Of a stretch of DNA of 33,365 nucleotides, positions 1 through 33,365 are shown in pieces. The stretch covers positions 1-33,365 of the forward strand of contig CAYYQL010000027.1 of the NCBI GenBank assembly GCA_964473825.1, written 5' to 3'. The translations under genes and the position numbers were made by a program. How positions within the stretch are numbered: the stretch's first letter is position 1; every line of letters starts with the position of its first letter. The stretch is from an uncultured archaeon (GTDB lineage: Archaea; Asgardarchaeota; Thorarchaeia; Thorarchaeales; Thorarchaeaceae). The notes beneath the pieces are model-generated. The model was given only the letters and a program-made list of their open reading frames with translations, was not told the origin of the DNA and ran no database searches.

Positions 1-8
1 GGGCGGCA

Positions 9-1790
9 TTATGCGGAATCGTGTAGGCTTAATGCTGGATAGCACTCATGCATGAGCATTTTAAACAGCGCTGTCTGAATCTGAAACTCAGAAACAAAAC
101 CAGTTAGTTGTTCGCCGCAGATATCGATGGTAGGAAGCATAGGTAGATCCTCTTTGTCAATACCGGCATCAGGGTTATCCACATTGACAGACCTGAGCAG
201 GTATTGAGGAATCTGTAACTCCTCCATCTTTTCGTTCAAAAGCGTATAAACCGGGTCACAGAAAGCACAGTGGTTCGACTTGAAGAATATGATACAGACG
301 TCCCTTCCACAAGGAAGATCCCCCAGTTCTATGAATAGCGGTAGTTCAAGAACTATCTTTGTACCCTCAGAATGGTCCCCCGGTACCCTGTCTTCTGCCC
401 ATATCTTGCCATTGAGGTCATCGACAATTCTGGTAACCACTGTGAGACCTAATCCTCTCCCAACACTCTGCTCCATCGGGTCACCTGTGCGGTTAAAGAT
501 ATCCTCCTTGATAGCATCGGGAATTCCTGGTCCTTTATCATCGACCTCAAAACGAACTGTGGATTGTCTGTCAATCACTGAGCTGCTTATGTCGATTGCT
601 ACGTTTTCCGAATCATCAAACATCACGGCGTTGTGTAACACATTGAAGAAGACCTGCTCAACATATCCATGTCCGGCTATTTCATAGAGTCCGGGGTCAA
701 CATCGTGTCTTACATTGACTTCCTTCCATGGAAAGTCGTCTACCACAGAGTCGATAGCACGTTCGAGCGTGTCATACGGGTCGATGCGTTGCTTATCGGG
801 CGGATTCTCTCTAAGTGTGATGAGAGCTCTCATATTGGCTATCATTCGGGCCGAACGTCTTAAGCTCCAGTTCGTATCCTGCAATAACGACTGTATATCG
901 TCTGGGAGGTCCATCTTCTCCTGGAGCAGTCCCAGTGAGAAGACCAGCGACTGATTGATGTTAGAGAGATCATGGGTCATGACTTCTAGATAGAGATTGG
1001 CTCGGTTAGACTCTGCCTCTTCCCTCAGCTCGGCTTCTCGCCTTCTTGTGATGTCGATGGCCATGATGCTGATTTCTGAGATTATTCCTTGACTTTCTAT
1101 CGGGCTTGATGTCAGATTCACCCAGACAAGCTCCGAGTTCACGCCAACCAGAGGAATCTCTATGCCTCGCAATACCTCTCCGTCAAGGACCGCTTGAATG
1201 ACCTGTTTGCTCTCGCCTGAACCTTCTCCTACTGAGGCTTGAAACGTCGATATGCTGCGCTTCAAGAGTTGCTCTCTTTCATAGCCAAGTAGACTACACG
1301 CTGCCTTGTTGATGTCTTGTATAATGCCCCGTCGTGACACAACAAAATGAGCGACAGGGGAATTCTCGAAAATCGTTTCGAATCGAGACCTTACTTCATC
1401 AATACCCTCCTTCTTAGTCTGTACGGCTGGCTCATCTAGCAAGACTGCAACGGTATAGGGTACTTCGTTTTTGACTGCAAACGCCCTATACGGCACAACC
1501 AGTTTCTCATTGTTCTGGTCTTGGAGATGTGCTTGCCCACAGACCTCAAGGTCAGACACTTCTTGAGATGCCTCCTTCTGCTGGATTTGAGCATACAATG
1601 GAGACAGAAGCTTCGTGGTCATTGACTGGTCGACGCTGTTAGAATCGAGAGAGAAGAACTCAATAGCTTGAGCGTTTAAGGCGATGACGTCACCATTGCT
1701 CCAGACAATCAGAGGGTCGGTAGAGACCTCGAGTAGAAGTCTGAAGGGCAGGTGCTCAGGACAGGTTCCTTCTGGGTCATTCAGCCACAA
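9..1790 (-). CDS. PAS-domain sensor histidine kinase with C-terminal thioredoxin-like (CxxC) domain
   Basis: PAS signature (FETIFENSP...INKAACSLLGY...DITRRRE), H-box THDLSN, N-box VFFNVLHNA, G1 DKGPGI, G2 GRGLGL. The last ~100 aa contain FKSNHCAFC...VNVD...LPTI. TTG start is uncertain. Confidence 0.9.
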   Translation of the reverse strand: MWLNDPEGTCPEHLPFRLLLEVSTDPLIVWSNGDVIALNAQAIEFFSLDSNSVDQSMTTKLLSPLYAQIQQKEASQEVSDLEVCGQAHLQDQNNEKLVVPYRAFAVKNEVPYTVAVLLDEPAVQTKKEGIDEVRSRFETIFENSPVAHFVVSRRGIIQDINKAACSLLGYEREQLLKRSISTFQASVGEGSGESKQVIQAVLDGEVLRGIEIPLVGVNSELVWVNLTSSPIESQGIISEISIMAIDITRRREAELREEAESNRANLYLEVMTHDLSNINQSLVFSLGLLQEKMDLPDDIQSLLQDTNWSLRRSARMIANMRALITLRENPPDKQRIDPYDTLERAIDSVVDDFPWKEVNVRHDVDPGLYEIAGHGYVEQVFFNVLHNAVMFDDSENVAIDISSSVIDRQSTVRFEVDDKGPGIPDAIKEDIFNRTGDPMEQSVGRGLGLTVVTRIVDDLNGKIWAEDRVPGDHSEGTKIVLELPLFIELGDLPCGRDVCIIFFKSNHCAFCDPVYTLLNEKMEELQIPQYLLRSVNVDNPDAGIDKEDLPMLPTIDICGEQLTGFVSEFQIQTALFKMLMHECYPALSLHDSA

Positions 1791-1890
1791 TACTATTCAC
1801 CCGACGTGACGGTACTTGGGATTGTGTCTTTATGAACCAGCCTACTCAAGAACATTGCGTCGTGCAACAAACCGAAGTGTTATTACCAAG

Positions 1891-1902
1891 TAAAACGTTT
1901 TA
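1891..1902. promoter_or_regulatory. Perfect 12-bp palindrome TAAAACGTTTTA, candidate operator for the ArsR/SmtB regulator
   Basis: Perfect inverted repeat ~30 bp upstream of the arsR-family start. ArsR/SmtB repressors usually autoregulate through AT-rich inverted repeats. It may also just be part of the AT-rich promoter. Confidence 0.35.
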
Positions 1903-1931
1903 ATTCTTGTTCAAACGTAGAAAGATGATTT

Positions 1932-2240
1932 GTGATGCCAGATTCTACTGAATTCAAGATCGCTGATATCAGTGAGATGGTGAGGATGTTCAGAGCCATA
2001 GCAAATGAGTCACGGCTCATGATCATCCTCTTGCTCATGAAGGAGAAGAACAGACATGTCAGCGAGATTGCCGGTGACCTTGACCTTTCTGTTAGCAGTG
2101 TAAGCCATCATATGTCGAAGCTTGACGATCTAGGGTTTGTGCGACGTGAGCGCAGAGGGAAGGAGGTCTACTATCATCTAAGGGACGAATGTATCAAAGA
2201 GATTGTTGAGAGGGCGAGGAGCCATGTCAGCGGTGACTGA
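1932..2240 (+). CDS. ArsR/SmtB-family metal-responsive transcriptional repressor
   Basis: FRAIANESRLMII...VSEIA...SVSHHMSKL...GFV...RRGKEVYY winged-HTH pattern. Overlaps the start of the downstream metal ATPase. Confidence 0.92.
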   Translation: MMPDSTEFKIADISEMVRMFRAIANESRLMIILLLMKEKNRHVSEIAGDLDLSVSSVSHHMSKLDDLGFVRRERRGKEVYYHLRDECIKEIVERARSHVSGD

Positions 2241-4134
2241 ATCTTTCTGCACATATTGTGCAGCAGAAGAAGAACAAAAAGAGCAGGTGGATTTCAGGAA
2301 TGAATACGCAGCAATTGGCATCTCCGCAGTATTGCTGGTAGTCGGAGCGGCAATCCTTGCCCTGTCAGGAGAGTCGCAGATTATTACAGTGTTGCTCCTC
2401 CTCTCGACCATATCGGCTGGAAAAGACATAATCCCTAGGGGTCTCAGAGGAGCAGCGAATATCCATCTCGACGCTAATTTCCTGATGACCTTTGCAGCAT
2501 TTGCAGCATTTCTCATTGGAGCCCCATTTGAAGGGGCCGCGGTAATGCTTCTCTTTTCTATTGCAGGGCTCTTGGAGACCAAAGCCAATGACAGGGTGCG
2601 CATCGAGCTCGAGACATTGCTCAACCTGAAACCACACACAGCCAGTGTTGTTGATGAGGCAGGTGAGCGCGAAGTTCCCCTTGAGGAGGTAAAGGCCCGC
2701 CAGAGAATAGTGATTCGACCTGGTGAAAGAATCGGGCTCGATGGAATCGTTGTAAAGGGAGTCAGCGATGTTGATCAGTCGCCCATCACAGGCGAGTCAA
2801 TCCCAGTTGTGAAAGAGCAGGGCGATGCCGTCTATGCAGGTTCAATAAACCAGAATGGATACCTTGAGGTAGAAGTAACGAAGACCGCAGGTGAAACAGT
2901 TCTTGCTCATATTGTTGAAGAGGTAGAAGCGGCACAGAAACAAAAAGCCCCCACAGAACGACTCGTTTCCAGAGTGTCCCATGTCTACACGCCCGCAGTT
3001 GTGGCAGGGTCCTTCTTCCTTTCTCTGGCATCATTTCTTCTGGGTGCACCTCTTGAGCTGTCGATTTACAGAGGCCTAACGTTGCTTGTCACATCCTGTC
3101 CCTGTGCTTTTGCCATTTCTATTCCCGTCACTATGGTTTCGTCTCTTACCGGGCTAGCGAGATCAGGCATCCTTGTGAAAGGGGCGGAATATATTGAGCG
3201 AATGAGCGAAGCGGATCTGGTGTTGTTTGACAAGACAGGAACACTGACCATGGCAGAACTAGTGGTCTCTGATGTGCGTGGAGCAGAAGGGACAAGCAAC
3301 AGGGAGGTAGTACAACTGGCCGCATCTTTGGAAAGACACTCGGAACATCCAGTTTCCAGAGCCATTGTACAATACGCAGAGGATCACGATGTTCAGCTCC
3401 ATGAGGTGGAATCGTTTGAATCCGTTCCGGGTTATGGAATTCATGGGTCTATTGAAGGAGGGAAGCTCTTCGTAGGCAACAAAGCTTTCATCCAACAGCA
3501 AGTTGCAGAAATCCCCGAGGAACTGAGTCAGCTTTCGGTTCAGGGAACGATGGCCTATCTTAGCGATGAAACAAATGTGCTGGGAGTGATAGTTCTTAGC
3601 GACACTATTCGGCCCGAATCGGAATCCACTATCCGAGCCTTGAAAGCGATGGGACTTAGAACGGCAATGCTCACTGGAGACCGCAGTGATATCGCTAGGA
3701 GCGTAGCAAGTCGCCTGGGAATTGATATCTGCTACCCAGAGTTGCTCCCGAGTGAAAAGGTGGATCTAGTGAAGAAGCTCGCTGGAGAAGGGAGGACGAT
3801 CATGGTGGGTGATGGTGTCAACGATGCGCCTGCTTTGGCTTCAGCTGATGTGGGAATTGCATTGGGAGGAATATCCTCAGATGTTGCACTCGAAACTGCC
3901 GACGTGGTTCTGATGGAGGAAGATCTCTCCAAGCTTCCGGACCTTCTGGCTCATTCGTCCCATGCTATGAGAGTGGTGAAGCAAAACATTGCGACGTCGA
4001 TTTCTGTGAAGGCTGCAGTGGCAGTGCTCGCTGTTATGGGAATCTCAAGTCTATGGCTGGCCATTGGCATTGGAGATATGGGCCTAACACTCGCCGTTCT
4101 TGGGAATGCATTGAGGCTCGTGCGACGCCTGTAA
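2224..4134 (+). CDS. cadA: Heavy-metal translocating P1B-type ATPase (Zn/Cd/Pb, CadA/ZntA-like)
   Basis: TGES, CPC, DKTGT, SEHP, TGD and GDGVNDAP motifs. K in KQNI and D in IGDMG fit the P1B-2 class. ATG at 2224 chosen over the upstream TTG at 2203. Confidence 0.9.
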   Translation: MSAVTESFCTYCAAEEEQKEQVDFRNEYAAIGISAVLLVVGAAILALSGESQIITVLLLLSTISAGKDIIPRGLRGAANIHLDANFLMTFAAFAAFLIGAPFEGAAVMLLFSIAGLLETKANDRVRIELETLLNLKPHTASVVDEAGEREVPLEEVKARQRIVIRPGERIGLDGIVVKGVSDVDQSPITGESIPVVKEQGDAVYAGSINQNGYLEVEVTKTAGETVLAHIVEEVEAAQKQKAPTERLVSRVSHVYTPAVVAGSFFLSLASFLLGAPLELSIYRGLTLLVTSCPCAFAISIPVTMVSSLTGLARSGILVKGAEYIERMSEADLVLFDKTGTLTMAELVVSDVRGAEGTSNREVVQLAASLERHSEHPVSRAIVQYAEDHDVQLHEVESFESVPGYGIHGSIEGGKLFVGNKAFIQQQVAEIPEELSQLSVQGTMAYLSDETNVLGVIVLSDTIRPESESTIRALKAMGLRTAMLTGDRSDIARSVASRLGIDICYPELLPSEKVDLVKKLAGEGRTIMVGDGVNDAPALASADVGIALGGISSDVALETADVVLMEEDLSKLPDLLAHSSHAMRVVKQNIATSISVKAAVAVLAVMGISSLWLAIGIGDMGLTLAVLGNALRLVRRL

Positions 4135-4145
4135 AAGAGTCTGGT

Positions 4146-5094
4146 CTACTTATAGTGCTCCAAGGCTCGAACAGATAGAGCAAGGAAGAAGGTGACGAGT
4201 CCAGCCACCAGAAGAGGAAGTACCGCAATGAGCAAGATGTCTTGTCCGAATGTAGTGACCACGAGAATCATGAGCGTTCCTATTGACAGGTTAATGGCTG
4301 GAAATGAGAAGGCTAGCGGCACGGGAGGATTCTTGGGATCATTAGTGAATACCGGTACGTAGGCACCAATCATGATGCCTGTCGCACAGAAGACCAATAT
4401 CAGTGGTGCCCCAAGTGAGATGAGGACTGTTCCACCAGATATCCGGAAGAAATAATCGATAAATCCGTAGAGAGGAATTGCTGCGATGGCCCCCTCAAAC
4501 AGACTTCCCAGATACTTGGCCAGCACAATATCACTTCGATGAAACGGGCTGGATTTGAGAAGGTAAATATTCTGGCCTTCATCGACAAAAGGCCGGTGAT
4601 ACCACAAGGATGGTGAGGACGAGTGATGAGGCGATGTCAAGCGAGTACCCCTGAGAATATACTGGGTCGATATATGGGATCCATGGGAACAGAAATCTAG
4701 GGGAGAGTATTGATACGGAGAAAAATGTCATCCCGACGGTGATTGCAACCGATTTTGCGAGGAAATCAACATCATGGTCATCGAGTCGATAGAAGAAGAA
4801 GACAGCCGGAATAGAAACTAGGAACAGATGCATCAGGGATAGGAGTAAAGGGAGCCTTGGTGAAAAAGGGGTCTCAGTGCCGATAGACCACAGAATTGTT
4901 TCGAACCAAACCAACATCGTTCTCGCGGGCCAGTATTCCGAATACTCAATTGCGAAGGAGATTGGAAAGACAAGATATATCACAACCAAACGGAATCTCG
5001 CCTGGGTCGTCTTCGATTGCCAAATCGACCGCAGTTCCTCTCTCAAACCAGACCCTGCCCCGGAGTGTTTGTTGCTGATGAAAGCATCAAGCAA
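4146..5094 (-). pseudogene. Membrane protein, ABC-2-type permease-like C-terminus, split by an apparent 1-nt frameshift
   Basis: Two overlapping hydrophobic ORFs (4579-5094 and 4146-4640). Deleting one A of the AAAA run at 4587-4590 joins ...VVSPAF to VDEGQNIYLLKSSP...DIVLAKY, a motif typical of putative ABC exporter permeases. Confidence 0.5.
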
Positions 5095-5142
5095 AATAAG
5101 GCTGCTGTTTAGCGTGTACTGCGGTAATGCATCAGTGACATA

Positions 5143-5862
5143 CTAGACCAAATCTATAGGTACGGTGTCGAGGAAAACCAATTGCCAGTTCTTCAGTCTG
5201 CTTCTAAGTGCGTGGGCACTAAGGCCCCGCTCGACACCTCTGTTGAGAGCATCAGCAAATGCAGGATCCATGTCTCTGTTTACTGAGAACCTCCTTACGT
5301 CGGGTCTCTGGATGACAAAGACGACGTACACTTCGTCCGCTACTCCAGATTCTTTCGCCATCACCAGGTCGTGAAGATGTCTTGTGCCCCGCCTTGTGGG
5401 AGCATCAGGGAAGAGAGCTGTTCCATCCTCAACCAGCGTGCACGACTTGACTTCAATGAGCTTGATTCCTTCATCGCCCTCTAATCTGAAATCAGACCTG
5501 CCTTCGAAGAGCGGAGGCTCTGGAACAACCTTTACGTATTCGCCGAAAAAGTCTAGCTTGTGAGTTTCAAGCATGCGTTTCATGAATCGATTAGGCTTGT
5601 TTGAGTCAATCGAAACCATGACCCCCTCGTGTTCAAGCGCGATAAGGTCATACTTGGTCTTTCTGTGTTGGCCCTCTCTCTTTCGAGCAAATACTGGGCG
5701 GCCCGGGGTGAGTAGTTCGTGCATTCTCCCAGGGTTCGGCACAAATGCCTCAACTTCCTCGCCTTCGATCTCTAGAACAGAAAGGAATCGATTAGGTCGA
5801 GCAAGGAATAGAGCTTGCACTACTTCACAATCGCCTACCGTACTATCAGTATCCTGCAACAC
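5143..5862 (-). CDS. sfsA: Sugar fermentation stimulation protein A (SfsA; OB-fold + PD-(D/E)XK nuclease fold)
   Basis: RPNRF, VPNPGRMHEL, RKTKYDL, SDF...IEVKSCTL, FPDAPTRRGTRHL, FVIQR motifs. Confidence 0.95.
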   Translation of the reverse strand: MLQDTDSTVGDCEVVQALFLARPNRFLSVLEIEGEEVEAFVPNPGRMHELLTPGRPVFARKREGQHRKTKYDLIALEHEGVMVSIDSNKPNRFMKRMLETHKLDFFGEYVKVVPEPPLFEGRSDFRLEGDEGIKLIEVKSCTLVEDGTALFPDAPTRRGTRHLHDLVMAKESGVADEVYVVFVIQRPDVRRFSVNRDMDPAFADALNRGVERGLSAHALRSRLKNWQLVFLDTVPIDLV

Positions 5863-6056
5863 CGTATCACATTATCGCTTTTCTTAGCAAGCCATAATAC
5901 TTGTTCGAAATGGTAGCTCTCCCAGCGCTCATGCCTATGTTTGCAGTTTTCCATTTTGCGTCAAAGGTTTCGATTATCAGTTGTGGAGTAGAGTGACACA
6001 ATCCTTTTGAGAGGGATAGCTAGGCTTTAAGATAGGCATTCTTCGGGGCCAAGAAG

Positions 6057-8315
6057 ATGAAACGAGAGTACGTTCGAACGGGTACCGGTCTGATCATCAT
6101 GCTTGTTGGAGTATTCTTCTTCATGACCAGTGACCCACCTTGGACTACGCCCCGAGCCTCTACAATCCTTTATTCTGTCCTCGCGTTTCTAGCCGTAGCT
6201 ATAGCCGCTAGTGCCGCGAACAGGATCCGAATCAATCCGTCACGTGCCAATCGGATGTTTGCAGCTGGGACAACCTATGCTGCCGTCATCTTTGGTGGGG
6301 CTTCCGTCTTCTACATTCTCAGCACCGAGCCATTAGCTGCTCATGCTCGAACAGCAGGGGTTGCACTGAACTTGGTAGCTTTGGCCACAACGAGTGTCTA
6401 CATGCTCATCTTCATCCATCTTGCAAATGCGAAACAGAATGATGACTCTGTGTGGAATAGACCAATGACCTGTCCTCTAGCAGTCGTTCTCGGTCTGGTC
6501 GCCTTTGGGGCCATGATGGTGGTGTCGAGAGCAGGAATGGACAAGTCAGTCTATCTGACCATTGGATATGTGATGGGTGCAATCGCTCTGTTTTCATATG
6601 GGGTCGCGGCAGTTGCTACACTGATGAGAAAGCGCCAAGTCCACGATCAGGATAGCTATCGGTTAGGGCTGTCATTCATGTTCCTTGCGGCCGCGGCCGG
6701 TGTCGATGTCTATGTTATGCCTTCACCAAGTTCGTTTTGGCTATGGTCTATATGCTTCATCGCGATGGCCTTCATTCTTGCTTTAGTTGCCACCGCCTAT
6801 CCCTACCTCAAAGATATCGGAATTCAAGAAGGGGTAGCATATACAACCAGCATTCTCATCAGCGTCATAGTCATTGTTCCGTTTCTCGTTACAGCATTTG
6901 TTGACTCCTATTTTCCCTTTGACCTCATCATTGATTATGGCACGACGATAGTAATTCATGCAGGAGGCGCTGTGTTAGCCGCTTCACTCTCCTACGTATT
7001 GTTTAGAAGGTCTAGATTCAAGCCAAAGCCGCACCATCAGTCGATCATCATGCTATTTCAAGTCTGGGCAGTGGCAGAAGTGGTACTAATTCTGACATAC
7101 CTTGCACCGCTTCTTGGAATTGAAGTAGCCCCACTCGTTCCTTTCATAACGGGTGTTGCTGCCACATTGCTCCTTCTTACTCTCGCATTTCGGACAACTC
7201 TTCGTCCTCCACAAAAGTTGCACTACCCTACCTTGAGATACCACTTCTCTGCAATTCTACTCTTCATCCTTGTGATAGCAGGAATTGGAGTGGCAAGATT
7301 GTCCCTCTCCTCCATGTTTCCTTTGCTGTTCAATCGCTCCATAGACATGAGCATCCTTCTTATCCTCAGTTACTTTGCCCTCTCTGCTCTGATTACCTTC
7401 ATCTTGGTTCTAATGGCCTCGTCAGGTCGCGACTTTGCTCTCGCTGGAGTTTCGGCTCTCTACGTTACAGTGTGGCTTGTGGTCTCTATCCTCAAGGCGA
7501 ACTTTCTCATATGGACAATGGGATGGTGGGCAGCGGACGTTCTTCTTGCTATCTTCGTTGCAGTGTTTCCATTAATCATGGTAAGATTCTATATACAAGG
7601 AGCAGAGAAGAATGTTGACTTCGAGAGAAGGGCTGATATCTACTCTGAATATGTTTCCTCAAGAATCATCAAGCATCATCAGACAGCGATGGACAGCCTC
7701 GAGGTGCTGAGCAGGAAACCACATGTCAGTGACGAATTCCTCCAATCTGTTTCTAGGGCACTAACTGAATTGTCCACCGCAGATGAGCTTACGAGGAGTC
7801 TTACTGCTGTGCTTAGTGCAGATAGATTTTCGCCAGACACAATGGAGCAGTTCGATCTTGTGAAGAGCATTCTTACGGCCTATGAGAAGCTCAAGGCAAG
7901 GCATCCCGAAATTCCCGAGGAGCTGGCGTTGAACAGGAACACCGGCGAGTGCTCGGTTCTCGGCAACTCACTATTGGTGGACTTGTTCTACAACCTGCTT
8001 CAAGGCGTTGCATCTCGGATAGGGGGAATAGAGTCAACTCGAATTCGAATCGAAGGTATAGATGAAGAGTGTAGCCACTTTCTAGTTGAAATACAACTAG
8101 ATCTTTCAACCGACGAGCCGACTCTGAAACAAGAACTGCTCACGAGGTATATGGAGGGGCACGATCCGTCCGCAATCGAATTCGCGTACGCAGAACGTCT
8201 GGTAGAGTTATTTGGTGGACAAGTGAGCTACGATGCGTTTTCAGAGATGAAAAATCATCTGTCGGTGGTTTTCAGTCTCATTCTCCCAGGCTCTCAACAG
8301 ACTCTCACTGAATGA
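6057..8315 (+). CDS. Polytopic membrane protein with degenerate histidine-kinase-like C-terminal domain
   Basis: About 510 aa of successive hydrophobic segments, then a soluble tail with an N-box-like LLVDLFYNLL and AERLVELFGGQV...VVFSLILP. No canonical H-box or DxGxG/GxGL boxes. Confidence 0.7.
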   Translation: MKREYVRTGTGLIIMLVGVFFFMTSDPPWTTPRASTILYSVLAFLAVAIAASAANRIRINPSRANRMFAAGTTYAAVIFGGASVFYILSTEPLAAHARTAGVALNLVALATTSVYMLIFIHLANAKQNDDSVWNRPMTCPLAVVLGLVAFGAMMVVSRAGMDKSVYLTIGYVMGAIALFSYGVAAVATLMRKRQVHDQDSYRLGLSFMFLAAAAGVDVYVMPSPSSFWLWSICFIAMAFILALVATAYPYLKDIGIQEGVAYTTSILISVIVIVPFLVTAFVDSYFPFDLIIDYGTTIVIHAGGAVLAASLSYVLFRRSRFKPKPHHQSIIMLFQVWAVAEVVLILTYLAPLLGIEVAPLVPFITGVAATLLLLTLAFRTTLRPPQKLHYPTLRYHFSAILLFILVIAGIGVARLSLSSMFPLLFNRSIDMSILLILSYFALSALITFILVLMASSGRDFALAGVSALYVTVWLVVSILKANFLIWTMGWWAADVLLAIFVAVFPLIMVRFYIQGAEKNVDFERRADIYSEYVSSRIIKHHQTAMDSLEVLSRKPHVSDEFLQSVSRALTELSTADELTRSLTAVLSADRFSPDTMEQFDLVKSILTAYEKLKARHPEIPEELALNRNTGECSVLGNSLLVDLFYNLLQGVASRIGGIESTRIRIEGIDEECSHFLVEIQLDLSTDEPTLKQELLTRYMEGHDPSAIEFAYAERLVELFGGQVSYDAFSEMKNHLSVVFSLILPGSQQTLTE

Positions 8316-8364
8316 ATGTACTGCGTCACTGAAGGTAACTCGGACCAAATAAGGCCTGAATCAT

Positions 8365-9468
8365 CTACTGGCAGAACTGCAGGAGGGAACACTGACCCTC
8401 GTCCTTGCTGAGATTCGATACACTCACGCCCAGCTGTCGAACCATCTTCCTTTCATTAAGATGAGATCTAAAGAGCTGAACGGCCATGTTCTTCAACATC
8501 GTTCTGCTATCGGTTGCTACAGGTAGGCTCTTACTACGCTGAATAGTCTCAAAGTCATCATACCTCAGAGTGACACAAATGGTCTTGAACCTGTAACCCT
8601 TTGAAACCAGCCTTTCACCGATACGAGCACAGAGCTTATCAATAGCTTGAAGAAGGAATGGTCGTGCTTCTGGTTCAATATCCTCCATGAATGTCTGTCG
8701 CTTGCTAATTGACTTGCGAGTGCGCGGGCCACTGTCCAGCAACGGTCTATCATCAATACCAAGGGCACGATTGCGCAGCCATATAGAGGACTTGCCCATA
8801 ATTGGCCAGAGATCTGGCAGAGACATATGCTGAATCTGCCACAGGTATTCGATTCCATGCGCTCTGAGTCGCTCTCCTGTCTTCTTACCTACTCCATGAA
8901 GTTCTTCAACATCAAGAGGTGCTAAGAACTCAGCTGCCTTCTCGACAGCCTGGGGAACAAGTGTAATGCCCATCGGCTTGTTCTGTGAGGTAGCAATCTT
9001 GGCTAGTGACATATTGGAAGCAACCCCGATTGAACAAGGAAGATGTGTCTCATCTTTCACGCTTTTCTGAACCGTTCGAGCCAGAGCATAGGCTTCTGAC
9101 TGGCCCTGTACGCGCTCAGTGACCTCAATGTATGCTTCATCGATGCTGGCACGCCGTACTCGGCCCCCATCTGCATGCTCTTCAAGTAGGTCCATAAACT
9201 CGTCCGAGGCTTCGAGATAGTCTGAGAAATTGCCTGGGATGAATACTGCATCGGGGCAGAGGCGATATGCTTTTGATACGGGCATTCCGGAATGCACACC
9301 AAAGTCACGGGCTTCGTATGAGACTGCCCGAACGACACCCCGTCCGTGTCCTCCTTTTGGGTCATGACCTACACAAACTGGAAACCCAATCAGCTCGGAA
9401 TGATTCCTGAATTGCTCTACCGAGGCGAAGAACGCATCTAGGTCAACATGGAATATCCACCTATCCAT
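8365..9468 (-). CDS. dinB: DNA polymerase IV (Y-family, DinB/Dpo4)
   Basis: HVDLDAFFASVEQ, SYEARDFGVHSGMP, ASIDEAY, CSIGVA...AKIA...KPMG, GVGKKT, little-finger domain and C-terminal QCSLLQF PIP-like motif. Start taken at MDRW (9468). Confidence 0.95.
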   Translation of the reverse strand: MDRWIFHVDLDAFFASVEQFRNHSELIGFPVCVGHDPKGGHGRGVVRAVSYEARDFGVHSGMPVSKAYRLCPDAVFIPGNFSDYLEASDEFMDLLEEHADGGRVRRASIDEAYIEVTERVQGQSEAYALARTVQKSVKDETHLPCSIGVASNMSLAKIATSQNKPMGITLVPQAVEKAAEFLAPLDVEELHGVGKKTGERLRAHGIEYLWQIQHMSLPDLWPIMGKSSIWLRNRALGIDDRPLLDSGPRTRKSISKRQTFMEDIEPEARPFLLQAIDKLCARIGERLVSKGYRFKTICVTLRYDDFETIQRSKSLPVATDSRTMLKNMAVQLFRSHLNERKMVRQLGVSVSNLSKDEGQCSLLQFCQ

Positions 9469-9705
9469 GGACTCAACCACTGTTGCTTCCCTTTTCTCTT
9501 GAATCATGGTTTCGGCGATGAAATGTACTGTCAGACACACGGATGAGGCGCAGAGACGTATCCGAACCTATTCGTGCTGCTTAACTCGGAAGAATGCCGC
9601 TTGTGAAACTGACTACGAAACCTCTATATTCAGATTGGTATCTCGTTCCGCAGGGAGTTTGTCTTTCAGCAAACAACGTCGAACCCGGTCAGAGTCAAAT
9701 GGTAG

Positions 9706-11577
9706 GTGAATCCACTGACAGAGGATGTTCACGCAGAAGTCATAGATACTCTGCAAGATGGAATCATCGTCTTAGATAACCAAGGGACCATCATCCTCGT
9801 AAATAAAAGCACTGAGAAACTGACAGAGCTAAAACGGAACAAACTAGAAGGTCAGTTGGTCGATGAAGTCAAGAACCCCTTGATCAGGGCGATAATTCCA
9901 CACTTGAAGCAAGCAAAACACGGATTCAATCGTGTGCTTGTGGATTGCGAACGGGTCTTCTTTGATGATGGTGTGGTTCAACACTTCTCTTTTTCAGTGA
10001 ATCCAATGAATAGAGAGGATTCTAACAACACGGTCGTCACCATCAAGAACGTGACCGCAGAGAAACTGGCAAACGATTCCATGCGACAGTCTCTGGATCG
10101 TTTCCAGGAGTTCTGCAAAGCATTTCATCAGATGTTGCTCGATGTTTTTGGTCAAAGGACAGACTTGCAAGGTCTGCTCCAGAAGATGATAGAATATCTT
10201 CTGGAATGTTTCGACTATCATGCTGCTTTTGTTGTCTTAGATGCTGGAGAAGACGAAGAACAGCAAGTATCAGCAATCCAAGATACCTCTTGGCAGGTCA
10301 GTCAAGGAGGTGATCTAAACGAAATACTGTCTGGACTTAGGACCCTTTGGAATGACTCTAAGGGTACACATGTTCACCTTGACGAGGATGACCTCAAGTC
10401 TCTATCTCTACTTGCTGAGGAGACCCTAAAGAGGATGCACGGGAAAGGGGTACTATTTCCCGTCTGGGATGATTCAGGGATTATAGGTTTCTTGCTAGTT
10501 GTAGACAAGTGTGAGAAAGGACGCCATCCTGTTGAGTTCGAGCTCGTCGAGATGACAACTTCTTCAATCCCGAGTATGGTCCGAGCAATCAGAAGAAACG
10601 AACTATTCATCAGAACTTTCGATGCCATCCCAGAACCCTCTTTTCTGTGGCGTGTATGTGAAGAAAAAATCGTACTGAGAGGGGTCAATGTGACAGCACT
10701 CACTGCTACGGGTGGTAGACTAGAATCATACTTGGACAAGTCAGTTCATGAGATATTCCCAGGTATGCTCGAAATAGAGAACGCACTAAGAGATACAATC
10801 CAGACCGGCATGGTTGTGCGGGGAGAGATGGCATATAGATCTGAAGACCTGGGTCTAAATGGGCGATTCATCTGGCAGGTCGCTCGACCCGTGGAAGATA
10901 CGGCTCTTATGATCCTGACAGACATTACGAATCTACGTCGAGCTGAATCACACATAAGACGCCAAAAAGAGGAGCTCAGCACGATCGCACATGACATGGC
11001 ACATGACCTTCGCAATGTCTTGCACAATATAGAGGGTTACACAGAGCTCTTGACTCACGACTACAATCTCGACTATGTTGAAGGCATCTCACGTTTGACT
11101 ACTAAAATCAGCTCATTGCTCAAAGAATGGACACAATTAGCAGATGAGGGTTTAGCCATTGGAGATACAGAAACATGCTCTCTTACCGAAGTGGTCAAAT
11201 CTGCAGCCAATCTGGTACTTCCTGCCGATGTGGAACTCGTTGTAGAGTCCCTTCCTGAAGTACAATGTGACCGTGACAAGATGCAACAGGTCGTAATGAA
11301 CATCGTCTCTAATGCAGTCGAACATGGCCATGCAAGCAAGATTCAGATCACCTCGCAGTCGACACACGATTCATGGGACATTCTCTTCCAGAACGACGGC
11401 AAACCTATCCCTAAGGAGCACAGAGAGCAGATTCTATCGACACAGTTCTCGACAAAGAGTTGCGGAGGTCATGGGATGACCATCGTGAAGAAAATTGTAG
11501 AGGCTCACGGTTGGTCGATCAGCTTGTTGGACACTATTGACGAAACAGTTTTCCGAATCAGGATTCCATTTGAATGA
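9706..11577 (+). CDS. Cytoplasmic PAS/GAF-like/PAS sensor histidine kinase
   Basis: N-terminal PAS (IDTLQDGIIVLD...VNKS), GAF-like middle region, H-box AHDLRN, N-box NIVSNAVEH, NDGKPI, FSTK, GGHGM. Confidence 0.9.
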   Translation: MNPLTEDVHAEVIDTLQDGIIVLDNQGTIILVNKSTEKLTELKRNKLEGQLVDEVKNPLIRAIIPHLKQAKHGFNRVLVDCERVFFDDGVVQHFSFSVNPMNREDSNNTVVTIKNVTAEKLANDSMRQSLDRFQEFCKAFHQMLLDVFGQRTDLQGLLQKMIEYLLECFDYHAAFVVLDAGEDEEQQVSAIQDTSWQVSQGGDLNEILSGLRTLWNDSKGTHVHLDEDDLKSLSLLAEETLKRMHGKGVLFPVWDDSGIIGFLLVVDKCEKGRHPVEFELVEMTTSSIPSMVRAIRRNELFIRTFDAIPEPSFLWRVCEEKIVLRGVNVTALTATGGRLESYLDKSVHEIFPGMLEIENALRDTIQTGMVVRGEMAYRSEDLGLNGRFIWQVARPVEDTALMILTDITNLRRAESHIRRQKEELSTIAHDMAHDLRNVLHNIEGYTELLTHDYNLDYVEGISRLTTKISSLLKEWTQLADEGLAIGDTETCSLTEVVKSAANLVLPADVELVVESLPEVQCDRDKMQQVVMNIVSNAVEHGHASKIQITSQSTHDSWDILFQNDGKPIPKEHREQILSTQFSTKSCGGHGMTIVKKIVEAHGWSISLLDTIDETVFRIRIPFE

Positions 11578-11703
11578 CCATTACTGTGAACCTGGACGCT
11601 GGAAACTAGTTCAAGCTCGCGGACCATAGCCCAATAACAATTAATACTGACGGAAGAATGAGAATCGTCTTGGGACCAAAAAGGCTCTGTTGCGTGTGCA
11701 TAT

Positions 11704-14307
11704 ATGACCGACCCTGATTCAAAAGATGAAACCGCATCTTTAGCCGATGATGCTCGCAGGTACAGAGCGCTTGTTGAGTCAATGAACGAGGGTTTTGGTG
11801 TCATCAATAGAGACCTGCAGTTCACGTTTGTCAACAGACCATTTGCGTCTATGCTCGGAATGGATCAGAATGAGATCATCGGTATGGAAATGGCTTCTTT
11901 TCTCAGCGAAGAAGACCGTGAATACTGGGCAGAACGTCTGAAAGAACGTTTCGATGGAGAATCGTCCATGTACGAGCTTCGCTGGACTCGAGCAGATGGC
12001 TCTGAACTTGAAACGATAATATCTGGAGCACCTCTGAAAGATGAACAAGGCGAAGTTATTGGTGCCTGCGCTGTAATCAGAGATGTAACCCATGAACGAG
12101 CGATGCAACAGGCTCTTGAAGAGAGTAGGGCGCGTTTTAGTAGAGTTGTGGAGTCACTTCCGGCTGGTGTGGTTCTTATCGGACTTGACGGACGAATAAC
12201 AACTGCCAACCAACACACTGTTGAGATGCACGGTTTTGATAGCAAGGATGAACTGGTTGGGAAGAGAATAGTCGACTTGGTTGCTGAAGACCACTCTGAT
12301 GAGGCACGAAGACACATTGAGCGAGCTTTGAGAGAGGGGCAATCTAGGGGCATCGAATATGCACTCGTGCGAAAGGATGGCAGTACCTTTCGGGCTCTTG
12401 TGGATGCTACAATGATGTATGATACTGATGGCAATCCACAGCATCTGATAGGTATTTCTCGAAACATAGAGGCACTGAGAAGGGCAGAAGCTGCCACGAA
12501 GAGGAGTGAACTGACGTTTCGCAGGACGTTTGAAGCTATCCCGGGCCCAGCATTCATGTGGGAAGAGCAGGCAAACGAAGACATAGTACTCACCATGGTT
12601 AACAGAGCAATACTTGACAAAACAAATGGCCGAGTTGAGGAGTATATTGGCAAATCAATTGACGCGATCTTCGGTGAAGCTCCCGAGATCCAGAGAGCAG
12701 TGCGAATAACAATGTCCAGAGGTGAGAGGGTTTCTTTTGAGATGCCCTTTTCACTTCATTCGGGACCACACAGCTGGTTTCTATTTGATTTCGTCCGCCT
12801 CATTGACACTGTTGTTCTGATGATTACTACTGACCTTACTGAGAGAAAACGGGCCGAGGAGCTTGTCAAGCATAACGAGGCTCTCTTCAGAGCAACTGTC
12901 GAATCCACAATCGATGGAGTCATGGTTGTTTCTACTGCAGGTGAAATAATCCACTGCAATCGGAGGTTTGCAACCATGATGAAGATGGACAACGATGAGC
13001 TGTCAGGTGATGCATCTGTTGTCAACAGGCGTATCGCGGCCCAACTAGAAAACCCCTCCTTCTACAACGTACGAAACGACAGAATCGAACGTTCTGATGA
13101 TGATAGTTTTGATATACTGTTCTTCAAGGACGGGCGCGTGTTTGAGAGAACTTCTAGCCCTTTGATGATTGATGGCGAGAAGACAGGACGCGTTTGGAAC
13201 TATCGTGACGTAACAGAGCGGGAGCAGATTGAAGATGCATTGAAGGAGTCGGAGACCAAATACAGGCAGCTGGTTGAACAGAGTTTTCAGGGTATCATCG
13301 TGCTTCGCGTTAGTCCTCTCCGCATCATGTTTTCAAACAAGGTGATGGCGGATATGATTGGCCTATCCGTTCAAGAAGTACTGGATCTCAAGCCGCACGA
13401 GATTCGTGATATGGTGCATGAAGAAGATATGCGTACAGCTACCATTCGAATGAACGCGCTAATATCCGGTGGGAGGCCCAAGAACGAACCTCTAGTCCTA
13501 AGGATAAGTCGAACCGATGGAGAGATTCGTATTCTTGAGGCCTTTGCACGGAGCGTGGAGTATGAAGGCATTCCGTGCATTCAGGTGGTTTTCACCGACG
13601 TTACAGAGAGAACTATTTCCAAAAAACAGATCCAGTCCGAGAAGGACCGGGCGGTGTTGTACTTGGATCTTCTGTCACACGACTTCAGAAATATGCTACA
13701 GGTTGTGATAGGAAGCGTTGCGCTGCTTGAAGAGAGGAATACTGATCCCTTTTCCAGGTCAGCAATTCGGAATATAGTAGAGTCTGTTGAAAGATGTCAA
13801 AGCCTCATTTCGAAAGTTGGGGCAACTGAGGCCCTAACACTGGATAGACTTGAGCCGATAAGAGTCTACGATGTCATTGCAGATACGGTGAATCGACTGA
13901 GGACACTCAATGATGATTGTGAATTCCGGTTTATTGCAGAAGACGAAGATGCAACTGTAATGGCAGATGAATCGATCCACCATCTTTTCAATAACATACT
14001 TGAGAATGCCATTCAGCATAACGACAAGGCGAGAAAGCGTATCTGGGTTGCTCTGTGGAGGGGAAACTCGGGTTATTGGATTCACATCTCTGACAATGGG
14101 CCGGGTATAGCGGATCGTGTCAAAGATGGTCTATTTGACATATCTCGCAGGTTTGGTGGTGTCGGACTGCACCAATGCAAACAAATCGTGGATAAGATGA
14201 ACGGAACGATTGAGATACGTGATCGGGTTGAAGGGGACCATACCCAGGGTGCGGAGTTCGTTCTGTGGCTACCCCGTATCGATGCATTTCAGCTCGATAT
14301 CACGTAG
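11704..14307 (+). CDS. Multi-PAS (about five PAS repeats) sensor histidine kinase
   Basis: Repeated PAS starts (YRALVESM, FSRVVESL, FRRTFEAI, FRATVEST, YRQLVEQS), most ending in DVTE/DLTE-like motifs. H-box SHDFRN, NILENAIQH, DNGPGI, GGVGL. Confidence 0.93.
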   Translation: MTDPDSKDETASLADDARRYRALVESMNEGFGVINRDLQFTFVNRPFASMLGMDQNEIIGMEMASFLSEEDREYWAERLKERFDGESSMYELRWTRADGSELETIISGAPLKDEQGEVIGACAVIRDVTHERAMQQALEESRARFSRVVESLPAGVVLIGLDGRITTANQHTVEMHGFDSKDELVGKRIVDLVAEDHSDEARRHIERALREGQSRGIEYALVRKDGSTFRALVDATMMYDTDGNPQHLIGISRNIEALRRAEAATKRSELTFRRTFEAIPGPAFMWEEQANEDIVLTMVNRAILDKTNGRVEEYIGKSIDAIFGEAPEIQRAVRITMSRGERVSFEMPFSLHSGPHSWFLFDFVRLIDTVVLMITTDLTERKRAEELVKHNEALFRATVESTIDGVMVVSTAGEIIHCNRRFATMMKMDNDELSGDASVVNRRIAAQLENPSFYNVRNDRIERSDDDSFDILFFKDGRVFERTSSPLMIDGEKTGRVWNYRDVTEREQIEDALKESETKYRQLVEQSFQGIIVLRVSPLRIMFSNKVMADMIGLSVQEVLDLKPHEIRDMVHEEDMRTATIRMNALISGGRPKNEPLVLRISRTDGEIRILEAFARSVEYEGIPCIQVVFTDVTERTISKKQIQSEKDRAVLYLDLLSHDFRNMLQVVIGSVALLEERNTDPFSRSAIRNIVESVERCQSLISKVGATEALTLDRLEPIRVYDVIADTVNRLRTLNDDCEFRFIAEDEDATVMADESIHHLFNNILENAIQHNDKARKRIWVALWRGNSGYWIHISDNGPGIADRVKDGLFDISRRFGGVGLHQCKQIVDKMNGTIEIRDRVEGDHTQGAEFVLWLPRIDAFQLDIT

Positions 14308-14404
14308 TAATTCAGGCATACCATCCGTTTACTCAAGGTGACCAAAGAGATTTATCTAGCCACTGTTTCGTACAACCTTACTCTGCCTTAGGAGCTGATT
14401 GCAT

Positions 14405-15829
14405 ATGGAGAAACAACTAGAGGACTACATTCCTGGAAACAAGGTGGCGTTTGGGTTCGGTGCACTGGGCGACAGCATCTCTTACCAGGTCTTTACTTTT
14501 CTTGTCTTCACATTCTACTACGCCGTGATAGGCTTAGACATCAATATGGTCACGCTAGCGTTCATAGTATGGAGTGTCTGGAATGCCATCAATGACCCGT
14601 TGGCTGGTCTGGTTTCAGATAAGACGAACACGAAATACGGCCGGCGAATTCCATACATAGCTTTGACTTTTCTCCCCTTATCGCTTCTCATGCTGATTCT
14701 CTGGACTCCACCGGTGGGAAGCATGCTGTGGTCGTTTCTCTACTTTCTAGGCATCATCGTGCTCTTTGATTTCGTATATACTTTCAATAGCCTGAATATG
14801 ACATCGCTGTTTCCCGAGATGTATCTAACAGAGGAGGAGCGTTCTTCAGCCAACAACGTTCGCCAGATTTTCCTGGTGATAGGACTATTGATTGCTTTCT
14901 TGGTCCCAACATTCATGATTTCTGACCTCTCAGCAAAGGAAACCGCAGCCAGCATTGTGATTGGCGAGTATCAGCAGGCGGGTATTGTTCTCGGGATTAT
15001 TGTTGCCATTGTATATCTCGTAGCACTGAAGTGGGGAGTGTCTGAGCGGCAGGAGTTCAAAGACGACTGGCGAGATGTACCAAGCTGGAGCGAGGCCTTC
15101 AAGCATACACTTGGAAACCGCACCTTCCATTCCTTCCTTGCAGCCAATACTATGAACTGGTATGTGTTCGGCCTGATACCTACAATCATCCCCATCTATG
15201 GTCAGTTTGTGCTGGGGATAGGAGCCGGGCAGTCACTTATTCTAGGAGTTCTCCTGGCCGCCGCCTTTGTGTCTGGCGGTCTGTTCATGGCATTATGGAA
15301 ATACATTGTGGATCGTTGGGGCAATCTCAGGAAGGCATGGACAGCAAGCATGCTACTCTGGATATCAGCACTAGTTCCATTGTTCTTTGTGTCAGATGTA
15401 ATGATTGCTCTAGTACTGTTTGCTTTCAATGGCATTGGTCTCTCTGGAAGCCTGTATCTGAAGGACCTAGTGATGGCAGATATAATCGATGAGGATGAAG
15501 TGACAACAGGCGTGAGACGGGAAGGTGCGTATTTCGGTGTCAACGCATTAGTGATGCGACTTGCGGTCATCTTGGTCTTTGTATCCATCAATCTTGTCTT
15601 CAATAGTGTAGGATGGAGAGTCTTTCTCCCAGAGGAGGCAACTGCCGAAACCCTGCTAGGACTCCGACTGCTCATGGGCATCTTTCCTGCCATTGCATTG
15701 GCAATTGGGATAGTAGCTTTCTCTCGATATCAACTGGTCGGAGATAGACTGAAGGCAGTAAAGGCAAGACGGGATGAGATCCACTCGGGTAAGCAAGCGA
15801 AGAGCAAATTGGATCCCCCACCCATCTAG
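14405..15829 (+). CDS. MFS transporter, glycoside-pentoside-hexuronide (GPH/MelB-like) family
   Basis: WNAINDPLAGLVSDKTNTKYGRRIPY, ADIIDEDE...GVRREGAYFG, about 12 hydrophobic helices. Confidence 0.92.
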   Translation: MEKQLEDYIPGNKVAFGFGALGDSISYQVFTFLVFTFYYAVIGLDINMVTLAFIVWSVWNAINDPLAGLVSDKTNTKYGRRIPYIALTFLPLSLLMLILWTPPVGSMLWSFLYFLGIIVLFDFVYTFNSLNMTSLFPEMYLTEEERSSANNVRQIFLVIGLLIAFLVPTFMISDLSAKETAASIVIGEYQQAGIVLGIIVAIVYLVALKWGVSERQEFKDDWRDVPSWSEAFKHTLGNRTFHSFLAANTMNWYVFGLIPTIIPIYGQFVLGIGAGQSLILGVLLAAAFVSGGLFMALWKYIVDRWGNLRKAWTASMLLWISALVPLFFVSDVMIALVLFAFNGIGLSGSLYLKDLVMADIIDEDEVTTGVRREGAYFGVNALVMRLAVILVFVSINLVFNSVGWRVFLPEEATAETLLGLRLLMGIFPAIALAIGIVAFSRYQLVGDRLKAVKARRDEIHSGKQAKSKLDPPPI

Positions 15830-15865
15830 ACATATCGTATTAGCTGGAACTCGGACATACTGACC

Positions 15866-17632
15866 CTAGTCAAGATAGGTTGGCTTCGGTACATCCCACC
15901 AGCCATAGACGGGTGACTCGCTAAGAGGATGTTCTCGGTTCACCTTGACAACGACAAGTGCTGGACCGTCAACATCCAGCGCCTCTCTCATGGCTTCCCT
16001 GAGATTTTCAGTCGTCGCGCACAGCTTAGCCCAACATCCAAACGCCTCTGCCAGCGCTACAAAGTCCGGCGATACTGGCTTTCCATCCTTGTCACCAATG
16101 AACTCTGTCGCATAGGCTCTATCATCACCATAAGCATCAAGCTGAAGGTCACGGATGCTAATCCAGCCCTGATTATCGGCAAGTACAATCTTGATTGGGA
16201 TGTTGTACTGAACTGCGGTGGCAAGCTCCTGGGACGTCATGAGAAACGAACCGTCTCCTTCTACGGAGACCACCACTCTATTGGGATGGGCAAGACTGAC
16301 CCCCATGGCTGCAGGCACGCCGAAGCCCATGGTTGAAAAACCTCCAGAGGTCACATTGGTGCCAGGCTCAAGAATTGGGAACTCCTGGAACGACACCGCC
16401 TGTGTGTGGCCTGCACTTGTCACTAGGAACGAGTCTGGCGGAATGGTCTCCCTGACGACAGCAAGCAACTCTGAGATTGTCATCGGATTGTGTCCACGTT
16501 GTCTTGCTAGTATCTTACTCCAATCTTGCCTCTCCTTTTCGAGTCTTCTTGCAATCTCAGAGTCTTGGTATCTACTAGGCGGATGGTCCACAACCATCTC
16601 AAGCATCTGGGACAAGGCCATTTTCACATCTGCCAGAATTGGGAGCTTTACTTGGTAGTTCTTGCCGAGTTCGTAAGAATCGATATCAATCTGGATGAAG
16701 TCGGTCCTCTTTCTGTCAAAAGACGCGCCCTGCTTGTAGCTGCTCGTTGTCTCATCAGCAAACCGACATCCTAATGCAAGAATTACATCCGCACTGCTGG
16801 TTAGTCGATTACCTATCGGTGAGCCCTTGGTTCCAGGATAGAAGCCGAAGAGTGCATGGTCCTCGGGAAATGCACCCTTGCCCGCCATCGTACAGACCAC
16901 AGGAATCTCAAGGGTCTCTGAAAGTTGAAGTAGTTCCGCAGTGGCCTCTGAATGGAGCACACCGCCTCCTGCAACAATCACAGGACTCACGGCATTGGAA
17001 AGCATCTGAAGGGCTTCTCTCAGTTTTTCTGGGTCCGCATAAGGCCTGTGTCGGCCTCGTCTGAATGGCTCGTCTTCGAATAACTCGACCTCCATGCTCT
17101 CAGACTGCATGTCCATCGGAAGGTCAATGTGTACTGGTCCGGGTCGTCCATTTGTTGCGGCCTTGAACGCATTATGGAGGACCCAGGGTATTTGGGTGAG
17201 ACTGGAGATTCGGTAGGTCTTCTTCACAATCGGTTCAAGGACAGACGCAAAATCATTCCAATGAGATCTTTCGATTTCTTGGAGAACGCCATGTCCCTGC
17301 CATCTCACATGAGTGGAGCCAGTAATCAGTATCAATGAGCTTGAATCCACGTATGCCGTTGCAACACCGATGGCCGTATTGCAACCACCAGGTCCAATGC
17401 TTGTAAACACGACCAAGGGTCTGCCAGTCACTCGAAAGTACCCATCTGCCAAATGAGCAGCAGCTTGCTCATGTCTCACTTGGATCACATCAATTCCGTG
17501 TTTCAGGAATGCATCAACCAATCCTAAACAACCATGCCCTGGTATTCCCACCGCATAGGGGACACCCTGCATCTTCATGTACTTAGCAATCATCTCTCCA
17601 CCAGTAAGTAGTTCAACTGTCACTTTCTTCAC
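15866..17632 (-). CDS. ThDP-dependent enzyme (acetolactate synthase fold) with IolD-like signatures
   Basis: RHEQ catalytic Glu, GDGSFLM...N ThDP motif, RPGPVHIDLP. IolD-like GIPGHG, TSIGPG, VLQEIE and GWWDVP. Confidence 0.85.
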   Translation of the reverse strand: MKKVTVELLTGGEMIAKYMKMQGVPYAVGIPGHGCLGLVDAFLKHGIDVIQVRHEQAAAHLADGYFRVTGRPLVVFTSIGPGGCNTAIGVATAYVDSSSLILITGSTHVRWQGHGVLQEIERSHWNDFASVLEPIVKKTYRISSLTQIPWVLHNAFKAATNGRPGPVHIDLPMDMQSESMEVELFEDEPFRRGRHRPYADPEKLREALQMLSNAVSPVIVAGGGVLHSEATAELLQLSETLEIPVVCTMAGKGAFPEDHALFGFYPGTKGSPIGNRLTSSADVILALGCRFADETTSSYKQGASFDRKRTDFIQIDIDSYELGKNYQVKLPILADVKMALSQMLEMVVDHPPSRYQDSEIARRLEKERQDWSKILARQRGHNPMTISELLAVVRETIPPDSFLVTSAGHTQAVSFQEFPILEPGTNVTSGGFSTMGFGVPAAMGVSLAHPNRVVVSVEGDGSFLMTSQELATAVQYNIPIKIVLADNQGWISIRDLQLDAYGDDRAYATEFIGDKDGKPVSPDFVALAEAFGCWAKLCATTENLREAMREALDVDGPALVVVKVNREHPLSESPVYGWWDVPKPTYLD

Positions 17633-17634
17633 CT

Positions 17635-19305
17635 TTAGTTCTTGAATACAGCTCCTTTATCTGCAGAGGATACAAGCCGTCGATATCTATGCAGTACTCC
17701 TCGGCGAGAACTAATCTCTTGCGGTCTTGGTTGGAATTCCTTCAAACGCGCTCGAATGTCAGCCTCATGAACCTCCAAGTCAAGCCTCCGTTCGGGAATT
17801 GAATAAGACACAATGTCGCCGTTCTCCACCACTGCAATGGGACCACTCAAGGCCGCTTCTGGTGCAACATGGCCGATTGCAGCACCACGTGAGCTCCCTG
17901 AGAACCTTCCATCGGTCACTAGGGCCAGCTTTTCTCCAAGTCCTGATATCAGTGAGGCGATTGAGTGCTGCTCGCGCATTCCAGGACCACCGACAGGTCC
18001 CTCGTATCTGACGACCATCACTGATCCACCCTCAACCCTGTTCTCCCATAGCGCATCCAGTGCCTCTTCAAGACTCTCAAAGACCGCCGCGGGGCCTCGA
18101 AATTCCAACATATCTTCTGGCACTGCGGCCTGCTTAACGACAGCACCCTTGGGTGCCAGACTTCCCGAGAGAACCACAATCCCTCCCTCCTTGCTAACCG
18201 GCTCATCAATGGATTTAACAATGGATTCTGGATCACCCGGTATGTAATAGTCGGATAGATTCGATTCCAGTGTCTTTCCGGACACGGTAATAACATCTGA
18301 GTGTAACAGCCCACCCTTTGCGAGTTCTTTCATGATGGCGGGAATCCCGCCTGCTTGGTCCAACTTCCAGACTGAATTCGGACCGGCTGGCTTGAGGGAA
18401 CAAAGCTGCGGAGTCTTCCTACTCCTCTCGCTGAATGTGTCGAGTCCAAAAGCCGTGATCTCGAGTTCCTCAGCGATTGCTATCATATGCAGAACAGAGT
18501 TGAGGCTCCCTCCCAGTGAGAGATCGACTGTGACCCCATTCATCAGGGCCTCTTTCGTCATGATATCTCTCGGGCGGATATTCCTCTCAAGCAAATCCAT
18601 GACTGCCTCCCCACTGCTCCGAGCTAGACGCTTCTTACCCGCCATGAGAGCGTGCGCCGTTGCACAGCCTGGTAGAGACATGCCAATCGCCTCGGTGATT
18701 GCTGCCATGGTGTTGGCGGTAGCCATCATACTGCAGGACCCCGCTGAGGGACACGCTATGTTCTCTATCTCGAGCAATTCATCTTCATCAATCTCACCGG
18801 CTCGGACCTTGCCAATGAATTCTCGCATCTCGACCAGACTGAGTTCGCGGCCGCAGTAATTGCCCGGAAACATCGGCCCGCCGGTCAGGACAACACTGGG
18901 TGTGTTCAAACGAGCGGCCGCCATGAGACTCGCAGGAACCGTCTTATCACAGCAGGGTACAAGCACCATGGCATCGAAACCATGAGCACGGACCATGACC
19001 TCGATCGTGTCAACAGCTAGGTCTCTGCTGGGCAGTGAGTACTTCATTCCCTCGGTGCCCTGTGCAATACCGTCACAGACAGCGATTGTATTGAACTCAA
19101 AGGGCTGGCCGCCGCTCAAGAGGACACCCTCCTTGACAGCGTTTGCCAGCTCTCTCAGATGCACATGGCCGGGGACCACCTCGGTGAAGAAGTTGACGAC
19201 GGCAACCCATGGCCGCTCGATGTCCTTTTGACGTAACCCTGTTGACTTCAGAAGTGAGCGAGCTGCTGAGCGCTGAATCCCTTCTTTCATGTCCTTACTC
19301 TGCAT
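17635..19305 (-). CDS. ilvD: Dihydroxy-acid dehydratase (IlvD/Edd family)
   Basis: VPGHVHL, VCDGIAQG, SLPSRD, CDK, SCSMMATANTM, RYEGPVGGPGMRE, TDGRFSG, IGHVAPEA. Confidence 0.9.
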   Translation of the reverse strand: MQSKDMKEGIQRSAARSLLKSTGLRQKDIERPWVAVVNFFTEVVPGHVHLRELANAVKEGVLLSGGQPFEFNTIAVCDGIAQGTEGMKYSLPSRDLAVDTIEVMVRAHGFDAMVLVPCCDKTVPASLMAAARLNTPSVVLTGGPMFPGNYCGRELSLVEMREFIGKVRAGEIDEDELLEIENIACPSAGSCSMMATANTMAAITEAIGMSLPGCATAHALMAGKKRLARSSGEAVMDLLERNIRPRDIMTKEALMNGVTVDLSLGGSLNSVLHMIAIAEELEITAFGLDTFSERSRKTPQLCSLKPAGPNSVWKLDQAGGIPAIMKELAKGGLLHSDVITVSGKTLESNLSDYYIPGDPESIVKSIDEPVSKEGGIVVLSGSLAPKGAVVKQAAVPEDMLEFRGPAAVFESLEEALDALWENRVEGGSVMVVRYEGPVGGPGMREQHSIASLISGLGEKLALVTDGRFSGSSRGAAIGHVAPEAALSGPIAVVENGDIVSYSIPERRLDLEVHEADIRARLKEFQPRPQEISSRRGVLHRYRRLVSSADKGAVFKN

Positions 19306-19385
19306 TCATGACCGCCTTATCATACGGAAACCCTAAGTGGCATAAGTCTGTTCTCCTTGATGGACTGTAACAGGTGAGGCATCTG

Positions 19386-20477
19386 ATGAGTGACACCGTC
19401 AATTTTGCCATTGTTGGCTGCGGGAGGATATCTCAACTTCACGCGAAGGCATACAATAAGAGCAGACAGGCAAATCTCCTAGCTGTCTGTGATATCGATG
19501 AAGACAAAGCAGCTGCGAAGGCTGAGGAGTGGGGAGTAGACTCTGGGATGGTCTTCACCGACTATGATAAGTTGCTTCAGCTCGAGGAGCTAGATGCTGT
19601 CGATCTCCTCTTACCCCATGACTTGCACGAAAAAATGACCCAACTGGCGGCCAGAGCGAACAAGCATGTGTCTGTCCAGAAACCGATGGCAATGAATCTA
19701 GACGATTGCCAGAAGATGATTGACGTCTGTCAGGAGAATGAAGTAAAGCTTCGAGTGCTTGAAAACTTCCGTTTCTACCCGCCCTACATCAAAGCAAAGG
19801 AATTGATTGATTCGGGGGTCATCGGTCGACCTTCCTTCATCCACATCAAGCTGGGCACGAGCCTCGGAGGAGGCTGGGAGGTCCCCCTAGATGCCTGGAT
19901 GTGGCGTTTCGACTCAGACCGATGTGGTGGGGGACCCATTGTCTGGGACGATGGTTATCATAAATTCTCCATTGCCGAGTATCTACTTGGTGAGGTTTCA
20001 ACGGTCAAGGCGTGGATTGATAAGACAGGGGTGTTCGATGACGATGACGAGCCTCCAGTGATTATCGATAGTCCAGCAGCTGTGATGTGGAAGTACAAAT
20101 CACCTAGGACCTATGGAACAATGGATGTCACCTACAGCCGTGAGGGCGAGTTCCATTCGGACTACTACGCGGCGGACGAACGGATTGAGATAACCGGCGA
20201 CAAGGGCTACATCTGGATCAACCAGTGTACGGCCAAAGCACTGAGAGATGAGGCGTCTGTTGTAACGTACATTGAAGGCGAGCTGAAGGAGTATCGAAAT
20301 ATCGAGTCCGATTGGCAAGCCTCGTTTGATAGAGGAATCGAGCAATTCGCAGAGAGTATATTGCATGGAACTGAACCGGTGCTCACGGGGGAAAAGGCCA
20401 AATACATCCAGAGATTTGCGACAGCAGTACATGTTTCGGCAGAGCGAGGTTCTGAGGTGACCTTGGAGGAACTGTGA
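19386..20477 (+). CDS. Gfo/Idh/MocA family NAD(P)-dependent oxidoreductase (sugar/inositol dehydrogenase-like)
   Basis: GCGRIS Rossmann motif, PHDLH, KHVSVQKPMA, NFRF, GGG...DDGYH. Alternative GTG start at 19374. Confidence 0.92.
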   Translation: MSDTVNFAIVGCGRISQLHAKAYNKSRQANLLAVCDIDEDKAAAKAEEWGVDSGMVFTDYDKLLQLEELDAVDLLLPHDLHEKMTQLAARANKHVSVQKPMAMNLDDCQKMIDVCQENEVKLRVLENFRFYPPYIKAKELIDSGVIGRPSFIHIKLGTSLGGGWEVPLDAWMWRFDSDRCGGGPIVWDDGYHKFSIAEYLLGEVSTVKAWIDKTGVFDDDDEPPVIIDSPAAVMWKYKSPRTYGTMDVTYSREGEFHSDYYAADERIEITGDKGYIWINQCTAKALRDEASVVTYIEGELKEYRNIESDWQASFDRGIEQFAESILHGTEPVLTGEKAKYIQRFATAVHVSAERGSEVTLEEL

Positions 20478-20484
20478 ACTAGGT

Positions 20485-21588
20485 TTACCTGCCGTGTCGT
20501 TTCAGCCGAATCACAGTCTGAGCGAGCCAGTCGCTGATATGCGAGAAGAACTGGTGATAGCTCTCGCATAGCTGAGTTCTCTTCCCGTCAATCCGGTCCT
20601 TTGGGCAACCTCCATGGCAGAGACCGAGCCACTCACATGACAGACAATTGGTGGAATAGTCTGTTTTCATCTGTTCAAAAGAATGCCTTCTCTCGAGCAG
20701 CACTCTCCAAGACTCCTCATTGATGTTACCCAGTCGTTGTGCTCTATCCACGAAGAAATCACAGGGGAAGACATCTCCGTTGTGTTCGACTACAAGATAC
20801 CTGCCACACGAAGACGAGAGGCTGCACAGAGAACCAGTCCTCCAATCAAGGGCATTCTCAATCACGGCCTCGAACAGACGCACTACAACCCTACCTACGT
20901 CACTTCGATTCTTCCACATGTCGAATAGGGTACATAAGAAGTCGCCGTATTGCTCCGACGCGACCGAATGCTCGAGCAATCCATTACCGTCCTTTCTCCG
21001 ATCAACAGCAGGGATGAACTGCAAATTTGTGAAGCCATTCATCCGCAGGAAAGAGTAGACCTCGTGGGCATGATCTGCATTTCCACGGTGAACAACGGTG
21101 AGTGTGTTCAAGGCCACATTGTGTTCTCGAAGCAGCTCAGCCGCGTGCATTGCCTGACTCCACGTTCCACCCCCGCGTGCCGCATCATGGAGAGCCTCAG
21201 GGCCATCAATGCTCAGGCCAACCAAGAACTTGTTGCGTGATAGGAATTCGGCCCAGCTCTCGTCGATGAGGGATCCATTGGTCTGGAGAGCATTTCCAAC
21301 CACCTGCCCACTCTGGCCGTAGGATTGCTGCATGTCCACGACTTTCTCATAGAATCCCAGTCCTGCCAGCGTTGGCTCTCCGCCCTGCCACGTGAAGATG
21401 TTGGATTCAAAACCAAGCGAGAGGTACGACTTTAGAACCGTGGATAGCAGATCCTCCGACATTGTGGGAGTGGCCCCATTCCCGTAGATTCTATCGGGAA
21501 CATCTCTGTAGAAGCAGTAGCTGCAGTTCTGGTTGCACCGACCAGACACTGGTTTGATGAGTAGCTGGAACGGTTCCAGTAGTAGCAC
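20485..21588 (-). CDS. Anaerobic sulfatase-maturating enzyme (radical SAM/SPASM, anSME/AtsB/ChuR-like)
   Basis: IKPVSGRCNQNCSYCFY (CxxxCxxC), WQGGEPTL, NALQTNG, GLSIDG, and SPASM cysteines C..CG...GDVFPCD...CLSC...CHGGC...LC. Directly downstream of a sulfatase. Confidence 0.95.
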   Translation of the reverse strand: MLLLEPFQLLIKPVSGRCNQNCSYCFYRDVPDRIYGNGATPTMSEDLLSTVLKSYLSLGFESNIFTWQGGEPTLAGLGFYEKVVDMQQSYGQSGQVVGNALQTNGSLIDESWAEFLSRNKFLVGLSIDGPEALHDAARGGGTWSQAMHAAELLREHNVALNTLTVVHRGNADHAHEVYSFLRMNGFTNLQFIPAVDRRKDGNGLLEHSVASEQYGDFLCTLFDMWKNRSDVGRVVVRLFEAVIENALDWRTGSLCSLSSSCGRYLVVEHNGDVFPCDFFVDRAQRLGNINEESWRVLLERRHSFEQMKTDYSTNCLSCEWLGLCHGGCPKDRIDGKRTQLCESYHQFFSHISDWLAQTVIRLKRHGR

Positions 21589-21596
21589 ATCCTAAT

Positions 21597-22901
21597 TCAG
21601 TACACTAGGAATCCGGGTCGTTCAGGGGCCTGGATTTTGCCATCAAGCACGGGGTCATTGGTGTCTTCCAGCATCTGGAGCAAAATAAACCTGAGTTCCT
21701 TCTTCTTGTCAGCGTAGCTAGGCTCTTTAGCGAGGTTAGTGTATTCCAAGGGATCTTCAGCAAGGTCGTAGAACTCCTCTGGCGCTCGTTCACTCTTATA
21801 GGTGTCCCTCCCGTAGACCTCCAAGAAGCCTGTTGCAGACTCACTCTCACGAATGTCTTCGGGAATCTCAAACTGGACAGGCAGAGGAGCAAAGTTGCGG
21901 ATGTACTTGAATCGTTTCGTTCTTATTGCTCGGAATGGATTGTAACCGATGTCGTGATGTGAGAGCTCTGCGAAGACTCTCTCGCTTCCGGGGCGCGATT
22001 CCTGATCAGCCTCAAGCATATGAAGCAGGCTTCTGCCAACTATACTCTTTGGAACTGATTGACCCAATAATTGTGCCAGCGTAGGAAATAGATCGACATT
22101 GCTCACAAGCTCGTTGACCACACGGCCCCCTGGGAATCTATCCGGCCAAGCAGCTATCAGTGCCGTCCTAATGCCGGGGTCATAGGCAGTACACTTCACT
22201 CGGGGAAACGCGGGACCATGGTCGATGGTGAAGATGAAGAGCGTGTTCTCCTTCAGACCCGCCTCCTCTAGCGAATGGCGCACTCGCCTCACTGCCGCAT
22301 CGACCTTCTGAACACCCTTGGCGAAGCGGGTATAATCTCGCTTGATTGCAGGGTGTCCCGGCAAATAGTCTGGGAGACTGACAAGCGTGTCTTCCTCATC
22401 GAGATGAGCGAAGGGTCTGTGACCTTCAAATACGCCTATGGATGCAAAGAAGGGTCTCTTCTGGTTGGACATATTCTCGAAGAACTCCTCTGCTTTCGGA
22501 ATGACAAAGTCACTGAGATAGGGGAAGTCCATCCTGTCGCTGACATGGTCATAACCGAGCGCTCTCGCATCCTGGTGCTCGTGTTGGAGACCTATAAGGT
22601 GGGTTGAGTAGCCTGCCTTCTTCGCAAGATCAGGGAGAGTGATGTTCTTTTCGGGCAGGTTCCAGCCGTAGTTCACCAAACCCATCAGACCATGCTGATG
22701 CGGTAGCAACCCCGTGAGTATGCTTCCGCGGGATGGACTGCATTGTGGAGCAGTGCAAAAGCTGTTGGAGAACCGTACCCCTTCCTCTGCTAGAGCATCA
22801 ACAGATGGCGTCTCGATGGGTGATCCATAGCAGCTGTACTCGGCACCGGTATCATGGTTTGTGAAGATGACAATGTTCGGTCTATCCGCATCCTCTACCA
22901 T
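21597..22901 (-). CDS. Cys-type formylglycine-dependent sulfatase, no signal peptide evident
   Basis: RPNIV, TPSVDALA.EG, CSPSRGSILTG (CxPxR), GYST, H.PF, DHGPAFPRVK..YDPG, EEFYDL..DP.E..NLA. Confidence 0.95.
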   Translation of the reverse strand: MVEDADRPNIVIFTNHDTGAEYSCYGSPIETPSVDALAEEGVRFSNSFCTAPQCSPSRGSILTGLLPHQHGLMGLVNYGWNLPEKNITLPDLAKKAGYSTHLIGLQHEHQDARALGYDHVSDRMDFPYLSDFVIPKAEEFFENMSNQKRPFFASIGVFEGHRPFAHLDEEDTLVSLPDYLPGHPAIKRDYTRFAKGVQKVDAAVRRVRHSLEEAGLKENTLFIFTIDHGPAFPRVKCTAYDPGIRTALIAAWPDRFPGGRVVNELVSNVDLFPTLAQLLGQSVPKSIVGRSLLHMLEADQESRPGSERVFAELSHHDIGYNPFRAIRTKRFKYIRNFAPLPVQFEIPEDIRESESATGFLEVYGRDTYKSERAPEEFYDLAEDPLEYTNLAKEPSYADKKKELRFILLQMLEDTNDPVLDGKIQAPERPGFLVY

Positions 22902-23005
22902 TTTGATTCAATCCTCAAATGGTCATGGTCTAACTGCAGCAAATTGTGTCCTCCAGCTTAATATGTGGTTCTCAAGGGGTAGAATAGATCTCACCCGTAA
23001 CATGA

Positions 23006-23051
23006 TGTACATCATAGTACAGAGTTGTACATCTATGAACGGATTTGCACA
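23006..23051. promoter_or_regulatory. Array of five TGTACA-like boxes with exact 10-bp period (candidate TrpY-type TRP-box operator)
   Basis: TGTACA(23006)-N4-AGTACA(23016)-N4-TGTACA(23026)-N4-TGAACG(23036)-N4-TGCACA(23046), immediately upstream of the TATA box of trpB2. Confidence 0.65.
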
Positions 23052-23054
23052 AGC

Positions 23055-23062
23055 TTTTTATA
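23055..23062 (+). promoter_or_regulatory. TATA box (TTTTTATA) of the trpB2 leader transcript
   Basis: Matches the archaeal TTTAWA-type consensus. Predicts a start site near 23085, about 20 nt before the leader ORF. Confidence 0.55.
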
Positions 23063-23106
23063 CTGGAATCTAACGCGAGGACTCATTCCCATAGAGTGTG
23101 GCTAGA

Positions 23107-23160
23107 ATGGCGAGCGTGTATGCTTACCAATGGCATTGGGGTCCGAGAGGGCCCGTTTAG
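23107..23160 (+). CDS. Putative Trp-containing leader peptide MASVYAYQWHWGPRGPV (TrpL-like)
   Basis: ATG GCG AGC GTG TAT GCT TAC CAA TGG CAT TGG GGT CCG AGA GGG CCC GTT TAG. Lies between the TATA box and trpB2. Not in the ORF track (too short). In-frame GTG at 23098 is an alternative start. Confidence 0.55.
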   Translation: MASVYAYQWHWGPRGPV

Positions 23161-23325
23161 CTTGTTCTCCATATGTGGGTGAAACCAACACTTTCTTTTC
23201 AGATAGGACCGCCACAGAGCCTACCTCTGGTGTGGTTTCTGGAAACTCCTTTGGTTTGTCAACCTGCAGCCGTTCAAACGCCGTACTCTATCGGAACTCC
23301 ATGATAAGAAGGATGTAACAACACA

Positions 23326-24645
23326 ATGAAACCAGACAAAAACAGGATTCTGTTAGACATAGAAGAAACACCGAAGCAGTACATCAACATCGTGCCGTAC
23401 CTCAAGAGTGACTTGCCACCCCCTTTGCATCCACAGACAGGTGAAATTCTTGGACCTGAGGCACTCTATCCAATCTTTGCAAGAGAATGTGTGAATCAAG
23501 AGGTCTCCAGAGAGAAGAGGATTCGTATTCCAGACGAGATCAGAGAGGCCCTGATGCGTTTCGGTCGACCAACACCTCTCAATAGAGCCCGACGGCTGGA
23601 GGAGATACTGAAGACCCCGGCGAAGATCTTCTACAAGCGAGAAGACGTTTCGCCCACAGGCAGTCACAAACTGAACACAGCTATTGCACAGGCATACTAC
23701 GCACGTCAGGAAGGCGTCGAGAGATATACCACTGAAACGGGCGCTGGTCAGTGGGGTACAGCAGTTGCACTAGCCTGCTCAGAATTTGACATGGAATCCA
23801 TGATCTACATGGTACGAATCAGTTACGACCAGAAGAAACACCGTGGTACCCTTATGAACACATATGGCGCGAGAATAGTCCCGAGTCCGTCCGAAGAGAC
23901 CGAATTTGGTAGACGGCTCTTGAAGGAGTCACCAGACCATCCTGGTACCCTGGGCATTGCAATCAGCGAGGCGCTTGAGGACGCAATGGGTCGGGAGGAC
24001 ACGAAGTACACACTCGGATCGGTGCTGAATCACGTTTTGCTCCATCAGACTGTGATAGGTCAGGAGACTATGCTGCAGCTAGAGGCCGCAGAGGTTGAAC
24101 CAGACTTTCTGGTCGGTTGCTGCGGTGGTGGTTCGAACTTCGGGGGTATGGTCTATCCGTTCATTGCCGAAGGGAACTATCAAGACACGAGGTACATCGC
24201 TGTCGAGCCCCGAGCCTGTCCAACGCTCACGAAAGGAGTGTACGACTATGACTTCGGCGACACAGCCGGAATGACCCCTAGGCTCAAGATGTATTCTCTC
24301 GGTGCTGACTTCACTCCACCTAAGATCCACGCTGGAGGTCTTCGCTATCATGGAATGGCACCGACAATGAGCGCGTTGGTGCATGACGGAGTTGTCGAGC
24401 CGTTAGCATATGGTCAAGTGGAAGTGCTCGAGGCTGGCATTCAGTTTGCAAGAGCTGAAGGTATCATTCCCGCGCCTGAGTCTGCCCACGCTATCAAGGC
24501 AAGCATCGACTTGGCTCTGGAAGCCAAAAAGAACGGAGAGGAGCGCGTGATTGTCTTCAATCTTTCGGGACACGGTCACTTTGACATGAAGGCCTACGAG
24601 ATGTTCATGAAAGGCGAGCTAGAATCAGACGAGATAGTCACGTGA
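23326..24645 (+). CDS. trpB2: Tryptophan synthase beta chain type 2 (TrpB2)
   Basis: PPLHP N-terminal extension, RPTPL.RA, TGSHKLN (PLP Lys), TETGAGQWG, LGIAISEA, GGGSN, IHAGGLRYHG, PAPESAHA, NLSGHG. Confidence 0.96.
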   Translation: MKPDKNRILLDIEETPKQYINIVPYLKSDLPPPLHPQTGEILGPEALYPIFARECVNQEVSREKRIRIPDEIREALMRFGRPTPLNRARRLEEILKTPAKIFYKREDVSPTGSHKLNTAIAQAYYARQEGVERYTTETGAGQWGTAVALACSEFDMESMIYMVRISYDQKKHRGTLMNTYGARIVPSPSEETEFGRRLLKESPDHPGTLGIAISEALEDAMGREDTKYTLGSVLNHVLLHQTVIGQETMLQLEAAEVEPDFLVGCCGGGSNFGGMVYPFIAEGNYQDTRYIAVEPRACPTLTKGVYDYDFGDTAGMTPRLKMYSLGADFTPPKIHAGGLRYHGMAPTMSALVHDGVVEPLAYGQVEVLEAGIQFARAEGIIPAPESAHAIKASIDLALEAKKNGEERVIVFNLSGHGHFDMKAYEMFMKGELESDEIVT

Positions 24646-24722
24646 GCGTCTATAGCAAGACCCTGTTACGGTTCAGGCCACCATGTATCACGTACTCATT
24701 CCAGACTATCGCTCAGCTACAC

Positions 24723-24775
24723 AATGGAGTGGGATAGCCCTCCTACTTGGGGTGTCCCCCTCCCATTCCTTTTTT
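24723..24775 (+). terminator. Long imperfect hairpin followed by a T-tract, candidate terminator after trpB2
   Basis: AATGGAG.GGGATA.CCC pairs with GGG.TGTCCC.CTCCCATT and is followed by CCTTTTTT, ~80-130 nt after the trpB2 stop. Confidence 0.55.
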
Positions 24776-25039
24776 GGACACTCAATGTACAGAATCGAGC
24801 AGTAATGCTTATATCCCGGCATTTCTGGTTCAGGTCTGGTGAAACAGTAAATGAGGTCTTGCCTTCATACGTGGCGATTGTGTTCATCTGCTATAGTGCC
24901 ACGGCGCTAGTCAGCAGTCAGAGCCTCCTAGATGTTTCTCCGTTTCCCGTCTTCTATGCGGTCATCCACCTGAATTTTGTTCAGTTGATAAAGGGAAAAG
25001 CCCTCTCTATACGGCTACCAGCAGAAGACTCTGTTTTAG

Positions 25040-26032
25040 GTGATTTCTTTGAATAAGACAAGATTAGTAATTCCGAATGGGCACTTGATGGACGACACTC
25101 TTCGAACCTTGCAAAGAGCAGGATACAGAATAACTGGCGAGACCAGAACCTACAAACCGAACATCAACGACGATCATATAGAAGTCAGAGTCTTGCGCCC
25201 GCAGGAGATTCCCATCTATGTGGCTGATGGGCTTCAAGATGTGGGCATAACAGGAAGCGACTGGATACGAGAGACTGGAGCGGATGTTAAGCAGCTGTTA
25301 GATCTCGGTTATGCCAAGGTACGAATTGTCCTGGCTGTTCCCAAGAGTATGATTCAGCTGGAGTCCCTAGGGGACTTGGTACTTAGCTTCGCAGAAGGAA
25401 ACAAGACACTTCGTATCGCAACGGAATACCTTGGGCTTGCCAAGGAGTCGCTAATGGGCCTGCCGGAATATCGAGAGCTCTACGGCGACTCGGAACCACT
25501 CGTCGTCACGCCATGGTGGAAGACAGGAACAAACCAGAATGTCGCGATCTATCTCTCCTTTGGTGCAACTGAAGCAAAGCCTCCGATTGGCGCTGATGCG
25601 ATAATCGAGGTTGTAGATACTGGGACGTCTCTCAGGCAAAATGGACTGGAGGTCATAGAAGAGCTCTATCAGTCAAGCGCTGTACTCATCTGTAACAGAG
25701 ATGCAATCAATAAGCCTGAGAAGAGAGAGAAGATTCTGGATATTGCTACGCTTCTTAACGGAGTGGTTGAGGCTCGAAAGCGGCTGCACATCTTCGTCAA
25801 CGTAAAGAAGGATAACCTGAATACGCTGCTTCGACTACTACCGGCTCTCAAAGAACCGACGGTATCCCCTCTCGCTAATAGCGACTGGGTAGCTGTAAAC
25901 ACCGTTATCAATCGCGAGGAATACTTGAGGTGCATTCCTTCTCTCCGTAGAATCTCTCAGGGATTGGTAGTGTACGAACCTCTACAGGTTCTACCTCTTG
26001 CAAGTGAATTGCCAAAGGAGGGGTCTTCCTAA
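25040..26032 (+). CDS. hisG: ATP phosphoribosyltransferase, long form
   Basis: LRPQEIP.YV..G..DVGITGSDW, SFGATEAKP, ADAIIEVVDTG.SLRQNGL, C-terminal regulatory domain LPALKEPTVSPL. Confidence 0.95.
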   Translation: MISLNKTRLVIPNGHLMDDTLRTLQRAGYRITGETRTYKPNINDDHIEVRVLRPQEIPIYVADGLQDVGITGSDWIRETGADVKQLLDLGYAKVRIVLAVPKSMIQLESLGDLVLSFAEGNKTLRIATEYLGLAKESLMGLPEYRELYGDSEPLVVTPWWKTGTNQNVAIYLSFGATEAKPPIGADAIIEVVDTGTSLRQNGLEVIEELYQSSAVLICNRDAINKPEKREKILDIATLLNGVVEARKRLHIFVNVKKDNLNTLLRLLPALKEPTVSPLANSDWVAVNTVINREEYLRCIPSLRRISQGLVVYEPLQVLPLASELPKEGSS

Positions 26033-26034
26033 CC

Positions 26035-27330
26035 ATGAAGGAAGCCAACTCAATAATAACCATCACCACGGATGCTGAGGAAATCCTTGAGCGACGAAAG
26101 AGAGCATCCATAATCCCCGCGGTCTTGGAACAGTCCGTCCTTGAAATCTTGGAGCGTGTGATAACAGATGGAGATGAGGCATTGGTCGAATACACACGTA
26201 CATGGGATGGAGTTGACATATCTGACAGAATACGAGTCAGAAACGACGAGATTGAGGAAGCCTACAATCTTGTGGACGAGAGGGAGGTAGCCGCCATCGA
26301 GCTATCCCGATCAAGGCTCGAAAGACACTGCAAGCGTCAGTTGGCAGGATTGAGCTTCAAAATTGAGAATGATGGTGTCTATATCGAGAGTCGCATCGCT
26401 CCACTAGGCAGGGTTGGCTGCTATGTACCCGGCGGGAAGGCCCCGTATGTCAGTTCTGTAATCATGAGTGTGGTTCCGGCTGTGGTAGCGGGCGTGGGGG
26501 AGATCGCTGTCTGTACCCCACCTGGCCCATCGGGAGAAATCAACCCGCTCATCTTGGTCGCGGCCGATATCTGCGGCACGAGAGAGATCTATCGTATCGG
26601 GGGAGCACAAGCCATTGCGGCACTAGCCTATGGTACAGAAACCGTGCGAGTTGTCAACAAGATTGTCGGACCTGGCAACAAGTTCGTTACTGCGGCTAAG
26701 AGACTGACCTGTAAAGATGTCCCAATCGATATGCCTGCTGGACCAAGTGAGCTGGTTGTTCTGGCTGATGAGACCGCAGACCCACGATATGTAGCGCTCG
26801 ACTTGATCTCACAGGCTGAACATGATGAAGATGCAGTAGCAATCCTCGCCACAGACTGCTTCGAACTGGCGATGAGCGTACAGAAGCATATTGAAACCGA
26901 GGTCATGAACCAGCCGCGAAGGGCAACAATAGATTCTTCGCTGCGCAAGAACGGCGCAATCCTTCTCTGCAACGAGATGGAGGATTGCATTTCCTCTGTG
27001 AATGAACTGGCTCCTGAGCATGTTGAAGTGGTTACCGCCACTCCACGAGAGCACGCGCAACGAATCACAGAAGCAGGAATGGTTCTTGTAGGGAACTACA
27101 CTCCTGTTGCTGCGAGCGACTACTGTTTGGGCGTGAATCACATCCTTCCTACTGGGGGCTTCAGTAAATTCTACTCAGGTGTGTCTGTGCTGGACTTCAC
27201 AAGGAGATACTCCCTGGTTGAGTGTTCTCTTGACGGATTGAAAGCAGCCGCTCCAAGCATCCAGGTGCTAGCACAAATAGAAGGACTGGAAGGCCACGGA
27301 TTAGCTGTGAAGAGGAGGTTGTCACCATGA
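26035..27330 (+). CDS. hisD: Histidinol dehydrogenase
   Basis: GCYVPGG, GGAQAIAALAYGT, KIVGPGN, IDMPAGPSE, SQAEHD, APEH, DY..G.NHILPT. Confidence 0.97.
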   Translation: MKEANSIITITTDAEEILERRKRASIIPAVLEQSVLEILERVITDGDEALVEYTRTWDGVDISDRIRVRNDEIEEAYNLVDEREVAAIELSRSRLERHCKRQLAGLSFKIENDGVYIESRIAPLGRVGCYVPGGKAPYVSSVIMSVVPAVVAGVGEIAVCTPPGPSGEINPLILVAADICGTREIYRIGGAQAIAALAYGTETVRVVNKIVGPGNKFVTAAKRLTCKDVPIDMPAGPSELVVLADETADPRYVALDLISQAEHDEDAVAILATDCFELAMSVQKHIETEVMNQPRRATIDSSLRKNGAILLCNEMEDCISSVNELAPEHVEVVTATPREHAQRITEAGMVLVGNYTPVAASDYCLGVNHILPTGGFSKFYSGVSVLDFTRRYSLVECSLDGLKAAAPSIQVLAQIEGLEGHGLAVKRRLSP

Positions 27331-28418
27331 ATAAGAAGTGGGTCGAGGAACTCTTGAGAACTCGACAAACGACGTCCTCCTATCTGACGCCAGGAACTGG
27401 TTTGACCGAGACCTGCATGCAGAGCTGTACCAAATTCGACTCCAATGAGAATCTGTTTGTGCCTGATACTCTGCTTCGTACTCTGGCCCAACGAGCAGTT
27501 CAGAGATCGGATATGAGGTTGTACCCTGGGAACGAATATGTGGAGCTCAAAGAAGCCATATCAGGATACGCGCATGTCTCGACAGAATCCATCGTCTTGG
27601 GAAGCGGAGCAGACCAGCTGATCTACCTTCTTACAGCAGCGAGTCTATCAAGGGGAGGGGCTTGTGGCGTACTGCAGCCCACCTTCTCAATGTACGAGGT
27701 TGCAGCAGGATTGATGAATGCAAACTGCATCAAGCTTGAACTAGACCACTGCTTCTCCTTCGACGAGCAGGAGTTTCTCAGATTGACAGATGGGCGAGCT
27801 CGGATCATCTTCCTTTGCTCACCGAACAACCCCACTGGTAATGCATTCAACGAGGAGAAGATAGCTATCCTCGCAGAAGAGACCGAAGCGATAGTGGTCA
27901 TAGATGAGGCCTATGCCGAGTTCGATTCATGTGGACTGGCTCATCTCGTTGATTCCTATGACAATGTCATCATACTAAGAACATTCTCGAAGTACTTCGG
28001 CCTTGCGGGATTACGAGTTGGTTATTGCGTTACGAACGAGGAGCTGGCTGTTACTATCAATGAGAGTATCCAGCAGCCCTATCCTCTAGGTTGTATCTCA
28101 GCAGCGATTGCAACAGAAGCGCTTCTTATCGAAGATCAGTTCAGGGCTTTCGCACGCACCATGAAGGAGGAGCGAAAGAATCTACTGTCCTCCCTCGAAT
28201 CGATGGACAGAGTTACACCCTTTCCATCACAGGCGAATTTCGTTATGTTCTCAACCGAACAGGCACTTGAAGATGTCTGGCGAGGCCTTATGGAGAGAGG
28301 TTTCTCAATCCGGCGAATCGGACCGGTGAGTGGTTGGAAGGATTGCTTGCGTGTCACAGTGGGACCGCAGTCAGTGATGAAAGGTTTTCTCCAGGCTCTA
28401 GAGGAGGTTGTAGCATGA
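27327..28418 (+). CDS. hisC: Histidinol-phosphate aminotransferase
   Basis: SNEN, YP, G.D..I, PTFSMY, SPNNPTG, DEAY.EF, RTFSKYFGLAGLRVGY. ATGA overlap with hisD. Confidence 0.95.
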   Translation: MNKKWVEELLRTRQTTSSYLTPGTGLTETCMQSCTKFDSNENLFVPDTLLRTLAQRAVQRSDMRLYPGNEYVELKEAISGYAHVSTESIVLGSGADQLIYLLTAASLSRGGACGVLQPTFSMYEVAAGLMNANCIKLELDHCFSFDEQEFLRLTDGRARIIFLCSPNNPTGNAFNEEKIAILAEETEAIVVIDEAYAEFDSCGLAHLVDSYDNVIILRTFSKYFGLAGLRVGYCVTNEELAVTINESIQQPYPLGCISAAIATEALLIEDQFRAFARTMKEERKNLLSSLESMDRVTPFPSQANFVMFSTEQALEDVWRGLMERGFSIRRIGPVSGWKDCLRVTVGPQSVMKGFLQALEEVVA

Positions 28419-28990
28419 GAAAGGGTAAGAGTTCCAGGAAGACACTCGAAACTGAGATTACGGTTCAGGTCGACATGGATGGATCCGGGAAGGCACAACT
28501 GGATGCCGAGCTGCCATTCCTGCAGCACATGCTTACAACCCTTGCCAAACACAGTGGATTTGACCTGATGCTCATGGCCCGAGGGGACCTTCCACATCAC
28601 ATCGTTGAAGATATTGCAATCGTCCTTGGTCGTGCCCTAGGCATTGCGGTCAAGAAGAATGAGCAGATTGCACGATTTGGGAACGCCATCATCCCAATGG
28701 ATGACGCCCTTGTTCTGTGTGCTGTGGACCTCGCCTCAAGGCCGTTTGCAGACGTAGAACTGCACTTCGGATCCCCAACCTTGGGTTCTACGCGCACTGA
28801 GGACATCATCCATTTCTTCCGGACTCTGGCACATTCGATTCCTGCAAACATACACATCCTCCAGTTACGAGGAGAGAATGACCATCACATCGCTGAAGCG
28901 GCATTCAAGGCTCTTGCCATATCAGTCAAGACCGCAGTGGGCATCACGAACGAAGGGGGAATTCCCTCAACAAAGGGGGTCTTTGATTGA
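28415..28990 (+). CDS. hisB: Imidazoleglycerol-phosphate dehydratase (monofunctional)
   Basis: R.T.ET.I, HML, HHIVED, PMDDAL, NDHHIAEAAFKA, PSTKG. ATGA overlap with hisC and GAGGAGG upstream. Confidence 0.96.
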   Translation: MRKGKSSRKTLETEITVQVDMDGSGKAQLDAELPFLQHMLTTLAKHSGFDLMLMARGDLPHHIVEDIAIVLGRALGIAVKKNEQIARFGNAIIPMDDALVLCAVDLASRPFADVELHFGSPTLGSTRTEDIIHFFRTLAHSIPANIHILQLRGENDHHIAEAAFKALAISVKTAVGITNEGGIPSTKGVFD

Positions 28991-29592
28991 CAGACGTTGC
29001 GGTTCTTGACTACGGTGCAGGAAACCTCATGAGCATAGGGCAAGGACTCAAACGGGCTGGACTCACACCTGTGTTTATCGCGGAACCTCCTAATCACTTT
29101 GAACACCATGCGGCAATAGTACCGGGTGTGGGCAACTACGGCCAAGCGATGTCCAGGCTCGATGAGTTCCGCGACTGGCTGTCCCAGTTGATTAGGCAAA
29201 GAACTCCGATACTAGGGATATGTCTCGGAATGCAGGTCCTCTTTGACTTCAGCGAAGAATCCCATGGTCAGGGTCTGTCCATACTCTCCGGGCCTGTCGC
29301 ACGTCTACCCAGTACGATTAGAGTCCCCCATATGGGGTGGAACACGATCCAGATCCGTTCTGAGAGCAGACTCCTCAGTGGCATGGACAAAGTCAGAGCC
29401 TACTTCGTGCATTCTTACTACGTACAACCCTCAGACGAATCCATCGTCAAAGGTACTACAGAGTACGGTATCCTGTTTCCATCTGTGATTGAATCAGGTT
29501 CAGTGTATGGCACACAGTTTCATCCCGAGAAGTCGGGAGAAGTGGGACGACAGATACTGATGAACTTCGCTTCAGTTGTCAGGGGTCGGTAA
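28987..29592 (+). CDS. hisH: Imidazole glycerol phosphate synthase, glutaminase subunit
   Basis: DYGAGN, PGVG, GICLGMQ, VPHMGWN, YFVHSY, QFHPEKS. TTGA overlap with hisB. Confidence 0.96.
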   Translation: MTDVAVLDYGAGNLMSIGQGLKRAGLTPVFIAEPPNHFEHHAAIVPGVGNYGQAMSRLDEFRDWLSQLIRQRTPILGICLGMQVLFDFSEESHGQGLSILSGPVARLPSTIRVPHMGWNTIQIRSESRLLSGMDKVRAYFVHSYYVQPSDESIVKGTTEYGILFPSVIESGSVYGTQFHPEKSGEVGRQILMNFASVVRGR

Positions 29593-29593
29593 A

Positions 29594-30322
29594 ATGGATA
29601 TCATTCCTGCTATCGACATACTGGACGGGTCGGTTGTCAGACTGACCAAAGGGAAACGAACAATGCGAAAAACATACGGTCACTTTCGAGATCCAGCTGA
29701 GGCCTTGTCACACTGGCAAACTCTTGGTGCGAAAACCATTCATGTTGTGGATCTCAATGGAGCATTTGGGGATGGAGATAACTCCGCAATAATCAATCGA
29801 CTTGCTAATCTATGCAAAGTGAAACTGCAAATAGGCGGAGGTATTCGGACGATTCAGATTGCTAGGGATTACTTGAAAATTGTCGATGCATCCATCGTGC
29901 TTGGCTCATTACTCTTTGAAGCCCCAGATGTCGTTACAGCATTGCTAGCGGAAACCGAACCCCATCGAGTCATTGCTGCTCTAGACTACCTCGAGGGCAG
30001 GGTCTTCGTGCGCGGATGGAAGAAGGCCACCTCAGAGACACCCTACACGGCGATTGAGGATCTGATGAAACGGGGCATGGACCGCTTTATTCTCACGGAC
30101 ATATCTCGAGATGGTACGCTGAGGGGACCTGATGTTAATTTCCTGAAAAATGTCTGTCGTCGATTCGAGGCTTCGTTCATTGCCGCAGGAGGAATCTCAA
30201 CCCTGAAAGACCTCGAGGCTTTGAGAGATGCTGGCGTCTGGGGAGCCATAATAGGCAAGGCACTCTATGAAGGTAATCTCACAATGCAACAGGCCTTAGA
30301 TGTGGCAAGGAGCGATTGGTGA
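29594..30322 (+). CDS. hisA: ProFAR isomerase
   Basis: [48 protein letters not shown]. Confidence 0.96.
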
Positions 30323-31092
30323 TGACTCTCTCAAAGAGGATAATCCCATGTCTAGATATAGACGGCGGACGTGTTGTGAAGGGAATCAACTTCAGAGACC
30401 TCAAAGACGCCGGAGATCCTGTAGAGCTCGCAATCAGATATCGAGATGCAGGAGCTGATGAACTCGTATTCCTTGATGTGAGTGCGACCAATGAAAATCG
30501 CAAAACAGCTCTATCTGTGGTCAAGAATGTCGGTAAGGTGCTGGACATTCCTTTCGCTGTGGGTGGTGGAATCCAATCAACTCAAGATGCACGATTGATT
30601 CTCACCAATGGGGCTGACAAGATTGCGATAAACTCGGCAGCCGTTCGAAAGCCAGATCTCATTACAAATCTCTCTCATGCCTTCGGTCGTCAATGCGTAG
30701 TTGTCGCGATTGATGCAAAGCGATGGAGGCCTCAAGCGGGGAAATCTTTTCAGGTTTTTATCAATGGAGGCCGGAATCCTACAGGAATCGATGCTAAGGA
30801 ATGGGCTGAGCAGGCAGAGGCTCTCGGCGCAGGTGAGATTCTGCTCACTTCAATGGACCGGGATGGCACTAAGAAAGGGTATGATATTCCGATGACGAAG
30901 GCTATTTGCGACGCAGTCTCCATCCCTGTAATTGCAAGCGGCGGAGCAGGTTCTCCAGAAGACTTTGCGGAAGTTTTCGAATACACCGAAGCAACTGCTG
31001 CTCTTGCGGCATCAATCTTTCACTACTCGTCGCATCCTGTGCCAGTTGTCAAATCCTACTTGAAGACAAGAGGCTTGGAGGTGAGAATCTGA
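30322..31092 (+). CDS. hisF: Imidazole glycerol phosphate synthase, cyclase subunit
   Basis: KRIIPCLD...[49 protein letters not shown]. Confidence 0.97.
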
Positions 31093-31097
31093 AATCA

Positions 31098-31418
31098 TTG
31101 AAGCTTGAAGAATTAGACTTTGAGAAAATGAACGGACTCCTTCCCGTTGTTGTTCAAGATGCTGATACCATGGAGGTCCTAACACTTGCCTACACCAATC
31201 TCGAGGCCTTATCACGCACCATGGAAACAGGCTATGCCCACTTCTACCGGCGCTCAAAGAAGAAAGTCATGAAGAAAGGAATAACGTCTGGCAACGTTCA
31301 ATTTGTCCAGAGAATCCTCACAGACTGTGACCAAGACTCGCTAGTCTTCTTAGTTGAGAAGACTGGGCCGGCGTGTCACAAGGGATACAATTCCTGCTTC
31401 TATCTGGCGGTAGAATAG
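31098..31418 (+). CDS. hisI: Phosphoribosyl-AMP cyclohydrolase (HisI only, no HisE domain)
   Basis: LDFEKMNGLLPVVVQD, KG.TSGN.Q, DCDQD, PACH..YNSCF. TTG start at 31098 inferred. Confidence 0.92.
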   Translation: MKLEELDFEKMNGLLPVVVQDADTMEVLTLAYTNLEALSRTMETGYAHFYRRSKKKVMKKGITSGNVQFVQRILTDCDQDSLVFLVEKTGPACHKGYNSCFYLAVE

Positions 31419-31469
31419 CTTGATGTATCGTTAGTATGAATCTGGGGGCGGGAAGGAACGACAGACCGC

Positions 31470-32441
31470 TCAGGAGGTCCTCTCTTCTGCCTCTCTGTAG
31501 AACCTATCGAAGAGGAGGTCTAGGTCCAAATTCCCTCCACTAATGATGACACCAACGCGATGATCTCTGATATCGTCTCGTTTCTTGAGAGCGGCTGCCA
31601 GAGAAACGGCTCCTGAGGGCTCAACAACAAGCTTCATACGCTCCCACAGGAGCCGCATGGCATCGACGATTTCTATCTCAGAGACCCTCACTATTTCATC
31701 TACATTCTCCATTATAATTGGGAAAGTCTTTGTGCCAAGCGAGGTCTTCAGGCCGTCAGCAAGCGTGTTTGGGTTTATGCTAGGTAGAAGCTCACCCGAT
31801 GTGAACGATCGATATGCATCGTCAGCGTTTGCGGGTTCAGCTCCGACGACTCTAGCATCAGGTAGAAGGCCCTTCGTTGCTATCGAGGTGCCACTCAGCA
31901 GACCTCCCCCTCCTACAGGAGCGAAGACGTAGTTTAGAACACCAGCTTCGCGAATCAGCTCATAGGCGGCTGTCCCGGCCCCGGCTATTATACGTTCATC
32001 ATTGTAGGGATGAATCAAGGGGTATCCATGCTTGTCGATGAGCTCTTGGGTTGTGGTTTCTCGCCCTTCAAGGGTCGGTTCACAGAAGACCACGTTTGCA
32101 CCGTAGCCTCTGGTGGCATCGACCTTCACTTGTGGCGAGTTGGAGGGCATCACTATTGTCACCTCTATCCCGAGAATCCTACCCGCCAGAGAAAGGGCCT
32201 GTGCATGGTTTCCGCTTGAGTGGGCAATGACGCCACGTTTAGCCTCAGCGTCGGACAGCTGTGAGAGTGTGTTGAATGCCCCACGGAACTTGAAGGCGCC
32301 ACCTCGCTGGAGATTCTCGCACTTAAAATAGAGCGAGCAGCCCGCCATGCTATCGATGGTAGAAGAGGTCATGACGGGAGTGCGGTTGGCTATGTCACGT
32401 ATTCTCTCGTATGCCTCTTTGATGTCTGTCAACTCGACCAT
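31470..32441 (-). CDS. Fold-type II PLP enzyme: serine racemase / Ser-Thr dehydratase / threo-3-hydroxyaspartate ammonia-lyase family, no ACT domain
   Basis: KCENLQRGGAFKFRGA, HSSGNHAQA, PVGGGGLLSG, TLADGL, VVEPSGA, IISGGN. Start at MVEL (32441). Confidence 0.9.
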   Translation of the reverse strand: MVELTDIKEAYERIRDIANRTPVMTSSTIDSMAGCSLYFKCENLQRGGAFKFRGAFNTLSQLSDAEAKRGVIAHSSGNHAQALSLAGRILGIEVTIVMPSNSPQVKVDATRGYGANVVFCEPTLEGRETTTQELIDKHGYPLIHPYNDERIIAGAGTAAYELIREAGVLNYVFAPVGGGGLLSGTSIATKGLLPDARVVGAEPANADDAYRSFTSGELLPSINPNTLADGLKTSLGTKTFPIIMENVDEIVRVSEIEIVDAMRLLWERMKLVVEPSGAVSLAAALKKRDDIRDHRVGVIISGGNLDLDLLFDRFYREAEERTS

Positions 32442-32575
32442 ATACAAAAGGCGATCTAGCCGCGTGAAAAGCCTTACTAGACTTCGCAATTGGTTAAAAG
32501 GGCCTGACCATAAGAACGAGATAATCATCCGAGAGTATGTTGGAGGAGGTTTCTCCAAACCGAGGTTGAGCTGGA

Positions 32576-33067
32576 ATGAGAGGAATACGCAGACGTGAGA
32601 AGGAGATCACCGAACGGCCGGAAATAATACGGATTCTAAAGAGGGCAAACTACATTACTCTTGCAATGTGCGAAGATAATGCGCCCTACCTTGTAACTCT
32701 TTCACATGGCTATGATGAGGCTAGGAACGAGCTCTACTTCCACTGCGCTCAGGAGGGAAAGAAGGTCGACATTTTGAACAAGAACAGTGTCGTGTGGGGA
32801 CAGGCCATGATTGATCATGGATATGTCCAAGGCAAATGTGACCATCTCTACGAGTCAGTCCACTTCAAGGGGCATGTCAAGTTCATTGATGATGTTGAGG
32901 AGAAGCGCCGTGCTCTAGAAGTGATGATCCGCCAGCTTGACCAGACGCCAGAGAAAGTTGTAGCTGATCAGCTCACTCCAGATTCAATCAGGCGTGTGAA
33001 GATAGGAAAAGTCGAGATTGATTACCTGACAGGAAAGAAATCAAAACAGGTCATCATCTCGATGTGA
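32576..33067 (+). CDS. Pyridoxamine 5'-phosphate oxidase-like / NimA-family flavin-binding protein
   Basis: RRREKEI...I..IL, PYLV.LS.G, LYFHCA.EG.K, YESV...G, TGK pattern. Confidence 0.85.
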   Translation: MRGIRRREKEITERPEIIRILKRANYITLAMCEDNAPYLVTLSHGYDEARNELYFHCAQEGKKVDILNKNSVVWGQAMIDHGYVQGKCDHLYESVHFKGHVKFIDDVEEKRRALEVMIRQLDQTPEKVVADQLTPDSIRRVKIGKVEIDYLTGKKSKQVIISM

Positions 33068-33071
33068 GCGT

Positions 33072-33365
33072 CTACTTCTCGAACCTGTCCCACGATACGA
33101 TGTCATCAATATCCCGTCTGTTGCTGGTTCGCTCTTGGTCGGGATAGCCCAATGACACGGAACAGATGACACGTAACTGTTCCGGAATATCTAGTATTTC
33201 TCTGAACTTCGGCTCTATATTGGTGTCGCGAACTCCCATCCAGCATGTGCCCAAGCCCTCCGCATATGCTGCTAGAAGCATATTTTGCACAGCTTGGTGA
33301 GGATCTGCTAGGTGATACCTAGGGTGTTTGTCTGGGTCTCCCAAGGCCACAATGACCACGGGTGA
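33072..33365 (-). CDS. Nitroreductase family protein (5'-truncated by window edge)
   Basis: AVQNMLLAAYAEGLGTCWMG...LGYP...RR C-terminal nitroreductase signature. Confidence 0.88.
   Translation of the reverse strand, partial: SPVVIVALGDPDKHPRYHLADPHQAVQNMLLAAYAEGLGTCWMGVRDTNIEPKFREILDIPEQLRVICSVSLGYPDQERTSNRRDIDDIVSWDRFEK

What the first reader, a model, noticed from the sequence alone, without database searches (positions are those of the whole stretch)
23098..23325. Candidate archaeal tryptophan attenuator: Trp-Xaa-Trp leader peptide, GNRA hairpin and U-tract ahead of trpB2
Seen: a ~240-nt predicted leader containing uORF 23107-23160 (MASVYAYQ-W-H-W-GPRGPV*). A hairpin GGGTCC-GAGA-GGGCCC (23139-23154, GNRA loop) starts within the second Trp codon. 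A weak stem (TGTGGGT-GAA-ACCAACA, ~23174-23190) is followed by CTTTCTTTTC (23191-23200), and another hairpin ACCGC-CA-CAGAG/CTCTG-GT-GTGGT lies at ~23208-23236. TrpB2 itself has a single Trp in 439 aa, so two in 17 codons is conspicuous. Known: bacterial trp leaders sense Trp-tRNA by stalling at Trp codons; archaeal transcription and translation are coupled and terminate at U-rich tracts; R-x-G-P/RGP-like C-termini occur in ribosome-arrest peptides such as SecM. I do not know of an experimentally established leader-peptide trp attenuator in archaea. Inference: ribosome position on WHW controls premature termination or trpB2 initiation, layered on TRP-box repression, giving an E. coli-like two-tier logic built from archaeal parts.
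Basis: partly seen in the sequence, partly recalled or inferred. Interest (0 to 1): 0.85.

Follow-up and report, generated by a model that had tools for sequence, protein, structure and literature searches.

The report
Two-frame translated tryptophan leader before trpB2
In front of the only tryptophan-making gene found in this archaeal genome lies a conserved control region with two overlapping mini-genes and a hairpin, in which a tryptophan codon sits on the start codon of the second mini-gene; it looks like an archaeal relative of the bacterial ribosome-read amino-acid sensors, built differently from them.

Summary

Comparison with 54 intact relatives of the same archaeal family shows more than was seen:
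- The 17-codon uORF1 is conserved, with its own Shine-Dalgarno-like motif, an ATG/GTG start and one invariant Trp codon.
- The hairpin covaries.
- The invariant word CCAATGG holds a second start codon (23130). It opens a ~62-codon frame (uORF2, 23130-23318) that stays open to the trpB2 start in 52 of 56 leaders, although its peptide is not conserved.
- The element occurs once per genome, always before trpB2.
- This genome shows no other trp gene.

Not conserved: the weak stem, the second hairpin, the GNRA loop and the RGP-like C-terminus. No terminator/antiterminator alternative was found.

Best reading: a Trp-tRNA-sensing, fully translated leader. The ribosome at the UGG decides whether uORF2 is translated across the U-rich leader and into trpB2. 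How the switch works, and in which direction, is inferred. A -1 frameshift at the hungry UGG fits the geometry.

This scan has already reported Trp-rich leaders before trpB2 in other Asgard genomes. This two-frame variant is new. I found no published archaeal case.

The parts
23002..23051 (.). Array of TGTACA/GTACA (TRP-box-like) repeats upstream of the TATA box; context, and the subject of another note
   Evidence: Two or three such boxes stand at the same place in the relatives. It is the only such array beside a TATA box in this genome.
23055..23062 (+). TATA box TTTTTATA. The transcription start is predicted about 25 nt downstream (~23085-23090); this is inferred, not mapped.
   Evidence: An aligned CTTATAWA-type box stands about 65-72 nt before CCAATGG in all family leaders. 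TBP genes are present in the genome.
23094..23101 (+). Shine-Dalgarno-like GAGTGTGG, 5 nt before the uORF1 start (GAGGTG in many relatives)
23107..23160 (+). uORF1, 17 codons. The invariant Trp codon is 23131-23133; a second Trp codon is 23137-23139.
   Evidence: In 54 of 54 leaders there is an ATG/GTG 6-10 codons before the UGG. UGG is present in 54 of 54. The stop falls 9 codons after the Trp codon in 38 of 54.
23112..23118 (+). GAGCGTG, conserved as nucleotides whatever the uORF1 frame. It may be a second Shine-Dalgarno-like site, 9-11 nt before AUG2.
   Evidence: it is read as Ser-Val in some genera and as Arg-Ala/Val-Cys in others.
23127..23133 (+). Invariant word CCAATGG: uORF1 codons CAA-UGG overlapping AUG2 (23130-23132)
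   Evidence: The preceding base is C in 54 of 54 leaders, the Gln codon is CAA in 53 of 54, and UGG is present in 54 of 54. In the window's genes CAA is only 37% of Gln codons and 26% of codons end in C. The same junction occurs in a second family.
23130..23318 (+). uORF2, 62 codons, in the -1 frame relative to uORF1; it ends 7 nt before the trpB2 ATG
   Evidence: The frame is open in 52 of 56 leaders, against 9 and 3 for the other two frames. The product of the per-genus chance values over 11 genera is about 1e-12. Its stop lies mostly between 23 nt past and 8 nt before the trpB2 ATG. dN/dS is no lower than in the off-frames. Two nearby indels restore the frame in the sister species.
23139..23154 (+). 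Hairpin with a 5-6 bp G+C-rich stem, 5 nt after the UGG and 6 nt after AUG2
   Evidence: Four of 6 pairs change on both sides and 0 of 500 shuffles reach the observed value. The median folding energy of a 34-nt window is -11.7 kcal/mol. It is the only helix RNAalifold keeps.
23169..23174 (+). CCATAT, a conserved CCAWAT word inside uORF2; role unknown
23191..23200 (+). U/C-rich tract inside uORF2; candidate termination signal when the leader is not translated
   Evidence: A run of four or more T occurs in 44 of 54 leaders, against 4 of 54 trpB2 coding stretches of the same length. The runs cluster 40-80 nt past the hairpin.
23306..23315 (+). trpB2 ribosome-binding region (AAGAAGGATG)
   Evidence: It is predicted to be less base-paired than in shuffled leaders (0.41 against 0.52; lower in 42 of 55).
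23326..24645 (+). trpB2 (TrpB-like PLP enzyme), the regulated gene
   Evidence: NF009057, 672 bits. trpE, trpA, trpC and trpB1 were not found in the 95.7%-complete genome.

Best explanation
This is a cis-acting, fully translated leader of the trpB2 mRNA that reads tryptophan supply through one Trp codon.

Shown by comparison:
- The order is TRP-box repeats, TATA box, short 5' UTR with a Shine-Dalgarno-like site, uORF1 (17 codons, invariant UGG), a covarying hairpin 5 nt behind the UGG, then uORF2. The AUG of uORF2 is made of the last base of CAA and the first two bases of UGG.
- uORF2 is kept open, with no constraint on its peptide, across a U-rich leader to the trpB2 start.

Inferred:
- uORF2 exists to be translated. 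Ribosomes on it shield the nascent leader RNA and its U tract from termination (aCPSF1/FttA is encoded in the genome) and arrive at the trpB2 start codon (coupling). So 'uORF2 translated' is the ON state.
- When Trp-tRNA is plentiful, ribosomes read uORF1 through to its stop just behind the hairpin and leave. The hairpin, 6 nt after AUG2, keeps that start closed. The leader then stays bare and expression is low.
- When Trp-tRNA is scarce, the ribosome waits with UGG in its A site. The step I think most likely, and the least certain one, is that it slips back one base (Gln-tRNA from CAA to CCA). That puts AUG in the A site, and the ribosome carries on in the uORF2 frame.
- The layout (Shine-Dalgarno-like word 9-11 nt upstream, hairpin 5 nt downstream) is that of the dnaX -1 frameshift site, without a canonical slippery heptamer.
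- The promoter repeats would add Trp-dependent repression of transcription.
For: - Conservation and linkage. The element occurs once per genome. It is present in 49 of the 51 family genomes that have a trpB2 match, and it is decayed where trpB2 is broken (G017).
- uORF1 has a conserved start, Shine-Dalgarno-like site and UGG.
- Selection acts on the nucleotides of C-CAA-UGG, against the local codon bias.
- The hairpin covaries.
- uORF2 is open in 52 of 56 leaders; the chance product over genera is about 1e-12. Its peptide is unconstrained: dN/dS is 0.64 against 0.72 and 0.53 in the off-frames.
- Between sister species, 70 nt around uORF1 carry only 2 changes while the flanks are 72-81% identical. 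A -2 and a -1 indel 20 nt apart restore the uORF2 frame.
- The uORF2 stop clusters at the trpB2 ATG; the ATGA overlap occurs 11 times.
- T runs are enriched in the leader.
- aCPSF1/FttA is present. aCPSF1 works with U tracts (PMC8716108), and a ribosome/FttA exclusion model has been proposed (PMC11616081).
- trpB2 is the only trp gene found.
- Homologous leaders in sister families carry 3-6 Trp codons.
Against: - No RNA or ribosome data exist for this organism, so the transcription start, translation of either uORF and the direction of the response are all inferred.
- Only one Trp codon is invariant. It could be a by-product of a conserved start context for AUG2.
- C-CAA-UGG is not a canonical slippery site: after the slip the middle base of the codon mismatches.
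- A ribosome stalled at UGG also covers AUG2. If uORF2 is entered by ordinary initiation, starvation would lower, not raise, uORF2 translation.
- One genus (G015, both copies) lacks AUG2 yet keeps uORF2 open.
- The second family with the CCAATGG junction has no hairpin, and a third family has its junction in the +1 frame.
- The trpB2 ribosome-binding site is not sequestered, so trpB2 could also be translated without coupling.
Confidence: 0.45

Rival explanations
1. Initiation/occlusion wiring. uORF2 is entered only by ordinary initiation or re-initiation at AUG2, which needs uORF1 ribosomes to melt the hairpin. A ribosome stalled at UGG covers AUG2. uORF2, and with it trpB2, would then be translated when Trp-tRNA is plentiful and shut off when it is scarce. 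If uORF2 ribosomes instead interfere with the trpB2 start, the direction is reversed.
For: AUG2 is present in 53 of 54 leaders, with CAA used against the codon bias. A GAGYGTG word 9-11 nt upstream is conserved regardless of frame. The hairpin starts 6 nt after AUG2. The uORF1/uORF2 and uORF2/trpB2 overlaps look like ordinary coupled gene pairs. It also works for the junction in family f3, which lies in another frame.
Against: It gives 'more enzyme when tryptophan is plentiful' for the only Trp-forming enzyme found, next to repeats that resemble a Trp-dependent repressor site. The interference version fails where uORF2 stops 11-44 nt before the trpB2 ATG.
Confidence: 0.2
2. Constitutive relay without tryptophan sensing. 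uORF1, uORF2 and trpB2 form a chain of translationally coupled frames that only keeps the long leader translated. Under this reading the Gln-Trp codons are a by-product of the conserved CCA-AUG-G start context.
For: The constraint on CCAATGG acts on nucleotides rather than on the peptide. Only one Trp codon is invariant. The uORF2 peptide is free to vary.
Against: Homologous leaders in sister families hold 3-6 Trp codons. A second Trp codon stands two codons later in 11 of 54 leaders from 6-7 genera. The element is tied exclusively to trpB2. A leader with no sensing role would not need a conserved inhibitory hairpin.
Confidence: 0.15
3. Classical trpL-type attenuator. Stalling at the Trp codons changes which of two alternative hairpins forms, and a hairpin plus U tract stops transcription before trpB2.
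For: A Trp-codon uORF, an overlapping hairpin and a U-rich tract downstream are all present and conserved.
Against: There is only one conserved helix and no alternative partner for its 3' arm (mean z 0.1). The U tract lies inside a conserved open frame. There is no Rfam match. From my own knowledge: archaeal termination does not need a hairpin.
Confidence: 0.1
4. Arrest peptide in the manner of TnaC or SecM. The nascent uORF1 peptide (Trp plus a Pro-rich end) stalls the ribosome at its stop codon, sensing free tryptophan, and so blocks or opens the leader.
For: Most leaders end in ...GP-x-x-P-V/T-stop, with the stop directly behind the hairpin (38 of 54).
Against: In the sister species uORF1 ends after ...WHWGP, inside the loop. 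Another leader does the same, and three lineages have unrelated tails 13-18 codons long. Only the Trp residue is invariant.
Confidence: 0.05
5. uORF2 encodes a functional small protein of about 62 aa, or the region is an untranslated RNA element.
For: The frame is conserved and open. The core is strongly conserved at the nucleotide level.
Against: dN/dS equals that of the off-frames, and the sequence cannot be aligned between genera beyond about 15 residues. For the RNA-only reading: both frames keep their starts, stops and reading frame through indels, and there is no Rfam family match.
Confidence: 0.05

Closest known systems
Bacterial trp leader-peptide transcription attenuator (E. coli trpL; Rfam RF00513)
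   Same: A short translated ORF with Trp codon(s) at the 5' end of a tryptophan-gene transcript, an RNA hairpin overlapping its end, a U-rich tract downstream, and a Trp-responsive promoter layer upstream.
   Different: The host is an archaeon. Only one Trp codon is invariant. No terminator/antiterminator alternatives were found. The U tract lies inside a second translated frame. There is no Rfam match.
Trp-rich leader ORFs before trpB2 or trp operons in other Asgard archaea
   Same: Same gene and same position after a TATA box, with Trp codons followed by a hairpin and U tracts. I saw these myself in families f3, f4, f9, f16, f18, f22 and f27.
   Different: Those leaders carry 3-6 Trp codons in one short ORF (family f9) or at the end of a ~45-60-codon ORF (families f3, f16), and they stop 100-200 nt before trpB2. 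Here there are 1-2 Trp codons, and a second frame runs on to the trpB2 start.
dnaX-type programmed -1 ribosomal frameshift site (from my own knowledge)
   Same: A Shine-Dalgarno-like word about 10 nt upstream, a shift site, a 5-6 nt spacer, a stable hairpin, and an open -1 frame beyond.
   Different: There is no X-XXY-YYZ slippery heptamer. The shift would have to depend on an empty A site at UGG. No product has been shown.
tnaC-tnaA and pyrBI leaders, where leader translation controls factor-dependent or coupling-sensitive termination (from my own knowledge)
   Same: Ribosome position or progress on a leader ORF decides whether transcription ends in the spacer. In pyrBI the leader ORF runs across the attenuator.
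   Different: The terminator factor would be aCPSF1/FttA, not Rho. The TnaC residues and the C-terminal Pro-stop are not conserved. The signal here is probably Trp-tRNA, not free tryptophan or UTP.
TrpY/TRP-box repression in Methanothermobacter thermautotrophicus (PMC6737238 summarises it)
   Same: TGTACA-type repeats next to the promoter of a tryptophan gene.
   Different: This concerns the promoter only. A TrpY homologue was not looked for here.

Membership tests
trpL-type ribosome-mediated transcription attenuator | Short leader ORF carrying codons for the regulating amino acid | tested here: met
   uORF1 is conserved with an invariant UGG. A second UGG is present in 11 of 54 leaders.
trpL-type ribosome-mediated transcription attenuator | Mutually exclusive terminator and antiterminator hairpins | tested here: not met
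   RNAalifold keeps one helix only. The duplex search for the 3' arm gives a mean z of 0.1.
trpL-type ribosome-mediated transcription attenuator | Terminator (hairpin plus U run) in an untranslated spacer before the first structural gene | tested here: not met
   A U-rich tract is present, but it has no adjoining conserved hairpin and lies inside the conserved open frame uORF2.
trpL-type ribosome-mediated transcription attenuator | Match to the Rfam Trp_leader model | tested here: not met
   No family matched at E up to 10 apart from one chance lncRNA hit.
Programmed -1 frameshift site (dnaX-like) | Slippery heptamer X-XXY-YYZ | tested here: not met
   The site is C-CAA-UGG.
Programmed -1 frameshift site (dnaX-like) | Stable structure 5-9 nt downstream, and an open -1 frame | tested here: met
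   The spacer is 5 nt. The hairpin covaries. The -1 frame is open in 52 of 56 leaders.
Programmed -1 frameshift site (dnaX-like) | A trans-frame protein product | not testable with these tools
   No RNA or proteome data; no RNA run holds the locus.
Translationally coupled ORF pair | The upstream stop overlaps or abuts the downstream start | tested here: met
   The gap between the uORF2 stop and the trpB2 ATG is -4 in 11 leaders, between -1 and +8 in about 15, and between -8 and -23 in about 22.
Translationally coupled ORF pair | The downstream ribosome-binding site is masked unless the upstream frame is translated | tested here: not met
   The trpB2 ribosome-binding site is predicted to be less paired than in shuffled leaders.
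TnaC/SecM-type arrest peptide | Conserved arrest residues up to the stalling codon | tested here: not met
   The C-terminus varies, and it is truncated in the sister species.
Asgard Trp-rich trpB2 leader (as noted earlier in this scan) | A Trp-codon ORF between a TATA box and trpB2, followed by a hairpin and U-rich tract, in the same phylum | tested here: met
   The junction word CCAATGG is shared with family f16, which is 85% identical to a MAG labelled Ca. Borrarchaeota.

The most novel reading that the evidence does not exclude
A natural amino-acid-sensing frameshift switch. When Trp-tRNA is scarce, the ribosome waiting at the invariant UGG of uORF1 slips -1. The slip is helped by the hairpin 5 nt downstream and the Shine-Dalgarno-like word upstream. 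The ribosome then reads AUG and translates uORF2 across the leader, which prevents aCPSF1/FttA termination and delivers it to trpB2. This would be ribosome-mediated attenuation built from recoding plus transcription-translation coupling in an Asgard archaeon.
Probability: 0.2. Interest if true: 0.95.

Novelty: new variant of a known kind. Interest (0 to 1): 0.8.

Why it matters
Ribosome-read leader peptides are a textbook bacterial way of sensing amino acids. In seven searches of the held literature I found no described archaeal case. According to PMC6737238, archaeal control of tryptophan genes is known only from the regulators TrpY and Tar.

This locus, together with its Trp-rich relatives in sister families, indicates that archaea of this phylum (the closest prokaryotic relatives of eukaryotes) couple translation of a leader to expression of their tryptophan gene. 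They do so without the bacterial hairpin switch.

The two-frame junction, with a Trp codon laid over a start codon next to a covarying hairpin, gives a compact and testable system for three things:
- how archaeal transcription-translation coupling and FttA termination are used for regulation;
- whether regulated frameshifting or regulated start choice is the switch;
- how an indole-salvaging Trp auxotroph gauges its tryptophan supply.

Tried and rejected
- **Rfam scan of 22500-23700 at E up to 10:** nothing relevant.
- **Archaeal SSU rRNA in the genome:** not assembled. Taxonomy therefore rests on TBP, aCPSF1 and relatives.
- **Genome-contig scan with TrpB2:** it left out the window's own family and gave only relatives at 62% identity or less. 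Among these 80 loci, mostly from outside the phylum, Trp-rich uORFs were no commoner than in the reverse-complement control (2 against 6). The one strong case was the Borrarchaeota MAG.
- **Sequencing runs:** no RNA holder is listed. Only DNA runs from one microbial-mat study hold the locus.
- **Masking of the trpB2 ribosome-binding site by leader structure:** not found.
- **Alternative pairing of the hairpin's 3' arm:** found only in one genus.
- **A helix enclosing the uORF1 start and CCATAT,** seen in the single-sequence fold (z = -1.67): not conserved.
- **uORF2 as a protein:** rejected on dN/dS.
- **His-rich leader before hisG (24646-25040):** none.
- **Other TGTACA arrays in the genome:** none beside a promoter.
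- **A tRNA-binding (T-box-like) reading of CCAAUGG / CAUUGG:** considered, but there is no supporting structure.
- **TrpY homologue:** not searched, because I had no model accession.

Full report
**1. What is in the window**

- uORF1 is 23107-23160 and reads MASVYAYQWHWGPRGPV*.
- The hairpin is GGGTCC-GAGA-GGGCCC at 23139-23154.
- The tract CTTTCTTTTC is at 23191-23200.
- trpB2 is 23326-24645. It matches the TrpB-like equivalog NF009057 at 672 bits and has one Trp in 439 residues.

Around the locus:
- Upstream and divergent lies a sulfatase with its maturase; downstream lies a his operon.
- The 424-nt intergenic region holds TGTACA/GTACA repeats (23002-23051) and a TATA box (23055-23062).
- The genome is archaeal: it has two TBP repeats and a full aCPSF1/FttA gene.
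- At 95.7% completeness it shows no trpE, trpA, trpC or true trpB1. TrpB2 is therefore the only tryptophan-forming enzyme detected. From my own knowledge of TrpB2, it presumably salvages indole.

**2. The short ORF and the hairpin are conserved**

- TrpB2 orthologues in the same family all have 265-600 nt of upstream spacer.
- Each spacer contains an aligned block: two or three TGTACA boxes, a TATA box, about 25 nt, a GAGGTG-type Shine-Dalgarno site, an ATG/GTG, six to eight codons, CAA-TGG, five bases, a G+C hairpin, and usually GTYTAG.
- A covariance model of the 90-nt core finds one copy per genome in 57 family genomes at E < 1e-8. Every copy sits beside trpB2. The class contains hardly anything but this family.
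- Weaker hits are false positives inside an acetyltransferase gene.
- Of 51 family genomes with a trpB2 match, 49 have the element. The other two have partial trpB2 matches on fragmented assemblies.
- Where trpB2 is broken (G017), both leader frames are decayed as well.
- The hairpin covaries: four of six pairs change on both sides, and none of 500 shuffles reaches the observed covariation.

**3.

- The invariant word CCAATGG (23127-23133) contains an ATG at 23130, one base back from the Trp codon.
- This ATG opens a 62-codon frame (uORF2, 23130-23318) that ends 7 nt before the trpB2 ATG.
- In the relatives this frame is open for 57-74 codons. It has no stop across the leader in 52 of 56 leaders, against 9 and 3 for the other two frames. 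The product of the chance values for one representative of each of 11 genera is about 1e-12.
- Past about 15 residues the peptide cannot be aligned between genera. Its dN/dS (0.64) is no lower than in the two off-frames (0.72 and 0.53). The frame is kept, the protein is not.
- Its stop clusters at the trpB2 start: an ATGA overlap in 11 leaders, -1 to +8 in about 15, and -8 to -23 in about 22.
- In the sister species the two contigs that break in this leader overlap by 55 nt. Joined, they show a 70-nt core (23091-23160) with only two changes, while the flanks are 72-81% identical.
  - One change turns the loop GAGA into GUGA, which puts a stop into uORF1.
  - The other turns the G-U pair of the stem into A-U.
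  - A 2-nt and a 1-nt deletion 20 nt apart restore the uORF2 frame, which again ends 7 nt before trpB2.

**4. Selection acts on the nucleotides at the junction**

| Feature in the 54 leaders | Observed | Background in the window's genes |
|---|---|---|
| Base before CAA is C (preceding amino acid varies) | 54 of 54 | 26% of codons end in C |
| Gln codon is CAA | 53 of 54 | CAA is 37% of Gln codons |
| UGG present | 54 of 54 | not applicable |
| uORF2 Leu codon that makes the uORF1 stop is YTA | 38 of 54 | TTA + CTA are 17% of Leu codons |

Two further points:
- A GAGYGTG word 9-11 nt before AUG2 is conserved although different genera read it in different uORF1 frames.
- The overlap of UGG with AUG2, the uORF1 stop and this word are therefore each selected as RNA signals.

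**5. What is not there**

- RNAalifold on 54 leaders keeps only the one hairpin.
- The 3' arm has no conserved alternative partner (mean z 0.1).
- The weak stem 23174-23190, the hairpin 23208-23236 and the GNRA loop are local features, not conserved ones.
- The RGP-like end of uORF1 is dispensable: uORF1 is truncated in the sister species and in one other leader, and it is replaced by unrelated longer tails in three lineages.
- The trpB2 ribosome-binding site is not masked. It is less paired than in shuffled leaders.
- There is a conserved compositional signal: a run of four or more T in 44 of 54 leaders against 4 of 54 trpB2 coding controls, clustered 40-80 nt past the hairpin.

**6. Relatives outside the family**

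In 40 trpB2 loci from other families of the phylum, 21 have an upstream ORF with two or more Trp in 12 residues, against 7 in the reverse-complement control. Nine have four or more, against none in the control. Examples:
- Family f9: MATVNNWAWRWQWPWRWR* and MATLRIQSWQWPWCWQ*.
- Family f3: ...FWAWRWLTWP*.
- Family f16: ...SWHPWRSWRWQ*.
- Family f4: ...GWPWRGPWQ*, followed by long T runs.

Further points on the relatives:
- Family f16 is 85% identical to a MAG labelled Candidatus Borrarchaeota. It has the same CCAATGG junction: a 7-codon uORF1 (MCQWDLL*) over the AUG of a 61-codon frame that ends in the Trp run. It has no hairpin there.
- One genus of the window's own family still ends uORF2 in ...KWYHWW*.
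- Among 80 trpB2 loci, mostly from other phyla, only the Borrarchaeota one has such a leader.
- Earlier follow-ups of this scan had already reported the Trp-rich leaders on other Asgard genomes. The present locus is a divergent member with fewer Trp codons and a leader-spanning second frame.

**7. Mechanism**

Shown by comparison: the anatomy and its selection.

Inferred:
- uORF2 is there to be translated.
- A ribosome on uORF2 covers the U-rich leader and reaches the trpB2 start.
- In archaea aCPSF1/FttA terminates at U tracts (PMC8716108, PMC7515710). It has been proposed to compete with a coupled ribosome (PMC11616081).
- So a bare leader should be terminated and a translated one read through.

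The hairpin begins 6 nt after AUG2, inside the space an initiating ribosome needs, and so should keep AUG2 closed. The open question is how the Trp codon sets uORF2 translation.

- **Frameshift wiring.** A ribosome waiting at UGG has CAA in its P site and the hairpin 5 nt ahead, with the Shine-Dalgarno-like word 9-11 nt behind. That is the geometry of a -1 frameshift site. A one-base slip puts AUG in the A site and leads into uORF2. This gives 'on when tryptophan is scarce' and uses every conserved part. However, the site is not a canonical slippery sequence, and the other families do not all fit.
- **Initiation wiring.** If uORF2 is entered by ordinary initiation, the stalled ribosome would block AUG2 and the response would be the reverse.

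I put about 0.45 on the general model and about 0.2 on the frameshift step. The rivals are listed separately with their own odds.

**8. Verdict**

This is very probably a ribosome-read tryptophan leader, but not a trpL-like hairpin switch and not a SecM-like arrest peptide.
- It is a new variant of a known kind of regulation, in a domain where I found no published example.
- No expression data are available.

Noticed in passing
whole genome G000 (window = contig C27): No match to trpE (PF00425), trpA (PF00290), trpC (PF00218) or true trpB1 (TIGR00263) in a 95.7%-complete genome. trpB2 stands alone next to a his operon, which suggests a tryptophan auxotroph that salvages indole.
   Followed up: partly
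L187/L188 (G123, G138; family f16) and L107 (MAG labelled Ca. Borrarchaeota): The same CCAATGG junction occurs in another family. A 7-codon ORF (MCQWDLL* in L188) overlaps the AUG of a ~61-codon ORF that ends ...SWHPWRSWRWQ*, about 100 nt before trpB2 and followed by T6 runs. No hairpin follows the junction.
   Followed up: partly
L223, L201, L204, L222, L202, L209 (family f9): These are short leaders with 3-6 Trp codons. Their stop codon lies in the loop of a small hairpin. They are followed by a recurring CAUUGG word and U tracts; in different genomes CAUUGG stands in different frames, so it is an RNA-level motif of unknown role.
   Followed up: no
L045 and L087 (G015, contig C6): This genome has two trpB2 paralogues 10 kb apart, each with its own leader. 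Both lack AUG2 (CCACTGG in one; ...CACTGTCATTGG in the other) but keep the uORF2 frame open for 60 and 73 codons.
   Followed up: partly
L067 (G017, contig C167): trpB2 is interrupted by stop codons, and its leader is decayed too: uORF1 stops two codons after the Trp codon, and uORF2 stops 82 nt before the gene. The leader and the gene appear to be lost together.
   Followed up: partly
L036 (G016, genus g15): Here uORF2 stops 40 nt before trpB2 and ends ...SKWYHWW*. This may be a relic of the Trp run that ends the long leader ORF in families f3 and f16.
   Followed up: no
G002 contigs C29 (end) and C22 (end): The sister species' assembly breaks inside this leader. The two contig ends overlap by 55 nt and join cleanly.
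   Followed up: yes
window 24724-25056 (+): A 110-codon hydrophobic ORF with no Pfam or NCBIfam match lies between trpB2 and hisG and overlaps the hisG start by 17 nt. A TGTACA word (about 24785) and a TATA-like word (about 24808) lie within it. There is no His-rich leader before hisG.
   Followed up: partly
window 23169-23174 and the aligned position in relatives: A CCAWAT word 9-12 nt after the uORF1 stop is conserved. Its Pro codon is always CCA in the uORF2 frame, which indicates another nucleotide-level constraint of unknown role.
   Followed up: no
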